The notes below the pieces were generated by a model. It ran no database searches. It was not told the origin of the DNA and worked only from the letters and a program-made list of their open reading frames with translations. The position numbers were made by a program, and so were the translations under genes. A DNA stretch of 64,000 nt. Origin: Klebsiella phage phiKp_32. The stretch lies in sequence record LC768500.1. One strand, given 5' to 3'. How positions within the stretch are numbered: position 1 is the stretch's first letter; each line of letters starts with the position of its first letter. This document shows, one piece after another, positions 1-64,000 of the stretch.

Positions 1-58
1 CGTTATTTTTGTTGACTGTAATTTAAAAGAATTCAGCGATCAAAATAACCAAAACATA

Positions 59-256
59 TTGGACGATGAAAATTATCTCTACGTCGTCATCCCTAAATTA
101 TTCCCTTGGTATAAGTGGGATAAGTTCCCGGTGAATACGTCTAACGACCTTGTCAGGATGATAGACGAATCGGGATTAGGGGATATGGGCGGGTTAAGAG
201 AACCAGTGCCAATGTATATGATGAATAACAGCCTAGCGGCCTATAGGGAGAATTAA
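59..256 (+). CDS. hypothetical small protein (weak; TTG start)
   Basis: 65-aa ORF bounded by an in-frame stop at 23-25. The start codon is TTG and no good RBS is visible. Confidence 0.2.
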   Translation: MDDENYLYVVIPKLFPWYKWDKFPVNTSNDLVRMIDESGLGDMGGLREPVPMYMMNNSLAAYREN

Positions 257-259
257 GAA

Positions 260-1555
260 ATGGGTGTGTTCACTCCAGGTACCGGTGATAATCCCACCGT
301 AACGACCGCTGAAGGACCTAAGATTTATGCTGATGACTATAAGTCCAGTATCGTCGATTCCGTCTATGTGCACGGGACGAGCTTACTGACTTTTGTTACA
401 GGTACTCCAGTAAGGACACAATACTACCGCCAATATCTTGGCGCTGATGAAGTTCCCGTCGGGCCACAGTTAGATGATATAAACACCTACCAGTCCTATA
501 CTCGAATCAACGACCTCATCATGAAATTCGAGGGTAAGCCGGCGTATTCATTTGACACCGATACCGCCGAATCAACAGAGACGGGTGGAGCTTACGTCAT
601 TTTTGATCTGAACCCAATTCAGGGTGATGTTTTTATCCGGGATATTGGTGACGGTCGTGCGGGTATTTACGTCGTAGAAGGCCAACCTGAACTTCGTAGC
701 TACGCAGCGGATAAAGTCTATTTTATCCAGTTCAAACTCATCGGTTTGATGACCCAAGCTATAGAAGACAATTTTAATAGTAAAGTCGTCAGGGAATATT
801 ACTATTCCAAAGATTCCGCTCTAAAAGGTGGGAACGCACTGCTATCTAAAGACCGTTTAGATGGCGTCAAAGAACTGATGCGGCTGTCCTTCGCCATTAC
901 GCAGCAGCTGTTACGTAAGAACTATTTTAACCCTGAAGAAACTATCACGTTTAAGAACGAAGAAGACGGTTTTGTTTATTACGATCCTTACTTGACGAGA
1001 TTCCTTACGTATGTTTTACCTTACCGAGAATTCCTCGGGGTCAAACCTATTAATCTCATCAATACTCAGGTGGGCGTTAAACACAACTATAACGACCAGC
1101 TTACGGTTTACGACGCGCTTCTCCAAATGAATAAGGATCTGCTTGCTGTTGTACCGCGTAAGATGTACGTTTATTCTCGTCGTCAGTTCTTCGGAACCCG
1201 GACATACGGCTCTCCGTTGATGACGAAAATAGACCGTTTCTATCAGGTGGAGAAACTCGAGTTCGATGGCATTCAGCGACTTAATTTACCTGTTAACGGT
1301 TATATCCTTTATCCTGACCCGGAACCGGGTAGTGAAGAGGATTTCTATTTCAGCGCTGGTTTCTTTGACGGGGTTCCGGCTAATGAATTTGAACGTTTAA
1401 CGCTGGACTTTTTCTTTAACAAAGTCAGAGATCGGGATGCGTTGCTGGCGTACGCTAAAACGGTATTAACGTTACCCGATAAAGATCTGGCTTATCAGGG
1501 CGGGGTTGTGGTGGCTATGATAGAACTATCCCGCAGAGTTTTAACTGGAGAATAA
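260..1555 (+). CDS. hypothetical protein, probable virion/structural-module protein
   Basis: 431-aa ORF with an AGGGAG RBS at 247-252. Its stop/start is coupled to the next gene. No recognisable catalytic motif. Confidence 0.6.
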   Translation: MGVFTPGTGDNPTVTTAEGPKIYADDYKSSIVDSVYVHGTSLLTFVTGTPVRTQYYRQYLGADEVPVGPQLDDINTYQSYTRINDLIMKFEGKPAYSFDTDTAESTETGGAYVIFDLNPIQGDVFIRDIGDGRAGIYVVEGQPELRSYAADKVYFIQFKLIGLMTQAIEDNFNSKVVREYYYSKDSALKGGNALLSKDRLDGVKELMRLSFAITQQLLRKNYFNPEETITFKNEEDGFVYYDPYLTRFLTYVLPYREFLGVKPINLINTQVGVKHNYNDQLTVYDALLQMNKDLLAVVPRKMYVYSRRQFFGTRTYGSPLMTKIDRFYQVEKLEFDGIQRLNLPVNGYILYPDPEPGSEEDFYFSAGFFDGVPANEFERLTLDFFFNKVRDRDALLAYAKTVLTLPDKDLAYQGGVVVAMIELSRRVLTGE

Positions 1556-1557
1556 TC

Positions 1558-2220
1558 ATGATCGAGCTCTTTCGTTATAAAGAGATTAGGAAGTCACTTA
1601 TTGCCCAACACGACATTATCGTTAATCGCAATTATCGTGTGTCTTTTCCTCGGCAATACTTAATGTCCTTGGATCAATTGGAGAACCGAGAAATCGTCCG
1701 TATGACGAGTGTGATCGATCCGGATTCACACACTCGGCCTTCCCCCATGACTGTGACGTTAGAGCGAGTTATCGATATTCTCAAACGGCTTCCTGATAGT
1801 AGGATACTCGCATTTAAACACAGCAGGGACGCACTGGAGATTTACGAAACTATTCAGGGGTATCTCAACAATTGGATAGAGATCATTTTAGAGGCCCCTG
1901 AATTCTCCTACCCTACGATCCAAGAGCTTTATGATTTGGAAAGTGTGGCCAAGTGGGCATTCCCGGTTTATCAACATGAAAAACGAATGATGTCGTTCAG
2001 GGAAAATAGGGATTTCAATAAGCAACAGTTCGCCCATCCTTTGCTAAGCCTGATTGGTGTGTTGAAGTCCGATGACGATGTTCCGTCATTTATCTCATTT
2101 TTGGATAACCGTCTTCCGCAACATCTCAAGGCTTATCGCAACGAAGAACTCTTTACGGAAGACTTAAAAGAAGTTCTTTCTTTTGACAACTCTTTATTTG
2201 GAATTAAGGGTGGGTTATGA
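1558..2220 (+). CDS. hypothetical protein
   Basis: 220-aa ORF. Its start is 2 nt after the previous stop, and its end overlaps the next start (ATGA at 2217-2220). This indicates an operon with the flanking genes. Confidence 0.6.
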   Translation: MIELFRYKEIRKSLIAQHDIIVNRNYRVSFPRQYLMSLDQLENREIVRMTSVIDPDSHTRPSPMTVTLERVIDILKRLPDSRILAFKHSRDALEIYETIQGYLNNWIEIILEAPEFSYPTIQELYDLESVAKWAFPVYQHEKRMMSFRENRDFNKQQFAHPLLSLIGVLKSDDDVPSFISFLDNRLPQHLKAYRNEELFTEDLKEVLSFDNSLFGIKGGL

Positions 2221-3563
2221 TACCCGTTAATATTAGTAACGTCTTAGAACAGGCGAAGCAGGTTGCCGCAACCAAACGCGCTACCATCTCTACGCTCGAG
2301 CTAACTCTTATAACCCCGGAATTACATTATCCCGTTCCTAACGTTCAGAGGCTCTCTAAGAGCTCTAATTTCTTGGAGGACGGGACGGATGTTTGGGCGA
2401 TTAACTTCTTGATGCAGCCTGGCGTTTTCTTAAAACAGATTCTTCCGTACAAAGATAACCTGCTCGTTGACTTAGTTGAGAGCACGGGACTCAATAGAAC
2501 ACTTCGTCGCCTTCGCGCGACAATTCCAATGGACGTTAATCCTCAAACCAGTTCGGATAACAGCGTCTATATTGATCCAGGCGTATTAGATCAAAACATG
2601 GTCGTTCCCGTCACGCTTATTTTGATCGATACAGTATACGAACAGTTACGTAACCAACCACTACTTGATAATTACTTAATGGCTACAACCAAAGACGTTT
2701 TGCATAATGTCTGGAGTCAACAAGGTCACGCCATTCAGTCTAACGGGGTTAACAAGTTTAAAGGAGTTGACATTGAAGAACCCACCGATAACCCTAGAGT
2801 TTATCGGCAGATTATGGTCAAGCACGGGACGCGCCTGACTCGTTTCGCGGACTATCTTCAGAATGAAGAAGGGCTGGGAATTTATACCCGTGGGTGCGGG
2901 TCTTTCTATCGAGACGGAATTTGGTACGTCTTTCCTATTTGTAAGCCCGAAAGATACGGTGCGGTGAAAAAGTCCTTAGATATTTATAAGTTCCCTGAGG
3001 ACGTTTTACCAGTAACAGAGCAAACGTATGGGACGACGGCGAACTCCACGTTAATACTTTCTACAGGTCCATCTAAATTGCTTGACGGTACTGATAACCT
3101 GAGACAGAATTTTGGTGCTGGTCAACAGATCATTTCTTCGGATGCGATTTCAGGAGAAGCTGGGTCACACTATAACAACGGAGCGAGTGTCACTCTACGA
3201 GCAGAGAAAGTGACTGAATACAGAACCACGCAGCGTGCTTCGGGGCAGGAGCTTATCGACATCAACCCCACTCCTACCAATAATGTTTTTAAAGAGATAA
3301 CTAAAAACGCCATGAGGGACTGCAAGGTACTGGAATTGAATTGGAGTAACTCCAATCCTTTTCTCATTACCCCAGGGGCGCCGGTTAAGTATTATTTCCT
3401 TAATGAACAAGGGACCCTCACCATCCAGGAAGGTACGGTAATATCGGAGCAGACCACCTATTACTCTGATTCGACCAGACCCCTCACACCGTTTAGAAAG
3501 AACTCTGTTCTGACCATACTCCTGCTCCCTATTCAGAATAGCACGATAACCCCGAACAATTAA
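2217..3563 (+). CDS. hypothetical protein
   Basis: 448-aa ORF translationally coupled to the upstream gene. The internal antisense ORFs 3170-3410 are taken as artefacts. Confidence 0.6.
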   Translation: MIPVNISNVLEQAKQVAATKRATISTLELTLITPELHYPVPNVQRLSKSSNFLEDGTDVWAINFLMQPGVFLKQILPYKDNLLVDLVESTGLNRTLRRLRATIPMDVNPQTSSDNSVYIDPGVLDQNMVVPVTLILIDTVYEQLRNQPLLDNYLMATTKDVLHNVWSQQGHAIQSNGVNKFKGVDIEEPTDNPRVYRQIMVKHGTRLTRFADYLQNEEGLGIYTRGCGSFYRDGIWYVFPICKPERYGAVKKSLDIYKFPEDVLPVTEQTYGTTANSTLILSTGPSKLLDGTDNLRQNFGAGQQIISSDAISGEAGSHYNNGASVTLRAEKVTEYRTTQRASGQELIDINPTPTNNVFKEITKNAMRDCKVLELNWSNSNPFLITPGAPVKYYFLNEQGTLTIQEGTVISEQTTYYSDSTRPLTPFRKNSVLTILLLPIQNSTITPNN

Positions 3564-3650
3564 AATTTGACATGGAGTTTTTTATAACACTATATGACCA
3601 CAGTGTATGAAAAACAAAATCTCATTTTTAATTTAATAGAGGAAATCATC

Positions 3651-4109
3651 ATGAAACGTTTTATCTCTGCGGCTATTCTTTCCGTTATTGCTATGAGTGC
3701 TACCGCAACTGAAAATACCAACATCTGGGGTTGTGTTACCAACGCTGGCAAAGTCGCCAGGGTTGATCTGGTAGAAGGAACTGGCGGCGTACAAGCAGTC
3801 TACACGTTCGGTAAGGCTGGGAGCGATCCTGAGCTCTCCGTTGCCAAGAAGCTCTCTGACGTTAAGTATACCGAGAAAGAAGCTTACGCCAACGGCATCC
3901 TGCAAACAACGTATTATCAGCTGACTTTCAATAATGGTCAGTACAGCTATATCACTGAACAGTTTAACAAGATCGCACGTCTTTACGTACTCAAGAACGA
4001 TAAAGTGATTTCGACTATTGAGTGCGAAGATATCATCGACGCGGGTGTTCTTGACAGCGAAAACATGATCAAAATCTTTCCTTACCATGAAAAGGTAAAG
4101 GATGAATAA
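3651..4109 (+). CDS. secreted/periplasmic protein with Sec signal peptide (moron-like)
   Basis: Start chosen at MKRFISAAILSVIAMSATA-TENT, with an AGAGGAAA RBS at 3638-3645. It has a typical n-h-c signal peptide and two Cys residues. Its own terminator lies at 4111-4170. Confidence 0.6.
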   Translation: MKRFISAAILSVIAMSATATENTNIWGCVTNAGKVARVDLVEGTGGVQAVYTFGKAGSDPELSVAKKLSDVKYTEKEAYANGILQTTYYQLTFNNGQYSYITEQFNKIARLYVLKNDKVISTIECEDIIDAGVLDSENMIKIFPYHEKVKDE

Positions 4110-4110
4110 A

Positions 4111-4170
4111 CCTCCTACCTCCACCCATAAGGGTGGAGGTAGGGTAACCTAATTTATTTTTTTTTATCCT
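4111..4170 (+). terminator. rho-independent terminator
   Basis: CCTCCTACCTCCACCC / GGGTGGAGGTAGG stem with an ATAA loop, followed by a T9 run. Confidence 0.85.
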
Positions 4171-4253
4171 GCAAAATCGAAGTCCGGGACACTATCCTTA
4201 TTTAAACCTATATTACGACCTAATGAAACTTAATGGTTTATCGGGAGCATTTA

Positions 4254-5264
4254 ATGGGATCAAGTTTAAGGCGAGATTTAAAAGAATTAGAGGAACATCC
4301 TCATTTTAAGGGGTTCTATAAGTGTCTTAGAGATGGGAGATTATGGCTCAATCCAGATAGCAACAATTACGTTATTTTGGAGAAGGATGGGAAAACTAAG
4401 AAGTTTTTTCTTTCTAAGAGAACGTCCAAAGGAGCCAGAGAGTATTTGAGGGTAACTATTTACGATAGCGGGAAAGAGCAGAACTCCTATCTTTATCACG
4501 TTATCAATGCCGAAACATTTTTAATAAAGCCCGACATACCCGATAGAAAACTGGAAGTTAATCACAAGAATTCTGACAGATGGGACGGGAGAGTTGACAA
4601 TCTTGAATATGTGACATCGCAAGAAAACATACGCCACGCTGTTGAGGCTGGTTCTTTTAATACGTTATCGGGATTTATTATAGATTTAACTACTGGAGAT
4701 AAATATTTCTTTTTCAGTTATTCGAGATTAATAACCGACTGGGGTTTTGACAGGTCCTCGGCAGAAAGCTATTTAAAAACCGATATGTCAGTCCCGCTTC
4801 TGTTTAAATGGGGGATAGAATTTGTCGGAGGTAAAAAATGCACTCTGACCAATGAGGATGTCGGTAAGTTCAGGAGAACACCAAAGTCCCCGATAAAGAT
4901 TTTAAATAAATCAACTGGTGAGGTGTCATGGGCCGTTAGCATGAAGGATTGTGCAAAAAAGATAGACTGTTCTCCTAGATTAATACATAAATTATTCTTT
5001 GGAAAAAATTCCTTCAGGTTAAAACAATGGGAAATTTCTTTTATAAATAATTACGAGGATTTTTTAAAATATCATGAGTATAAATCCACCATCGGCAAGG
5101 TCGGGGGTGTGCCAAAACCTATTTTCTTTATTCATGATAAAACCGGGGAGAAACTATCTTTTAAAACCATTACTGAAGCCTCAAAATACTTTAAGATTAC
5201 AAGAGGGAATCTTTCATTCTTAAGAAAACGCGGAAGTAAATTTTTAGGTTATAGTATAATCTGA
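4254..5264 (+). CDS. HNH homing endonuclease (HNH_3-type, free-standing)
   Basis: Motif VNHKNSDRWDGRVDNLEYVTSQENIRHA equals the HNH_3 catalytic core. Codons are extremely AT-rich. Start placed at ATG 4254 after a GGGAG RBS, although the ORF opens at 4233. Flanked by terminators. Confidence 0.7.
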   Translation: MGSSLRRDLKELEEHPHFKGFYKCLRDGRLWLNPDSNNYVILEKDGKTKKFFLSKRTSKGAREYLRVTIYDSGKEQNSYLYHVINAETFLIKPDIPDRKLEVNHKNSDRWDGRVDNLEYVTSQENIRHAVEAGSFNTLSGFIIDLTTGDKYFFFSYSRLITDWGFDRSSAESYLKTDMSVPLLFKWGIEFVGGKKCTLTNEDVGKFRRTPKSPIKILNKSTGEVSWAVSMKDCAKKIDCSPRLIHKLFFGKNSFRLKQWEISFINNYEDFLKYHEYKSTIGKVGGVPKPIFFIHDKTGEKLSFKTITEASKYFKITRGNLSFLRKRGSKFLGYSII

Positions 5265-5266
5265 TT

Positions 5267-5318
5267 CTATCCTTCCTCGCAAAAGCGAGGAAGGATAGAG
5301 GTATTTGTTTTTTTTTTT
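5267..5318 (+). terminator. rho-independent terminator after the HNH gene
   Basis: CTATCCTTCCTCGC / GCGAGGAAGGATAG stem with an AAAA loop, then a T11 run. It abuts the stop of the convergent helicase gene. Confidence 0.85.
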
Positions 5319-6858
5319 ACCCCATGAAGTCAAAGTCAGGTTGAGATTCGCCGTTTTCGTCTAACATGTGTTTAAAGGATTTCTTACCAGCGCACTTGGT
5401 ATTGATATCGTGAACTAACCCTAACACTGGATCGAGTGGATAGACCCAGAATCTTTCCGATAGAGGAGAACCTTCCCCTCTCATTTTAGACAGGTTTACT
5501 GTCCAGTAAGCTTTGTCGTCCACTGTTTTTGCAACATGCACTGTGATAACGCCATCACATTCGTTCGTTAATTTAGTCGAGCCTTCAGTCATGGACTTCC
5601 CGCCGACTTCTTTAGCGAAAGTCAGTTCTGCGTCGTCGTCTGATTCACGTAAGAACTTTTTAGCCTCTGGAGATAACTGGTGGGGTGTACAGAAACAAAT
5701 ACCGTGATTGACGATGAACCCACGGACACGCTTGTACAGGTCTTGTAAGCGATCAGAGCGAGATTCCCCAGAAGTCCCCTTGAGGTTAGCCATCCCTAAG
5801 TAATCGTAAGCCCAGAAAATGATTTCGTGACCCTTCATCTGTAACTTACGAATACGGTCAGTCATCTCATAATAGTTATCATTGACGGGATCGACTCGGT
5901 TCATGATTAAGAACCAGCCATTCTTCCTAAAACCGTCTGCGATAACTTGAGCGATGGTTTCAGGAAGCTCGTTCTTGAAGTCCCCTTGATGACCGAACTG
6001 GTTAACCATGATGAGTTTATACATACGCTCTATAATGATGTCTAACGCATCCTCAGCGGAATCCAGTACGATGGTAGGTATCTTAGATTTATCACGCAGC
6101 AGAGGTTTATTGTAGAGGCCCATCGACGCTACGATATGCCCCATGGTCAAGCTCTTACCCCTGTTTGTTAACGCCTCCCACATATAGAACTTGGAGCGAC
6201 GCAACCCATTATCGGGATATAGCGCTTTGTTTAGTCCCTGAAGACCTGTCTTTAACACACCTTCTTCCGACGATTCGATTTTAGCACGTTCAATGATATT
6301 AACGATGCCACTCAAATCGTCTGTATTGACTTCTTCTACCAAAGCGACGTTCTTATCAGCCAATACAGCTTCCGTCAATTTGGTTTCAATCATGTCGGCT
6401 ATTTTAGCCCAAGTGGTTTTATCCGTTTTACTCGGGTCGCCAAAATAAAGTTCTTTAATTTCGTTCTTAAAATCTTTATTGAACTTATCGTCACCAACTG
6501 CTTTTTTGACTTCTTGAATATGACGATAAATAATCTGCCGTGTTCTTTCTTCGCTAGGGTAGTCTTCTAATCCTGCTTCAATAGCTTTGGCTAACTCAGG
6601 TGCGTCTTTCATAAAGTCCATTACTCGTTGAGTGAGCAATGATTTTATGATCGGCTCATCTTCGGGTTGAGCTAAAATCCAGTCGATGGTATCGCGAATA
6701 GCGGTTTCTATTTTCTTATCCTGCGTGAACAAGTCGCCTTTAGAAATCGGTATCCCACTCAAAAGATCTTTCGCTTCCCCTAACAGAGTGACGTCTTTTA
6801 TTTTTTTAATTTGGTACATCGCACTGAGAATCTTAACCAGGATCAGTAACGTGCTCAT
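5317..6858 (-). CDS. DnaB-family replicative helicase-like RecA-fold ATPase
   Basis: Walker A is TNRGKSLTMGHIV. Walker B, DnaB style, is IIFWAYDYLGMA. H3 is SRSDRLQDLYKRVRGFIVNHGICFCTPHQLS and H4-like is ECDGVITVHV. The N-terminal 220 aa are divergent. Confidence 0.55.
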   Translation of the reverse strand: MSTLLILVKILSAMYQIKKIKDVTLLGEAKDLLSGIPISKGDLFTQDKKIETAIRDTIDWILAQPEDEPIIKSLLTQRVMDFMKDAPELAKAIEAGLEDYPSEERTRQIIYRHIQEVKKAVGDDKFNKDFKNEIKELYFGDPSKTDKTTWAKIADMIETKLTEAVLADKNVALVEEVNTDDLSGIVNIIERAKIESSEEGVLKTGLQGLNKALYPDNGLRRSKFYMWEALTNRGKSLTMGHIVASMGLYNKPLLRDKSKIPTIVLDSAEDALDIIIERMYKLIMVNQFGHQGDFKNELPETIAQVIADGFRKNGWFLIMNRVDPVNDNYYEMTDRIRKLQMKGHEIIFWAYDYLGMANLKGTSGESRSDRLQDLYKRVRGFIVNHGICFCTPHQLSPEAKKFLRESDDDAELTFAKEVGGKSMTEGSTKLTNECDGVITVHVAKTVDDKAYWTVNLSKMRGEGSPLSERFWVYPLDPVLGLVHDINTKCAGKKSFKHMLDENGESQPDFDFMG

Positions 6859-6872
6859 TTAAAAACTCCAAG

Positions 6873-7430
6873 GTGATGATAATGAATTTAATTTTTCAAG
6901 AGTCTCCTGACCGCCACCAGGTATGGTTATTAACTAATGATATGGTGAAAGCGGTTGAGAGATCTCGTATAAGATTCGATCAGTTAAATCGAATCCCAGA
7001 ATATCGAGATCGTTTTGCGGAATCCGATATTATTGCTATTGCTGTTTTACAATACAGCATGAGCCTTAAATTGGGTCGTCCGCTCCAGGACGTGTTTGAT
7101 CCAGACGCTTATGTGGGTGACGAAGGACTTGTCCTCAAGAGTAAGATTAGCAATGTATTAGCAGAACTCCCTCGTCTGACTGTAATAGCGGCGCTGAGTA
7201 ATCCTGCTCGTTATTACATTAAGAAAGTGGGCAATGACATTATTTTATGTCAAGGTGAGCTGGTTAAACCAGACACTAGCTGGACTGAGCTAAACGAATC
7301 TCTCTTCACTCACGCATTATTAAAAGGGATTTATAGCCAATACGGCTACCATCAATTGCATTTCCGAGAATTGAACCGACCGCAACGAGATAGCTTTACG
7401 TTAGCCGACGTTCTCCGCGTATTGTCTTAA
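6873..7430 (+). CDS. hypothetical protein
   Basis: 185-aa ORF with an AAGGTG RBS. It diverges from the helicase gene, with only 14 bp between the two start codons. Confidence 0.55.
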   Translation: MMIMNLIFQESPDRHQVWLLTNDMVKAVERSRIRFDQLNRIPEYRDRFAESDIIAIAVLQYSMSLKLGRPLQDVFDPDAYVGDEGLVLKSKISNVLAELPRLTVIAALSNPARYYIKKVGNDIILCQGELVKPDTSWTELNESLFTHALLKGIYSQYGYHQLHFRELNRPQRDSFTLADVLRVLS

Positions 7431-7451
7431 TCCCTGATGCATAAGGGGTTA

Positions 7452-7493
7452 AGTACATTTTATGTACTAGTGCCGTAAACAAATATTTGTTTA
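7452..7493. promoter_or_regulatory. pair of AT-rich palindromes immediately upstream of the capsid-candidate gene (operator/late-promoter candidate)
   Basis: AGTACAT-ttt-ATGTACT inverted repeat at 7452-7468. A perfect 18-bp palindrome TAAACAAATATTTGTTTA at 7476-7493 sits 26 nt before the start codon. Confidence 0.35.
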
Positions 7494-7518
7494 AAGCTTT
7501 GAATAAAGGAAATTATCG

Positions 7519-9705
7519 ATGAAGCGTACAATTAACGTCCGCAAAGGCTCCACCGCTGTAAAACCCCTGAACCTCGCGATGAGCGACATGTTTAGTCAGG
7601 GCGGCTTTAAATCTTTTACTGGTGTTGAAAACCTGGATACTGCGACCGACCAGTTCAATGCCATGTTTGCTGGCACCGAGTCACTGGCTAACGGTATTAG
7701 CCCAGAGTCTTCCAAACTGCTCAGCAACCTGACCAACTCTCAGCGTTTCGCGACCATCTCCAGCATCGCGTCGATGCAAAATGCGTTCCCGACCATTGAT
7801 CGTCGCCTGGCTGACTTCGCCGGTACCGAAGGTTTCTCAATGGCGCAGTTTGCTGGTGAGTCCGCTAAAGTTAAAGGCGTGAACATCACTCTGAACGCCC
7901 TGTCTCACCGTCAGACTGACGCTGCTGAAGCGCTATTCACAACCGTCACCATCCCGTACGCTGATGAGTACCTGGAGTTCTCCGTGCGTACTGCCGGCCT
8001 GGGTCGTTACATCTACGGTGCTGCTGCTGGCGAACGTGCTTCTGAGCTGGTACCGGTAATGAGCCTGATCCGCAAAGGTAAAGCCTTCATGGCTGATACC
8101 CTGCGCATGTATCCGGTTTATCCGACCGACTCGGCTGACCCGAACCGTAAATACTTCATGGCTGAGTCTGTATCTGCTGCTACCGAAGCCACTTACGACA
8201 GCGCCGATCCGCTGAACCGTCAAGCTCACAAGACCCAATACCTGAAAGTTCCGGTATCCGTACCGAACCTGGTTGGTCTGTCTGAAGCCCCGGGTCAGAA
8301 CCCGTTCGAAACTTCTGATGAAGTTGAATCCAACTCCATCCAGATGACCAACGTCGCACTGACCGCCAACGTCGGCGCTTCCGGCTCTGCTACCGCAGTT
8401 GTACTGCGTATGCCGACCGTGAACATGTCTCAGGCGCATTTCGGTATCGCTGCAATGGGTGCTTCTTCTGACGATCGTCAGATGGACTTCCAGGTACAGG
8501 GTCTGCCGGCGTCTGCACTGTTCAACATCGGTAGCGATACTGTTACCACCGCACTGGATGCACTGAAAGCGAATGGCGCTCAGCCGTTCTTCTCTCTGAG
8601 CATCACCGGTACTTACCAGCGTCAGACCAATACCCTGAAAATCCAGGGCGGTTCTTTCGAACTGGAGTACATCAAAGATGCGGCTGGCAACAAACATCTG
8701 CCGACCACTTCCAGCGCAACGATCAAAGCTCTGTTCGGCCTGTTCAATGATGGCGAAATCGCCGGTGTTGAACTGCGTTACAACCACACCAACATCAACC
8801 GCGTGAACTTCGGTTACCGTGTTGAAGTGTTTGACGCACGTAAAACTCTGACCACTCATCGTCAGACTCCGATCTCTGTTCGCTACCCGGTCAGCAAAGA
8901 AGATACCAATGAGGAATCTCTGAGCTACGCGATCGATCAGATGGCGATCATCCTGAACGCACAGACCACCGCAAACGCGTTTACCAAAGCTGAAGAGCAC
9001 GTTGATTACGTGACCTCCATCAACGGTTCGGCAATCGTGGGTAACGAGCAGGCGTCCAACGTCCTGGCCGGTATGCACTATGCTAACGCTGCGGCGATCA
9101 ACCGTACCCTGAAACTGGCTGACATCGTGTCTACCCAGGATAGCGTCGGTGTGGTCGACAACATCTCTGCGGCACTGTGCAACACCCTGAGCGAAATGGC
9201 AGCAGCGCTGGCCACTAACTCCGGTCTGGCTGCTATTGCCGAATACACCCGTGAAAAACTGAAATGGCAGGTTGTTGCCCATCAGAACATGGGTCGTTAC
9301 CTGATGCGTTCTGGCGACGCTCGTACTATGGGTGCGTATACCGACTTCGCGGTTGAACTGACTAACGTCGAAACCATGATCGGTAAATTCTACCTGGTAC
9401 CGCAGTCCGAAACCGACGGCAACACCATCGACCCGCTGGGTGGCATGGGTGTCTGCGTTGATAAAGAGCACGTTGTTGTTCAGGGTGACGTAACCCGTAC
9501 TGATCGTCAGTTCGGTATCCTGATGACCATGCCGATCTTCCAACACCACTCCGTGTGTCCGATCGTCGGCGTACTGACCGTTGAAGACGCGGTACTGGCT
9601 CTGAACGACGAAGGCCTGATCGACGCTCTGGCTAAACAGCGCGTTGTGGTTAACGGCGTTGTACAGTCTAAAGCCGGCACTGTAGACGACGGTAAGCTGC
9701 CGTAA
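7519..9705 (+). CDS. major capsid protein candidate (very highly expressed virion protein)
   Basis: 728-aa ORF with a striking switch to host-optimal codons (ctg, cgt, ggt, acc, atc) and a higher local GC than the flanks. It has an AAGGAAA RBS and is followed by a strong terminator. Its size is in the jumbo-phage MCP range. The identity is inferred, not motif-proven. Confidence 0.5.
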   Translation: MKRTINVRKGSTAVKPLNLAMSDMFSQGGFKSFTGVENLDTATDQFNAMFAGTESLANGISPESSKLLSNLTNSQRFATISSIASMQNAFPTIDRRLADFAGTEGFSMAQFAGESAKVKGVNITLNALSHRQTDAAEALFTTVTIPYADEYLEFSVRTAGLGRYIYGAAAGERASELVPVMSLIRKGKAFMADTLRMYPVYPTDSADPNRKYFMAESVSAATEATYDSADPLNRQAHKTQYLKVPVSVPNLVGLSEAPGQNPFETSDEVESNSIQMTNVALTANVGASGSATAVVLRMPTVNMSQAHFGIAAMGASSDDRQMDFQVQGLPASALFNIGSDTVTTALDALKANGAQPFFSLSITGTYQRQTNTLKIQGGSFELEYIKDAAGNKHLPTTSSATIKALFGLFNDGEIAGVELRYNHTNINRVNFGYRVEVFDARKTLTTHRQTPISVRYPVSKEDTNEESLSYAIDQMAIILNAQTTANAFTKAEEHVDYVTSINGSAIVGNEQASNVLAGMHYANAAAINRTLKLADIVSTQDSVGVVDNISAALCNTLSEMAAALATNSGLAAIAEYTREKLKWQVVAHQNMGRYLMRSGDARTMGAYTDFAVELTNVETMIGKFYLVPQSETDGNTIDPLGGMGVCVDKEHVVVQGDVTRTDRQFGILMTMPIFQHHSVCPIVGVLTVEDAVLALNDEGLIDALAKQRVVVNGVVQSKAGTVDDGKLP

Positions 9706-9728
9706 GCAACATTAGCACTGTGAAATAA

Positions 9729-9775
9729 TAACCCCCTACCCCGTTAAGGGTAGGGGGTTATACTTCGTCTTCTTA
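9729..9775 (+). terminator. terminator after the capsid-candidate gene
   Basis: Perfect 13-bp stem TAACCCCCTACCC/GGGTAGGGGGTTA with a T-rich tail. Confidence 0.7.
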
Positions 9776-9884
9776 AATTTTTTAAGGACTATATTATCTC
9801 TGGGTAAAGGGTTGGTATAAGGGACCGCGCATCCCATACCAGATGAAGCTCTAGTCTAAAAATAAACCTTAAGGAAATTAACAA

Positions 9885-10907
9885 ATGAGTCTTTCGTCTT
9901 ACGGCACACAAAATGCCTTATCTTATCAGTTATTTAATAACACGAGTAAAGAGCTCTTGCTACGTAATAATGGCGGAATGAACAATATTATATCCGCGTG
10001 TCCTAAAAGCGGGTATAATAACACTATTGTTCTGCGGGTTACGCTTACTGTACATAATGTTCACAATGTATTATTCGATTTGGAAGGCATGACCAACGCT
10101 TTGGATAGGGAGATCGCAACTGAATTCATCACTCAGTTAAATGCCCGTAAGAAGAACGACTTTGTTTATTTAGAAATTAACGATACCATTTGTATGACAC
10201 ACACCGTCACCCTAGGGCAACGTCACGCGAGTGGATTAAAAAATGAAATTAAAAGTGACCTGCTCAATTTCACTTTAAGTCAAGAGGTCAATAAGTATAA
10301 AGACAGATTCGTTGGTAAGACCGCAACCGCGATCACCCAAGAGATAAAAAATGATTTAACTGAAGAAGAATCAGAAAACCTCATTGTGTGTATGAGGGTC
10401 AATGATCCTCTTTCCATTGTGAATAATCTCTGGACCACGGCGGGCGGTGAAGCGGTTTTGATACCGAAAACTACCAATGAAGACGAACCAGCAGGCCTGT
10501 ATATTGTGAAAGGTCGTAACGCTTATAACCGTGGAAGTGAATATCATGATATCGCTAAGTGCAGTAAGGAATTCCTTAACGCACTAGGGGTTTATCATAG
10601 TAAACACGAAGCCGATATTGGCGGTAACAGTAAATTGTTACACGACCTTACATCTAAAGTATCAGAAATGAAGAAATCCACTGAGAAAGCTCAACGGGAA
10701 CTAAACACCGCAGAAGTTAAAGCAACCACTCTAAATAATCGGTTGGAGCATGCAAAGATGGTGCAACTGTTCGATAAAGAACGGGCTAAGTTCAAGGAAG
10801 ATATATCCAAAAGCGCGAATACCGGTAGTGGATGGGGGGATGCATTTAAATCTGCAGGGGGGTTCTTGTCGACGCTGTTCTCGATATTTAAACTCCTTCC
10901 CATTTAA
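9885..10907 (+). CDS. hypothetical head-module protein with C-terminal coiled coil and amphipathic tail
   Basis: 340-aa ORF with an AAGGAAA RBS. Its C-terminus is heptad-rich and ends in GFLSTLFSIFKLLPI. Confidence 0.55.
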   Translation: MSLSSYGTQNALSYQLFNNTSKELLLRNNGGMNNIISACPKSGYNNTIVLRVTLTVHNVHNVLFDLEGMTNALDREIATEFITQLNARKKNDFVYLEINDTICMTHTVTLGQRHASGLKNEIKSDLLNFTLSQEVNKYKDRFVGKTATAITQEIKNDLTEEESENLIVCMRVNDPLSIVNNLWTTAGGEAVLIPKTTNEDEPAGLYIVKGRNAYNRGSEYHDIAKCSKEFLNALGVYHSKHEADIGGNSKLLHDLTSKVSEMKKSTEKAQRELNTAEVKATTLNNRLEHAKMVQLFDKERAKFKEDISKSANTGSGWGDAFKSAGGFLSTLFSIFKLLPI

Positions 10908-10918
10908 CAAGGTGCGAC

Positions 10919-12589
10919 ATGGATCCTAAGTTACTGAAAGCGGTATCGGCTACGATGCCTAAGTTTAATGAAACGATAGCTTCAGGTTTCCATCAACGAG
11001 AATTTGAGCAAATACATAAACGTTATGAATATCTTTTAAGAATGACGTTTGAACCCATTGAAAAGAAAGGAGTATGGTTTGTTGGCGTCAGGTCGGTACG
11101 ACCTCATGAAATGTATAACGTCATCGCGAAGAACACACAGCAGAAAACCTTTGAAACAAACAAAGAAAGTCTTTATCCGGTTAAGCTCGTCTTTAAATAC
11201 GGGATGGATAAAAACACTGCCAGGGAGATGGATCCTGTTTACGTACTGCTCCCGTTCTGTGATCGGTATGGGGACGTTTGGATCAGGGGAAGCCAATACA
11301 GCCTACAGATAGTCCTGGCTGACCGAGGATTGAGCGTCACTAAAGACGATCAGATCTTCGTAAGACTCCTGGGATATAAATTCAAAGTAGGAACTGAGCA
11401 ATATGAATACACTCAGATCCACAATGAAATAAATCCTGTCAGGGAAACCAACCTTCCTATCAACCTTCCGGCTAACCGCTTCTACGTGGCCAGTGAAGCA
11501 CGTCGTCCAAACCCAACTAAAACACCCACACCTTTATTGGCGTGGTATGTGTTTGCGGAGTATGGTTTTAGCGAAACCATGCGTAAGTTCGGGGAATGCG
11601 ATTATGCGATAGGTGATCGTGATGCGATCATTCAGCAATATAGTGAAGATAAGGGTTGGAAGCTGTTTGGTAGTAAAGGATTGGCGATTGGTAAAAGTAT
11701 CACGCCATATGTGAATTGCGGGTTAGCTATAGCGGCTAAACCATTAAACGAAAAACGAAGAGGGGAAATACCTAACGTTGCACAACAGTATATTGCGGCA
11801 TTGCTTTATCTGTGTGATGTTGGCGGAGAATTTATTGATTTGGATAAACTCGACGATAAATATTTTTGGCGTATGATGGTCGGACACGCCAGTATTAAAG
11901 CCGGAGGAAATCTCACCCATTTGGAAAAACAGATGGCGGATCACTTCGATTCCATGAACGAAGGTTTAGACCAAACAAGTATCCAACGATTCGCTGAGCA
12001 ACGAATTGTGGTTAAAGATCGTTATGAATTGTTTAATTACATCATAGCGAATCGGGCTGAAATCGTTAAGACTTCCGATAAAGCCAATATGTTACATAAA
12101 GAAATTAGTTCTAGTGAGTTCACATTAGACAAACTGATTACTGCGGCTAACCGCTTTAAACACGATGTCAAAAACACAACAGAACTCAACTATGAACGTG
12201 TTAAGTCATTCATGTCATCTCATTTCAAATTACGCGATATCGAATCGGCTGCTTGGGAATCTAACATGATCCAAGAAGCTACGCCGACAGATTGCCCTAT
12301 CGCCGATTATGGCTTTGGGGTGATGTCTCAGGCGAAAGTGTTCGGTCCTCGTAATAACGGGAGAAACAGTGACTTTAACCCTAACGATCCCGCTAACTGC
12401 ATACATGGCTCTGTACCTTTTGTGATGAGTTTCCAACGGGTAACTAAACCCGACCCAAACGCTTGCGGATTCTTAGCCCCCTGCGTGTATTTGATCAACG
12501 ACAAATACTTGGGACTCAGACCAGAAGATGTGGAACTGTACGAAGCCACTGTGAGCAGACTTACTAAGTCTGAGGTTAAAATTAAATGA
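10919..12589 (+). CDS. hypothetical protein
   Basis: 556-aa ORF 11 nt after the previous stop. Small internal ORFs on both strands are taken as artefacts. Confidence 0.6.
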   Translation: MDPKLLKAVSATMPKFNETIASGFHQREFEQIHKRYEYLLRMTFEPIEKKGVWFVGVRSVRPHEMYNVIAKNTQQKTFETNKESLYPVKLVFKYGMDKNTAREMDPVYVLLPFCDRYGDVWIRGSQYSLQIVLADRGLSVTKDDQIFVRLLGYKFKVGTEQYEYTQIHNEINPVRETNLPINLPANRFYVASEARRPNPTKTPTPLLAWYVFAEYGFSETMRKFGECDYAIGDRDAIIQQYSEDKGWKLFGSKGLAIGKSITPYVNCGLAIAAKPLNEKRRGEIPNVAQQYIAALLYLCDVGGEFIDLDKLDDKYFWRMMVGHASIKAGGNLTHLEKQMADHFDSMNEGLDQTSIQRFAEQRIVVKDRYELFNYIIANRAEIVKTSDKANMLHKEISSSEFTLDKLITAANRFKHDVKNTTELNYERVKSFMSSHFKLRDIESAAWESNMIQEATPTDCPIADYGFGVMSQAKVFGPRNNGRNSDFNPNDPANCIHGSVPFVMSFQRVTKPDPNACGFLAPCVYLINDKYLGLRPEDVELYEATVSRLTKSEVKIK

Positions 12590-14979
12590 GCAGCATTCGC
12601 CCTACCAATCGCGGTAATGGAGTGAGTATTCCTAACGAAGATCCGAGCATGGGTAATGGTTTCGGTTCACTGGCTACAGGAATGCAACAAAATAGCATGT
12701 ACGGTCAACCGCAACAAATGTTTGATCCGTCTGCGATGATGAAAATGATTTCAACAGGAGGCATGAGCAATAACCCAGCCTCCGGCGGTTGGGATTGGTC
12801 GAACGTAGATAGGCCGAAGAACCCTAATGCTGCATTCTTGGATGAGTTTTTAGGGCATCAGGAAGATGAACTCGAGCACGCGTTGAAAATGGAAGCGCAA
12901 GCTTACGCAACTAAATTCGCAGCGCGTATTATCAACGACATTAAAACGAGAAACACAAGCGGGTATTATAAGTTCTTCCTTAACGCGTATAATATCTTTG
13001 CACTGGTCCCTGACGCCCCTCCTATGATGTGTCCTATCAGGGGGCGGTTCATAGAGGTTATCAAGAATACTCAGGCGGCGCAGTTGCGTATTGCGGGTCG
13101 TGGTGTGACATTCGGTGGTCGTGATTTCGCTTTACAGATCATGGCGCAGAATCCACTTGATCAACGTCTGGTAGAAAACCTCTTCAGTACTGGTATTGCG
13201 AACGCCATGTTTTTAGAAATGGTGGATTGGTTTGCTAAAACGGCTGATGGCAGAGACGCATATAGCAAGCTAACTAATGAACTTAAGTTGACATTGACTA
13301 AATTACCTAAGTTCATTACTTACGCAGCGGAATGCTTCCAGTTCTTCAATATGGATAGCCCGTATAATGACCTGAGTCCAGTCCCTAAAACTTCCCCAAA
13401 CCCAGATCAGAACATGAGTCAGTATGTGGTCAGATCGACGTCAGGGAGCGGAGCGGAGTGGTTAGGGTTCCAGCATTCTACAGAATCTCAACAGCAGAAG
13501 GAGATCCGAGAGATCAATGAATGGGTAGCGAATAATCTTCGTCATCGCCAAGAGTTCCAATATCAACAGGCTCAACAACAAACTCCCGACGCAGCGTATT
13601 GGTCTGGACAGCAGCCACAACAACAGTATAGCTTTGGTGAGCTTCATACTAAACGTGTTGATTTCGAAAACGTCAATCCCGATAACGTGGCGGATTTCTC
13701 TTTAGAGAACTTCAAACGCATCCCAGGGACCGATAAATACGTTGTTGATGAAACCACTTGGAGTTATTTCTCCAAGGCATTCAAACGGGCTTATCGTCCT
13801 TATGGTGAACTTTTTGCCGGAACATACGGAATACGAGTCGTCAAGATCAATTTCGAGCTCAACGACGGTTGGGTGGACAATGTTCTGTTTATAGAAGGAG
13901 TGACTCCAGCCATGGCTTTAGCCAACCCAGCGATGCTACTTCCACATCTCGAGACTGACCAGCAAGGCAACGTGGTCATTGTCGATGAAGTGGTCCTACC
14001 AAAAGAGAAGGACGAAGAAACTGGCATTGAAATGGTTCCGTTACAGAAAGTTAAAGTGATGGAACACGCCCCGACAGCGGTTGTTGTTCCCGAGGTTGTC
14101 ACAGGTGATAGCTTTGGAAATATCGAGACCGTAGTCGATACCATGTTTGAAACCGTTAAACCGTCAACATCAGGATTATTCGGTGTCGCGATCCCGGTAG
14201 AGAACTGGAAACGTTTCTTCGTAGAAGACAGTACGATTGTAGAAGAAATCTACCTTCGTTTGCCTTGGCTGATTAAAGGTAACGGCGGCGGTACTCCACC
14301 TACGTTCTTTGATTTCGTTTCCGAGATACAAAAGACGATGGATCATTACATCGGCTGTGATGAACTTCGTGGATTTGTTGAAACTCATATCACTGACACG
14401 GTTAACCGTTGGTTGGTGGATACGAGAGGTTACGGCGGCAATCGTGATGATCAATATCGCTTCAGAATTAATGGGATCTTCAGCAATCTCAGGAATCTGA
14501 TTAATCACTTAGAGAACAACGACCCTGATACGTTCAGCGTTTTGGTTGATCCTAAACGGTTTAAGCGACTCTTCACTAAGTGTAAATTGTTTGCACCGCG
14601 TGAGACGCGTTCAGCGCTCTTGAATGGCGCTCTGCCGAGTTCTCCAACTCAGGCTGCGATAGCTAAAGAAAACGATAAGAAAGCTATGGTTGTCCTTACA
14701 GACGTCGTAGTGACCCGTATCGGCAATATCCTCGCACCTAATACACAAAAGACCGTTATCAACGTAAAACGTTCAGCGTTCCCAGAGATGTTCTCTTTAA
14801 TCGAACGTTCGTTTGGGAAAACCTCCGATCTGTTACCAGAAGGTGTTGAACAGGTACTGTCTTTTGTCAGTGACGATAGTCTTTGGACTTTCAACACATC
14901 AGGATTTGATTCTAATGTCGCTGTTATGCGTAAGGTGGTCAGAACCCAAGGCATGCTTAATTTTAAATTAATTGAATAA
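12586..14979 (+). CDS. hypothetical protein with Gln-rich low-complexity segment
   Basis: 797-aa ORF whose ATGA overlaps the upstream stop. It carries QQAQQQT...QQPQQQ and an N-terminal Gly/Met/Gln-rich region. Confidence 0.6.
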   Translation: MSSIRPTNRGNGVSIPNEDPSMGNGFGSLATGMQQNSMYGQPQQMFDPSAMMKMISTGGMSNNPASGGWDWSNVDRPKNPNAAFLDEFLGHQEDELEHALKMEAQAYATKFAARIINDIKTRNTSGYYKFFLNAYNIFALVPDAPPMMCPIRGRFIEVIKNTQAAQLRIAGRGVTFGGRDFALQIMAQNPLDQRLVENLFSTGIANAMFLEMVDWFAKTADGRDAYSKLTNELKLTLTKLPKFITYAAECFQFFNMDSPYNDLSPVPKTSPNPDQNMSQYVVRSTSGSGAEWLGFQHSTESQQQKEIREINEWVANNLRHRQEFQYQQAQQQTPDAAYWSGQQPQQQYSFGELHTKRVDFENVNPDNVADFSLENFKRIPGTDKYVVDETTWSYFSKAFKRAYRPYGELFAGTYGIRVVKINFELNDGWVDNVLFIEGVTPAMALANPAMLLPHLETDQQGNVVIVDEVVLPKEKDEETGIEMVPLQKVKVMEHAPTAVVVPEVVTGDSFGNIETVVDTMFETVKPSTSGLFGVAIPVENWKRFFVEDSTIVEEIYLRLPWLIKGNGGGTPPTFFDFVSEIQKTMDHYIGCDELRGFVETHITDTVNRWLVDTRGYGGNRDDQYRFRINGIFSNLRNLINHLENNDPDTFSVLVDPKRFKRLFTKCKLFAPRETRSALLNGALPSSPTQAAIAKENDKKAMVVLTDVVVTRIGNILAPNTQKTVINVKRSAFPEMFSLIERSFGKTSDLLPEGVEQVLSFVSDDSLWTFNTSGFDSNVAVMRKVVRTQGMLNFKLIE

Positions 14980-15087
14980 CCCCACCATCCTAGAACCATT
15001 TAATCGATTAAGTTGTTAACATCGGATATCCTTCCTTAGCGGGAGGGTATCCTTTAATAACCATTTCCCACAAAAAAGGAATACGAA

Positions 15088-15723
15088 ATGAATCGTCCAA
15101 TTTTTAAAATTAGTCAGCACGCGCAGTTGTCGATCCCGGCCCTCATCGATGTTACAGAAAATGAAGCGGAATGCTCGTCACTTGTTTACGGCCTCCATCC
15201 TTCCATGACCGGGGTATTCTCTGAACGCCAGAAGGATTCAATGGCAGAGAGTCTTTACCTAATGGGTCAGTACGCCGAAATCATTCCCAGGAATAAGCCG
15301 GAGTGTACGATTGATTATCATCCCATCACTAACGAGCATTACCTTAAATCGTTTAAACATTATTACGAAGCATGGGTTGCTTTGGGTAGAGATGAAGTGG
15401 TGATGCAGGGAGCCACTGTTAGGGTTTCGTCGTTTTTATTATTAAGGACTATGTTCAATGGGGTCATAGGAATTCTACCTTATCTCGACCCCAAAGGACA
15501 TCGGATGCAAGCAAAGGAATACGCTAAATTAGACGATTTGGTTAAACTGACCTACGGCGTGCCCGCTGGGTCATTCTCGGCGACCCCCGATTACCAGGTT
15601 GTTCCTAAAATAGAGGTGCGGGAACAGATCGTGATGAGCTTTACTGACAAATACGGTAACGTCATCACCGTCACCGGAATCGATAGAGAAAAGATGATCG
15701 AACAGATAGAAAAATTAAAGTAA
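15088..15723 (+). CDS. hypothetical protein
   Basis: 211-aa ORF with an AAAGGAA RBS and a terminator hairpin at 15729-15762. Confidence 0.55.
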   Translation: MNRPIFKISQHAQLSIPALIDVTENEAECSSLVYGLHPSMTGVFSERQKDSMAESLYLMGQYAEIIPRNKPECTIDYHPITNEHYLKSFKHYYEAWVALGRDEVVMQGATVRVSSFLLLRTMFNGVIGILPYLDPKGHRMQAKEYAKLDDLVKLTYGVPAGSFSATPDYQVVPKIEVREQIVMSFTDKYGNVITVTGIDREKMIEQIEKLK

Positions 15724-15728
15724 TCGTC

Positions 15729-15790
15729 TTCCCTACCACTCCTTAACTGGGGTGGTAGGGAGTAAGAAAGCTTTAATTTTTTAACATGAA
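15729..15790 (+). terminator. terminator
   Basis: 14-bp stem (CCCTACCACTCC / GGGGTGGTAGGG) with a T-rich tail. Confidence 0.65.
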
Positions 15791-15865
15791 GATTTTTATA
15801 AGTCGATATCATTCAGGTGTATAAACAACAAGTATTTTAATTCTTATTCACTAAAGAGGTCCAAA

Positions 15866-16438
15866 ATGGAAATTCGTAAAGATATGATCAATGAAATCGC
15901 CGCTCGTATCATCTCTGGTTGCAACGACGTGGAAGCCAGTGTCCGCGAAAAGCTGCTGCGTAATTTGGTTAATGGTGAGATCTGGCAGTTCGAGCTCAAT
16001 GAAACTGAGCAAGCGGAACTGATCGCGATCGTAAGCAAAGAGTTCGGTATTTCCGATCTGGTCTACGTCGAACCGCAGAAAAACATTTCTGAAGAAGATG
16101 TCGCCAAAGTCGCTGCCAGTGTTAACGGGCATGTCGAACACAAATATCTGAATCTGCGAAATGCGATGGCAGTCGGCGCAGTACTCGGTGCTGGTGCGGC
16201 CATCTTAAAAGAAGGTGCGAACGCAATTAATGCCGGTGCTGGTGTGGTCGGCGCTGCTGTTTCTTACGGCGTGGGTTATCTGGCTGACAAGAAACATATC
16301 GGTATGGGTAATCAGTACGCTGATGTCGCGGCAGGCATTGTTGCCGGTGGCGTTATCGGTGGCGGCGCAGTATTTGGCGCGGGCTTTGTCGCCAAACGTT
16401 TCTTCAGCGATGAAGAAGTTGAAGTTGTTGCAGAGTAA
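15866..16438 (+). CDS. glycine-zipper protein, paralog 1 (abundant small virion or membrane protein)
   Basis: An N-terminal acidic soluble segment is followed by an AVGAVLGAGAAIL...GAGVVGAAVSYGVGY...GIVAGGVIGGGAVFGAGF GxxxG-repeat region and an acidic tail. Codons are host-optimal and there is an AAAGAGG RBS. Confidence 0.7.
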   Translation: MEIRKDMINEIAARIISGCNDVEASVREKLLRNLVNGEIWQFELNETEQAELIAIVSKEFGISDLVYVEPQKNISEEDVAKVAASVNGHVEHKYLNLRNAMAVGAVLGAGAAILKEGANAINAGAGVVGAAVSYGVGYLADKKHIGMGNQYADVAAGIVAGGVIGGGAVFGAGFVAKRFFSDEEVEVVAE

Positions 16439-16501
16439 TAAACGCATCTGAAATATCCGATGCATCTTAAATTAAACTATCAATAGTAAGGAAATACGAT
16501 C

Positions 16502-16894
16502 ATGAAAAAAGAAAACATTGAACTGACTGGCACTGAACTCGACGAAGCTAAAGCGATGCTGGCTGTTGATGCAGAAACTTCTCTGTTCGACGATATCTGT
16601 GAAAAACTCGGTGGCTACGTAGCTACCGACAAACAGAAAAGCCACGTGAAAGCCGCAGTGATCGGTGGTGTTATCGGCACCGCTCTGAGCATGGCGAGCA
16701 AACCATCTGTCGGCACGCTGATCGGTGGCGTGGTTGGTACCGCAGGTGGCGCTTATGTGGGTAGTCGTATCGCTGATGATCTGAGCAATCAGTTCATTGA
16801 CAAACTGCTCACCGCTGAAATTGGCTTCGTGTGTAGCGCTATCGGCGCATCCATCGGCGGGGCATTAACCCCGAGCAAAGTCGAAGCGGACTAA
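16502..16894 (+). CDS. glycine-zipper protein, paralog 2
   Basis: Same architecture as paralog 1 (VIGGVIGTALSMA...LIGGVVGTAGGAYVGS...IGASIGGAL) with optimal codons and a TAAGGAAA RBS. Confidence 0.7.
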   Translation: MKKENIELTGTELDEAKAMLAVDAETSLFDDICEKLGGYVATDKQKSHVKAAVIGGVIGTALSMASKPSVGTLIGGVVGTAGGAYVGSRIADDLSNQFIDKLLTAEIGFVCSAIGASIGGALTPSKVEAD

Positions 16895-16962
16895 ATCATC
16901 CAGTTCGTTCCACTACCGTTAAATTTTAGGCAACTCAACATCAAAACGTAAGAGGTAATATC

Positions 16963-17358
16963 ATGGATATGGCAAACAAACCTGCAGTTAACAAAGCTGC
17001 CTTGTCAGAAGAAGAAATTCTGAAAATGCTGGCTGGTCACAAATCCACCGATGCTAACTATCGGGTTGGTCGCATTGCTGGTGTGCTGGGCGCAGTTGTC
17101 GCCGGTGCGCATCGGACCGTCACCAATGGGGTTAAACCATCTACGGTGGTAGGTACAGTGGTAGGTGGATTGGTTGGATATAAAACGGGTAAAATGGCAG
17201 ACGGTTTCAGCGGGCTGACCGGAAGTCATTCACCGATTGCAGACGTCGGTGCATTCACAGCAGGGTACGGCGTGGCGCTGGGAATGAGCGCCCTGGCGGG
17301 TACGTTTGATCAGTACATCACACCGCTGTACGAATCAGAAGAAGAAACCGAAGAATAA
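16963..17358 (+). CDS. glycine-zipper protein, paralog 3
   Basis: Same architecture as paralogs 1 and 2 (IAGVLGAVVAGA...VVGTVVGGLVGY...GVALGMSALAG) with an acidic ESEEETEE tail and a bidirectional terminator after it. Confidence 0.7.
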   Translation: MDMANKPAVNKAALSEEEILKMLAGHKSTDANYRVGRIAGVLGAVVAGAHRTVTNGVKPSTVVGTVVGGLVGYKTGKMADGFSGLTGSHSPIADVGAFTAGYGVALGMSALAGTFDQYITPLYESEEETEE

Positions 17359-17364
17359 GAAAGT

Positions 17365-17417
17365 TAACTCCTCTACCCGTAAGGGTAGAGGAGTTACTTA
17401 ATTACTTATTTTTTTTA
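17365..17417. terminator. bidirectional terminator between convergent genes
   Basis: 14-bp stem TAACTCCTCTACCC/GGGTAGAGGAGTTA with a T8 run. The complement side is also T-rich. Confidence 0.8.
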
Positions 17418-20378
17418 CTCTGGAAGGGTGTCATCAACTTGGAAGTCGTCTTTCTTATTGCTGTCTTCTTCTGTCTCTGTTTCTTCCTCGGTTTGGTTTT
17501 CTTCTTTGGAAGTATCTGTTCCCGTCTCTTCTTCCTCGGTCGTTCCACCTTCCCCAGGCAAATCTTCCTCTATTGAGAAATCGTCGTCTGTCTGAGTTCC
17601 CTCTTCAGGGGTACCCTCATCAGCAGGTTGGGCGCCGAACTCATTCGCCGGAGGCTGTTCCGCAGGCATAATCTTTTCCAAACGTTTAGCCAGGCGATCG
17701 GTCTCTTTATTCCAGACCTTCATGAACTGTTCTAAGAACATTCCACTGTTGTCTACGTACTGAGATATGTTGTGGATTAACGAATAGATCCCACCTTCTT
17801 TACCCTTGTTACCGATAAGATCGAACGGCATAGGGAGGTTGAATCGATCATAGAGCTCGATCAGATAAGTGCTGCGAATAATGGATTTAGCTTTCTCAAT
17901 ATCCAGACCGCCGTTAGCGTCAACCTTGTTCATGATCATTTCAATCAGGCCCGACGTACCTGACATTTCAACCCACGAGTTTACAAACTGATTGACCGTA
18001 TCGATTTTATCTTTCAGTTTGGTTACTGATTCCTGAGTAGCCGGAGTCGGTAAGGTCACGGTGAGGTTGTTGATAAAGTCAGCCAGGATAACTTCAACGA
18101 TGTGCTCGTTAGTTCCCTCTATCTCTTCGCCGTTATCAGGTTTCCACAACGATTTGTTCTCGTTAATGGTGTCGACCAAACGATTCAACATAACCTGGTT
18201 AACCAACATATCCTTACGTTCGATCTCAGCAACAAAGTCACCCAATACCTTCTGCCAGATCAATGTTTGGTTGCGGAGCATTTCCTGCTCGGCCAATGCT
18301 TCGACCTGGAAGTTGGTTCCTTCTTCTTTATCGTCCAACCAAGTACGTTGGAGCTTAAAGGTGGAGGCGATGTTGTTGAGGAGGTTCTGTCTGGAGGTTT
18401 CGTCAATAGCTTTGAAGTTACCGCGTTCAACCGGTTCCAGAGTTATCTTGGGCCCGACCATCCACGGGTTACCGTTACTATTAACCTCAACGATCAGGGA
18501 TTGGGTCTTCATTGCTTCAACAATGTCGGGTACTGAAACAGTGCCCGAGTTTACTACGTTGTGAAGCGTTGGGTTCACCCTGAAGAACTGCGCCCTGGCC
18601 GTAGCAATCGTGCCATCCGGATCAACGTCATCTTCTTCCAGATCAACCACTAAACGCTGACGAGTTTGAGCTTGATCCAAGTTAGCCAGAATATCAGCAG
18701 TATCTAACGCTGCCAAACGTCCGATATGGAGTTTAGCCTGGTTAGTTAAAGAAGAGCCAATACCAAAGCTATTATAGTCAAACGCGACGTAGGTAAAGTA
18801 TTCGGCCGGAATGTAAAGCACCCGAACACCCTGCTGCTTGAAAGAACGAGCCAGGAAGATCTTCAGGTTAGCTTCAACCAATTCGACAGAAATATTTTTC
18901 CCGCTCACGCCAGAAGCAATTGCCTGGATAAGGGACTTCTCTATTTGATCTTTCGATAACAGGGCGAATTCTGACATATCGAAGTCACAATCAGCACCTT
19001 GCTGAACTTTCTTCAAATTAGCGATAAGTGCGTTAGTCCCACCCGTTTTATTGGGGGTATCGATTTTATCTTTCTGTCCCTTAGAGGACTGATAGAAGTT
19101 AAAGTCCCTCGTGCTTTTTAAGAACTCCCCATTTGACGGATCGAGTAGGGCAAAACCACCGATCAATTTAGTTCGGTCGCCTTCCATATGAACAGGAATA
19201 AACGCTTCACTTGGGATATGATACCGCAAAGGTATTCCATAAACAGAAGTGTCGTAAACCCCAGGACTCCGAATACTAATGGTCTGCCGATGCGGATAGC
19301 TTCGATGCGGATAAATTTCGTTTTGAAGGACTTCTAGCTGGCTCTCTGGCAAAACCTGAGTTTTAGTATCAGCGTTAGGGGTCCCGTTCTTACGTTTAGC
19401 CTTAGAGTCGTCAGGCTCTTTATTCGACTTCTTAGGATCTTGTTTCTTATCCTTGGTTGCCGCGGCCTCTTCTTCCTCTCCCTCGCCTTTTTTCTCTAGC
19501 CGAGATTTAATAAGGGAAGCAAGATCTTCCGTCCCACCAATGTCGTTAACGATCTTCTTCGTTAAAACCTGATTTACGGAACGAAGCGCTAACACCGCTG
19601 GGTTATCGGTTAGTGTGATGCCAAAACCTTCTCCTTCGTCATTCTCGATTAATTCGAACTCAGTAGAGGTGTCTGGCGTGGTGTGGCTAAACAAAGCCTC
19701 TAACCCATGAACCACGTTATTGAGCTGCTTAGGTCCCCTCACCAATCCTTTGTTGATGGCGAGAAACTTACCGTCGACATTTTTAAATTGCTTCTCAATC
19801 TCTGGTTTTATCTGAGCGTTAATGTAACTTTCGTTACCTGTCACTCCGTCTTCTCCAAACTGCTGACCGTTGATAAGGTGATCCAGCGCAGGTCTAGAGA
19901 TGTTCAAAAGCACGTAGGATCCTGTACCGAATAACCCGTCTTTGATGAACTCCGGTAACAGCTTCTCGATTTTATAGTCGCTGGTATAGTAGGTTTCCGT
20001 CTTACGGAGCAACTCTTCATGCAGCTTAGTATTTTTAAATTGAGACCGCAAAGTATCGTGAGTAAGGATCCTTTCCTGTAATCCGTTCGGGTAGAGGAGA
20101 AGCGTCTTCCAGATTAATTCCGCCCGCGAAACATAAGGTGTGATTTCCCTTAAGTCAGTTGCCGCATTGATATTGCTGGCAATGATATCGCTGATCTTTT
20201 TTAATTTGGAAGGTTGGACTTTACGTTCTTTCTCATCCGTATTTCTGGTATGATCTCTCTCGTCCCGAACGAGGTTCCGAACGACGCTTTTTAACGAGGG
20301 GCTGATATTGTTTAAATTACCCCTGAGTTTGGTTTGATCGAGGTAATCATATCCTCGGGTTGAACGCGTTCTATTCAT
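17415..20378 (-). CDS. large virion protein, portal protein candidate
   Basis: 987-aa ORF on the minus strand, convergent with the Gly-zipper genes and divergent from the 20404 operon. It has an extended acidic C-terminal tail (EEETGTDTSKEENQTEEETETEED). Size and head-module position suggest a portal, but no motif proves it. Confidence 0.4.
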   Translation of the reverse strand: MNRTRSTRGYDYLDQTKLRGNLNNISPSLKSVVRNLVRDERDHTRNTDEKERKVQPSKLKKISDIIASNINAATDLREITPYVSRAELIWKTLLLYPNGLQERILTHDTLRSQFKNTKLHEELLRKTETYYTSDYKIEKLLPEFIKDGLFGTGSYVLLNISRPALDHLINGQQFGEDGVTGNESYINAQIKPEIEKQFKNVDGKFLAINKGLVRGPKQLNNVVHGLEALFSHTTPDTSTEFELIENDEGEGFGITLTDNPAVLALRSVNQVLTKKIVNDIGGTEDLASLIKSRLEKKGEGEEEEAAATKDKKQDPKKSNKEPDDSKAKRKNGTPNADTKTQVLPESQLEVLQNEIYPHRSYPHRQTISIRSPGVYDTSVYGIPLRYHIPSEAFIPVHMEGDRTKLIGGFALLDPSNGEFLKSTRDFNFYQSSKGQKDKIDTPNKTGGTNALIANLKKVQQGADCDFDMSEFALLSKDQIEKSLIQAIASGVSGKNISVELVEANLKIFLARSFKQQGVRVLYIPAEYFTYVAFDYNSFGIGSSLTNQAKLHIGRLAALDTADILANLDQAQTRQRLVVDLEEDDVDPDGTIATARAQFFRVNPTLHNVVNSGTVSVPDIVEAMKTQSLIVEVNSNGNPWMVGPKITLEPVERGNFKAIDETSRQNLLNNIASTFKLQRTWLDDKEEGTNFQVEALAEQEMLRNQTLIWQKVLGDFVAEIERKDMLVNQVMLNRLVDTINENKSLWKPDNGEEIEGTNEHIVEVILADFINNLTVTLPTPATQESVTKLKDKIDTVNQFVNSWVEMSGTSGLIEMIMNKVDANGGLDIEKAKSIIRSTYLIELYDRFNLPMPFDLIGNKGKEGGIYSLIHNISQYVDNSGMFLEQFMKVWNKETDRLAKRLEKIMPAEQPPANEFGAQPADEGTPEEGTQTDDDFSIEEDLPGEGGTTEEEETGTDTSKEENQTEEETETEEDSNKKDDFQVDDTLPE

Positions 20379-20403
20379 AAATGTAGACTCTTAGAGAAGA
20401 CTC

Positions 20404-22491
20404 ATGGAAAATATTGATTTTAATGCGTATGTGGCGGATACGATAAGTTTGGTCAGAACCATGGTCGTCAAATGTGAAGCCATAGCGACTATAGATAACT
20501 CGTTGCTGACCTCCGCTGGTTACCCCGTTAGTGACGATAAACGCACTTGGCGGTACTACCTTAACTTAAACGGCCAATATCACGCTGCTGATGTAAAGAT
20601 GTACGTGTCCTCACTGGATACGGGTGAAGAGATTCTTTTTAGTAAAGAATCGTTAGAAGAACACCTTATTACTAAAAAGGCGTATCTTTCTTCCGGTTAT
20701 TGGTATAACCGATTGGTAACTGATTATCCCGCGCAACGAGAGCTAATAAATGGGATATTGGATCCTATCGCGTTAGATGACGCCATTGGAGCCAAGAACT
20801 ATAAAATCCTTCGGTATAACGAAGACTTAGTTTTGTGGAATGAAGATCAGGTTATTCCGAGACTCCAGGATTGGATTGACGCGTTCTGCCATCAGCATTT
20901 CGGGACAGAATACTTTTACACAGATAACTTAATGCTCCCAGTAGTATTGGCTACGCTGTACGGATTAATGCCAGGGGCGTTAATGACGATCCGTGAAGAA
21001 GCCATAGGAACGAGGTACGTCCACGACTTCCATATCTGGGGGCGGTTAAATTCCTACGGTGATTTCACTCAGTATAAAAATGTGCTGAATGGGGTTCAGA
21101 CTCTTTGGCTTTATCGCAATATTGAATGGTTGGCGGATAATGCCGGGAAGAACTACACACTCGGCTTGCTCATTCAAAATCTGCTGACGGTAAGAGGGAT
21201 ACCTATCGCTGAGTTCGAGGTAACCTACAATACTGAAAATCAAATTGAAGATCTATCTCCAACGGTCGCCTTCATTAAGAACAACTTAAACTTACTCGAT
21301 CGATATACCGACAAGCACAAAATTTATACTGCGGAAGAAATCATCGATAAAGAATCTCTTTTGGCTAAAGATAATCCGGCTCAACAAGAAATATATCTGG
21401 ATGACATCAAAGCCAAGGGTAAGTTCGCGTTATTCTCCAGCATCCCGTCCAAGTTACTGGAATCGGAAATGGAGGACTATACCACTCGTCACGCTATTAC
21501 GCTGATGAACTCCGCATATCACCATTGGGTTTATCTTGTCAAGAACGGTTATTACAACGCTGTTATTGACGTCCCTAACCCTAAAGAGGCGACTACCTTC
21601 AGATTGACCGTTAAAGAAGGCTTGATACTCTGGACGTATCTGACCAGAAGGATACGTGGCGAAGATCTCTCTTTAATGGAAGGTGTTTTTTATCAGAACG
21701 TATTAAAGATCACCCCGCCCACTTATTCCGAGTTAAGGGAAAAGGGTTCAAATTCCTTTTTATACGATTACCAGATAAAAGATGCCATCGAACTTCACGT
21801 CCCGTACGAAAAGATAATTTCTACTGATGCTTTTTATCAAAAAGCAAAAGAGAATTATTTGCTGGCTTGGAAATACCAAAAGTTCTACGCTCAGTACCAC
21901 GATCAGTTCCGTCAAGCGGTAGTTAAAAACGTAACGGACTCTTTCTTTGAGCGGGGCAAATGGGATATCAAAAGTGAAGTAACCTCTTTTGATACCTGGC
22001 TGGCTAACAAGGAATTGGATTTCTCTAATTATACTGACGATGAGTTATTAGGGCTGGCTTGGGATACGTTCTCGTTAGCAACTGGCTGGGATAGTTCAAA
22101 CGTAACGTTACGCACGCTGCAATCTAGTCTTATTAAACTGATGTTGGAACTTTCTAGTTACACCATCCACGTTTACACGACTATTGACGACGGTAATAAT
22201 ACTATTGAAGCAGGGTCCCGCATAGATTTGGGGATCCGTAAGGATTCCTTCACCTCTACTATGGATGGTAGGGCGGTTCTGCTTCCGGCCATGTTGCACG
22301 TCGTACCTAATATCGACATGAAGGGCAAAACAACATCCATCGTTGATTTTAATACTTACGGTGGTGTTGACACGGGGTCTGTTGGCGAAGCCACGTTGCC
22401 TCTCGATCCCGAGTTAGTAGAGAATACAACAAGGAAATCCTCTTCCTACGGATTACTCCCCATGTTCTTTACACTCACTAACTCGGAATGA
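20404..22491 (+). CDS. hypothetical protein (structural module)
   Basis: 695-aa ORF with AT-rich codons. It is coupled to the next gene by an ATGA at 22488. Confidence 0.6.
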   Translation: MENIDFNAYVADTISLVRTMVVKCEAIATIDNSLLTSAGYPVSDDKRTWRYYLNLNGQYHAADVKMYVSSLDTGEEILFSKESLEEHLITKKAYLSSGYWYNRLVTDYPAQRELINGILDPIALDDAIGAKNYKILRYNEDLVLWNEDQVIPRLQDWIDAFCHQHFGTEYFYTDNLMLPVVLATLYGLMPGALMTIREEAIGTRYVHDFHIWGRLNSYGDFTQYKNVLNGVQTLWLYRNIEWLADNAGKNYTLGLLIQNLLTVRGIPIAEFEVTYNTENQIEDLSPTVAFIKNNLNLLDRYTDKHKIYTAEEIIDKESLLAKDNPAQQEIYLDDIKAKGKFALFSSIPSKLLESEMEDYTTRHAITLMNSAYHHWVYLVKNGYYNAVIDVPNPKEATTFRLTVKEGLILWTYLTRRIRGEDLSLMEGVFYQNVLKITPPTYSELREKGSNSFLYDYQIKDAIELHVPYEKIISTDAFYQKAKENYLLAWKYQKFYAQYHDQFRQAVVKNVTDSFFERGKWDIKSEVTSFDTWLANKELDFSNYTDDELLGLAWDTFSLATGWDSSNVTLRTLQSSLIKLMLELSSYTIHVYTTIDDGNNTIEAGSRIDLGIRKDSFTSTMDGRAVLLPAMLHVVPNIDMKGKTTSIVDFNTYGGVDTGSVGEATLPLDPELVENTTRKSSSYGLLPMFFTLTNSE

Positions 22492-22904
22492 TAAAAATGA
22501 CTAATACACAGCAATGGCCTATCAATCTCGTTAAAAACGAATACTTCAAAGACAACGGAATACGTGGAGAAAGATTGCAGCAACTCATCTCCTTTATTCC
22601 GTTAGGCAGGACAGAAGAAGGCAATTATCTTTATGAGGTCACCAAATCAGGAAGCTGTCCGAATACTGAACAGTGGGAATTAGAACGATACGATCTTTCT
22701 TTTATCTCAAGAAAACATCTGATAAGTGATAGCGAAACCGTAAATCATTTGAACATGCTAATCCCTTTTATTAGTAAGGCGACGGGTTATCACTTATTAC
22801 CGGGTGACATCGGTGGCGTGACCTTTCATAAAACATACTGGATTATCGACGTAGCGAAAGACTCGTTGAGATTCACCGGCTCTTTCTCAATCATGAAGAA
22901 ATAA
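22488..22904 (+). CDS. hypothetical protein
   Basis: 138-aa ORF that overlaps the previous stop. Confidence 0.55.
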   Translation: MIKMTNTQQWPINLVKNEYFKDNGIRGERLQQLISFIPLGRTEEGNYLYEVTKSGSCPNTEQWELERYDLSFISRKHLISDSETVNHLNMLIPFISKATGYHLLPGDIGGVTFHKTYWIIDVAKDSLRFTGSFSIMKK

Positions 22905-22915
22905 GGATTTATTCA

Positions 22916-23821
22916 ATGGCAACTGACACTCAACAATCTTCCAACTCCAGACTGCCCAGTCAGATTGTTACCGCAACAGCATTTGGTGTGAAGATCGCGA
23001 TCGCCGCTATTACCAAACAAAACGTGGAAGTCGAACAATACACCACGCTCAACGAAATACATTCCGTCCTGGCTGATGAAAGTTTGGGTGTGAAAGCCGG
23101 TTCTGACTTTACCCTGAAGTATTATGGGTTAGGCGTTAAGGGTTCTCAGTTCATTGGTAACGACGCCAACGGCATTGCCCGTATGTTGGTTAACCAACAT
23201 CAGCCGATCGACTGTAACGCGTTCTATCCCATTCCGCTTGTCGTAAGAGAGCTCTCCGACGACCTCACCGCGGATCAACGTGCTAACTACCGTATGCGTG
23301 TTGTTTTTACTAAAGATAGTGTGACTTACGTCGCTTACTATCTGCGGGTTATCAGTTTTGCGGCGTTCAGTCCGTCGATTGTAAAAATCACGAAGGATCC
23401 TACAACGGGTAACGAAGATCCTGATGTTTACGTTCCGACCTCTGACTATCAGCACCCGACTCCGATCACGCCTAATAGCGACGGTACCGTTCCGCTTTCC
23501 AATCAGTATGTTTCGGCAACGGGTAAACTGGATCTCAGTATCGATGCGTCAGGGCTGGCTGAACTTCGCAACGCCTGTTCAATTATGTTCGGCGATGAGT
23601 CTTACGCCGCTCCAAACGAATATTACGTTTGCACCGGTATCGATACCCCGAGCTCTGGTCAGACGTCCGGTTCCATTAATGTTTCCTATACAGAAGCTGT
23701 CAGCGCAATCATCGCTTACTTCATTACGGAAACTCATCCTCGCGATGCTAATGCGAACGGCGCAATTGAAATGTTCTTTGATATCGGAGCAAGCGCCCCG
23801 TTGTTGCTGGCTTCTAGCTAA
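22916..23821 (+). CDS. hypothetical structural protein (moderately codon-optimised; tail tube/sheath-class candidate)
   Basis: 301-aa ORF with an AAGGA RBS. Codons are better than in the neighbouring genes. The alternative-frame ORF 23424-23843 is rejected. Confidence 0.5.
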   Translation: MATDTQQSSNSRLPSQIVTATAFGVKIAIAAITKQNVEVEQYTTLNEIHSVLADESLGVKAGSDFTLKYYGLGVKGSQFIGNDANGIARMLVNQHQPIDCNAFYPIPLVVRELSDDLTADQRANYRMRVVFTKDSVTYVAYYLRVISFAAFSPSIVKITKDPTTGNEDPDVYVPTSDYQHPTPITPNSDGTVPLSNQYVSATGKLDLSIDASGLAELRNACSIMFGDESYAAPNEYYVCTGIDTPSSGQTSGSINVSYTEAVSAIIAYFITETHPRDANANGAIEMFFDIGASAPLLLASS

Positions 23822-23832
23822 GGAGAAACATC

Positions 23833-24480
23833 ATGCTCTTTAAAGAGTTATCTCCTACCGGGGGGGTCCTTCAACTCCCTAAGTTAGTCGTCGGTAAACT
23901 ATCCACCGATTACTTTGAGATCATTACCGATTTTTATGAAGTCGTTCTGGATCAAAGTGTTTACAAAGTTTCCCAAGTCTATCTCGGCAGTGACGGCAGG
24001 CCTAAACTCGAACTCGTTCCCAATGAAATCAATGTGTTTAACGACATACTTTATTTCACAGGTAAAGGAGTAACGGGATTAACTTATCAGGATGTCGTTA
24101 CAACTATCGCCAACCCTATGCAGACCGTTGCTGATGCGTTTTTGGATCAGTCCCCTGTTTGGGTTCCCGCTATAGAAGAGCTGAGTTTCCTTTCTAATCT
24201 CGAACTCAATACCCCACGTGACATCTTCACCGTGACCGATCAATATCCCCGTAAACTCGCTAATTTGTTGAGCGGGGGAAGGAATCACGTGAAGTGGGGT
24301 GTGGGGTCTTTGAACGAGTATTCCACCGCGGGATTCTCTTTACTGTATTACGGTGATGTGAGTAACGCACCATCGTCTTACGCTTATCCGCCTGCTGCTA
24401 AAACAATCGCTATTGTTTCGCTTAACTCAGGCAATAACAAAGGAATGGTAATGCTGTGCTCGGACAAAAAGATCGAATAA
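23833..24480 (+). CDS. hypothetical protein
   Basis: 215-aa ORF with an AGGAGAAA RBS at 23820. Confidence 0.55.
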   Translation: MLFKELSPTGGVLQLPKLVVGKLSTDYFEIITDFYEVVLDQSVYKVSQVYLGSDGRPKLELVPNEINVFNDILYFTGKGVTGLTYQDVVTTIANPMQTVADAFLDQSPVWVPAIEELSFLSNLELNTPRDIFTVTDQYPRKLANLLSGGRNHVKWGVGSLNEYSTAGFSLLYYGDVSNAPSSYAYPPAAKTIAIVSLNSGNNKGMVMLCSDKKIE

Positions 24481-25055
24481 GAGAAAAAACGATTATTCGG
24501 ATTATCGGGACCGACCCCAGTACAACGCACATGGGTAATGCCGTTATTGACGTCAACATTACGGAAACTCAAAAATTCCAATTACGTTACGTCAATACGG
24601 TTATCGGTGACAAGGTCGATTTTTACGAGAAGCTGAACTACACTGAGAGACCCGTTACCAAACGCACATTGGGGATGTCAAGATCGTATAAGGATCTCTT
24701 AGAGATCTTTGAGCCTGACATCGCTATTTGCGAGGATAACTTCTTAGGGGCTTCTGCGGATACGTATAAACGATTAGTTGAAACCGTCTCTATGTTGCGC
24801 GATACTGTTAAAGAGCACAGTAAATCGCTGTTCTTTATGAGCGTTCTCCCTAATCTTGCTAAGGCTATCGTTGGCGCCAATTTTAAAGGTACTCAAAAAG
24901 AAGACGTGCTGAAGGGTTTAAAGAACTATCCGCACCTAGATCTTAACGGTATCGATCTTGACACCCTCGATGACCACAGCGTTGACAGTATCGTTATCGC
25001 ATTGTATCTTTGTGAAATGGTCGCAAAAGACTATAAGGTATTTCCTCATGACTGA
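24456..25055 (+). CDS. RuvC-like Holliday junction resolvase
   Basis: IIRIIGTDPSTTHMGNAVID aligns with the RuvC N-terminal IILGIDPGSRVTGYGV catalytic-Asp motif. AICEDNF supplies the second acidic residue and DHSVDSIVIALYLC resembles the RuvC HAADALAIAL C-terminal motif. The start is GTG and overlaps the upstream gene. Confidence 0.6.
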   Translation: MLGQKDRIREKTIIRIIGTDPSTTHMGNAVIDVNITETQKFQLRYVNTVIGDKVDFYEKLNYTERPVTKRTLGMSRSYKDLLEIFEPDIAICEDNFLGASADTYKRLVETVSMLRDTVKEHSKSLFFMSVLPNLAKAIVGANFKGTQKEDVLKGLKNYPHLDLNGIDLDTLDDHSVDSIVIALYLCEMVAKDYKVFPHD

Positions 25056-25449
25056 ACAAAAAGCGCAGGGGGAAGAGGTTACAGAAGAAGATCCGCTGCT
25101 CGAAGTTGAGCATCCTCAGGGATTAGAGGGAAAGGTATTCGGTAAATGGACCGTAAGGTTGCGCAACGTCTGTGGCGTGGTTGCGTGCCTTTCGGTTTGC
25201 TATAATTCCATTAACTACACAGATACCATAAAGAAAGCAGTCCTGGCGGGATACGGTTATCCAGACAGGACGAGCTTAGGGATCGTCTTCATCGGTCCGA
25301 TTATCATCGCCCTTGTTTTCATGAACGCCAGCAAAATCTTGCAGGTTATCATGAAGATTCCTGGTGTGGCGGAAAAGCTGCGCAAAGGAACTATCGGGGT
25401 GCTGACTCGACCTGGAGATAATCCTCCACCGCCTCCACCACAGAAATAA
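25048..25449 (+). CDS. small membrane protein (one TM, Pro-rich C-terminus)
   Basis: Start chosen at MTEQKAQ. It overlaps the RuvC stop in an ATGACTGA arrangement. The TM segment is LGIVFIGPIIIALVFM and the protein ends PPPPPPQK. Confidence 0.5.
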   Translation: MTEQKAQGEEVTEEDPLLEVEHPQGLEGKVFGKWTVRLRNVCGVVACLSVCYNSINYTDTIKKAVLAGYGYPDRTSLGIVFIGPIIIALVFMNASKILQVIMKIPGVAEKLRKGTIGVLTRPGDNPPPPPPQK

Positions 25450-25455
25450 GAAAGT

Positions 25456-25500
25456 TATACTCCTCCTACCCTAGGGTAGGAGGAGTATATTTATTTTATT
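25456..25500. terminator. bidirectional terminator (perfect 32-bp palindrome)
   Basis: ATACTCCTCCTACCCTAGGGTAGGAGGAGTAT sits between convergent genes and is followed by a T-rich run. Confidence 0.8.
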
Positions 25501-25501
25501 A

Positions 25502-26035
25502 TTATTTTTGCTCGGTAGTCGTCGAAGAAGTGACTTTCGTTACAACAGATTTAGTTGCTGCTTTGGCTTTGGTCATTAGGAATTTAGGATCAAAGAGATT
25601 GACCGTTCCTGAAGCCTGATCGACAATTTGATCAATGTTGCCGAGTAGGCCTTTGATGGCAACTTGCGAAGCATAAACCAAATCGTTGGCGTTATCTAAA
25701 TCCCTCGTAGTCGTAATAAGTTTTAAACGAGTGAGCTTGTAGCATCTAACATAGTCAGTATTCTGATCCAAGCAATCATTTGCCTTAAGCCATTCGTCGA
25801 GTACGATGAGTTGACTAATGGGTTCTACCGGATTATCAGAAACGAGTTCCTTTGGGACGGTATGGGCAGCTTCTTTCAATTGCTGAAGATTGATTCCCAT
25901 GCTACTGACTTGAGCGGCTTGAGCCTCCACCTGAAGTTTGGTGTTGGCTTCGCTGACTGTGGTCTTGTGGCTGCACCCCGTCACTAAGATCATCAGCGCC
26001 GTAACGGCTAAGCATTTCATTATACGTTTTTTCAC
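25502..26035 (-). CDS. outer-membrane lipoprotein, o-spanin candidate
   Basis: N-terminal signal peptide with an LVTGC lipobox (MKCLAVTALMILVTG-C). The start is embedded in the 3' end of the upstream TM/coiled-coil gene in another frame. Start is GTG at 26035 or ATG at 26020. It is atypically large and not Pro-rich. Confidence 0.45.
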   Translation of the reverse strand: MKKRIMKCLAVTALMILVTGCSHKTTVSEANTKLQVEAQAAQVSSMGINLQQLKEAAHTVPKELVSDNPVEPISQLIVLDEWLKANDCLDQNTDYVRCYKLTRLKLITTTRDLDNANDLVYASQVAIKGLLGNIDQIVDQASGTVNLFDPKFLMTKAKAATKSVVTKVTSSTTTEQK

Positions 26036-26294
26036 GATCTTGACCTCGACGATCTAACATAAGAGCAAGTTGAGCGTTGAGTTTAGTTTGGCTAGCTGTG
26101 GAGATTTCGATAGCCTCCCGTAAACTCTTCATTTGGTCAGTGATTTTTGCCATCTGACCCACGGTTTCTTGATCGACTGTATCCTTAGGGAAAAACCGAT
26201 TAACCCCAAGAATAATCATGATGACCAATAATAATAAAATAACGATCCCGTCTTTAACTACACTTCCGACATTATCTTTAGTAATAACCGACAT
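25902..26294 (-). CDS. i-spanin candidate (N-terminal TM anchor plus periplasmic coiled coil)
   Basis: GIVILLLLVIMIILGV TM segment near the N-terminus is followed by a helical, charged region. The 3' end overlaps the lipoprotein gene, as in classical Rz/Rz1 arrangements. Confidence 0.5.
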   Translation of the reverse strand: MSVITKDNVGSVVKDGIVILLLLVIMIILGVNRFFPKDTVDQETVGQMAKITDQMKSLREAIEISTASQTKLNAQLALMLDRRGQDREKTYNEMLSRYGADDLSDGVQPQDHSQRSQHQTSGGGSSRSSQ

Positions 26295-26305
26295 GACGAA
26301 TACCT

Positions 26306-27538
26306 CTAAACTAGAGCATGGATTTTGAACACAAAGCCAGTCACAAGGTCATCGCTAAAGTAACGGTTACGGAAAGCATGATAGAGATCCCCCCCGTTAT
26401 CGACGCCCGTGAGGCCATTAACGTAATCCGGGGTTAACCGGATATCGGTACTCCACAGCATTTGGTTACCACCTCTTTTAGAAATATAAGAGGGGAACAG
26501 GCCGTTGCTCAACATAAGAGGATGAGCGTAGGTGTCGTTAACCAAGAAGACTGTAGGGTAGCGATAGGTGATCAGTGGAGTTATCGTAATCCCGAAGTCT
26601 GGATTATCAAACACCACAAAAAAACTGTTTTGATTTAAAAGAAGTGCTTTAAACGTTTCCGCAGTATAAAGCTTATCTTTAGCAATGACTTTACGTTCCT
26701 TAGGATAAAGGTTACTTAAGTCAACGTAATTAAGAGATTCGAAAATTCGCTCGGGCCATTTATAATGACGGTAGTCGATACGTAGTCTTTTCTCACCCGT
26801 TCTTGTAACCAGGGGAGAACCTGTGACTAATCTTCCAGCGATAACTAACCAAACCTTCTTATCTTTGATAGGAACGTCTAGTTCGACTTCTAAACCAGTG
26901 AATCCATCTTCGTCAATGAACTTTATCATATCTTCGGTAAATGGACGTGTCTCTAAAGCAGATACTTTGGAGAAGTCATAGATGTCAACGTGACTGCTGT
27001 CATTAATGCGGTAATTCTTCCCGCCGTTTAAAAGATAGATCCCGTCGTCTCTACTTATTCCTCTAATGAAATGCCCGTTGAGATTAAAAAGACATTTCGT
27101 GATAAGGTCGTCGTATTTGCGGGTTGTCACAATGGTAGTTAGTAACAGATCCGGCGCTTCACTAACACTAACCAGGGCTTGACGATCCACGGACAACAGA
27201 TGATTAGCCGGAGCGATACGATAGCCGCTTAATTGAGCGTCACCACGTTGAACATAAACCAACTTCTCTCCCGGGAGTTCCGAAGAGAGAGTAAGAGGAT
27301 CGTTCTCTTTTGTCAGCAGCCAGGCTTCAATGGTCCCATCGAAAGTTTGAAATTCATACTGATAGTCAAAGGCGTTTAAACAAAGTTGTTTACCTACTAA
27401 TTCGTCGAGAATAACTATTCGTAATTTACTGTAGGTTTTAAAGTACTGGTTGGTCTTTAAAGTGCTTAAATCTACAACGGCTTCTCCAGCGTGCCCTGTG
27501 AGAGCAACGCCTACGGCTCGTACATACTGATAAGACAT
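26306..27538 (-). CDS. hypothetical protein (baseplate/tail-module candidate)
   Basis: ORF runs 26306-27568. The second in-frame ATG (MSYQYV) carries a GAAGAGGG RBS, so the start is set at 27538. It diverges from the first tail-fiber gene. Confidence 0.5.
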   Translation of the reverse strand: MSYQYVRAVGVALTGHAGEAVVDLSTLKTNQYFKTYSKLRIVILDELVGKQLCLNAFDYQYEFQTFDGTIEAWLLTKENDPLTLSSELPGEKLVYVQRGDAQLSGYRIAPANHLLSVDRQALVSVSEAPDLLLTTIVTTRKYDDLITKCLFNLNGHFIRGISRDDGIYLLNGGKNYRINDSSHVDIYDFSKVSALETRPFTEDMIKFIDEDGFTGLEVELDVPIKDKKVWLVIAGRLVTGSPLVTRTGEKRLRIDYRHYKWPERIFESLNYVDLSNLYPKERKVIAKDKLYTAETFKALLLNQNSFFVVFDNPDFGITITPLITYRYPTVFLVNDTYAHPLMLSNGLFPSYISKRGGNQMLWSTDIRLTPDYVNGLTGVDNGGDLYHAFRNRYFSDDLVTGFVFKIHALV

Positions 27539-27639
27539 AGCGCCCTCTTCCGGAATTCTATGGTTCATTATTTAAATTCATTCATAGGATCGGGCCGCTT
27601 AGCGTGGCGAGGTCTTCTAACCGCCAAACAGGATTCGAT

Positions 27640-30411
27640 ATGTCAGAATATTTATATCCTTGGAATCCCTTCCAAGATGATGATGACGCCCGTATCACTG
27701 GAGAGCTCGCGAGTGTACCCGGGGGAACCCGTGTGCTGGTCGTTCCTAGAGCCGCTCCTTTCTTTTCCGAAAACTTAACTATTGTCAATTCGGATACTAA
27801 TGCCCCGTTGGTATTAGGTGAAGACTACGTCTTCAGTTATCCGTTTATGGATTTTATCAAGAATTATTCCAAAAACGTTTATGGTGGGATAATTCTTCTC
27901 AAAGCAACCACCGCTTTGAACATTTCAATAAGTTATGACACCATCGGCGGGCCGTTCGTTTTAGATGACGTTGCGTACGCTGAAGCTGTGGCCAACATCA
28001 TCTCATCCGGGAGATTGGCAGATTGGAGTCAGGTCGTTAATCTCCCTTCTGGTTTCCCAGCCGATCCCCACGACCATCCAGAAAGCCAAACTTATAACTA
28101 CAACGAGTTCATGGCTAACCTCACTCTGATGATTGAGGCGATGAACAATGAAACGAATAACCCGACTGTCCAGACGCAGCTGACACAGCACAGTGCCGAT
28201 AACTTAAGAATCGCGCATCCCAACGGCGAGCCAGAGGATGTGGGATTAAGCAATCTTCACGATTACCCGGTGGCTCAAGAAAGTGATTTCGACGGTAATT
28301 CCAACCAGTTATATATGGTTCTTGGTATTACGAAGAAACTCATCGATAAAATGTTAGCCGAGTTCTTGAACGGATCGTTACCCGCTGACTTCGAAGAAAC
28401 GGTTCAAGAAATCTACGATCAAATGAACTCTTACTTGCAGCAAACGGCTACGCTCGCTGGGCAAGTTGATAACAAGCTGTCGAACACCATCAACGGTTTG
28501 GAAACCTTCGATAATGGCGCGACACTGACGTCAACCAAGGATATGTTATTCCATACCCCAACTAACAGTTGGTACTATTGGGGTGGGACTTATCCTACTG
28601 GCGGTTACGTTGTCAGCGGCGGGGCTTCCCCTTACGATGCTTCAGGTAATCTGATAGCCGGTTGGAAAGTGGCTGGTGCAGTTGAGCTTGAAACCAGACT
28701 CTCTTCGAAAACCATCGGCCTGGGTGGGGACATCGTAGGTTACACGGCAGTAGCTGGAGCAATAGCCCGTACTGTGAATGACCGACTCCGGGATACGATT
28801 AGTGTAAGGGACTATTATCAAAGTAGTGATAATGGTAACTGGGCCTTGGCTTATAACCGGGCTAAAGCAGTCAACCCTAAAGTTTGGTTCCCGAGATCCG
28901 ATTCTGCGTACATCGTTACTTCAACGTTGGCTCTGTCCGCTGGAGGTGGGATATACTCAAACGGCGCAACTATAAGCTCTCCTCCTGCGGCTGACGCCAC
29001 GGGTACAGCACTGATAAAGGTCATTTCGGCGACAAGTGTTTCCGACATCGAGCTAAGCGGGATAACTATCGATGGTGGGGTTAACGAAACACTGACGTCT
29101 AAAAACTACACTCGACCTGTTCAGATGACCGGATGCACTAATATTCGGTTTAGGAACGTTAGGATCGTAAACAATCCTGATTGGAGTTTTTCACTAGAAT
29201 CGTGTAAACAGATCATTATTGACAATTACTATCAACGTTCTTTCGTCTATGCCAACAGTGCGACGACTACATCGTTAGCGGGCGGTCGAGACGGCGGTCA
29301 CTTGATGGACTGTGTCGACGCAACATTAACGAATCTGGATATCGAGTCTGGTGACGATTGTATCGGGATCACGTCTAAACTGTCAGGCTGTGCTAACATC
29401 ACAGTGAGAGGGCTTAAAGGAAGCTCGGTTATCGCCAGTCTTCTGATTTATAACGAAGAACAGGACGGGTCGTCGAATTATTATTCGCAACCTTGTTCTC
29501 GTTTAAAATTCTCCGAGATCCATGTAAAAGATGGAGCTAACTGTCGCAACATCGTTCGAGTTAAGAAATACGGCTCTACTTCTGTCATTAACGATGTCTC
29601 GATAACGGGAGTAAGCGGGAAAGCCAATAACAGTTACGGTGTATGGGTGGGTGGTGTTAATAACGTTTACCTCAACGATATTAACGTCGAATCAACTCAG
29701 GTTCATGGTGCGTATATTGAGAACTGCTCGAGGGTAAGAGGTAACGTAAAAGGTAAAGCCAACGTTTCCACTTATCACGGCGTTATTGTGTACAACTCCA
29801 ATAACTGTGATCTGACATTGGATTCTGACCAATCTGCGGGTTACGGGATTTATCTGGATACGGTGAGTAATTCAGTAATACGTCCGTATTCATATAACTG
29901 TGGTGCTGGGTTATTCTCCTCTTCGGCAGGCGGTGGTTGCAGGATGGTGAACTGCTCCTACGTCAATATGCCTCAGGGCAATCTCTATGGTACTACAACG
30001 GTTTCCTATTACGGATTGAATTATTCGACTGGAAATACGAACTGTACCTTTGGGTTGGATCTGATGTTCTTCGGCCTGGTTCCTTCCACCAGACTGCCAA
30101 CCGCATATTACTTGAAGGCCCCTGCAGTCAGCCTTAAATTCAAAGAGGACTCCGCGGGAACTTTATCGACCTACTCCGCTATAGGGTGTACGTTGACCCG
30201 TAACGCCGCAGGGAACTATACCGTTGCGTTCTCAAGCAATATGAACTCGACCGGTTTCCAGTGGGTGTTGGAAGCTTACCATAACGGGGCCAGAAGAACG
30301 GTTCAGTTATCTTCAGCGGTGACGGTAGGTGGGTTTAGTTTCTTGACCCAAGACTCGGCCGGAACAACAACATATGCCGATCATGTTAGTTTGATGGCTT
30401 GGAATACTTAA
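27640..30411 (+). CDS. tail fiber/tailspike with pectate-lyase-type right-handed beta-helix (depolymerase candidate)
   Basis: The N-terminal anchor motif VVPRAAPFFSENLTIVNSDT is shared with the next two fibers. Beta-helix signatures are present (IVNNPDWSFSLESC, GDDCIGITSK, repeated xVxNVxL rungs). Start set at ATG 27640 after an AGGA RBS, although the ORF opens at GTG 27604. Confidence 0.7.
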   Translation: MSEYLYPWNPFQDDDDARITGELASVPGGTRVLVVPRAAPFFSENLTIVNSDTNAPLVLGEDYVFSYPFMDFIKNYSKNVYGGIILLKATTALNISISYDTIGGPFVLDDVAYAEAVANIISSGRLADWSQVVNLPSGFPADPHDHPESQTYNYNEFMANLTLMIEAMNNETNNPTVQTQLTQHSADNLRIAHPNGEPEDVGLSNLHDYPVAQESDFDGNSNQLYMVLGITKKLIDKMLAEFLNGSLPADFEETVQEIYDQMNSYLQQTATLAGQVDNKLSNTINGLETFDNGATLTSTKDMLFHTPTNSWYYWGGTYPTGGYVVSGGASPYDASGNLIAGWKVAGAVELETRLSSKTIGLGGDIVGYTAVAGAIARTVNDRLRDTISVRDYYQSSDNGNWALAYNRAKAVNPKVWFPRSDSAYIVTSTLALSAGGGIYSNGATISSPPAADATGTALIKVISATSVSDIELSGITIDGGVNETLTSKNYTRPVQMTGCTNIRFRNVRIVNNPDWSFSLESCKQIIIDNYYQRSFVYANSATTTSLAGGRDGGHLMDCVDATLTNLDIESGDDCIGITSKLSGCANITVRGLKGSSVIASLLIYNEEQDGSSNYYSQPCSRLKFSEIHVKDGANCRNIVRVKKYGSTSVINDVSITGVSGKANNSYGVWVGGVNNVYLNDINVESTQVHGAYIENCSRVRGNVKGKANVSTYHGVIVYNSNNCDLTLDSDQSAGYGIYLDTVSNSVIRPYSYNCGAGLFSSSAGGGCRMVNCSYVNMPQGNLYGTTTVSYYGLNYSTGNTNCTFGLDLMFFGLVPSTRLPTAYYLKAPAVSLKFKEDSAGTLSTYSAIGCTLTRNAAGNYTVAFSSNMNSTGFQWVLEAYHNGARRTVQLSSAVTVGGFSFLTQDSAGTTTYADHVSLMAWNT

Positions 30412-30419
30412 GGAAGATT

Positions 30420-30674
30420 ATGTCTATTACCGCAGTACTTTCAGGTACCGTTAATCTCTCTTCGCTGAAAGATCAGAGCAGTAAGGCTCATGTTCTTGAA
30501 ATCATTAAAGAAAGAATGAGTTACGAAAAACCAGACATTGAGTTAACTTTATCGGTCGATAACACGGTCGTTAACAGTTACGCCTTTGTCAGTGGTGACG
30601 CGTTGACAGTTCCTGATGACTTCAGCTTTGTTTTTAACGGTATTGTTGCCGACGTTATCGCTAACGCTAATTAG
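30420..30674 (+). CDS. small protein following tailspike (tail-fiber assembly/chaperone candidate)
   Basis: 85-aa ORF with an AGGAAG RBS directly after the tailspike stop, followed by a terminator at 30687-30716. Function inferred from position only. Confidence 0.35.
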   Translation: MSITAVLSGTVNLSSLKDQSSKAHVLEIIKERMSYEKPDIELTLSVDNTVVNSYAFVSGDALTVPDDFSFVFNGIVADVIANAN

Positions 30675-30686
30675 AAAACCTAATAA

Positions 30687-30730
30687 GGTAGGGGAGGGCG
30701 TTAGCCCTCCCCTACCTAGTCGATTTTATG
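30687..30730 (+). terminator. terminator after the tailspike/chaperone pair
   Basis: GGTAGGGGAGGGC / GCCCTCCCCTACC 13-bp stem with a GTTA loop. Confidence 0.7.
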
Positions 30731-30785
30731 ATTCAGGCTTAATATTCGTGGAGTGTGATACTCACTCCACCACGAGGTGAGATCA

Positions 30786-33700
30786 ATGAACTATCCTAAT
30801 ATTCCCGAATACCGTTTGGATATCACGGGGAAAAACCCAGAGAACTTAATTCATTTTGAACAGCTTCAACGAGAAGATGATGTTCGTAAAATGATCGTCG
30901 TCCCTCGTCACGCTCCATTTTACATAGAAAGCGTAATTTTAACTTTCCCTGACGGCACACCGATGGTTTACGGGACTCATTATGAATTCTTTAATATCAT
31001 GGGAGAGCTTTCTCGCAGAACAGGGAAGGCGGTTGGGTGTTTTATTAAGATTTTGGATAAAACGATAACCCGATTTAACGCTCGTTACCAGACGGTCGGT
31101 TCGGTTTCTCTTTTCGACAAGAGCTTCTTAGATCTCTATAACGCGGTTATAGATGATCAGAGGTCAGTATGGTTTGACGAAATCGACAATAAACCCGCAT
31201 TGTTTGATCCAGAGCAGCACGGGCATGATGTCAGATACGGCGTGTACGCCTTTAAAGATCTCGCAGACGCATTCGAGCAGATGGTAGCCAACACCGTAGG
31301 CGGTGAAGGGTATCACGCACCCTATGAAGAGTTCTTCGTCCAGCGCATCAATAACGCGATCAGTTACCTTTCACAAGTACAGAGTCGTTGCATAGCACTA
31401 ATTAACGAACACGCCAGTAACAAGATCAATGTGCATGGTATCGATAATGTTAAAGTAGGATTGGGTAACGTTGATAACATCGGGACTTACACTTCCGATA
31501 ATTGGGGGGGTACTATCGATGACAAACATCGTATAACTCCAGGGTATCTGAAAAAGTTAGCCGAAAACACCACTGTGGATCTTAGCAACTTGGTCCAACC
31601 TGGCGTTCTCCCAATTGCTCGCTACGGTGAAAACTTTTACATCCCTCCGGTTATCGATGGATCCTTTAAAGGGGTTGGGACCAGACAGCCTTGGCGAGTG
31701 GCCTGTTTAGAAAGAAACGGTTATCTAGTGGCAATAGGTAATTACAAGGACGTCAATACAGACGTGTTGATGTACATGTATAACAAAACCCCGTTTGTTT
31801 CACCGGCCAATTCCAGTAACTGGATAAATACGCGTTATGAGTATAACCCCACTCGTGCTGTTGAAGACGGTGTTAAACTCACCACGGTCATTAAAGGCGG
31901 TGATTATCGCTGGATGATTGTAGGTAACGACCAAACCAACAAGTGGTACGTGGTTAATTGTAATTCTACATTCAACCCGGTGAGTCATGTTCTCACGCCA
32001 ATCAGTAATGTGGACTTTTTCTCCAACATCAGCCACATCAGAATGGCCGTTTGTGGAGAGAGCATCTATCTGTTTAAGGTTACAGACACGCAGGCCGATG
32101 GACGCAAATATGTGACGATGAGGAAGATCGATGTAAGTTCTGTTGATGTCAACACAGAGAGTGTCGCTCTGACCACACCTTCGCTTATTTACACCGATTC
32201 ATCTAATGCCAGTAAAACATCTACGACCGGGGTTTTCGATCCTTTCGTTGTTACCAAAGATGGGTCTAATAAAGTAACCAAAGTGTTGGGTAGTTTTAAC
32301 CCAGTACTGGACTATATTGAGATGGAAAGGGACATTCATATTGAAATGATTCCTGATCCGACTAACCCCACTGTGAGTTATATGCGTTGGTGGACCCCTT
32401 GCATGCATCATCTCGGGACCAAAGCAGTAACGACGACCTACTCCCCGTCTTGGAAATTACAGGAGAGTGGTGGGTTTACAACGATGACGTGGACGAAAGG
32501 ACTAGGGTCTGCTACGATGAACATCACCGCGTGGGATTTGAATTACGCGCCGTGGATGGCTAAACAGAACACAGCGAATACTGCCTTCTTCCAACAAACC
32601 TCATCGTGGTTCCACTCCGCAGCAATGGGTAATGGATTTACTGGCTCATCTTCAATACTCTCTAATGATGCAAGATTCTCATGCGCGTCAACCCACTGGA
32701 ATTTTTTCCCGTTACTGACCGCAACGAGCATGCCGGATTTCTTTACGTCTAACGACCCTTCCACATTTACGACCGCTGATCCAGCAATAACAAATATGGA
32801 TGTTAATGAGGCCGGTGGATATAACCTTAGAACTTTGGCATGTGGGATAACCAACACCACGGTCTATGGATCAGCACCAGCATCAAGTTGTCAGTCCACC
32901 TTGCCATTTACTGAGGCGAATAACTCGATAACGCATTATGAACTTATTAAGTCTGAAGTCAATGATGATACCTTTGTTCATACCGCCAAATTGAGAACGG
33001 GCGATAGAACAACGGCTTCGGTATACGACGCCAACACTTATTACCATATGAGTTACACCAACGACATTTATAAGACCAATATCCCTCCAAGGGGGGTACG
33101 AGTCTCTTACGTTGATGAAATGAATGCGGCTAATAAGGGAGAGACGTTCTTCTCGGTGACCGGCGGGACGGTTTATAGTCTGGGTACCGGGCTTCAGGAT
33201 AATCTGTTAACTCACTCTTTCACTACGACCAGAGATTCTTCCACCAGGACGTTGTCGTTTAACCCATCTCTGTATGTTCAAATTACTAATGCTTTGGTTT
33301 TGTCTTTAGTAACGGCGAACTTCCCAAATGCGGCGGCTTACTATCAAAAAGCTTGGACTTTGTTATGGGTGCCAGGGAAAGAGAGTATTATCGCCCCTAT
33401 GCTGATCGTAGAGTGGATGGGGACGGGTTCTGATACTAACGCCTATATCGGCGTGATGACGTTGAACGTAGTTAAAAACCCAACGTTGACCACTAACCAA
33501 ACCGCGACTGTGAATGGTGTAAAAACCTGCGTAATGAATGTAGGTGATTTGACAGTAGCCAACAAATATACTGTGACGAACGGAACCTATTCTGGCGATC
33601 GTTCTTGGTTTGATGCGATTGGCAACCACTACATCAACTCAGGGTATTTCACTGTTTATCGCAATGCGTCTGGCGAAGTATCTTTCTATTGGGGTTCTAC

Positions 33701-34400
33701 CAACTCTAAGAACTACGGAAGCCCAACCAGTTATGGTGTGGCTAAAACAGCGTACCTGTCTGGTAAAATGTCGGGACCGAAAGTTATTTCTGCTATTAAT
33801 AACTACCCTGGCGGAAGAGATATGCTGGGATCCGTCGTCTACGCGTTAAAAGGTGTCGGTCTATTGCTGATTTCCGATACGATGTCTACTGATATCTTTG
33901 TGGGCGGTGGTATTACTCCGGCTAAGCTGGCGGGGACTACCTACCAGTCGGTTCTGGATGGATATGCCAACACAGCTTTGTTAGGATCGTTCTACATCAT
34001 CGCTGACATCATTCCGGTCAATCAATGGACGTTGTTCTTCTCAGCGAGCAAGATCGTTTTGAAAGGAACCTATTTCGAACTGCCCGTGGGTACTCTGACA
34101 TTAACAGATTACTTCACCGATGTTCAAAATAAAACGTTCTATTTGTTTTTAAAACTCACTGAAGGTAGCCCGGTATATGAGTTGTCATCAACTATGTTGT
34201 CGGAAACCTCGACGTGTATGTTGATAGCGACGGTTACTACCGATAACTTCAGCATTGTTTCTGTAGATACACAAAAGGTCTTTTCAATGACCGGCTATCG
34301 CGTGTCGTCTCAAGCTATCGGTTCGATCATACCTGGGTCGACCGGGGGGATCAACGAATTGGGCGAGACACCGTGGCTGTCGTCTACCTTGGTTGATTAA
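30786..34400 (+). CDS. giant tail fiber protein (about 1200 aa)
   Basis: N-terminal VVPRHAPFYIESVILTFPDGTP anchor motif and the tail-fiber signature HGIDNVKVGLGNVDN. The C-terminal module is shared with the next fiber. Start is ATG 30786 after a GAGGTGAG RBS. Confidence 0.7.
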   Translation: MNYPNIPEYRLDITGKNPENLIHFEQLQREDDVRKMIVVPRHAPFYIESVILTFPDGTPMVYGTHYEFFNIMGELSRRTGKAVGCFIKILDKTITRFNARYQTVGSVSLFDKSFLDLYNAVIDDQRSVWFDEIDNKPALFDPEQHGHDVRYGVYAFKDLADAFEQMVANTVGGEGYHAPYEEFFVQRINNAISYLSQVQSRCIALINEHASNKINVHGIDNVKVGLGNVDNIGTYTSDNWGGTIDDKHRITPGYLKKLAENTTVDLSNLVQPGVLPIARYGENFYIPPVIDGSFKGVGTRQPWRVACLERNGYLVAIGNYKDVNTDVLMYMYNKTPFVSPANSSNWINTRYEYNPTRAVEDGVKLTTVIKGGDYRWMIVGNDQTNKWYVVNCNSTFNPVSHVLTPISNVDFFSNISHIRMAVCGESIYLFKVTDTQADGRKYVTMRKIDVSSVDVNTESVALTTPSLIYTDSSNASKTSTTGVFDPFVVTKDGSNKVTKVLGSFNPVLDYIEMERDIHIEMIPDPTNPTVSYMRWWTPCMHHLGTKAVTTTYSPSWKLQESGGFTTMTWTKGLGSATMNITAWDLNYAPWMAKQNTANTAFFQQTSSWFHSAAMGNGFTGSSSILSNDARFSCASTHWNFFPLLTATSMPDFFTSNDPSTFTTADPAITNMDVNEAGGYNLRTLACGITNTTVYGSAPASSCQSTLPFTEANNSITHYELIKSEVNDDTFVHTAKLRTGDRTTASVYDANTYYHMSYTNDIYKTNIPPRGVRVSYVDEMNAANKGETFFSVTGGTVYSLGTGLQDNLLTHSFTTTRDSSTRTLSFNPSLYVQITNALVLSLVTANFPNAAAYYQKAWTLLWVPGKESIIAPMLIVEWMGTGSDTNAYIGVMTLNVVKNPTLTTNQTATVNGVKTCVMNVGDLTVANKYTVTNGTYSGDRSWFDAIGNHYINSGYFTVYRNASGEVSFYWGSTNSKNYGSPTSYGVAKTAYLSGKMSGPKVISAINNYPGGRDMLGSVVYALKGVGLLLISDTMSTDIFVGGGITPAKLAGTTYQSVLDGYANTALLGSFYIIADIIPVNQWTLFFSASKIVLKGTYFELPVGTLTLTDYFTDVQNKTFYLFLKLTEGSPVYELSSTMLSETSTCMLIATVTTDNFSIVSVDTQKVFSMTGYRVSSQAIGSIIPGSTGGINELGETPWLSSTLVD

Positions 34401-34406
34401 CCCTTT

Positions 34407-34438
34407 AAAAGGAGGGGACCCCTCCTTTTATTTTTATA
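34407..34438 (+). terminator. terminator between fiber genes
   Basis: AAAAGGAGGGG / CCCCTCCTTTT stem followed by ATTTTTAT. Confidence 0.75.
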
Positions 34439-34446
34439 GGTGTAAT

Positions 34447-37400
34447 ATGTCTGACTTTAAAATCCTATCTTTCGATCCCAGAGGGGATAACACAGATAAT
34501 CTGTTAACCGAGCAGGTGGTATTGGATGACACCACCCTCGATTACATTAAACCGGATTATACTCCATTTTATTCTAGCACTGTGGTTATCACTGATAAAG
34601 ACGGTCAAGTGAGGAATGAAGGGACGGATTATGTTCTGGAAGGGTTGGTGATCCCACTGGTAAAAACTTCCGGTAAGGATGTAAAGGCTTACATCAGAAT
34701 CGTCAATACAGAACTCTATGCTAAGTCTCCACTAAGCATTCAGTATCACTCTTGCGGGATTAACCACTTTCCGAGAGATATGGTTAAGAACACCCCAACT
34801 GGGTCAGAAGGCAACAGCCTCCCTATCGATTGGAATACACAAGTTTTAGGCAAACCTGATTCTTACCCTTTTAAACCTCATATTCATAACGTCGAAACTG
34901 AAATAGCGGCGTGGACTGATCTGGCCGATGAAATAGAAGAAATTTATCAGTACAGAAAAAATCACATCCTCAGCAAATACCAAGAGTTAAAAGGTCTGAG
35001 CGATGCAGTTTGGACTGCGACCGATCTTACTGCCAAGCAGCTCCGCGATAATGTGATGAATCACGATCGTGATCTTGATAACCCTCATGACGTTGATGCG
35101 GCTGACGTTTTACTTGGTAACGTAGATAACTTTGCTACAGCAACCGCCAATGACGAACTCCTGGGTTCGGCTGATAAGTTCTCTACTCCCCTGGGTGCAC
35201 AGTCTATACTTAATAATTCATTACAAAGTACGGACAGTTATCATCACATTGGTCGTCTTCCCCTTTCTTATTACGGAACTGATTTTTACATCCCTCCTCC
35301 GATAGAGGGAGACTTTAAAGGGATGTGGACGAACTGTGAAACGGCCGGATTCTGTTTGGAAGATAACGGAACGTTAATGATGCTCGCCAATGCGTCTGAC
35401 GGAAAGCACAACGGTCTGTTTTACACCACCATTGAAAATTGGGACAGCCCTAATCCAAAAGTCAGGTATACCGGTTATCCTTACCAATGGGGGAGTTTGG
35501 ATTACCGTAAGCTCAACGCCATTGTTGAAGGCTCCGGTAAAGACGTGATGATCGTAGGGAACCGGGCATCTCAGGATTGGTATATTACCCTGACCAAAGG
35601 TACTTTCGATCCAGCGAAACACAATCTTCACAAGATCACTTTCGATACCACCCCTCCTGGGATGTGGGATAACTACGTCGTTAACGAAAGATTCCCTTGG
35701 TTCGATATCAGTAAAGTTTTTGTAGCCGGGGGGTACGTCTGGCTGATGTATCTTAATCATCAGAATTTTAGCAATGAGCTGAGAATAGCAAAAGATCTTT
35801 ACTTCTACCGCATTCCGTTGTCGGCCTTTGATGCTGACGGACCTCTGGTATTCCAAGCTATTACCTTGACGAGCGCGCAGAACGTTTTCGGTACGACGTT
35901 TACTAATGTTAAGCCGCTTCGTATCAGCGATCCCGTCAAGAAAAGCTCAGGGTGGTATAACAACAGTTGGTGTCGAACTTCCCTGGATCTCGTCGCGTCT
36001 TATCAGTGGATAAAATCGGTAATTATTCCTACTGATTACGATTCGACGTCTAATAAGAAACTGATCTATTTAGAAACCAGGATGCATAACTACTATTATA
36101 ATGGTTCGGTGTATAATTTCTATGATCCGGCTCTTCAATTCATTTATATCTTTGATCCGGATAACAATACCTTCTTACTACACCCAGATAGCGGAAGGAA
36201 CTACCTCATTGACGTGGTAACTACCTCCAATAACCCACAGAGGGTAGGAGGAAGGATGGCTAATGGTGATAATTGGGTTAACATCGGTAGGAACCAAAGG
36301 CCGTCTATAACCCACCTCAATGGTTATATCCTAAAATCGGAAATAAATCAGGTCTACACCACCTTTAAATTAAAAACTGATTCACTCAGTTGGTTTAAAG
36401 ACCCCTATTCGGGAGCAACGGGCGGAACCAACGCACTAACAGCCATTAAAAAGTCTTATCCAATGGTAGAACCTCCTGGGGCGGTTCAATCAAGCTATTT
36501 CGATGGAGCCGAAATATATGGGGTTTATGGACCCCACCCATCCAGCGCCTTCAACGTCGCGACCAAAATGGGGCTGTATCTCAGAACCGGATTGGGTGAC
36601 TACGCCGACCATCCTGAGATGAGATGGGACAATACTAATCTCATGATACGTCTTCCCAGCAACCAGGATTTCAAAATTGCGGGTGGTGGGAACTACGCGA
36701 GATGTAGCGTAACCGGTGACGCGGCTGCTTTAACTGCTGCCGGCACCACAATAGGGTGGACCGGATTTAGTGTTTATGAAGACAGGGGTGTTTTCGATAA
36801 ATTCACCAACTGGCCCGCTCAGCCCAGTAATCAGGTTGCTTTACCCGGGAATATCACCTGGAATACCAGCGTTCCTGGGGTCGCGACAGCCCAGGTGAAT
36901 TCTACAGTGAATTACCCAACCACCATTATCAACCAGATTAAGGCGGTGTTGACTAATGGTATCGGAGCGACGAAATATTCGTCATTCACACTCTACGACT
37001 TTACCTATTCCCCATTTGCGGACGTCTATTCGGTAGCTACACTTTTCTATACGAAGCCCGGATCCGCTGGATTGTGGACAAGGTTTATTTTGTTTAAACC
37101 TACGGTAACAACGTCCGGTACCGTAAAAACTGTGACGGCTTATTCTGTTCTGTACAACTCCGGGGAAGTGGTTAACGATGGTCCGAGGTTCTTCGCGAAC
37201 ATTGACATGAGTTATTTTAGGGGAAGTAATACTTATCCCATAGTAGAAGTCTATGTCAATCGAACCACCGGGATCCATTATTACAACATTTATCCGGGTG
37301 TTTGCTTCTATCCGTCAGGAAACACGACAGCGTACGCGGTCGCTTATATCGTGCAGCCCCGTATACAGTTGCAGAGAGCGACCTCTAACAATGTTATTAC

Positions 37401-37959
37401 TGTTACCGAAAACACAACAAGACCTACTTGGTATAACGATGAATATTACGTCACCGTTGTTCCTAAAGTGGGGAGGGTTACCGTTTACGGCATTGACGTG
37501 TTAACTGAGATGGCGAATACCGGATCGATTACAACAGTAAACGGGACGCGATATGTGACCGCTCACACTTATCCGGCGGATAACTGGTATGTGTACTTCA
37601 CCAACGCGATTAACGTAACGATAGAAGGCGGCAGTTATCTCATGCCGACGGGCAGTATATCGCTTTACGACATTGTGAGTAATCCCGTTGATAAGACGTT
37701 CTACGTTTATATCAGGTTGAACGGAACCAAAGCGGAATATTTCGTTACTACCAAAAAGCTTTACGTTTCTAGCAAAATGTTGTTTGTTGCAACGATAACG
37801 ACTAACGATAAAGGGATCAGCAACATCGATCTTCTCCAACCGATGATGGTGGGAGATTTGGTTCTCTCTAACGTACGTCGTGGTCAAGCAATTCCTGTTG
37901 TGGACGGGTCGCTGGGTCAAGAAGCAACTGTGGTATGGAAACGCAGCCAAGATAATTAA
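34447..37959 (+). CDS. giant tail fiber protein (about 1170 aa)
   Basis: Carries the YTPFYSSTVVITDKDGQ anchor motif and LGNVDNFATA. Its C-terminal module (KTFYVYIRL...ATITTND) is homologous to the C-terminus of the preceding fiber. Start moved to ATG 34447 because 34407-34430 forms the upstream terminator hairpin. Confidence 0.7.
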   Translation: MSDFKILSFDPRGDNTDNLLTEQVVLDDTTLDYIKPDYTPFYSSTVVITDKDGQVRNEGTDYVLEGLVIPLVKTSGKDVKAYIRIVNTELYAKSPLSIQYHSCGINHFPRDMVKNTPTGSEGNSLPIDWNTQVLGKPDSYPFKPHIHNVETEIAAWTDLADEIEEIYQYRKNHILSKYQELKGLSDAVWTATDLTAKQLRDNVMNHDRDLDNPHDVDAADVLLGNVDNFATATANDELLGSADKFSTPLGAQSILNNSLQSTDSYHHIGRLPLSYYGTDFYIPPPIEGDFKGMWTNCETAGFCLEDNGTLMMLANASDGKHNGLFYTTIENWDSPNPKVRYTGYPYQWGSLDYRKLNAIVEGSGKDVMIVGNRASQDWYITLTKGTFDPAKHNLHKITFDTTPPGMWDNYVVNERFPWFDISKVFVAGGYVWLMYLNHQNFSNELRIAKDLYFYRIPLSAFDADGPLVFQAITLTSAQNVFGTTFTNVKPLRISDPVKKSSGWYNNSWCRTSLDLVASYQWIKSVIIPTDYDSTSNKKLIYLETRMHNYYYNGSVYNFYDPALQFIYIFDPDNNTFLLHPDSGRNYLIDVVTTSNNPQRVGGRMANGDNWVNIGRNQRPSITHLNGYILKSEINQVYTTFKLKTDSLSWFKDPYSGATGGTNALTAIKKSYPMVEPPGAVQSSYFDGAEIYGVYGPHPSSAFNVATKMGLYLRTGLGDYADHPEMRWDNTNLMIRLPSNQDFKIAGGGNYARCSVTGDAAALTAAGTTIGWTGFSVYEDRGVFDKFTNWPAQPSNQVALPGNITWNTSVPGVATAQVNSTVNYPTTIINQIKAVLTNGIGATKYSSFTLYDFTYSPFADVYSVATLFYTKPGSAGLWTRFILFKPTVTTSGTVKTVTAYSVLYNSGEVVNDGPRFFANIDMSYFRGSNTYPIVEVYVNRTTGIHYYNIYPGVCFYPSGNTTAYAVAYIVQPRIQLQRATSNNVITVTENTTRPTWYNDEYYVTVVPKVGRVTVYGIDVLTEMANTGSITTVNGTRYVTAHTYPADNWYVYFTNAINVTIEGGSYLMPTGSISLYDIVSNPVDKTFYVYIRLNGTKAEYFVTTKKLYVSSKMLFVATITTNDKGISNIDLLQPMMVGDLVLSNVRRGQAIPVVDGSLGQEATVVWKRSQDN

Positions 37960-38004
37960 TCGTTTTCACACGGGGGAGTAACCCTCCCCCTAAGAGGTCA
38001 GATA

Positions 38005-41000
38005 ATGATCATTTTAGATGAAACCATTCCTCCTAATGGTCAAGAGGATGAGCGCTTCGGTCTTTTACTTTACGCGTTAACTGACTACGGGATTAAAAGG
38101 GAGTTACAGCACGTCGCCAGTGTGGCGGTGTTGACCGATAAAGTTGCCGAAGCGAATGCTAAGATGACATCGGTCAGCTCAGCGGTAAACGATGCTCTTG
38201 ACGCCCACATTGCGACAAAAGGACCTATCCATGGAGAGACCAAGGAAACGATAGGTCTGGGTCTTGTTGACAATTTACGGACGGCTACGTTAGAAGAACA
38301 TGTTGACGGTAGCGACGACCTGTTCTGTACTCCTGCTGGAGTAAAATACGCGGCTCAGTTTTTGGTTGAACCTGATTACACCGGATTCATCCCGCAGACC
38401 GTACTCCCTATTGCTTATTTCAAAAGACTGACTGGGGATCTGAGTATTAACTCAACCTCGTTTAGTCCATGGACTCAGAGTAACAAGAAAGGTAACCTGT
38501 ACATCACAGACGGTGCTTATTACGTCAGCCTGTTAAGTAAGAATGGCGGTGGAGTCAACTACCTGAGTGATCTTTTAACATCAAGGGATTTGATGTACTT
38601 CACACCTAGTGGTGGGACGACAGTACCTAAACTGGCATACGGCTGGAACGCTAAGACGGGATACCAAATCCTGAGTGATGGTTCTAAACAGCTTACCTTC
38701 TTCGATTACACTCACAATGGTACTGGTGGGGAGTTCGCTCTTAATTTTTCGGGGTCTGTAACAGGTGACTATCTGTCGACCTTATTCGATCCTTTACTCG
38801 ACACGTCTTCTTTAATAGGCGGGCTGCGCTTAACTCAGGCTGGATTAAATGTCACTCTGACGACTATTACCCAGCCAGATGAGTCGGTCGCAACGCTACT
38901 GGTGGACAACACTACCGGTTTCAGTTTTAATGCCACAGGACCGAAGGGAACGGTTAGAACAGGGACGATTAATAACCTCATTCCTTTAGCCGACTTCATC
39001 ACGGTAACGGACGCTACGGCGGTTACAATTGACCCGACCTACACAGCCATTGACCAAACCCATGGTTATGGGAATATGGAATGGGAGGTTAAGGGGAAAT
39101 CTGCGATCCTTTACACCGATGCTATCCTGAGGACAACATTCCAGGGAGTCGTTAAGAAGATCGTCGCCAGAATAGCGTTAAGGTTGACGATAAGTGGGTC
39201 CACTTACACGATCACTCCCTTGTCTCAAGTGAGTATGGCGACGATAACTGCTGGCGCTATTGCTGTATCTGGGAACATCCTTTTTGAAGAAGAAATTGAT
39301 AACGCTTTACACCCCGTTTACGGAAAAGGTCCGTTCTTAAGCGAGGGTGGGCACGCCACATCAATGGCTTCCAACCAAAGCTTCTTCTTAAGGGCGTTTA
39401 CCCACAATCTAACTAACCTCGTTGACCTGGCTAAAAACTATCACGAAACCCTTTCTCTTTCTGGGGAGTATACAAAGGAATATCCGGGTAGTTTTGCGGC
39501 TCCGATAGGGGTGAACATTAAACGCTTCATACCGTTTAATAGTACTGCTTCGGGGTTAAAGGTTTTAACCTATCCGATGGCCAATACCTCAGAAGACTAC
39601 TACGGGGTATTAAGTTGGGATAGCCCTCAGATTCTCCAGTCGTCTAAGAACAAGCCGCTGTATTATCGGTTCAAGCAGGCGGGCTCTTTAACCAACTTTA
39701 CATTAAGCTCTACCATACCGACCAGGCTGATTGTTAACTCCGGTGCTGATGGCAGTGTTACTGTGAGGGGGCTGAGTTTCTTACGCAGCGATTATACTGC
39801 CGGTACGGGTAAACTGGTCATTACGGAGAATGAGGTTAAAGCGTCGGAAACTTGGGCGTTGGACGCCGACTCCATTACCACAATGGAATCTATCTTGTCG
39901 ACGTTCTCCACCAGAAGTCACACAGCGTACACTTCTGCCGGCGTGGCGTACGACGCAACTAAACAGTCAATGAGCTGGTCTGTTGGGATTTTGACGACCT
40001 CTGACGACATTACCGCAGTAACAAGATGTGTTGTGTTATTATCAGATGGTTGCGGTTATGTGGGGTGTCAAATCGTTCCTACGACGCCTAATAGCGGAAC
40101 AAGAACGTTTACCATCAACAGAGCGTCATTGGGTACACTGACATCCATGACCTTTGGGATGGCTGCTGTTCCTGATTTTAGTGCGGCCGAATATCTGACC
40201 CCGCCAGCGTACAACGACATAATGGTATTAACTCGTTCCGATAATTCGTTAGAGATCGCATTTAATAACGCGTTTAAAACGAAGTACGGGATGGCGTCAT
40301 TCTTATATTCCGGAACAACACTGACGCTGGATAAAATAGAAAATCCAAGAGTCAGTGTAGGGAATTTCCCCATCGTCGGGAAACGCGGCTGTTGCCCTAT
40401 CAGCGTTCCTTACTACGGTATTTTCAGGATGACGGATAACGAGGAGGAGTTTTTCAACGCCAACCTCAATCGTTATCTTAACCAGTATGGTGATTTAACG
40501 GACGACGTAGTCACTATGGGGGGTTCGGATTATCACCTAATCAGAATCCCTGCCGGGACCAAAGTGTTCTTGGATGGTCGAGAATTCCAAATGATCTCCG
40601 GTTTAGTCGTCTACGCTCAGGTAGGAGTGACGTCGTATATTTATCTCACAGCGGCGGCCGATAACGTAATGGCTGAGGCCAGAACCGTAAAATCAGAACC
40701 TGCTGTTGATGAAATCATTTACGCAGTAATGGATGAAGCGGGGAATCTCGTTATCAATGACACGTACACGGTCATCGACGGATTCGCAGTGTCCTACACT
40801 CGTCAGGGTAGTTCTATCCCGTATACCACGGGTTACCCTATGGATCTTGGCGAAACGCTCTTCTTTAAAACAACCTTCGGGGATCCAGATCTCGATGTAA
40901 TCATGAACTCTACCATGCCAGAGTTTGGCGGGATGGAGTACATGCCTGATCTTGATGAGGAGATCAACGACATCATTCCTTCTTGGGATAATCTCGAAGA

Positions 41001-41220
41001 TCAAGCCATGGACCTCATGATGAACCAGATTCTCCCAGAGGATATTGGAACATTGGAGGAAAATATCGATGAGCGCATCAACGAAATTCAACCTGAGTAC
41101 GTCGAAGACTACAGAGATTCCAACGACATCATTGTTAACCAATTGATGCCGGAAATAGGTATGTCTCGATTTGTATTGACGGATTATATCGTTAACCAGA
41201 TCTTACCTGATTCGGAATAA
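38005..41220 (+). CDS. giant tail fiber protein with acidic tandem-repeat C-terminus
   Basis: AAGAGG RBS. The GLGLVDNLRTATLEEHVDGSDDLFCTPAGVKYA tail-fiber motif is present. The last ~105 aa are hhNQ(I/L)(L/M)PE-type acidic repeats. Confidence 0.7.
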   Translation: MIILDETIPPNGQEDERFGLLLYALTDYGIKRELQHVASVAVLTDKVAEANAKMTSVSSAVNDALDAHIATKGPIHGETKETIGLGLVDNLRTATLEEHVDGSDDLFCTPAGVKYAAQFLVEPDYTGFIPQTVLPIAYFKRLTGDLSINSTSFSPWTQSNKKGNLYITDGAYYVSLLSKNGGGVNYLSDLLTSRDLMYFTPSGGTTVPKLAYGWNAKTGYQILSDGSKQLTFFDYTHNGTGGEFALNFSGSVTGDYLSTLFDPLLDTSSLIGGLRLTQAGLNVTLTTITQPDESVATLLVDNTTGFSFNATGPKGTVRTGTINNLIPLADFITVTDATAVTIDPTYTAIDQTHGYGNMEWEVKGKSAILYTDAILRTTFQGVVKKIVARIALRLTISGSTYTITPLSQVSMATITAGAIAVSGNILFEEEIDNALHPVYGKGPFLSEGGHATSMASNQSFFLRAFTHNLTNLVDLAKNYHETLSLSGEYTKEYPGSFAAPIGVNIKRFIPFNSTASGLKVLTYPMANTSEDYYGVLSWDSPQILQSSKNKPLYYRFKQAGSLTNFTLSSTIPTRLIVNSGADGSVTVRGLSFLRSDYTAGTGKLVITENEVKASETWALDADSITTMESILSTFSTRSHTAYTSAGVAYDATKQSMSWSVGILTTSDDITAVTRCVVLLSDGCGYVGCQIVPTTPNSGTRTFTINRASLGTLTSMTFGMAAVPDFSAAEYLTPPAYNDIMVLTRSDNSLEIAFNNAFKTKYGMASFLYSGTTLTLDKIENPRVSVGNFPIVGKRGCCPISVPYYGIFRMTDNEEEFFNANLNRYLNQYGDLTDDVVTMGGSDYHLIRIPAGTKVFLDGREFQMISGLVVYAQVGVTSYIYLTAAADNVMAEARTVKSEPAVDEIIYAVMDEAGNLVINDTYTVIDGFAVSYTRQGSSIPYTTGYPMDLGETLFFKTTFGDPDLDVIMNSTMPEFGGMEYMPDLDEEINDIIPSWDNLEDQAMDLMMNQILPEDIGTLEENIDERINEIQPEYVEDYRDSNDIIVNQLMPEIGMSRFVLTDYIVNQILPDSE

Positions 41221-41224
41221 CGTT

Positions 41225-41269
41225 TATAGCGGAGAGGGGCGTGAGCCCCTCTCCGCTATATTTATTGTT
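41225..41269. terminator. terminator between the convergent fiber and spike genes
   Basis: 16-bp stem TATAGCGGAGAGGGGC / GCCCCTCTCCGCTATA with a GTGA loop, followed by TTTATTGTT. Confidence 0.75.
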
Positions 41270-42254
41270 AACCGCCGCCAACCGGCATACCACCTGTACC
41301 GCTGCCACCTGAATTGCTATGACGATGTTTCAATAGGGATACCGCACCACCCCCTGCTGTAACATCACCTTTGGCATTTATAGATTCTTCTGCGTTAATG
41401 GTTCCTGAACACTGCATGGTTCCATCACCGCCTTCACCCGCAATTGTGGTAATGTTACCCGCCACACCCAGGTTACCAATAACTGATGTGTTAGCCTTTA
41501 TATTCACTCCTTCTGGAGCAACGACGTTGACGTCTTGCGCACTAACCAGCATTTGTTTGCAGATTATGCTTAATAGTTTATCGGCACTAATTCCAAATGT
41601 GTCCGCGCACTTAATTAAGATGTTCATCTTAGCCAGTGTAATTTCTGACCCATCCTGATTTCGTACGCTCGTGGTGTGCGACATCGAATCGGTAGCGATG
41701 ATGTTGCCTTCACCATCCCCAAGGAGAACGGTCCCTGCTTGGGCGTCTACTTGGAATTGATATTTGGTCTTCTCTCCGTTAGCTTGGGATGTCATAAACC
41801 CAACTTTACCCGTGTGGGTGGAGATCTCAAACGTGTAATAGTTATCCAGAGAGAATTCAGCATTCTCGTCTAAATTAGGATTGGCGGAAAATCCCCAAAC
41901 CACTGTCTCCAGTCGTTTAGTCTTCGTATCGACCCCATGGAGTGTCCAGAGTAATTGATCTGAATCCCCATACCGATATATGGCAACTGGTGTCCCTTCT
42001 CTGACATCCGGAGCCGTCATTCGGTTACCGCCGTCACCCATCCACTTAGCCGTCACTGAGTTAGATCCCAAAACCTGAGAAGTTTTGTTAGTTCCGTCGG
42101 CTGTTTGCGATGTTTGAACAGAGGTTTGGGCTGTGGCGACTTCCCTACCATCAGCCATCATGTTATACGATGGAAGGGAAACGGTAATTTCTTTTGAGTC
42201 AGTTTGTTTAGTCGATGTTACCGTTCCGACACCTAAACAATTCAGTAAATTCAT
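41268..42254 (-). CDS. baseplate central spike protein (P2 gpV / T4 gp5 / VgrG-like) with HxH apex
   Basis: OB-fold-like N-terminus, then a Gly/Val-rich beta-helical repeat region (NLGVAGNITTIAGEGGDG...DVTAGGGAVS), then a KHRH motif near the C-terminus as in iron-binding spike tips. Confidence 0.6.
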   Translation of the reverse strand: MNLLNCLGVGTVTSTKQTDSKEITVSLPSYNMMADGREVATAQTSVQTSQTADGTNKTSQVLGSNSVTAKWMGDGGNRMTAPDVREGTPVAIYRYGDSDQLLWTLHGVDTKTKRLETVVWGFSANPNLDENAEFSLDNYYTFEISTHTGKVGFMTSQANGEKTKYQFQVDAQAGTVLLGDGEGNIIATDSMSHTTSVRNQDGSEITLAKMNILIKCADTFGISADKLLSIICKQMLVSAQDVNVVAPEGVNIKANTSVIGNLGVAGNITTIAGEGGDGTMQCSGTINAEESINAKGDVTAGGGAVSLLKHRHSNSGGSGTGGMPVGGG

Positions 42255-42304
42255 ACCCTGTCCCTTTATTTATAAGACTTTGTCATTTAAAAAATGGTTA
42301 CTAT

Positions 42305-44779
42305 ATGATCGTTAAGCTGATATTAAAAGGTTACATTCCTTTGAACACCAAAGGAGTAGAATATTTTGAGACGGATCAATTGGGCTTAATGAATATCCTG
42401 ATTGGACGCAATGGGCATGGGAAGAGTTCCATACTCAACGAGGCGTCGCCGATGCCTCCTGAAAACGCCGACTATGTAGAAGACGGCTATAAATACGTCG
42501 AAATAATTAATAAGGGAAAACGGTATTATTTGGAATCTTTCACGGGATCAAAAAGCAAACACTCGTTTAAAGATTCAGAAGGTAACGAACTCAACTCAGG
42601 CGGTACCCAAGCGGTACAAAAAGAACTGGTCAAACAGTATTTTGACCTCACTCCGTTGTACTTTAAAGTTCTTACCGCAATCAATGAAAACTATCGTTTC
42701 ACAGCACTAGGCGTGGCGGAAAGAAAGTTCCTCTTAATGGACCTCTACCCTAACGATACCAAATACGCGCTGATTGTCTATAACAAAATCAAATCAGCGT
42801 ATAGCGATACCGTAGGGGCGTTAAAGAACCAAAGTCAGAGATTGATTGAGGAACAGCAACGCGTAAGTGCTTTAGGAGGAAAAACCAAAGAAGAACTCCT
42901 CCACGATATCTCTCAGCTCGATAAACGTATTAACGAAATCGTTTACCTGCAAGGCGAACTCAACGGAACAGCTAACGTTAGTGGCGATCTTCGTTTAGAA
43001 ATTGAGGATTTCAATAGTAAAGTAAAATCCTTGCTCGTGATGGGGATGACCACAGGGACGCTGTCACGTCAACAGTTAATAGCGAGCATTGAGAGTTTAA
43101 AAGCTTCGTTGGTTTATCACGAAACCCAGCAGAAGATGTATCAGACGCAACTGAATGATATTTCCTCTGCGATGAGCGGACTGGAGTTGAAAGACCACGA
43201 CCCTAAACAATTTGAAACACAACTGTTGGATCTCGAGTATCGTCATGCCGTACTCGAAACAGTATTGAACGACTCGGAAGAACTCATCAAACGAGAACCG
43301 TTTATATCTGAACACCGGGAACGGCTAATTAACCTCGCTCCTGGTTTTAGAACCTTGATAGATCGGATAAACTTAATCCCCCTTTGTTCTAATCCAGAGT
43401 TAACCACGAGCCAGTACCAAAACTGGTTAGACAAGTCCGAACAGATTTTTAACGAAGGTAAACAATCCAGGGTTGAGTTGGAACACGTCCAACATCAACT
43501 CAAACATTATCGTGATGCTTCAGAAGTCCAGTGTCCTGAATGCTCTTCTCAGTTTAAACCTGGGTTCGATAAGACCTACGAATCTAAATTGATTAAACAG
43601 GAAGATGGATTAAAATCGACCATCGCTCACCTAACGAGTAAGTATAAGCAATACAAACAAACCCTCGCTTTGGATCAAGAATGGTTCAGTCAAATGAGGG
43701 CTTTGGAACAGTACGTAGAAAGCAGTCATGAAGCGAAATTCTTGCTTCATCTGTTAAGCGAGTATAAGGTAGGTTATGAACCAGCCGATAGGCTCATAAA
43801 CATCATTAAAACGCTCGCTACGACGCTGGATTATAAGAAACAACAGGATGCCTTGACCGAAGAAATAAACGTCTTAAAAACCCGTATAAACGTGTTTAAA
43901 ACGAATAATATGGAAGAGGCTCTGGCCGCGTACTCACTCAGCGAAGAAAGGCTGGGTGATAGTAATCGTGCAATTCGTCGTTGTATGGCATTGTTGAGGG
44001 AACACCAGAAGACCTTAAAGGATTATGACGCTTACGAAATAACGATTGACGCGATCAGAGAAGGGCAAGCAAGAATCCTCGACTTATTACGGGATGAGGG
44101 TAAGGTAAGTTTGCATAGGAGACTCAACGAAGTAATGTCAAGTCTTCTCCCTCAGAAAGATGAAGTCATGTCTCTGATGATCAGACAGGAGTCGTTAAAG
44201 ACTCTGGTCGAGTCTATCGAAGATAACATCGCGAACCTTAAGAAAAGACAATCTGATCTTAAGATCTTGATGGACGGACTCTGCCCTAAGAAAGGATACA
44301 TCGGGGAATTGATGAAGGACTTTATTACCGCAATTTGTGCGAATATGAATGCGGTAATACGGGACATATGGAGCACGCCTCTCTTTGTTAAACCGTGTGT
44401 TAATAAGAAAGGTGAAATGGATTATAACTTCCCAGTTATTAATGGCGACTCTAGCAGAACAGCTTCTGACGTGGCTAAATGTAGCGGGGGAGAAAAGGAG
44501 ATTATTAACTTCGCATTTCGGTTAGTTGTCTCTCGGTACGTGAAATACGACAGCCCTCTTTTCTTGGACGAGGTTGGCGTTAACATGGACGAATACCACC
44601 GTGGTCGCTTCTTTGATTATGTCAAACGACTGATGGCGACGGGTAAGATCGATCAATGTTTTATGATCAGTCATTACTCTTCACAATACGGACTTATGGA
44701 CAACGCTAACATTATTGCTTTAAATACAGAAGGTTTAACGGTTCCCCCTAACGTCAATCTCAGTACAACGATAAGGTAA
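42305..44779 (+). CDS. SbcC/Rad50-like SMC-family ATPase with zinc hook
   Basis: Walker A is GRNGHGKSS at the N-terminus. A long coiled coil has a central CPEC zinc-hook motif. The C-terminus has the ABC signature CSGGEKE, Walker B LFLDEVG and an H-loop ISHY. Start set at ATG 42305 because 42215-42304 overlaps the spike gene. Confidence 0.7.
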   Translation: MIVKLILKGYIPLNTKGVEYFETDQLGLMNILIGRNGHGKSSILNEASPMPPENADYVEDGYKYVEIINKGKRYYLESFTGSKSKHSFKDSEGNELNSGGTQAVQKELVKQYFDLTPLYFKVLTAINENYRFTALGVAERKFLLMDLYPNDTKYALIVYNKIKSAYSDTVGALKNQSQRLIEEQQRVSALGGKTKEELLHDISQLDKRINEIVYLQGELNGTANVSGDLRLEIEDFNSKVKSLLVMGMTTGTLSRQQLIASIESLKASLVYHETQQKMYQTQLNDISSAMSGLELKDHDPKQFETQLLDLEYRHAVLETVLNDSEELIKREPFISEHRERLINLAPGFRTLIDRINLIPLCSNPELTTSQYQNWLDKSEQIFNEGKQSRVELEHVQHQLKHYRDASEVQCPECSSQFKPGFDKTYESKLIKQEDGLKSTIAHLTSKYKQYKQTLALDQEWFSQMRALEQYVESSHEAKFLLHLLSEYKVGYEPADRLINIIKTLATTLDYKKQQDALTEEINVLKTRINVFKTNNMEEALAAYSLSEERLGDSNRAIRRCMALLREHQKTLKDYDAYEITIDAIREGQARILDLLRDEGKVSLHRRLNEVMSSLLPQKDEVMSLMIRQESLKTLVESIEDNIANLKKRQSDLKILMDGLCPKKGYIGELMKDFITAICANMNAVIRDIWSTPLFVKPCVNKKGEMDYNFPVINGDSSRTASDVAKCSGGEKEIINFAFRLVVSRYVKYDSPLFLDEVGVNMDEYHRGRFFDYVKRLMATGKIDQCFMISHYSSQYGLMDNANIIALNTEGLTVPPNVNLSTTIR

Positions 44780-44783
44780 TACC

Positions 44784-45068
44784 ATGTTGACCTTTACTAC
44801 CACGGTGCGTAATAAAGCCGACAAGCTCGCAGCGGAACTCGATAAGGTTATCAGTAACTCATCGATAAACACCCGTAAAGCGACTTGGTTATTGCGTTAC
44901 GCCAATGTCATTAACTACGCAAACGTCAATGGATTAAAATTAGTTGAATTCAATACCAGAGCCGAAACTATTCGCAAATGGATAGCCACAGGACATGTTT
45001 TCTTTGAGGGTAACAAAGCCATCTCTCTTGAAGAAATCGGTATGGATTTCAACTCCGGCCGCCGGTAA
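44784..45068 (+). CDS. hypothetical protein
   Basis: 94-aa ORF starting 4 nt after the Rad50-like stop. It has no nuclease motifs and is not Mre11/SbcD. Confidence 0.5.
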   Translation: MLTFTTTVRNKADKLAAELDKVISNSSINTRKATWLLRYANVINYANVNGLKLVEFNTRAETIRKWIATGHVFFEGNKAISLEEIGMDFNSGRR

Positions 45069-45161
45069 AATAAGACAGATCTATATCATATTTAGAGAAC
45101 CGTGAAGGGTGTCTCATTTTCTCTTACACCCTTCACTTTTTTACTACGAGGAAATGAAAAA

Positions 45162-45830
45162 ATGAAGACCGTTTTTGGTTTAATGTTCGTTCTTATCATG
45201 GGGATAAGCAATGCACTCGCATCCGTGAGTTCGTCTCAATCAGACTATCACTACTTTAATAAACAGAAAGGTTATATTTTTGAAGCGTCTAAACTAACAG
45301 GGGTTTCTCCTGAATTAGTCACAGCCATAGGGTCCATCGAAAGTGGATTAGGTCGTAATAAGGTCAACAAATATTCTAAAGTCAAAGGTGTGATGCAAAC
45401 CACCAAGCGGACTTATAACTCTAACCTCAAGAAACACCACGAAAGACTTGGGTTATCTCCTAACGCTTCTATCAAAAACGATAGAGCAAATATCTTAGTT
45501 GCTACCGCAGCATTAGCAGATAACAAACGTTACTTAGAGAAAGTCACGAATAAAAAAATCACAGATGGGGATGTGTTCATTTCCCATCTGGTAGGTTTAG
45601 GTGGTGCAGCTAAAATAATTAAAGGTAAACCTAACGCCCCTATAAGCCGTTATATCACGCTTCATAAAGGGAACATGCGACTCTATACTGACAAAGGACG
45701 GGTATTGACCGTGGCGCAGTTTAGGAGGAGTATGGATCGGTTGGTAAAGAAAGAAAGCGCGAAGTATGCCGTGGTTATCAATCAGAACAAGTTGGATCGT
45801 TTGATAACAGCTGTCGCGTATAATCAATAA
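45162..45830 (+). CDS. lytic transglycosylase (SLT domain) with N-terminal signal peptide; endolysin or virion PG hydrolase candidate
   Basis: Signal peptide MKTVFGLMFVLIMGISNALA. The SLT catalytic motif is AIGSIESGLGRN and a GVMQ motif is present. Start set at ATG 45162 with a GAGGAAA RBS. The upstream part of the listed ORF is a terminator hairpin. Confidence 0.65.
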   Translation: MKTVFGLMFVLIMGISNALASVSSSQSDYHYFNKQKGYIFEASKLTGVSPELVTAIGSIESGLGRNKVNKYSKVKGVMQTTKRTYNSNLKKHHERLGLSPNASIKNDRANILVATAALADNKRYLEKVTNKKITDGDVFISHLVGLGGAAKIIKGKPNAPISRYITLHKGNMRLYTDKGRVLTVAQFRRSMDRLVKKESAKYAVVINQNKLDRLITAVAYNQ

Positions 45831-45932
45831 ATTTCCACCGATCGAATCCTTTATATAGGAGGATGTTTACTGTGGGTTGAGCGTGGTAACTTAACCCACT
45901 CTTTTTAAAGAGGCAGTATTGTGAACAAGACA

Positions 45933-46178
45933 ATGCAATTTTCCCTTAACGACAAAGGGGTTTTAGTGCAAGACGACAACGGTAACATTCCCGTTCAAAT
46001 TATTGAAAATCAGACTGAGGACGGGCGTAAAACAGCCGCTATCGTATTCGGTGGAGAAACCCAAGGTTTCGCTTGTTTCGATTCTAATCAGAATAAACCG
46101 ATAAGCGTAATCCCCTCCAAACCGTTTCAAGATCCAAATCTCGATGAATCGCTGTACAATATTTGTAAAGCCATCTGA
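45933..46178 (+). CDS. hypothetical small protein
   Basis: ORF opens at GTG 45921, with the first ATG at 45933. About 82 aa. Confidence 0.4.
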   Translation: MQFSLNDKGVLVQDDNGNIPVQIIENQTEDGRKTAAIVFGGETQGFACFDSNQNKPISVIPSKPFQDPNLDESLYNICKAI

Positions 46179-46237
46179 TTTAATAGGGGAGGTTCTTCCT
46201 CCCCTATCCCTTATACCGCATTTTCGGAATTCTAAGA

Positions 46238-46648
46238 ATGAATAAAAATGAAATTATTGACCTCCGTTTTGGTCGCAGCGAATTCAAAGTCAATGGGTAT
46301 TTCGTAGCCTTTACCGCCGGGATGACTAAGCAATTCGGTAGGGTTGTTAAAATCGAATTTAAAATTAAAAACTCTGCCTCTCGTTTTAGGCTGATCGCTC
46401 ACGCATTGACGGTTATTGAAGAAACCGATCTCATTCTTTTGCATGGCGGAGATTCAAATATTATGGAATTTGTGCTCGACGCCTGTGAGCAAAGCAAGAG
46501 TATTGTTGAATACGGCGGTGAGCAGTTCGAAGCCTTTAATGTTTTGGAACGTGCCATCAAAGAAGACCCCGTTAATTGGGAACGGATGTTAAGTAAAGTG
46601 CAGTCGTCCTTGTTAACTAATAGTCCTTTGAGACAACATTATCACTGA
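46238..46648 (+). CDS. hypothetical protein
   Basis: 136-aa ORF after the hairpin at 46181-46205. Confidence 0.5.
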   Translation: MNKNEIIDLRFGRSEFKVNGYFVAFTAGMTKQFGRVVKIEFKIKNSASRFRLIAHALTVIEETDLILLHGGDSNIMEFVLDACEQSKSIVEYGGEQFEAFNVLERAIKEDPVNWERMLSKVQSSLLTNSPLRQHYH

Positions 46649-46667
46649 CTTTAGATGGGAGTGTGCT

Positions 46668-47138
46668 ATGGATACGACGGTTGCTTCAGAGATACCATTA
46701 GATCAGACCCCTCAGTACGCAGACGATGTAGAGTGCACGGATGCGTATATTTTTGAAACCGACGAAGACGGAATAGGGTTAGAGCTAGCGTTGTTCTCAC
46801 CCTTACCTGATAGCTTTACTCCCGTATTAAGAATGGCTCTGGTCAAGTTGGATACCGCTATGCCTATTGACGGTATAGAGGGTTTATACCGGGATCTTGA
46901 CCAGACATTTGTAAACAATTACATGACAGGGTATCTGGAAGATGATTTCGAACGCTTCTTTATCCATTTAGCAGAGCATCTGGAAAGACATGGTGGGGAT
47001 ACCCACCCGGCGATGATTGCGACAATTGAACAGATAGCCTGCATGACTGAGATCTACGAGCTAAAGGATTTCAGAGAGTTCATTTACGGCGTGACCGTTA
47101 TGGTCAAACTCTTTAATCCAGAACCCACCATCCACTAA
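46668..47138 (+). CDS. hypothetical acidic protein
   Basis: 156-aa ORF rich in Asp and Glu. Confidence 0.5.
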   Translation: MDTTVASEIPLDQTPQYADDVECTDAYIFETDEDGIGLELALFSPLPDSFTPVLRMALVKLDTAMPIDGIEGLYRDLDQTFVNNYMTGYLEDDFERFFIHLAEHLERHGGDTHPAMIATIEQIACMTEIYELKDFREFIYGVTVMVKLFNPEPTIH

Positions 47139-47146
47139 AGGTTTTT

Positions 47147-47773
47147 ATGGACACCAAATCCCCGGATTTTTATTTTGATCTAGACGACACCCTGACCGGC
47201 ACCAACCCTTATTTATATCGCCGCGCTAAAACGTTTACTAAGCTGAATGGAGAACATGACGTTCACGACGTTCTCGTTCAATCAGAAAAGAATGGATTAA
47301 CGACCCTACAACTACCTAAACCAATAGGTGATTACATTTTTACCCACTTCCTGGAAGACGGTAACTTTATGTTATCGGTTAACCGGTCTCCGTTATTAGA
47401 AGGGAATCTGGACGCTTTTATTTGCTTGCTTAAAACGATAAGAGCCAAAGGTGGGAAGGTAGGTGTTTGTACTCATCGCGGGTTTCATCCCAAAGCCAAG
47501 TCCTACTCCGAATATTGGCTGGACGTCAATATTGGAATGAAACATTTTGACGAAGTCCATGTCCTCGACCCCAAGGTTCATCCTGATAAGTTGAAGTACC
47601 TCGAGACACAGTCAGAATCCTTTAAGTTGGTTGACGATAATCCGTTCCATGATTTGAACAAAGTTCATGCCAGAGATAATCGAATCTTGCATTATAACGG
47701 GATTTCCGATTACTCGGGTTACCGCTTTCAACGCAAAGTCAAATCCGTTTCTGATATCATGCAATTGCTTTAA
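47147..47773 (+). CDS. HAD-superfamily phosphatase (5'-nucleotidase-like)
   Basis: HAD motif I is FYFDLDDTLTG (DxDxT). Motif II Thr lies in VCTHRG. The C-terminal motif is LVDDNP (DD). Confidence 0.6.
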   Translation: MDTKSPDFYFDLDDTLTGTNPYLYRRAKTFTKLNGEHDVHDVLVQSEKNGLTTLQLPKPIGDYIFTHFLEDGNFMLSVNRSPLLEGNLDAFICLLKTIRAKGGKVGVCTHRGFHPKAKSYSEYWLDVNIGMKHFDEVHVLDPKVHPDKLKYLETQSESFKLVDDNPFHDLNKVHARDNRILHYNGISDYSGYRFQRKVKSVSDIMQLL

Positions 47774-47788
47774 ATTTAAACGACACCT

Positions 47789-47830
47789 ACTATCTCTTGG
47801 GAAACCAAGAGATAGTAAAACCACTTTTTT
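47789..47830 (+). terminator. terminator upstream of ligase gene
   Basis: CTATCTCTTGG / CCAAGAGATAG stem with a GAAA loop, then a T6 run. Confidence 0.7.
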
Positions 47831-47850
47831 GCATTTAGGAAATTTTTACC

Positions 47851-49755
47851 ATGAGAGAGCAACTAGCTGAACAAATCAAGTATCATAATAAACGTTATTT
47901 TTTAGATAACGATCCGGAAATATCCGACGATCAATACGACGAATTAAAACGGCAATACGACGCGTTGGGTGGTAATAAAAGTTCTTCCCCCGTCTTGTTA
48001 GACATGGAGGGGAGTGCTCTGCACAAGGTAGGGTTAGACATCCCCATGTTATCTTTATCTAAGAAATTGAACTTATCGGAATACGAAGCCTGGGAATCCG
48101 ATTACGAAGATAAGGATAAGTATCATTCTTACAAACTGGACGGTCTGGCGATTGAAGCCTGTTACGAGTTTGGTTTGTTAACTAAGCTCCGTACACGAGG
48201 AGATGGGCTAACTGGCGAAGATATCTTAGATAATGCCGGGGTTTTCTCACCAGATCAGCTCCCTTTAGAAAATCCGGCTTTAAAGGATTTTCACCGGGTT
48301 TGGTTACGAGGGGAAGGGTACGTCAGACTGGACGATCTGGTTGTTATCAATGAGATCAACGCCAAGACTTATCCCAATTGTCGTAGTGCGGCATCGGGCC
48401 TTATTCGTAGAAATCCAAAAGACAACGAAGATCTGGCAGGTAAGATTTCTTATAACGTTTATTGGTGCAGTGAACGTTTCGGTTTAGAGACTTACTCCGC
48501 CGTTATGGATAAACTCCGTGACTTCGGTTTCAGTACTGCCCCGGAATGTCAGTATGAAGACATTGTCAATAATAACCGTCCCCCACTTCTTCCTACTGAC
48601 GGAATCGTTTCCGTTATCGATAGTTTTTCTGATCAAGATGAATTGGGTTCGACTAACGAATATCCTCGCTGGGGAGTGGCATATAAGTTCCCTCCGGAGC
48701 AAGCGGAAACCATCGCTGAAAACGTTTCATGGGAAACGGGTAGAACGGGACGAGTCACCCCAGTTCTCACTTATAAGGCGGTTACGTTAGGCGGTAATAC
48801 AAACACGGAATGTTCTTTGTTCAACTATCGTCATTTTATCAAAACCGGGGTACGTAAAGGGAGTCGGATCATCATCGCCCGTAACGGTGACGTCATTCCT
48901 TATTTCGTTAGGGTTGTAGAAGCCGGATTAGGCGATGAGTTTAAAACCCCTAAAGTCTGTCCGTCGTGTTCGTCCATTCTGATGTATGAAGGGAAAGACG
49001 AGAAGAACATCTTCTTAACCTGTAAAAATACCGCGGATTGTCCAGCGCAGCATATCCAGCGATTCATTAATTTTGTCAGTCGTAAGGGATTGGATATCAA
49101 AGGTTACGGCGATAAGATGATGGAGAAGCACGTCGGGGAAGGGAAAGTCAGTACGCTTTCTGACATTCTTAACTTAGGAGAAATCCTTTCAGGGGAGGGT
49201 TTGGATAGGAATACTGAGAAGGTTATTGAGAAACTCAATAACTTAGGAAGTTACCCGGCATATAAGGTACTGGGTGCTTTGGGTATTCCTGGTGTCGCCG
49301 AAGGAACAGCTAAACTCATTACCGCTCAAGTCGGCAGTGTGGAAGATCTAATCGCTCTGCTTAAAGACGTTAAACGTTTGCTGGAGATTGAAGGTGTTGG
49401 AGTGAGTACCGTAAATGAGATCCAATCGTTTTTAAGTAACCCGGCTCTTTTTACGGATGTCGAAAACGTACTGAATAAACTCACATTAACATTTGAAAAA
49501 GGACAAGAACACGATATCAAAGTTTGTGTTACCGGGGGGTTATCCATTCCGAGAAAAGCAGCAGAAGAGAAGTTCAATCTTTCTGGGATTGAGTTACTGG
49601 ACGGTGTAACTAAAAAGATGGATGTTCTCGTCTTCGCACCTGGAGGGAGTCAGGGTAAGAAGGATAAAGCTATCGCCATGAATAAAGTGGTTATAGAAGC
49701 AACCGACGTTCACACTGTAGAACAAATTATCGATCAAATATTAACAGCCATTTAG
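47851..49755 (+). CDS. ligA: NAD+-dependent DNA ligase (LigA family)
   Basis: N-terminal Ia-like region YHNKRYFLDNDPEISDDQYDEL. Adenylation motif is KLDGLA, then TRGDGLTGEDI. The C4 zinc finger is CPSCSS...CKNTADCPAQ. HhH and C-terminal BRCT-like regions follow (VCVTGGLS). Confidence 0.85.
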   Translation: MREQLAEQIKYHNKRYFLDNDPEISDDQYDELKRQYDALGGNKSSSPVLLDMEGSALHKVGLDIPMLSLSKKLNLSEYEAWESDYEDKDKYHSYKLDGLAIEACYEFGLLTKLRTRGDGLTGEDILDNAGVFSPDQLPLENPALKDFHRVWLRGEGYVRLDDLVVINEINAKTYPNCRSAASGLIRRNPKDNEDLAGKISYNVYWCSERFGLETYSAVMDKLRDFGFSTAPECQYEDIVNNNRPPLLPTDGIVSVIDSFSDQDELGSTNEYPRWGVAYKFPPEQAETIAENVSWETGRTGRVTPVLTYKAVTLGGNTNTECSLFNYRHFIKTGVRKGSRIIIARNGDVIPYFVRVVEAGLGDEFKTPKVCPSCSSILMYEGKDEKNIFLTCKNTADCPAQHIQRFINFVSRKGLDIKGYGDKMMEKHVGEGKVSTLSDILNLGEILSGEGLDRNTEKVIEKLNNLGSYPAYKVLGALGIPGVAEGTAKLITAQVGSVEDLIALLKDVKRLLEIEGVGVSTVNEIQSFLSNPALFTDVENVLNKLTLTFEKGQEHDIKVCVTGGLSIPRKAAEEKFNLSGIELLDGVTKKMDVLVFAPGGSQGKKDKAIAMNKVVIEATDVHTVEQIIDQILTAI

Positions 49756-49765
49756 GAGAAAAGCA

Positions 49766-50092
49766 ATGCGAATTATTAAAATCGTAACTGTTTTTGTAGA
49801 TGCGACTATGGAGGAGATCAAAGCGATCGTGAAACAACACGTCGATCGTAATTTATACGAAGATCATATCCTCGAATACAAAGAAGGTTCGGCCGTTTTC
49901 TTGGTTGCCGAAAACCAAGCTGGATTGGTTGCGACCTCTTTGCAAGGCGCTTTCGATAATTCGGAATACATGCCTCGCTCTACGTTAACGGATACTGACA
50001 AGGGATTGATCGTATTGCGTTACACCAAACTCACTGGGGACCTGCGCGCTTCTAACGGTACTCGTAATCAAGCCAAAGCCATGTTTAACTAA
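49766..50092 (+). CDS. hypothetical protein
   Basis: 108-aa ORF with an AGGAGAAAA RBS. Confidence 0.5.
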   Translation: MRIIKIVTVFVDATMEEIKAIVKQHVDRNLYEDHILEYKEGSAVFLVAENQAGLVATSLQGAFDNSEYMPRSTLTDTDKGLIVLRYTKLTGDLRASNGTRNQAKAMFN

Positions 50093-51355
50093 TTGGATAT
50101 CGACAAAATGACCAAAGAAACTAAAGTAGAGAAAAAAGAAGCAGGCGTTTTTAAACTTAAAGAGAAACAGATACAGGTTGCTAATCCTAAACGTGATTAT
50201 CATCTGATGATCGACGGAGAAGATAAAACTTCCGAATTAGTTGACGTGGATAAAGCGGGCATGGACGATTTCCAATTTCGGTTCGGATTCTTTATGTACA
50301 TCCGCGATAAAAACAAGAAGCTAAAAAGACTCTTTGAATACGGTTCTGCTGAGGGTTTGAAAGAGTTTACGTTTAAGCAATCTGATAAAGAATATCGGAT
50401 CGTTTTAGGTAAAGGGTCCTCTGTGACGCTTGAGACTAAATCTGGCGGTAGGATGTTCGACGAGGACTTCATGCCCATGGGAGAGGACGTCTCAGTGAAC
50501 GATTACCGATTACGTGATGCGTTCCACCCCTCTTTTAACCTTAAACCTGAGACAGGAAACAAAACTACTCTGGTAGTTCTTAACTCCACTGTTTCACTCA
50601 AATATGTTTACGGGATTAATCTCGTTATCAATCAGGATATCACAGAAGGAACGCTGATATCCTCCTATGTTTACAATTCTCGGTATTCGGATTACCATAA
50701 GCTGGTTAACCCGACCATTGTGCGGTCAGAGATTGATGAAGGGTCGTTATCCGAATCACCTTATATTGTAAAAAGTGTTATTCGTGACTCCGGACTGAGA
50801 GGAAAGAGGGTTTCCGTCGTCAACTCTGTGTTTCTTAAAACCAGAATTAATGCCGAAGGTGGGATCACAGCAAGTAAAGTTAGTTTAGAAAACTCCAACA
50901 TCAGCTCCAGAAGTTCTAACGTAGATTTCGACGGGAGCTCTTTCAACGTTTACTCAGGCGTACAGCTTAATACGGTCGCCGGCGTTCTAATCAAACGTAA
51001 AGTAGATTTTTTAGAGTACTCCATCGGTGATGTCACTCTGATAGCGGTACGTAAAGGCGGGCTTTATCCTCGCACCTATGAATCCGACAAGGGTGTTGAA
51101 ATGATTATCTCGACACCTTATCGTTACGTCGATGTTAGGGACGAAATTGTTGTTAGAGAGAAAGATTCCCGCAGTGAAATCACGGCTAAAGTAGCTAAGC
51201 TCATTTTCAATAGGGATACTGAACAGACTATTTATCAGGGTCCGTTCCAGAGTAACACTGTGGAGTCGACTATCGTTGAATCTTTCTCCGACGCCATTAT
51301 GTCCAGACTTCGTCTGTTGGGGATGATTGATACAGCTTTAAGTGTGGGGATTTAA
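50093..51355 (+). CDS. hypothetical protein (beta-rich)
   Basis: 420-aa ORF contiguous with the previous gene. Confidence 0.55.
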   Translation: MDIDKMTKETKVEKKEAGVFKLKEKQIQVANPKRDYHLMIDGEDKTSELVDVDKAGMDDFQFRFGFFMYIRDKNKKLKRLFEYGSAEGLKEFTFKQSDKEYRIVLGKGSSVTLETKSGGRMFDEDFMPMGEDVSVNDYRLRDAFHPSFNLKPETGNKTTLVVLNSTVSLKYVYGINLVINQDITEGTLISSYVYNSRYSDYHKLVNPTIVRSEIDEGSLSESPYIVKSVIRDSGLRGKRVSVVNSVFLKTRINAEGGITASKVSLENSNISSRSSNVDFDGSSFNVYSGVQLNTVAGVLIKRKVDFLEYSIGDVTLIAVRKGGLYPRTYESDKGVEMIISTPYRYVDVRDEIVVREKDSRSEITAKVAKLIFNRDTEQTIYQGPFQSNTVESTIVESFSDAIMSRLRLLGMIDTALSVGI

Positions 51356-51358
51356 ATC

Positions 51359-51964
51359 ATGTTAAAAATTCGTTTCGAAGAATTAAAGACGTTTAACAAA
51401 CTCATTGTTAACGACTTTACCATTAAGGTCGATAAAGGTCACGAGAACCTCCCTGCTGAGCTTTACGAAGGTAAGACGCTCATTGCTACAATACCGACAA
51501 CAAAATCGTCCTCAGGCGTTCCTATTAAGCCTATGGGGTTGTTCCCGTTTGTTACTTTAATGGCCATGGGTGGGGCTATTATCAGTCAACAGAAAGAAGG
51601 GGTCTTTGATAAACTCCAGGGTTTATCCGAAGAGATCTTTTCTCAAGTAATCCATCGACAAACGATGGGAGAGCAGTTCTGCGACGATCCTAAGAATCAC
51701 AAGTACCTTCGTGTGTGCTTGGATAATGGGGCGTGGTCAACTGAGAAGGAAATCCAACCCGGTATTTTTGTGAATAACGAGTTTTACGTGTCGTCCAACG
51801 TTAATTCGAAAAATCAACGTTTTATGAAGGTTATTTCTATAACCGACGTCGCCTCCCCTAATCGTAAAAATATCGTTAGGCAGGAACTCCGTCAGGTTTA
51901 CGTCTTCACTGTACCGTTTGGGGAATTCGGATTTAAACACGAATTGGTCCAGTCGATTAAGTAA
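51359..51964 (+). CDS. hypothetical protein
   Basis: 201-aa ORF with a hairpin at 51970-51992 downstream. Confidence 0.5.
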   Translation: MLKIRFEELKTFNKLIVNDFTIKVDKGHENLPAELYEGKTLIATIPTTKSSSGVPIKPMGLFPFVTLMAMGGAIISQQKEGVFDKLQGLSEEIFSQVIHRQTMGEQFCDDPKNHKYLRVCLDNGAWSTEKEIQPGIFVNNEFYVSSNVNSKNQRFMKVISITDVASPNRKNIVRQELRQVYVFTVPFGEFGFKHELVQSIK

Positions 51965-52016
51965 CGTTGAGAGGGGAGATTAAGTTCTCCCCTATTTAAC
52001 CAACGAGGATAAGATT

Positions 52017-52538
52017 TTGGATCAAATTACTATTTACACCGATGGTAGCTGTCTTGAGAATAGCGCGGCCGGAGGACCGGGAGGATGGGCGTACATTATC
52101 GTAGGCAAGGATGAAAAATATTCGATAGAGCAAAACAAAGGTTATTTTAAAACCACAAATAACCGAATGGAAATGATGGCGTGTTTAGAAGCGTTATTGG
52201 AGTTCGATTACCCGAAAAGAATTATCATTCATACCGATAGCCAATATCTCATCGACGGGATGACTAAATGGATTTACGGTTGGAGAAAAAGGAATTGGGT
52301 GACGGGTTACGGAGAAGCAGTTAAAAACAAAGACCTTTGGCAGGCGTTGATTGACGCCAGTAAGTTTCACAAAGTCACCTACGTGAAAGTTAGAGCGCAT
52401 AATGGTGATAAGTACAATGAGCGATGCGATGTTCTCGCTAAAGAAGCGGCGAGAAACCCAGAGCTTGATGACGTAGGATTTGTTCCCGTACACAACCCAC
52501 CCAAAATTAAATATCCTTATTACTTTAGGAAAAGATAA
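52017..52538 (+). CDS. rnhA: ribonuclease HI
   Basis: Collinear with E. coli RNase HI: ITIYTDGSC, TTNNRMEMMA, IHTDSQY, WIYGWRKRNW, RAHNGDKYNERCDVLAK. The start appears to be TTG, with a GAGGA RBS 8 nt upstream. Confidence 0.8.
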   Translation: MDQITIYTDGSCLENSAAGGPGGWAYIIVGKDEKYSIEQNKGYFKTTNNRMEMMACLEALLEFDYPKRIIIHTDSQYLIDGMTKWIYGWRKRNWVTGYGEAVKNKDLWQALIDASKFHKVTYVKVRAHNGDKYNERCDVLAKEAARNPELDDVGFVPVHNPPKIKYPYYFRKR

Positions 52539-52540
52539 TC

Positions 52541-53881
52541 ATGGTTTCAATTGATGATGTGCAGAAAAAACTCACTACTTATTTTGATGACCGTTTAATC
52601 GGGCAACCGGAATTAGTAGAAGGTATCATTACCAATATTAAGTTGCGAGAGATCTACCACAATAATTTAGCGTTTGCTAAAGAAGCCGGTATTTATATCC
52701 CCCCTTTAAATATGCTGGTTAGGGGGAAATCTGGCAACGGTAAAAGTCATTCGATTAACTTTATTTGTCGATCTTTGGGATTACCTTTCGTCAGCGTCAA
52801 CGCCACGGATTTTACTTCTTCCGGTTACGTTGGCGCTTCGTTGTCAGATATTCCTAAAATGCTGATCGATGAAGCGGAAAGGATTCTTAAAGAGAAAGAT
52901 CAAATTAAGGGTGGGTTCGACGTTCCCCCTCCCACACAGGACGATAAAGATGTTGAGGAAGCCGACAATCGTTTTAAAGCAATAGAAAAAGAATTAATCG
53001 ACTTGGGTGTTCGTATGGATAAAATGGGTCCTAAGCGACCTGCCTTCGCCCACTCTATACGTTTGTATGAAAAGGGGATACCGTACAGAATCAAACTTTG
53101 TTTCAGTAACAAAACACCTAAGAAACTTTATGCCGAATTAACCGAAGGGAAGGAATTTACCGATAAAGAGAGGACTAAGATTAATAGTCTGTTAAACAAG
53201 CTGTCCACCCCATATAAACCCTACTCGTTTAAATTCGATACAAGTTTCATTGACAAGTTCAGGTTAGGTGGAATAAAAGATTCTAATCCTGGAGTCAAAG
53301 AGTATGCCCAAAATAAGGGTATCGTCATGATCGATGAGATTGATAAAATCCTCATGGGTAAGAACGGACAATACAACGTTGGGACTCACGGAATCATCAG
53401 GGAGATTCTAGCCTATCTGTCCGGATCAAACATCATGAGCGGAGGTGATATGTTTGATACGTCAAACATCATCTTTATCTGTGCTGGCGCTTTTGACATG
53501 GTCGACTTTAAAGATATCCCCACCGAACTCTTAGGTCGCCTCCCTACACGTTTAACTGTTAAGGACCCTACTGAAGATAGTCTTTACCGGATGCTGACTT
53601 CCCAGGTAGTGGACCCGTGGGGTATGGTCAAACTCATTCTTCGTAACAAAGGATGTGAAAATTTCATCATTAGTGATGAAATTTCTAGACATATCGCCAA
53701 ACGTGTTATCGAGGACGAAAAGATCAAACCCATTGGGGTCAGACGTTTAATGGCTGTGATTAGCGAAATAGCTAAAATCTATTATCTCATGGACGAGATA
53801 GATAAAGAGATAACTTTATCAGAGTTCGTAGCGGATAAAGCACTTAAAACGATTAGAGACGGTTTATTAGAATCGGTTTAA
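52541..53881 (+). CDS. hslU: HslU-like AAA+ unfoldase ATPase
   Basis: Collinear with HslU: LIGQPELVEG, Walker A GKSGNGKSH, substrate/sensor loop ATDFTSSGYVG, an inserted I-domain-like region, Walker B GIVMIDEIDKI, IFICAGAF, LLGRLPTRLTV and a GVRRL C-terminal motif. Confidence 0.75.
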   Translation: MVSIDDVQKKLTTYFDDRLIGQPELVEGIITNIKLREIYHNNLAFAKEAGIYIPPLNMLVRGKSGNGKSHSINFICRSLGLPFVSVNATDFTSSGYVGASLSDIPKMLIDEAERILKEKDQIKGGFDVPPPTQDDKDVEEADNRFKAIEKELIDLGVRMDKMGPKRPAFAHSIRLYEKGIPYRIKLCFSNKTPKKLYAELTEGKEFTDKERTKINSLLNKLSTPYKPYSFKFDTSFIDKFRLGGIKDSNPGVKEYAQNKGIVMIDEIDKILMGKNGQYNVGTHGIIREILAYLSGSNIMSGGDMFDTSNIIFICAGAFDMVDFKDIPTELLGRLPTRLTVKDPTEDSLYRMLTSQVVDPWGMVKLILRNKGCENFIISDEISRHIAKRVIEDEKIKPIGVRRLMAVISEIAKIYYLMDEIDKEITLSEFVADKALKTIRDGLLESV

Positions 53882-53883
53882 AC

Positions 53884-53935
53884 TTATATCCTGGGCGGAT
53901 CCGCCCAGGATATAATCTGTTAATTTAACTTTTGG
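53884..53935 (+). terminator. terminator after hslU-like gene (32-bp palindrome)
   Basis: TTATATCCTGGGCGGATCCGCCCAGGATATAA, then a T-rich tail. Confidence 0.7.
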
Positions 53936-53944
53936 AAACTCATC

Positions 53945-54439
53945 ATGCTTTTAGACGAATGGGTCGGTGTTTTTAACTCGTTATCCTCGGATTTGAAAGG
54001 AAGGGATGTAGAGGGTTACATTTACTTGTTTGGGGATATCATTAATGGTTTGTTGTGGGCTGGATTAGTAGGGTGGTCGATATCGTTAGTGAAGCGACGT
54101 AAGAAAAACAAACGAAGAGAAGAGAATGATTATAAGTTAGCGGAATTAATTGAGTCGTTCCTTGTCTTTGAAGGTATTACGCCGGATAAGTATTCCATCC
54201 CCAAGTTCCTAATAAAGAATGAGAAAGAACTCCTTATCGCACTAGACTACTTTTTAAGGAAGGACGCGATACTGCGTAAGAAACTGAGATTCAAACAATT
54301 AGATGTTAAATTATCGGAGGATAGGATCAAGATAAGATTTAAGTCTATCTTTAGAACCGGTGCATACGCCGTATCAACTGATTCCTCAAAGTTATTAATC
54401 TTCTTAGGTCTATTACTGGAGAAAAATAAAAATGGTTGA
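53945..54439 (+). CDS. small membrane protein
   Basis: 164-aa ORF with one TM segment (IINGLLWAGLVGWSISLV) followed by a basic stretch. Confidence 0.5.
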   Translation: MLLDEWVGVFNSLSSDLKGRDVEGYIYLFGDIINGLLWAGLVGWSISLVKRRKKNKRREENDYKLAELIESFLVFEGITPDKYSIPKFLIKNEKELLIALDYFLRKDAILRKKLRFKQLDVKLSEDRIKIRFKSIFRTGAYAVSTDSSKLLIFLGLLLEKNKNG

Positions 54440-54818
54440 ATTATCGTTAGTCTCTATCATTTTTGGAATTGGGTTAGGTGTACTGCTGACTCTTTTTTGG
54501 ATTAAATTCTTAAAGGGAGTGTTGGAGAAGAAAGAAGCCGAAAGAAAACTTAAAGAGGAAGTATATGAAAAATCCAAGGAGTTAGACTCCTTGGTGTCGA
54601 AATTAAGAAGAGAGGTTCATAGTCTCGATGAGTTACTTAACCGCCCGGACTTCGCCGAACTGTACGATTTTCTTAAATGCGAAATAATAGTAAGGACCGA
54701 TTGCCTTTTCATTATTTCCCCGTTTTGGATCACCCCCAAAGAAGGCATCAAACACATCGCGATTCATTTAAATGCGGTTGACCGCATTTCCTCGCGTATT
54801 TTAGGTGAACTCTGTTAA
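54432..54818 (+). CDS. membrane-anchored coiled-coil protein
   Basis: 128-aa ORF with an N-terminal TM segment (LVSIIFGIGLGVLLTLFWI) and a charged helical region. It overlaps the upstream stop. Confidence 0.5.
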   Translation: MVELSLVSIIFGIGLGVLLTLFWIKFLKGVLEKKEAERKLKEEVYEKSKELDSLVSKLRREVHSLDELLNRPDFAELYDFLKCEIIVRTDCLFIISPFWITPKEGIKHIAIHLNAVDRISSRILGELC

Positions 54819-54854
54819 GTCCTATTTTTAAACTATACACTCATTAGGTAAATC

Positions 54855-55094
54855 ATGAAACTCAAAGATTATCAACATCACGTTTCTATCGTCCAACACG
54901 AAGATGGAAAAGAACTCCCCTATTTAAAACAAAAGACTTACTGTGGGGGTGAACCTGAACCTTGGATGTTCCAAGGCGCTGGGCACGCTATACTGGCGAT
55001 TTCTAATCAAAGCTACACACAACCCTGCCCTGAATGTGTTAAAGCCATACAGACGATTACAGAAGGGTATTTAAAGGAAAATTCCAATGGCTAA
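54855..55094 (+). CDS. small Cys-containing protein
   Basis: 79-aa ORF with YCGG...CPEC, a possible metal-binding site. Confidence 0.45.
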   Translation: MKLKDYQHHVSIVQHEDGKELPYLKQKTYCGGEPEPWMFQGAGHAILAISNQSYTQPCPECVKAIQTITEGYLKENSNG

Positions 55095-55190
55095 ATCCAA
55101 AATGTCCGACTTTATTGATATTGCCGTGCTATTCCTGGTAATATCTCTCGTCTTAACCTTTTTCTTTTACGCTATTATTAAATATGGATA
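55086..55190 (+). CDS. small single-TM peptide (34 aa), not in the ORF track
   Basis: Its ATG overlaps the upstream stop (ATGGCTAA) and its own stop overlaps the next start. Translated as MAKSKMSDFIDIAVLFLVISLVLTFFFYAIIKYG. Confidence 0.25.
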
Positions 55191-55534
55191 AAACTACTAT
55201 GTTTGACCTTATTAAACTTCTCGAGATTTTCCTGGGGTTCTTTATTTGCATTTTACTGATCGTTCTGCTCGTCATAACGACACGTAAGAATAAACGACCC
55301 CAGCTCCCTCCTACGCATGAAACCCTTCGGTACATCATCTCTGGCGCCCTACAGACGGGAGTTTATAATACTCCCGATCTTTATGTCGAACTCGCCTTAA
55401 AACTCTCTAAGGACTACGGAGAGCTCTTAAACGTTAAAATAGAGTACGATCATTTATCGTCGTCTAGCCATAAAACGTTTTATATAAAGGATTATACACT
55501 TAAACGAGTTTACCCGCTAACCTTTAACGCATAA
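55184..55534 (+). CDS. small membrane protein
   Basis: 116-aa ORF with an N-terminal TM segment (LEIFLGFFICILLIVLLVI). A terminator lies at 55545-55598. Confidence 0.5.
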   Translation: MDKTTMFDLIKLLEIFLGFFICILLIVLLVITTRKNKRPQLPPTHETLRYIISGALQTGVYNTPDLYVELALKLSKDYGELLNVKIEYDHLSSSSHKTFYIKDYTLKRVYPLTFNA

Positions 55535-55544
55535 AACGTTGATC

Positions 55545-55598
55545 TACTCCTACTCCCGTAATAGGGAGTAGGAGTACTCTTATGAATTTATTTTTAGT
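55545..55598 (+). terminator. terminator preceding the TnpB element
   Basis: TACTCCTACTCCC / GGGAGTAGGAGTA 13-bp stem, then a T-rich run. Confidence 0.75.
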
Positions 55599-55896
55599 TA
55601 ATTAATTAATGTTAAACCTAGGATAGTATAGTATAAATAGCTCTAGCGCAATATATTAGGCCTTCGGCCTAAAGGGCTAGGGTAAGTCTATTCGTTCGTT
55701 TCAGCATCAATCAAGGTATTCGCTACGCTCATACTTTCTTATGCTGATCGATGGGTAGAAAATCTTTCTATTTTAGTTAAATACCAGTTAAAACGGGTTT
55801 GGGCGACGTCTTTTTGAAAATTTAACTAGTGGCTATCATCTTGGTACTTAACTTATTTAATTTAAACTCTATATCATAAAGTCGGAGGAACTTATT

Positions 55897-57033
55897 ATGT
55901 TTATTTCTAAACGAGGTAAACTCCGGCTCTATAAAGAGGACGTGGAGTTAGTTAATCGCACCTTTGGTTGTCGGAGATTTGTATGGAATCAATTATTGGG
56001 TTTACACAAAGAGCGATATGAAAAATGGAAGGAAAATAATAACTTAGAAAAACCCACAGTTTCTATTTCTGCATTGAGAGAAGATTTTAAACGTATTAGA
56101 TCGGAGCATTCTTGGTTAAATGAAGTAAGTTCTGTTGCTTTATATGAGACCATTACTGATCTTTATAATGCCTTTCAACGCTTCTTCAATAATCAATCCG
56201 GTTACCCTAAGTTTAAATCTAAGAGAGGCGCGCAGACTTTTCGTATCACCTCTAGGGTCAACCTGCGGGTCGAGGGTAATATGGTTAGGTTACCCAAATC
56301 CAATTGTTATTCGATATTCTCTAAAAATACTGTCTTAAATGATCCTTCTTCTTATACCGTTACTAGGGATAGCGTAGGCGATTATTTCATCTCTTTCGTA
56401 GACCAAATTGATGAGATAGAGCCAGAACCCGAAAGTAAGGGCAAACATGTAGGGATCGATTTAGGAATTAAATCCTTAGCGATTGTTAAACCTAGTAAGG
56501 GAGAACCTTGGGAATTAATCAACCCTAGAACGTATACGAAATATCAAAAACGCAGAACGACGCTACAACGCCGTTTAATGAAAAAGAAGAAAGGGAGTAA
56601 AAACAGAAACAAAGCTAGAATTAAATTAGCGAAGTTAGAACGTAAAGTTGCTAATATTCGTAAAGATCTTTTACACAAATTTACGACTACACTGATTAAA
56701 GAAAACCAAATGATCAGTATCGAAGATTTAAATGTAAAAGGGATGTTAAAAAACCATAGCTTGGCTAAACATATTCAGGATTGTTCTTTTGGTACAATTA
56801 GAACGATGCTGGAATATAAAGCTAAACGTTATACTCGAAATAAAACGATCACCATCGTTAATCGGTTCTTTGCAAGCACTCAACTTTGTTCTCAGTGCGG
56901 TGTTCTCCCTAAAGAGCGTATCGGACTTAAAATCAGGAACTGGGTATGTTGGAACTGCGGCACTAAACACGATAGAGATATTAACGCTGCTACGAATATC
57001 CTTAACCAAGGATTACGTTTAACAACCTCCTAG
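55897..57033 (+). CDS. tnpB: TnpB (IS605 OrfB), RuvC-like RNA-guided nuclease family
   Basis: N-terminus is LRLYKEDVELVNRTFGCRRFVWNQ. RuvC-I is HVGIDLGIKSLA and RuvC-II is ISIEDLNVKGM. The zinc ribbon is CSQCG...CWNCG and RuvC-III is HDRDINAATNIL. Confidence 0.85.
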   Translation: MFISKRGKLRLYKEDVELVNRTFGCRRFVWNQLLGLHKERYEKWKENNNLEKPTVSISALREDFKRIRSEHSWLNEVSSVALYETITDLYNAFQRFFNNQSGYPKFKSKRGAQTFRITSRVNLRVEGNMVRLPKSNCYSIFSKNTVLNDPSSYTVTRDSVGDYFISFVDQIDEIEPEPESKGKHVGIDLGIKSLAIVKPSKGEPWELINPRTYTKYQKRRTTLQRRLMKKKKGSKNRNKARIKLAKLERKVANIRKDLLHKFTTTLIKENQMISIEDLNVKGMLKNHSLAKHIQDCSFGTIRTMLEYKAKRYTRNKTITIVNRFFASTQLCSQCGVLPKERIGLKIRNWVCWNCGTKHDRDINAATNILNQGLRLTTS

Positions 57034-57250
57034 GTTAAGGGTATTTATTACCCTTGGTCTGAGGGGAAGTTAAGCCTGTGGAGACAAGTTGCAGTAAGGA
57101 CTTTCTATGAAGCAGGAAGTTGAAATATACAAGACATCTTACACTCACCCATGCAACCTGGAGAGAAACCCCGACTGAACAAAGTTGTTTATTCCTTCTC
57201 AGGGGAATAAACAGTTCGTCGGCTAAAGACATAGGATGTTTTATGATCAG
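56900..57250 (+). ncRNA. putative TnpB guide RNA (omega/right-end RNA) overlapping the tnpB 3' end and right-end hairpins
   Basis: Inferred from the known IS605 TnpB architecture. Hairpin AAGGGTATTTATTACCCTT lies immediately after the stop codon, and the 11-bp stem TTGTTTATTCC/GGAATAAACA lies at 57193-57221. Boundaries are not determinable by eye. Confidence 0.3.
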
Positions 57251-57308
57251 TAAAGAAATACGATAATCTAAACTTATTAGTTCAAACACTGTAATCTAGG
57301 AGATAACC

Positions 57309-57425
57309 ATGAATATCGTAATGCCACTAAAGCTACTCGGAGGGTTACTTATCCTGGGAGTGGGTTTTGGATTACTGGTTTATCTCATCGTTAAACTCTC
57401 TGTTAAAATGGCGTATAAGAAATGA
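57309..57425 (+). CDS. small hydrophobic peptide (38 aa, single TM), not in the ORF track
   Basis: GGAG RBS at 57298. Translated as MNIVMPLKLLGGLLILGVGFGLLVYLIVKLSVKMAYKK. Its stop overlaps the next start (ATGA). Confidence 0.3.
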   Translation: MNIVMPLKLLGGLLILGVGFGLLVYLIVKLSVKMAYKK

Positions 57426-57889
57426 GTGAAGAAGAGTTATCATTAGGTTATATTTCAGTTAAAGTCATTCCCACTCAGGAAGACATTCTTAAAGATAAGG
57501 TGTTGGATGCGGGATGTCTTCCGTTAGATGAAGGGGCATATCACGCTACTCTTATTTTTGATATTCATCAAGATGGCGTGATCCCTAACGTACCTATGAT
57601 CCCTGAAAAGATCTTCGAGGGAAAGGTTATTGGAATCAAGGAACTCGGAGAGCGTAAAGGAGATATTATCTCAGCCGTTGTACTCGAACTGGATTCTCCT
57701 GAATTGACAGAAGAGCATGATCGGTTAATACAATGTGGGTATGGTCATTCCTATCCGGATTACATCCCCCATATTTCGCTCGCTTACAAGGTCACAGAAG
57801 AGCAAATGGAAGATCTCAAACGACAGTGTGAGTCGCTTATTGGTAAAACGTTCTACTTATCCGGAGAGAGCATCGACTGGATAGATTAA
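57422..57889 (+). CDS. 2H phosphoesterase family protein (Acb1-like anti-CBASS candidate / LigT-like)
   Basis: Two H-x-T/S-x motifs in hydrophobic context (AYHATLIF and PHISLAY), spaced as in 2H enzymes. The size (155 aa) matches phage Acb1-type cyclic-nucleotide phosphodiesterases. Confidence 0.55.
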   Translation: MSEEELSLGYISVKVIPTQEDILKDKVLDAGCLPLDEGAYHATLIFDIHQDGVIPNVPMIPEKIFEGKVIGIKELGERKGDIISAVVLELDSPELTEEHDRLIQCGYGHSYPDYIPHISLAYKVTEEQMEDLKRQCESLIGKTFYLSGESIDWID

Positions 57890-57902
57890 GAGGTAAAGGG
57901 GT

Positions 57903-58331
57903 ATGTCTGATAAACTTACTGTATCACTTTTTAAGCTTATAAAAAACCATACTGGGTTAACGTTAAAGGAAGGCGAATTCTCTTTAACGGGAGAAAGACC
58001 CTTTTGGTTCAGAATACCTCCTTTCTCCCTTAACCCCAGTTCAAGAGATAGATTGAGAGATCTCTTTCAAGATAACTTTGATGTGACTGTAGTTGATTAT
58101 GTCGACGATTACCAGATCATATTCAGCCAAATTGAACCAACAACTTCTCGTCGTATAAAACGAGTCAGGAACATCCTAGATGTGTTAGAAAGAGAGTACG
58201 GTAGAAACTGTCTCAGACCAGAAACTGGTAGAATCTTGAGCGGATATTACTCTACTCATAAAGACAGAATAGAACAGGAAGAACTTGCTTATAATAAAAA
58301 GATTTTAAATGAAGCTTTACGACGACGTTAA
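57903..58331 (+). CDS. hypothetical protein (basic C-terminus)
   Basis: 142-aa ORF with a GAGG RBS. Confidence 0.5.
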   Translation: MSDKLTVSLFKLIKNHTGLTLKEGEFSLTGERPFWFRIPPFSLNPSSRDRLRDLFQDNFDVTVVDYVDDYQIIFSQIEPTTSRRIKRVRNILDVLEREYGRNCLRPETGRILSGYYSTHKDRIEQEELAYNKKILNEALRRR

Positions 58332-58372
58332 TCTTATGCAATATTTTTAATCTTAAAACGTGGGGTGGGTAA

Positions 58373-58696
58373 ATGACGTACGATGAAGTCGAGAAATATC
58401 TGGAAATGGGAGAGGCTATCTCTAAGGGTAGTTGGAAAGCTAACGAAGCGGTTTATTTAGAGCCGACGACGTTACTTAATCCAGCGCACTATCCTGAGTG
58501 TTTAAAGGCCGCGGGTATTAACTCCCTTTTGAGAGTCGATCGACATTTAGTGCGTGTTACCGCGAGTAACACTGTTGAGCGTTTTATTCCCAACATTGTA
58601 GAAAGAAAAGAAAACGATTGGTACGTTAAGAGTTATACCTTCGAACAAAATAAAGCATTGCCAGAACATAATCAAACCCAAGAAGAAGCTGCATAA
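58373..58696 (+). CDS. DUF2829-like protein (Tad2-type anti-Thoeris sponge candidate)
   Basis: The N-terminal pattern YDEVEKYLEMGEAISKGSW resembles the DUF2829 helix-G-x-W opening (F-x-EAL-x-ALKEGKKVRRxGW). ENDWYV near the C-terminus resembles the conserved AEDWEIV. The match is weak and by eye only. Confidence 0.3.
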   Translation: MTYDEVEKYLEMGEAISKGSWKANEAVYLEPTTLLNPAHYPECLKAAGINSLLRVDRHLVRVTASNTVERFIPNIVERKENDWYVKSYTFEQNKALPEHNQTQEEAA

Positions 58697-58725
58697 TAAC
58701 ACCCCCCCCCCTACACTTAGATTTT

Positions 58726-58790
58726 AACCAGGAGAGGCTTACGCCTCTCCTGGTTTATTTTACTTGTATTCTTTTTTGGATCGATATTAT
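58726..58790 (+). terminator. terminator
   Basis: AACCAGGAGAGGC / GCCTCTCCTGGTT stem with a TTAC loop, then a T-rich tail ending in a T6 run. Confidence 0.75.
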
Positions 58791-58829
58791 TTATGTGTAA
58801 ACCTCAATAACTTTTTAGGAATCAACATC

Positions 58830-59045
58830 ATGAATGGTCTTTTTGGAACAGGTTGCTTGTTGTTAGGTGCTGCGGTGTATTTCTTCCTGAAGTACCTGGA
58901 ACTGCGTAAAGATTTTAAAGAGAATAAGATTAAAGACAAGGGTCGGGCGTCTGGGTATAAAAATGCCTATTTCTCTTTAACCATTTGCGTTTTGGGTCTG
59001 GGCGTCTTTTTAATGGTTAATGGGACTCTGTTGGAGATCAGATAA
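58830..59045 (+). CDS. small two-TM membrane protein
   Basis: Start moved to ATG 58830 because the upstream part of the ORF is a terminator hairpin. It has two hydrophobic segments and its stop overlaps the next ATG. Confidence 0.4.
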   Translation: MNGLFGTGCLLLGAAVYFFLKYLELRKDFKENKIKDKGRASGYKNAYFSLTICVLGLGVFLMVNGTLLEIR

Positions 59046-59512
59046 TGGATATCGTTATGCTGACCGACGCAGAAACAGTTTTGGATGTCGTCGATGCAGA
59101 GGAATACTATCTTCCTACGGGAATTATGCGGCATTGGATACAGATGGCTATCCGAAGAGGGCCTGGGCATTGTAGGGCATTTTGGTTTGAAGGTGGGATC
59201 TTTGTTTTGACCAAAATACCCTTAACAGGTAGTAATACATGGAACGCTTCGATTTGGATTTCTGAAGATTACAGGCGAAAAGGACTGGCCAAGCGAATAA
59301 CAGTTTTGGCTTTGGATATGTTCAGACTGGCTAACGCGACTCTACGTTTCCATCCTTGGGATCAGCGTAGCGTTGCATTCTTTTCTAATTTGGTTAACGA
59401 GGGATTGTTGACCGGGAAGAATTTTGGGGATATTGGGTCCAGACGTCTTTTATCGTCTGAACTCCTTAAAGATCCGGAAACCTTTACATCCCAGCGCGTT
59501 GAGCTGGTTTAA
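59045..59512 (+). CDS. GNAT-like acetyltransferase-fold protein (tentative)
   Basis: YRRKGLAKRI resembles GNAT motif A (R-x-x-G-x-A). The call is tentative. Confidence 0.35.
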   Translation: MDIVMLTDAETVLDVVDAEEYYLPTGIMRHWIQMAIRRGPGHCRAFWFEGGIFVLTKIPLTGSNTWNASIWISEDYRRKGLAKRITVLALDMFRLANATLRFHPWDQRSVAFFSNLVNEGLLTGKNFGDIGSRRLLSSELLKDPETFTSQRVELV

Positions 59513-59536
59513 TCTTTCATAGTAAGAGGTAATAAA

Positions 59537-59917
59537 ATGGACCGTAACGAATTAGCGATTATTCTCATCGATCAACTTAACAAATTCCTTTACCCTAAAC
59601 TTGAGAAAACCAATATGACGAAATTTTGTCTATTGGGAACGCTGAGCCTTGAGGTCGTCACCGGTCAGTTTTATGATCATAAAACATGCGTGGGGTCGGA
59701 GGATATCCTTGCATTGCTCAAAGAGCACGGGATTAACGACGATGGATTCTTAAGCGTAGAAAAACGACTATCGGCCTTTGGCGATATTCTGACTTCCTAT
59801 TCTTATAGAGTTCTAGGGGATCGTTATGGTGATGCTTTTGTTACCGTGAATTTCAATTTGAATTTAACCAATCTTAACATGCTTGAGTTCGCTAATGAAC
59901 TCGCGCGCTACGAATAA
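59537..59917 (+). CDS. hypothetical protein
   Basis: 126-aa ORF with an AAGAGG RBS. Confidence 0.5.
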   Translation: MDRNELAIILIDQLNKFLYPKLEKTNMTKFCLLGTLSLEVVTGQFYDHKTCVGSEDILALLKEHGINDDGFLSVEKRLSAFGDILTSYSYRVLGDRYGDAFVTVNFNLNLTNLNMLEFANELARYE

Positions 59918-59962
59918 ATCATAATCCCGTCAATTTATTTTATACTTTTAGGAAACGCCATC

Positions 59963-60853
59963 ATGAACATCAATCAACTGCCAGAGAATCATCACGTCAT
60001 TTCTTCTATGGTCAATCCGTTTGACCCTAACGAAGAATTGTTCTTCGTTACCCATCCTCGTGTAAATACTTACTTGGATCTCGACGTCTGGTTCTGTGAT
60101 ATGGGTACCGGGGATATGAGAGTTGTCGAACCCTACGGCAAAGTGTCCGACGTTCGGTTATTTCCCCATATGGAAAAACACGTGTCCGACAATTCGGTTG
60201 AGTTTCTTTACCCCACAGTGATCACCCCTCTTAGTCTCCGAGAAACAGTTCTAAAAGTAGAGGATATCCTCGCTGGTGATAAACTTAATCCATTTCCATT
60301 ATCTGGAAGCGGGGCTGATCCGATGAGTGGATGGCGCTCAGACCCCCACGGAGTGAAAAGGAATATTCAAAAATTACCAGACGCTCTTGATTTATTAACC
60401 GATGAACAGCAAGAAAATTCTTTCCCTCTCGAAAGTCTTAACACCAGTAAAGCTCTTCATCACCCTTCCCCAGAAGAAATATCTGATGGGGCTAATAAGG
60501 AGTACGAGGCGAGGAAAGCAGCTTTGAAAGAACTGCTGGAAAGCGGAGGTGAGATTAAACCAATTCCGAAAACGGTTTACTACACTAAAGAGTTTTCTGA
60601 TGCTTTAGAGGACGTCCGCGCTGAACAGAGAGAGGCGACCGACCAACAAAGTTCCAAAATCCCCACTGAGTCTAGCGTAACCGTGACTGACCTTGGTGAC
60701 GGATTTTCAAGGATAGAAAAAACAATCGGGGGAAGAACCTTGGTAAGTTACGATGAAAAGGCTCACATTCCTTTTCCAAGAAAGCGCAAGCCCAAGAAAC
60801 CCAACCATAATCTTAACGCGATCATGGGTTTGTTAGCGAGGGCCAAGAAGTGA
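59963..60853 (+). CDS. hypothetical protein with disordered acidic/basic C-terminal half
   Basis: 296-aa ORF whose ATGA couples it to the next gene. Confidence 0.55.
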   Translation: MNINQLPENHHVISSMVNPFDPNEELFFVTHPRVNTYLDLDVWFCDMGTGDMRVVEPYGKVSDVRLFPHMEKHVSDNSVEFLYPTVITPLSLRETVLKVEDILAGDKLNPFPLSGSGADPMSGWRSDPHGVKRNIQKLPDALDLLTDEQQENSFPLESLNTSKALHHPSPEEISDGANKEYEARKAALKELLESGGEIKPIPKTVYYTKEFSDALEDVRAEQREATDQQSSKIPTESSVTVTDLGDGFSRIEKTIGGRTLVSYDEKAHIPFPRKRKPKKPNHNLNAIMGLLARAKK

Positions 60854-61224
60854 CAGAAATGTATCAGAGTTGGGTCACTGAGTTTAAAAAATCGGTCAGC
60901 GAGCTCAAAGAAGTCGAATCGGCCGGCTACGGCAAATATCGTTTAGGCGTGCAGGATCCGCCAGGAAAGCCCTACGTCCTGGTAGAAGTAAAAACCTCCG
61001 ATTGTGCATACACGCCCAACTATTCGTTGGACCTTGTGAAAACGATTAAGATTCCAAAACCTAAAGGGTTGAGGTTATCGGTAGAACGTCGTATTCGGTT
61101 AGTGGGATATCTTTTAGAAATCGGCGTGTTTAATTTACTCACTCAGGCCGAATGGGGGATGATCTTTAATGTCTCTCGTGGATCCATTTGGCATTATAAG
61201 AAACAGAACGAGGAATTACTATGA
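60850..61224 (+). CDS. hypothetical protein
   Basis: 124-aa ORF, translationally coupled. Confidence 0.5.
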   Translation: MTEMYQSWVTEFKKSVSELKEVESAGYGKYRLGVQDPPGKPYVLVEVKTSDCAYTPNYSLDLVKTIKIPKPKGLRLSVERRIRLVGYLLEIGVFNLLTQAEWGMIFNVSRGSIWHYKKQNEELL

Positions 61225-61535
61225 AGATTTATGCTGTAGTTAGTAAGGAAACTGATAATGTGATCGCTCAGTTTCTCGATCACGGGACGGAGAAAGTCAA
61301 GTTCAACGGGATCAAATTGGGGATCTTGGATCAACAGGTTCATCCAGATGAAAGAGAACTGCTGAAAGTCGTAGAGGTTTATCTTTCATCTTCAAAGGGA
61401 AAGATGGATCAGACGAAACAACTCGATTCCGACACGTTTATTGTTGAGAGCCTCAGTTATTATGAGGAGGTTGATTTTGTCTATCTATCTCGTAACCCTG
61501 AGCGTGACATCGCTCTGTGCACACCAAAGGAATAA
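61221..61535 (+). CDS. hypothetical protein
   Basis: 104-aa ORF, translationally coupled. Confidence 0.5.
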   Translation: MKIYAVVSKETDNVIAQFLDHGTEKVKFNGIKLGILDQQVHPDERELLKVVEVYLSSSKGKMDQTKQLDSDTFIVESLSYYEEVDFVYLSRNPERDIALCTPKE

Positions 61536-61537
61536 CG

Positions 61538-61903
61538 ATGCCCGAGATTGTAACCGCTTTTAGTGCTTGGGAATCGAAGTTCGTTTCCAGTTTAAATGAA
61601 ATGGAAAATTTTCTGAAGACTCCGCCCGAACACACCAAAATCGAATCGACGATCAAAGGGACCAAACACGGTGTTTGGATTACGTTACTTTATTTCAAAG
61701 ACCGGGACGTTGTTCTAGGTAGAAGTTTCTCTATCACCAAGTGTCCCATCTACGTTGCGAATAACGTTGTGAGAACCAAACTGATTCGTCATATCGCGGA
61801 CCGTGGATTAGAGTCAATTGTTTCGATGACTCGGTGGGGCAATATCTTAGGAATGAGTTCCGCTACCACCATCCGTTCTTTTAAAGAAGTTAAAACTCAA
61901 TAA
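61538..61903 (+). CDS. hypothetical protein
   Basis: Start set at MPEIVTAF after an AAGGAATAA RBS. The ORF opens upstream at 61517. Confidence 0.45.
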   Translation: MPEIVTAFSAWESKFVSSLNEMENFLKTPPEHTKIESTIKGTKHGVWITLLYFKDRDVVLGRSFSITKCPIYVANNVVRTKLIRHIADRGLESIVSMTRWGNILGMSSATTIRSFKEVKTQ

Positions 61904-61934
61904 CCTTTCAATACCTTTATTTAGGAAAAATATC

Positions 61935-62462
61935 ATGGGCAAACATTTTGCAGAAGATTTTAAATTAATGCTAGATCTTCACCAGCGCGTACCAGTTGAA
62001 GTGCTCAGGACCTCAGACCAGGTTAAAGCCGCAGTTAAGGTTATCGTAGACACTGTGTCTAAAATCAACGAAGCTCACCCTAGCAAACTCTTACAATCAG
62101 GGTTTGTTATCACGGGATCTCATATTGCAAAAAATACTGATTTTGTTATTGAGCAAACCGAGCTTAAGTTAGTATTATCAGAAATAGTGAGTTCTTCTTG
62201 TTACCGTGTAAAGATTGATCTGGTGAACACGAAAAATGACCGTCCTTCCGCGGCGGACCACCACATCCTATCCGAAGCTATTTTACTAGCTTCAGATATT
62301 TATGCGGTCTCCCCCTCTGGGGTTAGAGTGAATGATAAACATACCCCCAACCTATGTTTAGCAAATCATTTACAAGAAAGTTTTAAAATGTATTCTTGCG
62401 AAGCTTTCGTTAATATCAACCCCTACGCGATAGACATCCTCTTCCCTATCGTTTCATTATAA
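61935..62462 (+). CDS. hypothetical protein
   Basis: 175-aa ORF. Confidence 0.5.
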   Translation: MGKHFAEDFKLMLDLHQRVPVEVLRTSDQVKAAVKVIVDTVSKINEAHPSKLLQSGFVITGSHIAKNTDFVIEQTELKLVLSEIVSSSCYRVKIDLVNTKNDRPSAADHHILSEAILLASDIYAVSPSGVRVNDKHTPNLCLANHLQESFKMYSCEAFVNINPYAIDILFPIVSL

Positions 62463-62493
62463 TCAAAAATCTCCGTACCCTACCTAAATAAGG

Positions 62494-62847
62494 ATGAATA
62501 AAATGAGCACATTTCTGTTAGTTGTATCTGGCTGGTTCGCTCTGTCTGTTATCTGTGTCGCTGGCTACTCCTTCGTAAGAGAGGGGTGGAAAAAAGAAGA
62601 TCTCTCTTGGTCGGAGTTTATTAAACAAAGCACGATCTCCGCTAACGTCATTAAAGATAAAGCGGCTCATAAACCTCACGATGTGACGTTGGCTGATTTC
62701 TTAAGCTCCGAAGAAGTTAAACCTTGGTTAAAAGGTTTTGACTACGACGTTGAAGAGAAAACCGGTTCTTACGTTATTACGTTGAGAACCCCGTCTCACG
62801 CAAGAGATTTCCTGCTACCACGACAGCTCTTTCCTAATGCCGCATAA
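62494..62847 (+). CDS. membrane-anchored hypothetical protein
   Basis: N-terminal TM segment (FLLVVSGWFALSVICVAGYSF) with an AAGGATG RBS. A palindromic terminator follows. Confidence 0.5.
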   Translation: MNKMSTFLLVVSGWFALSVICVAGYSFVREGWKKEDLSWSEFIKQSTISANVIKDKAAHKPHDVTLADFLSSEEVKPWLKGFDYDVEEKTGSYVITLRTPSHARDFLLPRQLFPNAA

Positions 62848-62854
62848 AACAGTA

Positions 62855-62908
62855 TAGTCCATCCCCTAGGGGATGGACTATACTCAACATTTCATTTTTT
62901 TTTTTCAC
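62855..62908 (+). terminator. terminator (perfect 30-bp palindrome)
   Basis: TATAGTCCATCCCCTAGGGGATGGACTATA followed by a T11 run. Confidence 0.85.
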
Positions 62909-62997
62909 TAACGAATTTTATGCTTTGAAGACCGAGTATGTGGGACGCCGCATAAACGTAATCATACATGTATGCTTATTGGTGAAAAGAGGACATT

Positions 62998-64000
62998 ATG
63001 ACCACACCTACCCAATTACCGATTCCCAGCAATAACTTGCTGGATTCGAGATTTAACTTTGAAAAGCTCGATCAGATTGTTAATAGCGACGCGAACTATT
63101 ACCTTGATCGATTTGGTAAACAACGACTCACCTCGGCCGGATTGGAAGATTTAGCCAGACGATTATCTGAAGATTATGAATCCACCCTATCTAATCAGGA
63201 TGGGTATAAGAAAATGGGGATGGTGTCTGATTTTACTACTCTCAGAACTATCGCCCCAACAATGGAAGGTCAGCGCATTCTACTCAGGTCGGTCGACGCT
63301 GGTTCGAATAATGGATCGGGAGAGTTTATAGGACATTTAGGGAACGGTGGGGTTGACGACGGGGTTAATGTCGCGGTGGGATCCAACTTCTATTGGGAGA
63401 GACTTTCGACTGATTTTGTTAAATCTTCTTCTATAGGTGATTACGCCCGGATTAACTCCTTTATTTCAGCCGGAAATAAGAAGATCACTGTCGATGCCGA
63501 TCTCAGCGGGTGGCTTAACGTCAAAAGTAACACCACGATAACTTTTAACCCATTGTGTCGGCTGATACCTGATACCGATGACAAAGTAGGTATAAGTATT
63601 AGAGGAGCCGCCCCAACCTCCTATGTTAATCTAGCTACTGATGCATTAGGGATAGATGGCTCAATTACCACCACTAATGACGTTTTTAACATTGGCGATT
63701 GGTTGGAAATTAGATCCAACAAAATTCTTCCCGGCGCGAATTTTTATCAGGTTAAGCAATCTGTTTTACGCAAAGTGCTTCGTAAAACACAAAATGGAAA
63801 TGGAACTTGGACATACCGTCTCCACAGTAGTTTAGGTTATAACTTTAACGTCAGCGACGGTGCTTCCGCTGGGGTTGCGACAGTATTGGAAAATATTGTT
63901 ATCGATGGGGCTAACTTAAATAAAGACAATTTCACCAATATCTTCACCATAGGGATAAACTGTTATTACGTTTATAACCTCACTATAAAAAATATCAACC
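62998..64000 (+). CDS. tailspike/depolymerase-type tail fiber (5' partial; runs off the window)
   Basis: GAGGA RBS. After an N-terminal adaptor region come beta-helix rung signatures (NIVIDGANLNKDNF, YVYNLTIKNIN). There is no stop before the window end. Confidence 0.6.
   Translation, partial: MTTPTQLPIPSNNLLDSRFNFEKLDQIVNSDANYYLDRFGKQRLTSAGLEDLARRLSEDYESTLSNQDGYKKMGMVSDFTTLRTIAPTMEGQRILLRSVDAGSNNGSGEFIGHLGNGGVDDGVNVAVGSNFYWERLSTDFVKSSSIGDYARINSFISAGNKKITVDADLSGWLNVKSNTTITFNPLCRLIPDTDDKVGISIRGAAPTSYVNLATDALGIDGSITTTNDVFNIGDWLEIRSNKILPGANFYQVKQSVLRKVLRKTQNGNGTWTYRLHSSLGYNFNVSDGASAGVATVLENIVIDGANLNKDNFTNIFTIGINCYYVYNLTIKNIN

Follow-up and report, generated by a model that had tools for sequence, protein, structure and literature searches.

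Signal-anchor-release (SAR) domains and the phage 21 pinholin S21-68 have weakly hydrophobic Gly/Ala-rich helices that are able to stay in a membrane or to leave it, and in which a glycine zipper serves for oligomeric packing. This motif, GxxxGxxxG or small-xxx-small in register, was reportedly defined by Kim et al. in 2005. Gly-rich hydrophobic segments of tail tape-measure proteins probably pass into the inner membrane when ejection takes place. The internal proteins IPI-III of phage T4 form a paralogous, fast-evolving set made late and in very large amounts, and after packaging they leave the capsid with the DNA. The 'inner body' proteins (PF12699) of the chimalliviruses Goslar and phiKZ form such a set as well. 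Among larger phages, EL has long been studied in the laboratory, and much current work is devoted to the nucleus-forming jumbo phages. In chimalliviruses, numerous abundant proteins of unassigned role are packaged and ejected, and the shaping of the membrane of the early-infection vesicle is a stated open question (bioRxiv 10.64898/2026.04.21.720040).

The DNA analysed here (the window) is a stretch of 64,000 nucleotides from Klebsiella phage phiKp_32 (LC768500.1), a nucleus-forming jumbo phage and Miamivirus-like chimallivirus. Three adjacent genes located between its capsid and portal genes, referred to below as the trio, are compared with these systems.

Organization of the locus

The ORF list of the window contains the trio as three real ORFs of 190, 130 and 131 aa, all running in the same direction. 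They are homologues of gp041, gp042 and gp043 of phage Miami, after which they are named here, and are annotated in Miami as hypothetical proteins. The features of the region are the following.

7519-9705, strand not given: major capsid protein (MCP) gene
15710-15781, plus strand: hairpin formed by an imperfect inverted repeat of 33 nt that spans the stop codon of the upstream gene, the Miami gp040 homologue, from a repeat search and sequence reading
15782-15865, plus strand: AT-rich leader of the trio, holding a TTTTAA...TTAT motif and a Shine-Dalgarno site
15866-16438, plus strand: paralog 1, ORF of 190 aa, Miami gp041 homologue (CAI 0.443, codon z 4.8, dN/dS 0.07)
16502-16894, plus strand: paralog 2, ORF of 130 aa, Miami gp042 homologue (CAI 0.583, codon z 6.5, dN/dS 0.24)
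16963-17358, plus strand: paralog 3, ORF of 131 aa, Miami gp043 homologue (CAI 0.363, codon z 2.8, dN/dS 0.07)
17365-17396, no strand assigned: perfect hairpin with a 14-bp stem and a 4-nt loop in the gap that separates the trio from the converging portal gene, from a repeat search and a terminator scan
17415-20378, convergent to the trio: portal homologue

A Shine-Dalgarno site precedes each of the three ORFs: AAAGAGG at 15853-15859 for gp041, where Miami carries a ribosome-binding-site annotation, AAGGA at 16488-16492 for gp042 and AAGAGG at 16950-16955 for gp043. The dN/dS values, calculated against Miami, indicate purifying selection on all three genes. The trio forms a transcription unit of its own with a hairpin at either end. 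The upstream hairpin is likely a terminator parting the trio from the preceding operon. The downstream one is intrinsic-terminator-like on the minus strand in the scan and, since Miami annotates a plus-strand terminator at the equivalent position, it was read as bidirectional. The motif TTTTAA...TTAT of the leader (15835-15848) resembles annotated promoters of phage EL and can be taken, from its letters, as a candidate promoter. The pattern TTTTAA-N-TTAT has 7 matches against 1.9 expected, at least 3 of them inside genes. In the promoter search neither ATTTTATG nor TTTTTATAA was enriched, and a sigma-70 scan gave matches at chance level only. A recent tandem duplication of the trio at the DNA level was rejected, because the only repeats common to the three genes are short runs of Gly/Val/Ala codons.

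The position between the MCP and portal genes, which an earlier note on this DNA called a head-module position and took to suggest abundant internal or ejected head proteins, is confirmed; the module itself is not a clean one. The immediate upstream neighbours are a homologue of a non-virion RNA polymerase subunit and a protein similar to phiKZ gp124 and Goslar gp38, other non-structural genes also lie between MCP and portal, and the gene past the portal matches by position the baseplate wedge protein of Goslar. The positional argument for head proteins is weaker because these neighbours include non-virion genes. The main text of the paper on the Goslar virion makes no mention of gp37, gp38 or gp40 of that phage. 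Spanin homologues are placed at about 25.5-26.3 kb in the window, ~8 kb from the trio, with portal, baseplate and RuvC-like genes in between; the Miami annotation of this stretch includes the spanins and no holin.

Architecture of the encoded proteins

Each protein of the trio is composed of a hydrophilic, mostly acidic N-terminal helix or domain, three Gly/Ala/Val-rich helices and a short acidic tail. The core common to the family is a helix 1-turn-helix 2 hairpin followed by a third helix. The single glycine-zipper segment of 35-50 aa described in the earlier note is replaced by three helices spread over about 85 aa. In gp041 the core (aa 96-180, nt 16151-16405) comes after an additional domain of three helices at the N-terminus (aa 1-69, nt 15866-16072, AlphaFold2 pLDDT 61-90) and is followed by the acidic tail SDEEVEVVAE. 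In gp042 an acidic amphipathic N-helix is followed by the core (aa 46-125, nt 16637-16876), whose zipper is in register at G71-G75-G79-G83-G87. The core of gp043 (aa 33-116, nt 17059-17310) contains the zipper G64-G68-G72-G76, and this protein has a conserved SHSP...D(V/I)G linker and the acidic tail YESEEETEE. Basic residues are found just ahead of helix 1 in gp042 (KQKSHVK) and gp043 (YRVGR). The AlphaFold2 predictions are all-helical, with a pLDDT of 41 for gp042 and below 50 for the core; in gp041 moderate confidence is confined to the N-terminal 69 aa.

The N-termini (MEIRKDMINE..., MKKENIELTG... and MDMANKPAVN...) are hydrophilic and acidic. The net charge of the N-terminal part is -8 in gp041, -6 in gp042 and -1 in gp043, and over the final 12 residues it amounts to -5, -1 and -6 in the same order. 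The acidic N-terminal domain ascribed to every protein holds for gp041 and gp042 but not for gp043. Compared with shuffled sequences, the i,i+4 glycine-zipper periodicity is above chance in gp042 (P 0.002-0.007), in gp043 solely for the small-xxx-small-xxx-small pattern (P 0.003), and not in gp041 (P 0.3-0.5). The trio combined gives P 0.01 for GxxxG and <0.0002 for the small-residue triplet.

A small family of jumbo phage proteins

Pairwise BLASTP among the three proteins, with composition adjustment, was not significant (E 0.4-9), whereas phmmer, jackhmmer and profile searches link them over a core of ~100 aa at ~30% identity; it is on these latter searches only that the term paralogs can be kept. 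In a database of 544 ORFs the only non-self links were between family members, namely gp041 with gp043 (3e-4), gp042 with AGB07264 of phage VP4B (2e-4) and gp043 with gp87 of RisingSun (2e-4). Starting from gp043, the most central member in iterative searches, jackhmmer gathered all three paralogs, gp87 and AGB07264, with zero false ORFs. A three-sequence core profile run against 1.84 billion proteins matched only 7 clusters, all of 125-195 aa and none of them generic Gly-rich proteins; five were retrieved, all trio-type orthologues, and two were confirmed on phage contigs. Against 885 ORFs the family HMM found EL gp082, which lay outside the training set, at 3.8e-7; the trio proteins score 1e-34 to 1e-41 but are training members. 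The trio combines the traits that define the family: a three-helix core recognised by the HMM, codon usage resembling that of the capsid gene, and a locus flanked by a phiKZ gp124-like gene and the portal.

The order of the trio is kept in two diverged metagenomic contigs (L008 and L009). The portal of L008 is 75% identical to that of the window and its trio proteins are 44, 32 and 40% identical. One or two copies occupy the corresponding place, flanked by the phiKZ gp124-like gene and the portal, in RisingSun, EL (a single copy, gp082), VP4B, pEt-SU, AH04 and ZPAH34. The family is absent from the scanned locus in phiKZ, Goslar, Deimos-Minion and PCH45 (first 50 kb). PCH45 is a phage for which Tn-seq and proteome data exist. 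In 50,697 phage records tblastn returned same-genus matches only, both for gp041, gp042 and gp043 and for RisingSun gp87 and pEt-SU 070; a word-indexed search of 5.8 billion proteins returned only near-identical Miamivirus sequences, and an IMG/VR scan with the gp043 subfamily gave no confirmed locus. The trio would then represent diverged paralogs of a small family known to date from a single clade among the jumbo phages that form a nucleus (EL, RisingSun, Miami, Tidunavirus, pEt-SU, AH04 and ZPAH34). The searches, in which no cellular homologues were found, suggest that the family is phage-only and previously undescribed.

Codon usage and expression level

The CAI values of the trio rank third (gp041), second (gp042) and sixth (gp043) among 59 genes, the MCP having a value of 0.673 and the median gene about 0.245. 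The z values given above are matched for amino acids. The CAI weights were those of Sharp and Li (1987); a test independent of these weights, with the MCP as internal reference, places the trio as the three most capsid-like among 58 genes. The bias survives removal of Gly or of Gly/Ala/Val codons, although Gly codons supply part of the signal, and is found in N-terminal and core parts alike. Other genes of the window with z above about 2.5 mostly have virion matches or annotations; the virion-type genes with raised z are those of the MCP, the portal, the gp047 homologue and a 'virion structural protein'. Homologues in other genera follow the same trend, with CAI of 0.69 for RisingSun gp87, 0.67 for pEt-SU 070, 0.64 for AH04 130, 0.50 for ZPAH34 and 0.52, 0.49 and 0.35 for the trio of contig L008; EL gp082 also has high codon adaptation, and 6/8 copies outside the trio have top or capsid-like values.

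The codon usage had been called extreme and capsid-matching, in contrast with an AT-rich genome. It is capsid-like, above that of the median gene and graded; 'extreme' fits gp042 only, with gp043 modest, and the window is only moderately AT-rich (44% GC). The very high expression deduced from it is supported across genera by the MCP-referenced test and the homologues, and codon usage suggests that the trio may be made in nearly capsid-protein amounts.

These data also bear on a reading of the trio as a coincidence, three unrelated ORFs that share low-complexity Gly/Ala-rich sequence and whose codon bias would simply follow from amino-acid composition or from the avoidance of internal GGA/GGG runs resembling Shine-Dalgarno sites. 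The non-significant composition-adjusted BLASTP, the lack of significant i,i+4 periodicity in gp041 and the share of Gly codons in the codon signal all point that way. It is nevertheless highly improbable and already largely refuted, as the core profile finds 7 small family-sized clusters and no generic Gly-rich ones, the HMM recovers EL gp082 from outside its training set, orthologues exist for every paralog separately and keep the gene order, dN/dS is 0.07-0.24, and the codon bias holds without Gly/Ala/Val codons and in the N-terminal parts that are not Gly-rich.

The predicted expression level is also consistent with abundant soluble assembly or structural proteins without a membrane role, such as a scaffold-like or cementing head component or an assembly chaperone, in which the Gly/Ala zippers would serve for tight packing in a helical bundle or fibre. 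Capsid-like codon usage, all-helical predictions, a hydrophobicity too weak for standard transmembrane helices and the location between the MCP and portal genes agree with this, as does the acidic net charge, a property of many scaffolding proteins. We regard it as unlikely, in view of the lack of similarity to solved capsid, scaffold or inner-body proteins (including no match to PF12699) and of a rate of divergence that is high for a central structural component (32-44% identity against 75% for the portal). Moreover, the published virion model of Goslar comprises 28 modelled structural proteins and 2,888 chains, and nothing comparable is present in it or in the list of abundant proteins; Goslar also lacks the gene at this locus.

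Membrane propensity and virion evidence

The hydrophobic stretches of the trio comprise only about 15-19 aa. Kyte-Doolittle values over 19 residues peak at 1.3-1.9, the Wimley-White octanol scale gives about 0 to +2.5 kcal/mol, and 19-residue sums on the Hessa scale (+2.5 to +9 kcal/mol) are unfavourable for membrane insertion. A confident transmembrane call is precluded by the shortness and weak hydrophobicity of the helices, which are marginal and SAR-like. Reading of the N-termini revealed no signal peptide or lipobox cysteine. From composition, membrane-pore activity is plausible.

Membership of the glycine-zipper families, raised in the earlier note for Gly-zipper_Omp and Gly-zipper_YMGG, is not borne out by profile search, the scores lying below the curated cut-offs. 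For gp042 these are 23.3 bits against a Pfam gathering threshold of 28.9 for Gly-zipper_YMGG (PF13441), 21.5 against 25 for Gly-zipper_Omp (PF13488) and 14.4 against 24.2 for Rick_17kDa_Anti (PF05433); gp041 and gp043 have no match to these three families. Only 2-4 of 16 family members match glycine-zipper Pfams at E up to 0.1 (best E 5e-5, 2e-4 and 0.014), and the NCBIfam model of the YiaD glycine zipper/OmpA-like lipoprotein gives 20.1 bits against a cut-off of 175 (E 4e-4).

Such sub-threshold matches to glycine-zipper hairpins (Gly-zipper_YMGG 5e-5, Gly-zipper_Omp 2e-4, the Rick_17kDa 'Glycine zipper 2TM' and YiaD) feed the main rival to a packaged oligomer, by which the trio would be unpackaged inner-membrane proteins of the infected cell. 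Their weakly hydrophobic Gly/Ala-rich helices would insert late as a hairpin or as three helices, acting as a holin/antiholin- or pinholin-like lysis timer, a membrane remodeller or a superinfection block. One family member matches the holin Hol118 (E 0.025), the composition is similar to that of Gly/Ala-rich SAR and pinholin transmembrane segments, basic residues precede helix 1 in gp042 and gp043, the Miami stretch has no annotated holin although it has spanins, and the adjoining upstream genes are non-virion. To this is added the homologue gp87, which is not among the 31 phage proteins identified by LC-MS/MS in a crude RisingSun lysate, despite having tryptic peptides of 12-21 aa. This non-detection is a weak negative, because the same shallow dataset also missed the portal and yielded one tail-sheath peptide only. 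The inner-membrane reading is a serious one, albeit somewhat doubtful. The short stretches with unfavourable insertion energies, the missing signal peptide or lipobox, the acidic rather than basic C-termini and the location outside a lysis cassette, about 8 kb from the spanin genes, speak against it, as does a capsid-like codon adaptation kept across seven genera that is not, to our knowledge, typical of holins.

Proposed function

The reading preferred here, with a probability of roughly 0.4, is that the trio constitutes an abundant late, probably packaged oligomer that inserts conditionally into membranes. The proteins would be made late, in hundreds to thousands of copies per virion equivalent. 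The faces formed by glycine and other small residues would pack the helices tightly into homo- or hetero-oligomers, and weak hydrophobicity together with acidic shielding at the N- and C-terminal sides would keep the proteins soluble until a membrane is met, in the manner of colicin-type or SAR-type conditional membrane segments. In the least certain step, the proteins would be packaged in the capsid, ejected with the DNA and inserted into the host inner membrane, where they might contribute to the conduit for ejection or to the shaping of the lipid vesicle of early infection. Against this reading stand the acidic net charge, the non-virion upstream neighbours, the low AlphaFold2 confidence of the core, the weak negative for gp87 in the lysate and the lack of a conserved S/A/G-x-E motif. 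A role in the vesicle is opposed by phiKZ, Goslar, PCH45 and Deimos-Minion, which make early-infection vesicles yet lack the family at the locus.

A more specific version, which seems distinctly unlikely, is that of a high-copy ejected protein whose glycine-zipper hairpin in the inner membrane bends or seals the membrane around the incoming DNA, thus building or stabilising the vesicle or the ejection pore in the EL/RisingSun/Miami clade, with the three Miami paralogs joined in a hetero-oligomer.

For this family, which is blank in current annotation, the codon usage of seven phage genera predicts an abundance close to that of the capsid protein, and the architecture suits oligomerisation and conditional membrane insertion. 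Should these proteins prove to be packaged and membrane-active, they would define a new class, acting in ejection or in the shaping of the vesicle; if instead they belong to the membrane of the cell, they could be a missing lysis or membrane-control factor of phages without an annotated holin.

Comparison with known systems

The earlier note knew of no characterised phage family with this architecture, and the comparison bears this out: Pfam, NCBIfam and PHROGs yield only sub-threshold or function-unassigned matches, and a PDB sequence search and two Foldseek searches give nothing. The best hit of a PDB profile search (E 0.04) was an unrelated enzyme, and the fold searches of BFVD and PDB, with the gp041 model as query, returned nothing but Miami itself. 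No paper joining a glycine zipper with a jumbo phage was found, nor anything usable on EL gp82 (YP_418115), Miamivirus or ZPAH34 proteomics. The abundant or injected virion proteins gp60 and gp61 of Goslar were rejected as analogues, being unrelated proteins of 300-368 aa.

With the T4 internal proteins IPI-III and the inner body proteins of PF12699 the family shares the abundance signature and the gene organisation only, its own packaging being hypothesised. With about 370-1100 aa in Goslar, the PF12699 proteins far exceed the family in size, and PF12699 is matched by none of the 16 family members at E up to 0.1. The family showed no motif for capsid targeting or protease cleavage, and reading of the orthologue alignments showed no conserved S/A/G-x-E prohead-protease motif at the junction of N-terminal part and core. 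The Gly-rich segments of tail tape-measure proteins give a weak local match that is not significant (PDB 9b45, gp41 tape measure protein, E 0.11), as are those to phrog_16692 and phrog_20938 (about 3e-3), function-unassigned PHROG families of >1000 aa; unlike tape-measure proteins, the family members are free-standing proteins of 118-195 aa encoded outside the tail module.

SAR domains and the pinholin S21-68 resemble the trio as weakly hydrophobic Gly/Ala-rich helices in small phage proteins. They differ in that no sequence similarity was detected and in that the trio lies away from endolysin and spanin genes, has acidic rather than basic tails, comprises three paralogs and shows capsid-like codon adaptation. 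The best, though weak, local profile matches of the family are the bacterial glycine-zipper hairpins, with which it has in common the helix 1-turn-helix 2 unit (~40 aa) of two short Gly/Ala/Val/Ile helices with in-register GxxxG. To this hairpin, which in YiaD-type/Gly-zipper_Omp lipoproteins comes with a lipoprotein signal peptide that the phage proteins lack, the latter join an acidic helix or domain on the N-terminal side and, beyond the hairpin, a third Gly-rich helix with an acidic tail.

Genomic context of the three genes

At the DNA level, the region showed 95.7% identity to Klebsiella phage Miami (genus Miamivirus), with matches to five further related records. Miami is regarded as a chimallin-encoding, nucleus-forming phage distantly related to Erwinia phage RAY (PMC10299810). 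The relatives cited in its annotation include RisingSun, EL, OBP and VP4B, and its gp041, gp042 and gp043, all three annotated as hypothetical proteins, are the counterparts of the trio. Among the matching records, OR529409.1 ('Stenotrophomonas phage BUCTxx100') shares 95% identity with the Klebsiella Miamivirus phages over this region and has a 'mobile element protein' insertion within the matched stretch; its host label seems odd for a relative this close. The gene order is as follows:

7519-9705, major capsid protein (MCP)
next, homologue of EL gp079
10919-12589, 'polymerase' (phrog_2943), positional equivalent of phiKZ gp123
next, 797-aa protein, positional equivalent of phiKZ gp124 and Goslar gp38
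between the 797-aa gene and the trio, 211-aa protein
15866-16438, gp041 (190 aa)
16502-16894, gp042 (130 aa)
16963-17358, gp043 (131 aa)
after gp043, hairpin terminator
beyond the terminator, convergent with the trio, 987-aa protein (portal)
next beyond the portal, 695-aa protein, at the position of Goslar gp35, a baseplate wedge protein

The 987-aa protein is the portal and matches Goslar gp36, a dodecameric portal by cryo-EM. The trio thus lies between MCP and portal, as the earlier note had it, but the head module proposed there mixes virion and non-virion genes, phiKZ gp123 being a non-virion RNA polymerase subunit.

The three ORFs are exactly as first described. Each is preceded by a Shine-Dalgarno site (3/3), and the trio is flanked by hairpins, one after the gene upstream of it and a perfect 14-bp one after its third gene. 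The dN/dS values with respect to Miami are 0.07 (gp041), 0.24 (gp042) and 0.07 (gp043), with conservative replacements. At the DNA level the trio genes share no repeat except short runs of Gly/Val/Ala codons, which makes any duplication old. A low-complexity artefact is essentially excluded.

The synonymous distance to Miami varies in a mosaic fashion: at 16963-20378, dS reaches 0.63 in gp043 and 0.32 in the portal gene, compared with 0.01-0.16 for MCP, gp037-gp042, gp045 and gp047, which suggests a recombination block across the convergent terminator. Upstream of the major capsid gene, CATTTTATGT is present both in the window (7455-7464) and in EL (about 1371-1380 of the EL locus L014) and may form a late promoter core; no enrichment of ATTTTATG was seen across the window. 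A second motif, TTTTAA...TTAT, stands upstream of the gp037 homologue (9780-9798) and of the first trio gene (15835-15848) and resembles two EL 'putative phage promoter' features, TATTTTAAACCTA(C/G)ATTAT (L014 3802-3820; L015 1609-1627). It occurs 7 times in the window, against 1.9 expected, at least three of them within genes.

Kinship and architecture of the proteins

The three proteins had been called paralogs, which pairwise BLASTP among them did not support but more sensitive profile-type searches did. Using all ORFs of the window and six related loci as the database, the sole non-self phmmer matches were fellow family members (2-3e-4), and jackhmmer from gp043 collected gp041, gp042, RisingSun gp87, VP4B AGB07264 and no others. 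The cores can be aligned at about 30% identity, and a profile of this alignment retrieved only seven clusters among 1.84 billion representative proteins, namely gp041 and gp042 themselves and diverged orthologues of each paralog, with no generic glycine-zipper protein. In the metagenomic contig L008 the order is that of the window (polymerase, 797, 209, 195, 127 and 140 aa, opposite-strand portal), with 75% identity for the portal and 44, 32 and 40% for the trio proteins; a second metagenomic contig, L009, carries the three genes in the same order. This conserved order and the orthologues found for each paralog argue that the triplication is older than these lineages and that each copy was retained.

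The AlphaFold2 models are helical throughout, with cores of low confidence. In gp042 two short N-terminal helices precede three long ones, and gp041 has an additional three-helix N-terminal domain (moderate confidence). The core has a basic or aromatic residue before helix 1; a short NG..PS-type turn leads into helix 2, which ends in Y..G(K/R).AD, and a 12-16-aa linker then connects to helix 3 and an acidic tail. The hydrophobic stretches span about 15-19 aa, with marginal or unfavourable computed insertion energies, and a signal peptide is absent. Against composition-preserving shuffles, the proposed glycine-zipper periodicity was upheld for gp042 and, as a small-residue pattern, for gp043, but not for gp041. 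Pfam and NCBIfam gave only local, sub-threshold matches to bacterial outer-membrane lipoprotein glycine-zipper hairpins, members fall in PHROGs families of unknown function, and PDB sequence and fold searches gave no matches.

The same architecture was seen at the same locus in RisingSun (gp87), VP4B (AGB07264 and AGB07265), pEt-SU (070), AH04 (130) and ZPAH34 (UOX39586), and the family HMM recovered EL gp082, which was outside the training set, at 3.8e-7. At the corresponding position, phiKZ, Goslar, Deimos-Minion and PCH45 have no family gene. EL gp082 (L014 9242-9598), the sole member in EL, adjoins a phiKZ gp124-like gene and is separated from the portal by about 20 small genes (gp083-gp102); in pEt-SU, AH04 and VP4B the inserted genes are on the opposite side of the family gene. 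From these placements, the ancestral order seems to have been gp124-like gene, glycine-zipper gene and convergent portal.

Codon usage

With E. coli weights, the codon adaptation index (CAI) was 0.673 for MCP, 0.583 for gp042, 0.443 for gp041 and 0.363 for gp043 (ranks 1, 2, 3 and 6 among 59 genes; median about 0.245). Since a Gly/Ala/Val-rich composition might by itself raise CAI, each gene was scored against what its own amino-acid sequence would give with the background codon usage of the window, yielding z scores of 19.2 (MCP), 6.5 (gp042), 4.8 (gp041) and 2.8 (gp043). The trio excess persists without Gly codons and without Gly/Ala/Val codons, and is present in N-terminal parts and cores alike. 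In an internal log-likelihood test of MCP codon usage against background, independent of the E. coli weights, the trio took the top three places of 58 genes (+0.27, +0.06 and -0.31 bits per codon; other genes, mean -0.82, standard deviation 0.19). The claim of capsid-like codon usage therefore holds, in a graded manner; the word 'extreme' suits gp042 only.

In most of the related phages the family member ranks first, alone or jointly, in CAI within its own locus: RisingSun gp87 0.69, pEt-SU 070 0.67, AH04 130 0.64, ZPAH34 0.50 and the L008 trio 0.52, 0.49 and 0.35. The two Vibrio phage copies, for which E. coli weights are least suitable, are weaker. In EL, gp082 and the capsid gene share their choice of Gly, Ala and Leu codons. 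That seven genera have kept this codon trait is the strongest of the new results.

The homologue of Miami gp047 (22916-23821) is the sole other gene clearly capsid-like in codons (z 4.8), and its counterparts in RisingSun, pEt-SU and AH04 behave in the same way. Its L008 orthologue contains PF23838/DUF7208, and it occupies the position of Goslar's abundant DUF7941 fibre genes, adjoining the baseplate wedge gene. The ORF at 4233-5264 is a compositional outlier (GC 0.363, CAI z -5.6), where Miami has only a 152-aa gene annotated, with a Lelliottia protein as that gene's best match; the ORF may be recently acquired, or the naive ORF caller may have picked a wrong start.

Possible roles

The feature first reported is real and was largely correctly described. 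The family is under selection and phage-specific, its locus is conserved, and it bears the signature of very strong expression. Its members are probably abundant late products that would oligomerise via small-residue helix faces, with membrane competence being conditional only. A packaged or ejected, membrane-inserting role is ranked first (probability about 0.4), since the majority of the remaining codon-adapted genes of the window have virion proteins as matches or annotations, numerous abundant proteins without known role are packaged by chimalliviruses (bioRxiv 10.64898/2026.04.21.720040), and the soluble-to-membrane design would suit an ejected protein.

The only proteomic data bearing on the family come from a crude RisingSun lysate, where gp87 was not listed; the portal was also missed and the tail sheath barely detected. 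This absence of virion evidence is consistent with the main alternative, in which the proteins sit in the inner membrane of infected cells and control the membrane or the timing of lysis; the weak resemblances to glycine zippers and to SAR-like and holin-like proteins agree with it as well. We consider it somewhat less likely than the packaged role; codon adaptation at capsid level and the remoteness of the trio from the spanin genes are hard to reconcile with it. A structural or assembly function that is purely soluble ranks third and appears improbable. The strong, conserved abundance signature makes the family a good experimental target. So far it is known from a single clade of nucleus-forming jumbo phages, and within the glycine-zipper small-protein theme it is best regarded as a new, uncharacterised variant.

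Follow-up and report, generated by a model that had tools for sequence, protein, structure and literature searches.

A tail-less HslU-lineage ATPase of Klebsiella phage phiKp_32: probably a stand-alone unfoldase and not a protease subunit

Does a phage that encodes an HslU-like ATPase thereby encode one half of a protease? To our knowledge, HslU has been described almost exclusively as the ATPase component of the HslUV protease, and a gene of this kind is found in Klebsiella phage phiKp_32. Our analysis started from a window of 64,000 nucleotides of this phage (sequence record LC768500.1), to which all positions refer. A preliminary description, made from the sequence alone, had placed an unfoldase collinear with bacterial HslU at 52541-53881, beside RNase H and an NAD ligase and with no HslV partner in the window; delivery of proteins to host HslV or ClpP, remodelling and the antagonizing of a defence protein were offered as possible roles. 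The placement is exact: an open reading frame of 446 aa with an ATG start occupies 52541..53881 on the + strand, and the features described below lie on that same strand. The open reading frame, matches in Pfam, NCBIfam and PDB, Foldseek comparisons and dN/dS values together characterize its product as an orphan, tail-less AAA+ ATPase of the HslU lineage. Against the orthologues in the phages Miami and BUCTxx100, dN/dS is 0.04-0.07 at dS 0.14-0.21; hence, the gene is functional and under strong purifying selection.

The window is ~91-95% identical at the nucleotide level to a small group of jumbo phages with genomes of ~252-257 kb, namely the Klebsiella phages Miami, YC1 and KPN8, the Raoultella phage VB_ZK_P1 and the 'Stenotrophomonas' phage BUCTxx100; with the genome of the latter it is collinear save for a few insertions. 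The Miami protein CPT_Miami_072, annotated as 'ATP-dependent protease', is 98.4% identical to the phiKp_32 protein. The window belongs to a Miamivirus-like chimallin (nucleus-forming) jumbo phage. BUCTxx100 shares with Erwinia phage RAY a DNA polymerase (2.4e-124) and the nvRNAP beta' subunit (1.4e-60), and it also encodes PhiKZ_VTX and an S80 prohead protease (Peptidase_S80). In the syntenic chimallin slot between DNA polymerase and nvRNAP beta', BUCTxx100 has a 670-aa ORF with a weak PDB match to phiPA3 PhuN (1.4e-4); a phmmer search of BUCTxx100 with RAY chimallin yielded no homologue at E<=1e-3, and BLASTP of the syntenic 670-aa ORF against RAY ChmA was not significant. The chimallin assignment is based on the weak PhuN match, on synteny and on the study of Prichard et al. 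2023 (PMC10299810), who used Miami as 'a distant relative of RAY'.

Pfam confirms both neighbours named in the preliminary description: the NAD-dependent DNA ligase at 47851-49755 (8e-33) and RNase H at 52017-52538 (8.4e-40). The stop codon of the RNase H gene (52536-52538) precedes the ATG of the HslU-like gene by 2 nt, and an AGGA ribosome-binding site, read from the sequence 11-14 nt 5' of the ATG (52527..52530), lies within the 3' end of the RNase H gene. A terminator-like hairpin (53884..53915) begins 3 nt past the stop codon of the HslU-like gene; it is a GC-rich, perfect 14-bp palindrome with 7 GC pairs and a 4-nt loop. At the matching places of the Miami genome, both a ribosome-binding site and a terminator are annotated. 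Because the palindrome follows the stop codon, the HslU-like gene appears to close a + strand transcription unit; judged from the sequence, it stands as the final cistron after the NAD ligase and RNase H in what resembles an operon. Among the clade members and RAY compared, the adjacency to RNase H and ligase is limited to the Miami group, and the neighbours elsewhere differ – PhoH in the clade members L015 and L019, thymidine kinase in RAY.

At the level of the motor domain, the assignment to the HslU lineage is consistent. Both Pfam AAA (PF00004; 1.8e-12, 48.3 bits at a gathering cut-off of 21.2) and AAA_2 (PF07724; 6.9e-09, 36.4 bits at a cut-off of 27) score above their thresholds. The top NCBIfam model is HslU (6.6e-33), followed by ClpX, and the top sequence match in PDB is HslU 1g3i (7.9e-26), aligned in two collinear blocks, aa 10-123 and 256-421. 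For the predicted structure (AlphaFold2; mean pLDDT 79, pTM 0.67), Foldseek returned HslU in all of the best 50 PDB matches (E down to 7e-17, TM ~0.6). The collinearity with HslU that had been described from the sequence is therefore borne out for these two blocks, with NCBIfam, PDB and Foldseek all ranking HslU first.

The alignments locate the functional motifs without difficulty. Walker A is GKSGNGKS (aa 62-69; 52724..52747), in which G62, G65, G67 and K68 are invariant over 40 sequences, and Walker B is IVMIDEIDK (aa 261-269; 53321..53347) with D265/E266. The pore-1 loop GYVG (aa 95-98; 52823..52834) forms part of SSGYVG (aa 93-98; nt 52817-52834), and in the 40-sequence alignment G95 and G98 are invariant and Y96 nearly so. 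The arginine finger R333, equivalent to R325 of E. coli HslU, lies in GRLP (aa 332-335; 53534..53545), and the sensor-2 residue R401, equivalent to R393, in GVRRL (aa 399-403; 53735..53749); in the same alignment, G332, R333, G399 and R401 are invariant. The columns of Walker A/B, arginine finger and sensor-2 are invariant both in the 40-sequence alignment and in an 11-sequence alignment, with HslU, ClpX and the phage relatives. The pore loop and sensor motifs noticed earlier are thus present, and both Walker motifs, whose possible loss on closer alignment had been raised as an objection, are intact. With the residues for ATP binding and hydrolysis and the GYVG loop, which grips the substrate, kept, the protein is predicted to be able to bind ATP and to thread polypeptide.

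The close relatives of this protein form a small clade. A homologue search found only 12 clusters at E<1e-73, after which the values fall to ~1e-25 for bacterial HslU/ClpX; when 1.84 billion representatives were searched with a profile built from the clade, no more than ~5-7 clusters (50% identity) scored E<1e-60. Next in the ranking, at 1e-54 to 1e-39, come tail-less proteins of 520-600 aa that are 40-61% identical to gp116 of phage RAY, the RAY gene in which the tblastn match falls, and the RAY gp116-like family phrog_4339 is matched at 1.4e-40. The C-terminal tail is absent in 20 of the 23 top profile matches, as against about one third of the remaining 127. In a neighbour-joining tree (298 core columns, 300 bootstraps), the phage proteins and HslU stand apart from ClpX with 100% support. 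The Miami-type clade is supported by 100% and its grouping with RAY gp116 by 92%; bacterial HslU forms a clade without any phage protein (99%), and the SPN3US-like group is separate, its placement being without firm support. The grouping of Miami-type proteins with RAY gp116 may be due in part to long-branch attraction, but the profile ranking, which is independent of the tree, and shared residues (NVG for DVS; P-x-E-[IL]-LGRLP) agree with it. The distribution of the gene is patchy, with homologs in Miami-like phages, Agricanvirus and SPN3US-like phages. Prichard et al. 2023 (PMC10299810) describe it as an accessory gene that is absent from some model nucleus-forming phages; in their study, RAY gp116 is an accessory protein of the 'HslUV protease family' whose GFP fusion co-localises with phage DNA inside the phage nucleus, and whose function they call unclear. 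Our literature search found no other papers that tie the Miami/RAY phage family to HslU.

What departs most clearly from HslU within the chain is the inserted domain between the pore-loop helix and Walker B. It comprises aa 117-254 (52889..53302) and, with 138 aa as compared with the 134-aa I-domain of E. coli, it has the topological position and the size of the HslU I-domain. In these two respects the I-domain insertion of the preliminary description stands; its sequence does not bear out the name, since profile-profile comparison of the clade inserts with the bacterial I-domain gives an hhalign probability of 0.2%. HMMER alignments to HslU skip aa 124-255. According to the AlphaFold2 model, the insert is mostly helical, with predicted helices at 135-154 and 181-221 and low-confidence linkers. 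Its charge differs as well: the pI of the insert is 9.3 in phiKp_32, 8.1-9.5 in all 11 Miami-type sequences and 9.2 in RAY gp116 (n=1), whereas the I-domains of all 15 bacterial HslU sequences have a pI of 4.9-5.6. The inserts of three SPN3US-like phage proteins lie at 4.5-5.8. Inserts of RAY and of the SPN3US-like proteins (221-388 aa) are unrelated to that of the Miami type. Most likely, substrates would be selected by this lineage-specific basic insert, which would take the place of the acidic I-domain on the substrate-entry face.

The question of proteolysis concerns the elements by which an ATPase of this clade couples to a peptidase. In HslU, the active complex forms when the C-terminal tail slots in between HslV protomers; Phe441 of this tail shows strict conservation among prokaryotic HslU proteins, and HslV is contacted also by Pro315 and the loop preceding it (PMC4106860). 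All bacterial HslU sequences in our alignments end in (D/E)L(S/T)R(F/Y)IL; the phiKp_32 protein ends in ...DGLLESV (53858..53878), where the bacterial proteins run on into (E)DLSRFIL. The alignments place the chain ends of all 11 clade members exactly where the bacterial tail would start, so that the HslV-activating tail with Phe441 is absent from each of them, as it is from RAY gp116 and three SPN3US-like proteins. The position of Pro315 is occupied by Phe in the phiKp_32 protein, by His in P0007-P0011 and by Val in RAY. Furthermore, the HslU equivalog model TIGR00390 scores 114.3 bits, far below its cut-off of 362.45, from which we conclude that the protein is not an HslU orthologue.

The traits of ClpX are missing, too. 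The alignment reveals neither a zinc-binding domain nor an IGF loop insertion, and the ClpX models TIGR00382 and NF003745 score 39.8 and 54.3 bits, below their cut-offs of 370.75 and 359. We considered the GGF at aa 124-126 as a mimic of the IGF loop and rejected it; these residues are located within the insert on the substrate-entry face, and the alignment has no insertion at the position of the ClpX IGF loop. With the tail and Phe441, Pro315 and the IGF loop all absent, both known peptidase-coupling routes of this AAA+ clade are missing.

These losses bear directly on the idea of a hybrid protease, in which the phage ATPase would cap host HslV (or ClpP) and redirect proteolysis to targets chosen by the phage. 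There are arguments for such an arrangement: the protein is of the HslU lineage, and Klebsiella hosts carry hslVU. The SspB-like ClpXP adaptor encoded by RAY (Prichard et al. 2023, PMC10299810) suggests that phages of this family do engage the proteolytic machinery of the host. However, the tail is gone in all phage clades examined, Pro315 is replaced in the Miami and RAY groups, an IGF loop is lacking, and identity to HslU is only ~27% in the core. RAY gp116, the nearest homologue to have been characterised, is, moreover, found inside the phage nucleus, a compartment that imports proteins selectively, and this further disfavours a hand-over of substrates to HslV or ClpP of the host, a proposal of the preliminary description that we found unsupported. 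We consider the hybrid protease quite unlikely.

A phage-encoded peptidase would be the other way to complete a protease, and we looked for one beyond the window. For this search we assembled the genome of the closest relative, BUCTxx100, in full (252 kb); six-frame translation of genome and window, from stop to stop, produced 1,848 segments with a minimum length of 50 aa. The queries comprised HslV and ClpP of E. coli, two highly divergent HslV-like proteins from phages and an HMM of five HslV sequences, and every HMMER filter was switched off in the phmmer and HMM searches. Neither the window nor BUCTxx100 yielded a homologue of HslV or ClpP, the best E-values of 0.24-2 being noise, while the positive control, E. 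coli HslU, retrieved its target protein at 8e-26. A Pfam scan of 145 BUCTxx100 ORFs of 130-340 aa showed the S80 prohead protease as the sole peptidase, and no Proteasome or ClpP match stronger than ~1e-8, among the best 25 of 63 families; an NCBIfam scan of the 145 mid-size ORFs likewise gave no strong Proteasome or ClpP match among the best 25 of 142 matched families. In three distant clade members, known from metagenomic contigs, no Proteasome or ClpP Pfam domain occurs within 10 kb of the gene. When 50,697 phage records were searched with E. coli HslV by tblastn, 22 records matched at E<=1. Some of these records are contigs of bacteria catalogued as phage, and the others belong to Klebsiella phages of ~145 kb that form an unrelated group; no Miami-like, Erwinia or SPN3US-like jumbo phage matched at this threshold. 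Hence, the lack of an HslV partner that had been noticed in the window extends to the whole genome of BUCTxx100: the genome-wide check for HslV or ClpP recommended at the time gave nothing above noise, and a phage HslV outside the window, which would have made a standard two-component protease, was seen neither in BUCTxx100 nor, by tblastn, in related phages.

All these searches are sequence-based, and a very divergent Ntn-hydrolase or another chambered peptidase would escape them. One could thus imagine a two-component phage protease whose partner is too divergent for sequence searches. Phages do possess very divergent HslV-like genes – those of Justusliebigvirus FKP3 and Aeromonas phage PAc are 27-29% identical and matched in tblastn at E ~0.3-0.7 – and most proteins encoded in the genome lack an assigned function. 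Yet an HslV profile that includes HslVs of the FKP3/PAc type found nothing either (best E 1.2, to an ORF of capsid size), no small neighbouring gene is conserved across the clade members, and canonical coupling is not possible where the docking tail is missing. This possibility appears very improbable to us.

ClpX dismantles MuA transpososomes without ClpP, which provides a precedent for remodelling that is independent of a protease. The reading that we prefer is of this type: the phiKp_32 protein is probably a stand-alone unfoldase or remodeller and not a protease subunit. Judged by its sequence features, it would be a ring-forming AAA+ unfoldase of the HslU lineage, predicted to be catalytically competent and uncoupled from proteolysis, and its hexameric ring would act alone to unfold or disassemble proteins without degrading them. 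The site of action may be the chimallin phage nucleus, because the GFP fusion of RAY gp116 co-localises with phage DNA there; this location is extrapolated from a homologue with ~30% core identity, and we propose it with less confidence than the unfoldase activity itself. With similar reserve, the basic insert and the replication and repair genes nearby suggest that the putative substrates are acidic or bound to nucleic acid and belong to the machinery of replication, recombination or transcription. The position of the gene as last cistron after the NAD ligase and RNase H genes fits a remodeller of the nucleic-acid machinery.

Two further proposals concern other possible roles of the protein. 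As a cytoplasmic unfoldase for anti-defence or host takeover, it would unfold or dismantle a specific host protein, such as a defence effector or a nucleoid protein, but not degrade it. An accessory gene of patchy distribution, with a fast-evolving, lineage-specific insert for substrate recognition, is what one might expect in this case, and the overcoming of host defence is listed as one possibility by the authors of the RAY study (PMC10299810). RAY gp116, however, resides with the phage DNA and not in the cytoplasm, and the protein resembles neither PADLOC defence families nor known anti-defence families (best E 0.002); we regard this role as unlikely. Separately, a link to a defence system was rejected, for the best PADLOC matches – IetA (E 0.0019) and PtuA (E 0.0032) – involve the P-loop only. 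According to the second proposal, the protein would be a nuclear motor that either draws selected proteins, in an unfolded state, across the chimallin shell or, within the nucleus, removes proteins bound to phage DNA or RNA. An 'unfoldase' has been named explicitly as one option, left unexplained, for how proteins are imported into the phage nucleus (bioRxiv 10.1101/2024.03.27.586873). Because the gene is accessory and, according to Prichard et al. 2023, absent from some model nucleus-forming phages, such a motor would be a lineage-specific booster of import or remodelling and not a universal import engine; we hold this specific version to be rather improbable.

An HslU-like protein in phages is not new as such: the gene has been annotated and a homologue localised. 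What appears to be new is the loss of the tail in all jumbo-phage HslU-lineage proteins examined, accompanied by the loss of Pro315 in the Miami and RAY groups. It also appears to be new that a peptidase partner was found for none of the jumbo-phage HslU-lineage proteins examined, and that the Miami/RAY branch has swapped the acidic I-domain for an unrelated basic domain. With the motor kept, the coupling tail discarded and no peptidase partner found, the stand-alone unfoldase would represent a natural example of the HslU scaffold at work on its own. Since one member, RAY gp116, is nuclear, the family is a candidate for ATP-driven protein remodelling in the phage nucleus, an activity without previous assignment in this compartment. 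Where these phage genes are annotated as 'ATP-dependent protease' or 'HslVU protease subunit', they are probably mislabelled.

A comparison with known systems places the protein between familiar types. With bacterial HslU (ClpY; TIGR00390; PDB 1g3i, 1do0, 5ji3) it shares the AAA+ fold of the HslU/ClpX clade, Walker A/B, GYVG, the equivalents of R325 and R393, an insertion of ~135 aa at the identical point, and nearly the same length (446 aa vs 443 aa). Unlike bacterial HslU, with which its core is ~27% identical, it has no DLSRFIL with Phe441 and carries Phe in place of Pro315; its insert is unrelated in sequence and basic instead of acidic, and no hslV was found in the genome of its relative. 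ClpX belongs to the common AAA+ clade and has the GYVG pore loop, but it possesses the zinc-binding domain and the IGF loop that are absent here, and it stands apart in the fully supported (100%) split of the neighbour-joining tree. RAY gp116 is the closest counterpart from another chimallin jumbo phage: it is tail-less, has Pro315 replaced and a basic insert, and is 31-33% identical to the phiKp_32 protein in the two AAA blocks. It differs in its length of 569 aa, an unrelated insert of 221 aa, a GYYG pore loop, an extra C-terminal extension and a gene neighbourhood unlike that of the Miami type. The SPN3US-like/Erwinia proteins – Phobos gp130, pEa_SNUABM_4 gp138 and SPAsTU gp40, annotated 'HslU domain-containing' – are likewise tail-less jumbo-phage members of the HslU lineage for which no HslV was found; with 580-682 aa, acidic inserts of 290-388 aa and 22-26% core identity, they form a separate clade.

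The genome of Stenotrophomonas phage BUCTxx100 (OR529409.1) aligns with the window at 93-97% identity across nearly the full length of the window. Because such identity is to a sequence of the Klebsiella phage Miami type, the "Stenotrophomonas" host label of BUCTxx100 looks doubtful, or else its host range is unusually wide. Among the matches listed for its mid-size ORFs are an Acb1-type anti-CBASS protein (Pfam, 9.2e-14), at least three GNAT acetyltransferases, an SPFH/Band 7 protein, and PnuC together with a ribosylnicotinamide kinase; the latter two form an NAD-salvage pair, which fits the NAD-dependent ligase encoded beside the HslU-like gene. By synteny, a candidate chimallin is the 670-aa ORF between the DNA polymerase and nvRNAP beta' genes (BUCTxx100 202037-204049; 2037-4049 of genome piece L009). 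It matches phiPA3 PhuN/chimallin weakly (E 1.4e-4), and neither BLASTP nor phmmer detects any similarity to ChmA, the chimallin of Erwinia phage RAY. If it is a chimallin at all, its sequence would make it a very divergent one.

Compared with both BUCTxx100 and Miami, the window carries extra DNA in the form of a TnpB/Cas12f-like element (55897-57121). Its 378-aa ORF (55897-57033, plus strand) matches OrfB_IS605 (7.6e-30) and Cas12f1-like_TNB (8.6e-20) in Pfam, and Cas12f in PADLOC (2e-56); the insertion junction runs from 55745 to 57138 in the window and from 55248 to 55247 in BUCTxx100. A second TnpB element is present in BUCTxx100 (12365-13589) and is only 74% identical to the first; the matching window site (approximately 15009-15017) lacks it. 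The occupation of different sites by two diverged elements in sister jumbo phages implies that these elements have been recently mobile. Besides TnpB, three window segments of about 0.9-1.1 kb each (4178-5309, 28880-29893 and 59920-60797) have no counterpart in BUCTxx100 by megablast, and these may be further mobile or variable cassettes.

For the Salmonella jumbo phage pSal-SNUABM-04, two "HslV" genes and no HslU have been published (PMC7823757). Since E. coli HslV, used as a tblastn query, gave no HslV hit in any Salmonella jumbo phage, whereas HslU-like genes are frequent among these phages, the two genes are probably HslU-like genes under a wrong label.

One hit of the search with the profile of Miami-type, tail-less HslU-like proteins is 1,238 aa long (P0123) and matches the profile in nine separate stretches; it may consist of several HslU-like ATPase modules in tandem. 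Six further HslU-family hits (P0141, P0167, P0187, P0201, P0222 and P0242), whose identity with E. coli HslU is 33-46%, carry ...IGF(xx) at the C-terminus, where bacterial HslU has DLSRFIL, its HslV-docking tail. These proteins might represent HslU-like ATPases re-wired to ClpP: their C-terminal IGF looks like the ClpP-docking tripeptide of the ClpX type, shifted onto an HslU scaffold.

Follow-up and report, generated by a model that had tools for sequence, protein, structure and literature searches.

What does a gene for an RNA-guided nuclease do in the genome of a lytic phage? Phage genomes commonly carry TnpB genes, and we know of no experiment that has shown a role of TnpB in phages. Here, we address this question for a tnpB locus of Klebsiella phage phiKp_32, which lies in a 64,000-nt stretch of sequence record LC768500.1; this whole stretch is referred to as the window, and all coordinates are its own. 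A first-pass annotation, made from the sequence alone, had proposed a solo TnpB element with structured ends at 55600-57290.

Identification of the element

Comparison with seven uninterrupted relatives revealed an insertion of 1,394 bp at 55744-57137 (or 55746-57139, owing to a 2-nt CT ambiguity), at whose edges the homology of these phages ends exactly. Relatives without an insertion here show a clean unoccupied site, in agreement with the discrete insertion that had been proposed. The proposed span was too wide, overshooting the left edge by about 145 nt and the right edge by about 150 nt.

55744-55896, + strand: left end (LE), 153 nt, edge ambiguous by 2 nt (CT)
55884-55889, + strand: ribosome-binding site GGAGGA of tnpB, 7 nt before the ATG, read from the sequence
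55897-57033, + strand: tnpB, 378 aa, predicted ISDra2-type RuvC nuclease guided by RNA
57020-57137, + strand: right end (RE), candidate omega-RNA scaffold with a provisional 5' limit in the coding sequence, ending in ...AAGACAT
55656-55672: UUCG-capped hairpin of the phage backbone
57186-57213: hairpin of the phage backbone
57422-57889: Acb1 anti-defence gene, neighbour of the element
58373-58696: Tad2-like anti-defence gene, neighbour of the element

Both backbone hairpins occur verbatim in most of the seven uninterrupted relatives. The UUCG-capped stem had been counted as part of the element, and the other hairpin had been placed at 57193-57221. Of the structured left region of about 360 nt described earlier, some 145 nt are flank.

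The carrier is a phiKZ-like Klebsiella jumbo phage with a 251-kb genome (PhiKZ_MCP match, E 1.4e-162). As the first-pass annotation had stated for a phage of lytic type, the element sits in an intergenic region, between two phage genes. The window copy was inserted 3' of TTATG without a real target duplication (2 nt only). A Pfam scan detected neither a Y1 transposase (PF01797) nor a serine transposase/recombinase among the 57 other ORFs of the window, confirming the reported absence of TnpA; the insertion itself leaves no room for a Y1 (HUH) TnpA gene, and none is annotated beside any of 15 related elements. A CRISPR association was ruled out, since no repeat array occurs within 52-61 kb and the type V models Cas12f2 and C2c8 gave the tnpB product 56-69 bits versus cut-offs of 350-450. 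The insertion is probably a TnpA-less, non-autonomous element of the IS200/IS605 type, composed of a left end, tnpB and an omega-RNA-encoding right end.

The tnpB product matched the Pfam families OrfB_IS605 (PF01385; 104 bits, cut-off 30.5, E 7.6e-30), Cas12f1-like_TNB zinc ribbon (PF07282; 71 bits, cut-off 26.3, E 8.6e-20) and HTH_OrfB_IS605 (PF12323; 32 bits, cut-off 21, E 8.6e-8), and the NCBIfam model guided_TnpB (NF040570; 296 bits, cut-off 100). With 340.6 bits it stayed below the cut-off of 425 of the strict NCBIfam model IS200_TnpB (NF038281); judged by these profiles, it is a member of a broader subfamily outside this narrow model. The protein aligned end-to-end and collinearly with the ISDra2 TnpB structures 8H1J/8EXA (E 1.9e-55). 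In an alignment of the 25-member clade, D188 (GIDLG), E276 (IEDLN) and D361 (HDRDIN) of the RuvC domain as well as the zinc ligands C331/C334/C351/C354 are invariant; we take the triad to reside in these three motifs via the ISDra2 positions D191/E278/D361. The strong OrfB_IS605 and zinc-ribbon matches, the ISDra2 alignment and the invariant residues establish the claimed full-length TnpB with intact RuvC and zinc ribbon. The gene is under purifying selection, as dN/dS values versus its paralogs were 0.12-0.28 in all pairs, and its ribosome-binding site is kept as TCGGAGGAA in the related loci L006, L096, L097, L098 and L104. The ORF is identical (100%) to a TnpB protein of Klebsiella phage phiKp_32 already annotated in GenBank. 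The same phage carries a second TnpB (P0012), and a shortened relative of 254 aa (P0016) occurs in another phage genome.

A conserved right end with covarying helices

Conservation within the element peaks at the right end, with 88-100% nucleotide identity versus 34-97% in the coding sequence. Its conserved terminus is exact at ...GACA+N in 12 elements. An alignment of 16 right-end sequences supported three helices:

57026-57043 with 57049-57066: helix 1, spanning the tnpB stop codon
57075-57079 with 57112-57116: helix 2
57083-57090 with 57099-57105: helix 3

In this alignment, 97.3% of the cells pair and nine pairs are changed on both sides, a number equalled in 0 of 500 shuffles. Compensatory pairs were found at 6 of 7 positions of helix 3, where they are visible also in structure-blind MAFFT alignments, and the minimum-energy fold of the single sequence gave the same structure (z = -2.65). 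The covariance model R1, the kind of check that had been suggested for this region, scored 143 bits at the right end as its sole significant match in the window. One of two right-end hairpins noted earlier, 57037-57055, was confirmed as the core of helix 1; the other is the backbone hairpin described above. By default, RNAalifold joined 56995-57012 at the coding 3' end to 57028-57045 in a long helix. This helix was set aside as a possible alternative, as its columns are invariant through coding constraint and it is broken in EL; the local hairpin model was used for helix 1 because EL supports it by compensatory changes. Rfam searches, run on 54500-58500 and on the intergenic region of L001 that has no insertion, yielded only sub-threshold chance matches and no curated omega-RNA family. 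On the evidence of conservation and covariation, the three-helix right end is plausible as an omega-RNA scaffold. An omega-RNA from the tnpB 3' end and right end, as proposed before, is probable in view of this covarying segment, with an end predicted near 57153 and not at 57250.

Guide, candidate TAM and target

Directly adjoining the right-end edge set by the uninterrupted sites lies the predicted guide, and directly before the left end a candidate transposon-adjacent motif (TAM):

57138-57153, + strand: predicted guide CTTACACTCACCCATG, 16 nt, first bases of the right flank
55739-55743, + strand: TTATG, candidate TAM, 5' flank of the insertion

TTATG is also found directly 5' of the elements of VB_ZK_P1 (L005) and L096, for which unoccupied sites are known, and in L095 before the start of the homologous left end. 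With the right end read as ...GACA+N, a WAYG motif occupies the TAM position in eight of nine elements, nine junctions being the whole basis of the TAM and TCGAT (L007) the misfit. Uninterrupted TTATG + CTTACACTCACCCATG is present in L001-L004, L096 and L103, and with one TAM-distal mismatch in L100; this agrees with the earlier suggestion that the flanking 16 nt would act as guide. In the window, CTTACACTCACCCATG is unique at up to three mismatches, and its copy in phiKp_32 is preceded by GACAT and not by TTATG, so self-targeting is not expected. The guide differs with every insertion site. A search for TAM + guide in 185,579 species genomes gave a mis-binned phage fragment as sole match, and a host-targeting guide was ruled out, as no other scanned bacterial genome matched. 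The targets of L096 and L006 have AATATTTT in common, which may be chance.

Related elements and their junctions

Homologs of this TnpB were found in 419 of 50,697 phage records; the exact element is known from one genome only (cluster of 1). Searching IMG/VR with the single TnpB protein gave no match, and with the clade alignment it retrieved EL (53%) and, apart from that, no TnpBs but distant ones of at most 45% identity; the close relatives were taken from the protein database and from contig look-ups. Several element variants derive from one metagenome. The backbones of the cultured Klebsiella phages phiKp_32, Miami, KPN8, YC1, VB_ZK_P1 and BUCTxx100 are 91-97% identical. Each Miami-like phage carries its own paralog at its own site, which is unoccupied in the others; four such paralog sites are unoccupied in the window (15009-15017, 45148-45155, 57409/57410 and 58339-58345).

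The window element and that of L103 encode TnpBs of about 85% identity and have homologous left ends at two different TAM-like sites; true transposition must therefore have occurred at some time. Acquisition of new sites by TnpB cutting near-guide sequences was dropped as a general explanation, the guides of these two elements being unrelated. The right junction is exact in every case, despite variable left junctions: direct repeats of 7 nt (L096), 8 nt (L094), 9 nt (L092) and 12 nt (L007) flank some paralogs, and microhomology-linked left-side deletions of 18 nt in Miami and 39 nt in L103 affect others. Left ends of paralogs are not conserved and often truncated. Such repeats and left-side deletions are not predicted by TnpA transposition.

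In the window, homology to relatives unoccupied at this site stops at 55745. About 110 nt of the left end are homologous to that of L103; with L096 and L098, the homology covers its last ~47 nt. Before L103 was included, local blast against the loci collected here had detected only these ~47 nt. The first ~50 nt (55744-55794) matched nothing in any of the searches, and blastn of 55740-55900 found no match in the phage collection. An origin as flank carried over from another backbone site was supported by nothing but the 8-nt GGGTTTGG. The left end contains a small hairpin of 6 bp (TAGAAA-ATC-TTTCTA, about 55755-55769), for which a TnpA-binding role would be putative. It shows no similarity to the right end, and the two share no recognisable matching hairpins; in its last 30 nt, the right end of the window copy has no hairpin, while L007 and L100 have one before AAGACA.

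These ends and junctions bear on a canonical transposon mobilised in trans by a TnpA of the phage genome or of a host IS200/IS605 element, with TnpB serving restorative homing after excision. The clean IS605-style insertion of the window copy 3' of a TAM-like pentamer with its 2-nt ambiguity, the 153-nt left end with its hairpin, and the pair of homologous elements at different TAM-like sites would all suit it. We nevertheless consider it unlikely, as TnpA was found neither in the 64 kb nor in the annotation around the 15 related elements, no matching hairpins are recognisable in the two ends, and the 7-12-nt repeats and deletions of other copies are not TnpA products.

The left end also carries a sequence that may drive expression of tnpB:

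55861-55877, + strand: TTTAAACCTAYATTAY, degenerate version of a motif conserved in left ends, possible phage-type promoter

In L096, L097, L098, L099, L101 and EL, the conserved motif precedes the start codon by 20-75 nt; EL-like phages have it as part of their backbone. In the window backbone it recurs at 9789 and, ahead of an HNH endonuclease gene, at 4196-4216. As AACCTATATTAT at up to two mismatches it is not enriched in the window (6 observed versus 7.8 expected); the idea of a promoter is drawn from where the motif lies and from its conservation. TTTAAACCTAYATTAY is a possible phage-type promoter of tnpB.

Discussion

The most likely function of the element, by analogy with known TnpB systems, is that of a homing or competitor-cutting module, a proposal that would fit the guide/target geometry found here. 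We infer RNA expression, TAM specificity, cleavage and homing from the model of ISDra2 and Geobacillus IS605 elements. A transcript that runs from the tnpB 3' end through the right end into about 16 nt of the flank would be processed to an omega-RNA that ends near 57153, with the three-helix right end as scaffold and CTTACACTCACCCATG as guide. The TnpB-omega-RNA complex would cut DNA carrying TTATG + CTTACACTCACCCATG, which is the uninterrupted allele of every sequenced relative, while the phiKp_32 target, split by the element, would be protected. In a mixed infection, the broken unoccupied genome could be repaired from the occupied one, whereby the element would be copied (non-restorative homing, a gene drive); alternatively, the competitor would merely be damaged. 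Homing models of this kind have been published for chromosomes (PMC10055086) and plasmids (PMC11870625), and homing has been proposed for co-infecting phages in a work that describes it as theoretical (PMC13565253). Against the model stand the access to competitor DNA that TnpB would require in a nucleus-forming phage, the Rfam search of the right end, which matched no family, the TAM drawn from nine junctions with TCGAT (L007) as misfit, and the single genome known for this exact element.

An inert passenger, i.e. a decaying IS remnant without active nuclease or guide that is tolerated as harmless in an intergenic spacer, appears quite improbable. Decay would account for the missing TnpA in the window, the unconserved and often truncated left ends and the truncated relative in another phage (P0016), yet the gene encodes a full-length protein whose D-E-D residues and zinc ligands are invariant, dN/dS is low in all pairs, and conservation of the non-coding right end exceeds that of the coding sequence, with compensatory changes in addition. 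Even less credible is a domesticated factor serving the phage as a TldR-like repressor, or as a nuclease against host or unrelated competitors, instead of selfish homing: the RuvC residues are intact here whereas TldR is nuclease-dead, the guide matches only the sister-phage allelic site and, phage fragment excepted, TAM + guide has no match in the scanned bacterial genomes, and the guide changes per insertion site, as expected of a mobile element. In its favour are the anti-defence neighbours Acb1 and Tad2-like and the precedent of phage-encoded TldR regulating host genes (PMC13418256).

For the homing module, the variable left junctions offer a further, tentative reading: they may be scars of the repair of TnpB breaks, and hence natural evidence of TnpA-free RNA-guided homing among co-infecting phiKZ-like phages. 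The cut made by TnpB falls at the end of the target that is distal to the TAM; therefore the left DNA end of the recipient keeps the TAM and t1..t~17, a tail without homology in the donor. A retained part of this tail could prime in the donor left end and yield TAM-t1..tk-(truncated left end)...right end-t1..tk. This product matches the repeats of L096, L094, L092 and L007 (7, 8, 9 and 12 nt), and over-resection followed by microhomology joining could yield the left-side deletions of Miami (18 nt) and L103 (39 nt). Through the promoter motif that it has in common with the HNH homing endonuclease gene, such an element would be adapted to phages with their own RNA polymerases. If true, left-junction scars would provide a sequence signature of past homing in genomes.

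The locus reveals no new principle and the element is of an ordinary kind, but it offers a well-defined natural test system: near-identical cultured Klebsiella phages differ by distinct TnpB elements at known sites. Now that their guides, candidate TAMs and unoccupied alleles serving as targets are predicted, RNA-guided gene drive or competitor killing becomes testable in phages. Whether the nuclease has access to DNA within a phiKZ-type compartment, if one is formed here, could be studied in the same phages.

Comparison with known systems

The phiKp_32 element resembles ISDra2, the IS200/IS605 element of Deinococcus radiodurans, in the domain order and length of TnpB, its RuvC D-E-D and CxxC...CxxC motifs, a structured RNA-coding right end that includes the stop codon and adjoins the element boundary, a predicted guide taken from the flank, and a 5-nt T-rich motif 5' of the left end. 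It differs in that it has no tnpA partner, is carried by a lytic jumbo phage and has a left end not conserved among close paralogs. The TAM of ISDra2 is TTGAT, in contrast to the candidate TTATG (WAYG) of phiKp_32.

With TldR it has in common a phage-borne TnpB-family protein and a guide RNA encoded downstream. TldR proteins are nuclease-dead, whereas TnpB of phiKp_32 is full length with triad and zinc finger intact, and its predicted guide targets a sister-phage allele and not a host promoter.

The IS605 gene drive in multicopy plasmids (PMC11870625, as summarised in PMC13565253) likewise comprises TnpB-dependent, TnpA-independent spread to unoccupied copies, which is experimental for plasmids and inferred here for phage genomes.

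Finally, like the free-standing homing endonucleases Seg and Mob of T4-like phages (intronless homing), the element is an intergenic nuclease gene with patchy occurrence among near-identical phages, and it is predicted to target the allelic site in relatives that infect the same cell, a concept discussed in PMC13565253. The promoter-like left-end motif is common to tnpB and the HNH endonuclease gene of the same genome. Unlike Seg and Mob, target recognition by the phiKp_32 element is predicted to use an RNA guide and not a protein, and self would differ from non-self in that the target is interrupted, as in intron homing, and not in substitutions.

Delimitation of the insertion

Comparison with relatives free of the insertion defined its boundaries to 2 nt. 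In four relatives homology reaches window position 55745 and starts again from 57138 with a 2-nt overlap, and three metagenomic relatives (L096, L100 and L103) are likewise uninterrupted at this site. The unoccupied allele reads ...CATACTTTCTTATG CT TACACTCACCCATGCAACC and the window allele ...TTATG[CTGATCGATGG...AAGACAT]CTTACACTC..., where square brackets enclose the element. These homology breaks define an insertion of 1,394 bp.

Features of the locus
55744-57137 (alternative 55746-57139), plus strand: insertion
55897-57033, plus strand: tnpB ORF, 378 aa
57037-57055: hairpin inside the element
57083-57090 with 57099-57105: helix 3 of the right end
57138-57153: predicted guide, CTTACACTCACCCATG, flank after the right end
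55545-55576: terminator-like hairpin, phage backbone
55656-55672: UUCG-capped stem, phage backbone
57186-57213: hairpin, phage backbone

The first-pass annotation had described a solo TnpB element at 55600-57290 whose structured ends comprised the UUCG stem and two right-end hairpins. Its gene and a discrete insertion were borne out, but not its extent, and only the hairpin at 57037-57055 lies inside the element. The UUCG stem and the second right-end hairpin, given here at its true position, occur verbatim in most uninterrupted relatives, as does the terminator-like hairpin. The observation was partly confirmed and the interpretation of the locus partly supported.

The tnpB gene and its carrier phage

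The tnpB gene is the sole long ORF within 55534-57422. Its product exceeded the gathering scores of three Pfam profiles, namely OrfB_IS605 (7.6e-30), the Cas12f1-like TNB zinc ribbon (8.6e-20) and HTH_OrfB_IS605 (8.6e-8), and reached 296 bits with the NCBIfam guided_TnpB subfamily (cut-off 100); with the narrow IS200_TnpB model it scored 340.6 bits, under the cut-off of 425. It aligns across its full length with ISDra2 TnpB (structures 8H1J/8EXA, E 1.9e-55), and D188, E276 and D361 as well as C331/C334/C351/C354 are invariant when it is aligned with the 24 nearest relatives, which are 48-85% identical. A GenBank protein from a 251,460-bp contig, 'IS200/IS605 family element RNA-guided endonuclease TnpB [Klebsiella phage phiKp_32]', is 100% identical. 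The gene call, a full-length TnpB with intact RuvC and zinc ribbon, is therefore correct, and the gene was already annotated.

The flanks of the element match five phages of 252-257 kb at 91-97% identity: Klebsiella phages Miami, KPN8 and YC1, Raoultella phage VB_ZK_P1 and 'Stenotrophomonas' phage BUCTxx100. Genes in the window include those for a phiKZ-type major capsid protein (E 1.4e-162), an NAD ligase, an SMC-like protein, a DnaB-like helicase, a polymerase, virion proteins and an RNase H. As claimed earlier for TnpA, neither a Y1 transposase nor a serine recombinase turned up when 57 ORFs (10 large, 47 small) of the 64-kb window were scanned against Pfam. The window contains a single TnpB gene and a single right-end sequence; a second TnpB copy lies elsewhere in the phiKp_32 genome (P0012). 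Immediately right of the element lie two genes that look like a small anti-defence island. One (57422-57889), annotated as 'RNA ligase' in Miami and KPN8, encodes an Acb1 anti-CBASS phosphodiesterase homolog (PF23474, 2.8e-13); the other (58373-58696) encodes a protein with a Tad2-like anti-Thoeris domain (PF11195, 8.5e-5).

The right end as a predicted omega-RNA scaffold

When 12 related elements were aligned over their 3' regions, conservation reached ~104 nt beyond the stop codon and stopped abruptly at ...(A/G)AGACA+N in 12/12, with unrelated sequence beyond. Within the coding region, 34-97% of nucleotides match the window copy, against 88-100% in the last ~140 nt; the right end of the BUCTxx100 element is 100% identical, although the TnpB proteins share just 63%. 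A three-helix model, the minimum-energy fold of the single sequence (z = -2.65), served to build a covariance model, which scored 143 bits for the window copy, 52 bits for EL and 32 bits for the related locus L101, recovered all paralogs and gave weak matches directly downstream of TnpB at ~30 distant phage loci. In 16 sequences, whose alignment had been fitted to this covariance model, 97.3% of cells are paired and nine pairs changed on both sides; none of 500 shuffles matched this, and slid controls fell to 38-57% paired. In helix 3, 6/7 pairs are compensatory. The swaps AAGT/ACTT to GGGT/ACCC, AAGC/GCTT and CAG/CTG were also seen in structure-blind MAFFT alignments. No Rfam family matches the right end. 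The earlier proposal of an omega-RNA from the tnpB 3' end and right end stands as to a conserved, covarying template; the RNA itself is predicted, and the right end is what such a scaffold should look like.

The end of the tnpB coding region (56995-57012) can pair with the 5' arm of helix 1 (57028-57045; 18 nt, 89% complementary), mutually exclusively with the local hairpin. Either the omega-RNA or the mRNA could adopt this pairing as an alternative fold, for which covariation is no test because the coding arm is invariant.

Predicted guide, TAM and target

On the model of ISDra2 and Geobacillus, the flank following the right end is the predicted guide. Relatives have this 16-mer uninterrupted behind TTATG, as a perfect match in six of them and with one mismatch distal to the transposon-adjacent motif (TAM) in L100. 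It occurs once in the window, preceded by GACAT, so that self-cleavage is not expected. TTATG also stands 5' of the VB_ZK_P1 and L096 insertions and of the homologous left-end start in the related locus L095. With right ends read as GACA+N, the 5' contexts are TTATG (four elements), AAATG (two), CTACG, ATACG and TCGAT, yielding a candidate TAM, WAYG (mostly TATG), in 8/9 elements; only the most divergent paralog departs from it. The core TATG is identical in its four bases to the late-promoter consensus T(-3)ATG(+1) of the phiKZ non-virion RNA polymerase (PMC7598289), which may be coincidence.

An exact scan for TAM plus guide in 185,579 species genomes found no host target. The one match is the 1,771-bp contig SABI01000451.1 (L103), which bears the label 'MAG: Spirochaetia bacterium'. 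It carries a TnpB element and otherwise matches backbone segments of the window from the interval 55651-57517 at 80-99% identity. On sequence identity it comes from a Miami-like jumbo phage of the Klebsiella type, the label being probably a binning error; the guide thus points at no host.

Distribution of related elements

Miami, BUCTxx100 and VB_ZK_P1 carry paralogs with 78%, 63% and 87% amino acid identity to the window TnpB, each at a different locus at which all other relatives are unoccupied; KPN8 and YC1, judged by identity bands, apparently have no TnpB of this clade. The window itself contains unoccupied sites of four other elements.

Sites of other elements in the window
15009-15017: unoccupied target site, BUCTxx100-type TnpB element
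45148-45155: unoccupied target site, L094-type TnpB element
57409/57410 and 58339-58345: further unoccupied sites
55745, 57227, 57409/57410, 58339-58345: clustered insertion points (loci L100, L103, L096)

Compared with the L094 right flank, window 45148-45164 has one extra G (GAGGAAATGAAAAAATG vs GAGGAAATAAAAAATG), which could be an escape change or an insertion by-product. In various Miami-like phages, different TnpB paralogs account for four independent insertions within a 2.7-kb stretch surrounding the Acb1 gene; this stretch looks like an insertion hotspot. The L100 and L103 insertions destroy a 38-aa ORF (57311-57427). Three distinct elements come from one JGI metagenome; one of them is of the Miami type and occupies the Miami site.

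The TnpB paralogs diverged far beyond their backbones, with dN/dS of 0.12-0.28 indicating purifying selection. Above ~48% identity, every placeable clade member lies on a phage genome or phage-like contig; below, identity falls to ordinary bacterial TnpBs at <=45%. The elements are mosaics: in the window copy the 3' coding half is nearest to those of VB_ZK_P1, L092 and L095 (85-97%) and the right end is identical to that of BUCTxx100. The two helix-3 variants, ACAAGTT/GGACTTT and CCGGGTT/AACCCCC, are also distributed in departure from the protein tree, which together implies recombination between elements.

A 53% paralog, the 'putative transposase' ORF037 of Pseudomonas phage EL (EL 41045-42187), is found at one site in EL and three relatives and is absent there from five other EL-like phages. 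The unoccupied allele of MIZ-Pa99 and the EL right end have CAGGAA(GTT)TGAGGTTAAAAC in common, and the annotated start of the adjacent RNA polymerase beta gene differs by 19 codons between these phages, which suggests a complex or imprecise event. The MIZ-Pa99 record (PV472050.1) is classified as Pantevenvirales; Straboviridae, inconsistent with 98% identity to Elvirus EL.

Upstream motif

Many tnpB genes of this clade have the motif TTTAAACCTAYATTAY 20-75 nt upstream. In EL-like phages it belongs to the backbone upstream of the RNA polymerase beta gene, and ORF037 is inserted just past it, between this promoter-like motif and the polymerase gene.

Copies of the motif in the window
55861-55877: degenerate copy, left end of the element
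4196-4216: TTATTTAAACCTATATTAC, backbone, directly before the HNH gene
4233-5264: free-standing HNH endonuclease gene (phrog_59, 5e-22)
9789: second backbone copy

The motif shows no statistical enrichment in the window. As phiKZ-type phages transcribe with polymerases of their own, from early motifs that are short and AT-rich and from a late motif TATG (PMC7598289), it may be a phage-type promoter.

Left junctions and mode of spread

Left ends are unconserved between paralogs and extend from 4 nt to 153 nt ahead of the start codon, while the right junction is exact in all copies. Where the unoccupied site is known, direct repeats measure 2 nt (window, VB_ZK_P1), 7 nt (L096), 8 nt (L094, the ribosome-binding site of the next gene) and 12 nt (BUCTxx100, 11/12 matching); L092, from the occupied copy alone, has 9 nt. 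Left-side deletions comprise 18 nt in the Miami element, joined at the microhomology ATTAT, and 39 nt in L103 at GGGTTTGG, a string also internal to the window left end. The window and L103 elements have ~110 nt of left end in common at different TAM-like sites, which implies genuine past transposition.

We tentatively prefer a reading, possible rather than probable, by which TnpA would have made the first insertions at WAYG sites and later spread would have proceeded by TnpB-induced breaks, repaired with the occupied genome as template. After a TAM-distal cut, the left DNA end would retain a tail without homology, and imperfect handling of this tail would produce the direct repeats and deletions. 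Most likely, the predicted TnpB-RNA complex would use its guide to cut the unoccupied allele of sister phages during co-infection, with homing or competitor damage as the result. Natural pairs of occupied and unoccupied phages make this system experimentally tractable, and the unexplained left-junction signatures add to its interest. The element is a well-delimited solo TnpB/omega-RNA element of a type widespread in phages, newly delimited here around a known gene, and the left-end variability, repeats and deletions seen across the related copies do not fit canonical IS605 transposition.
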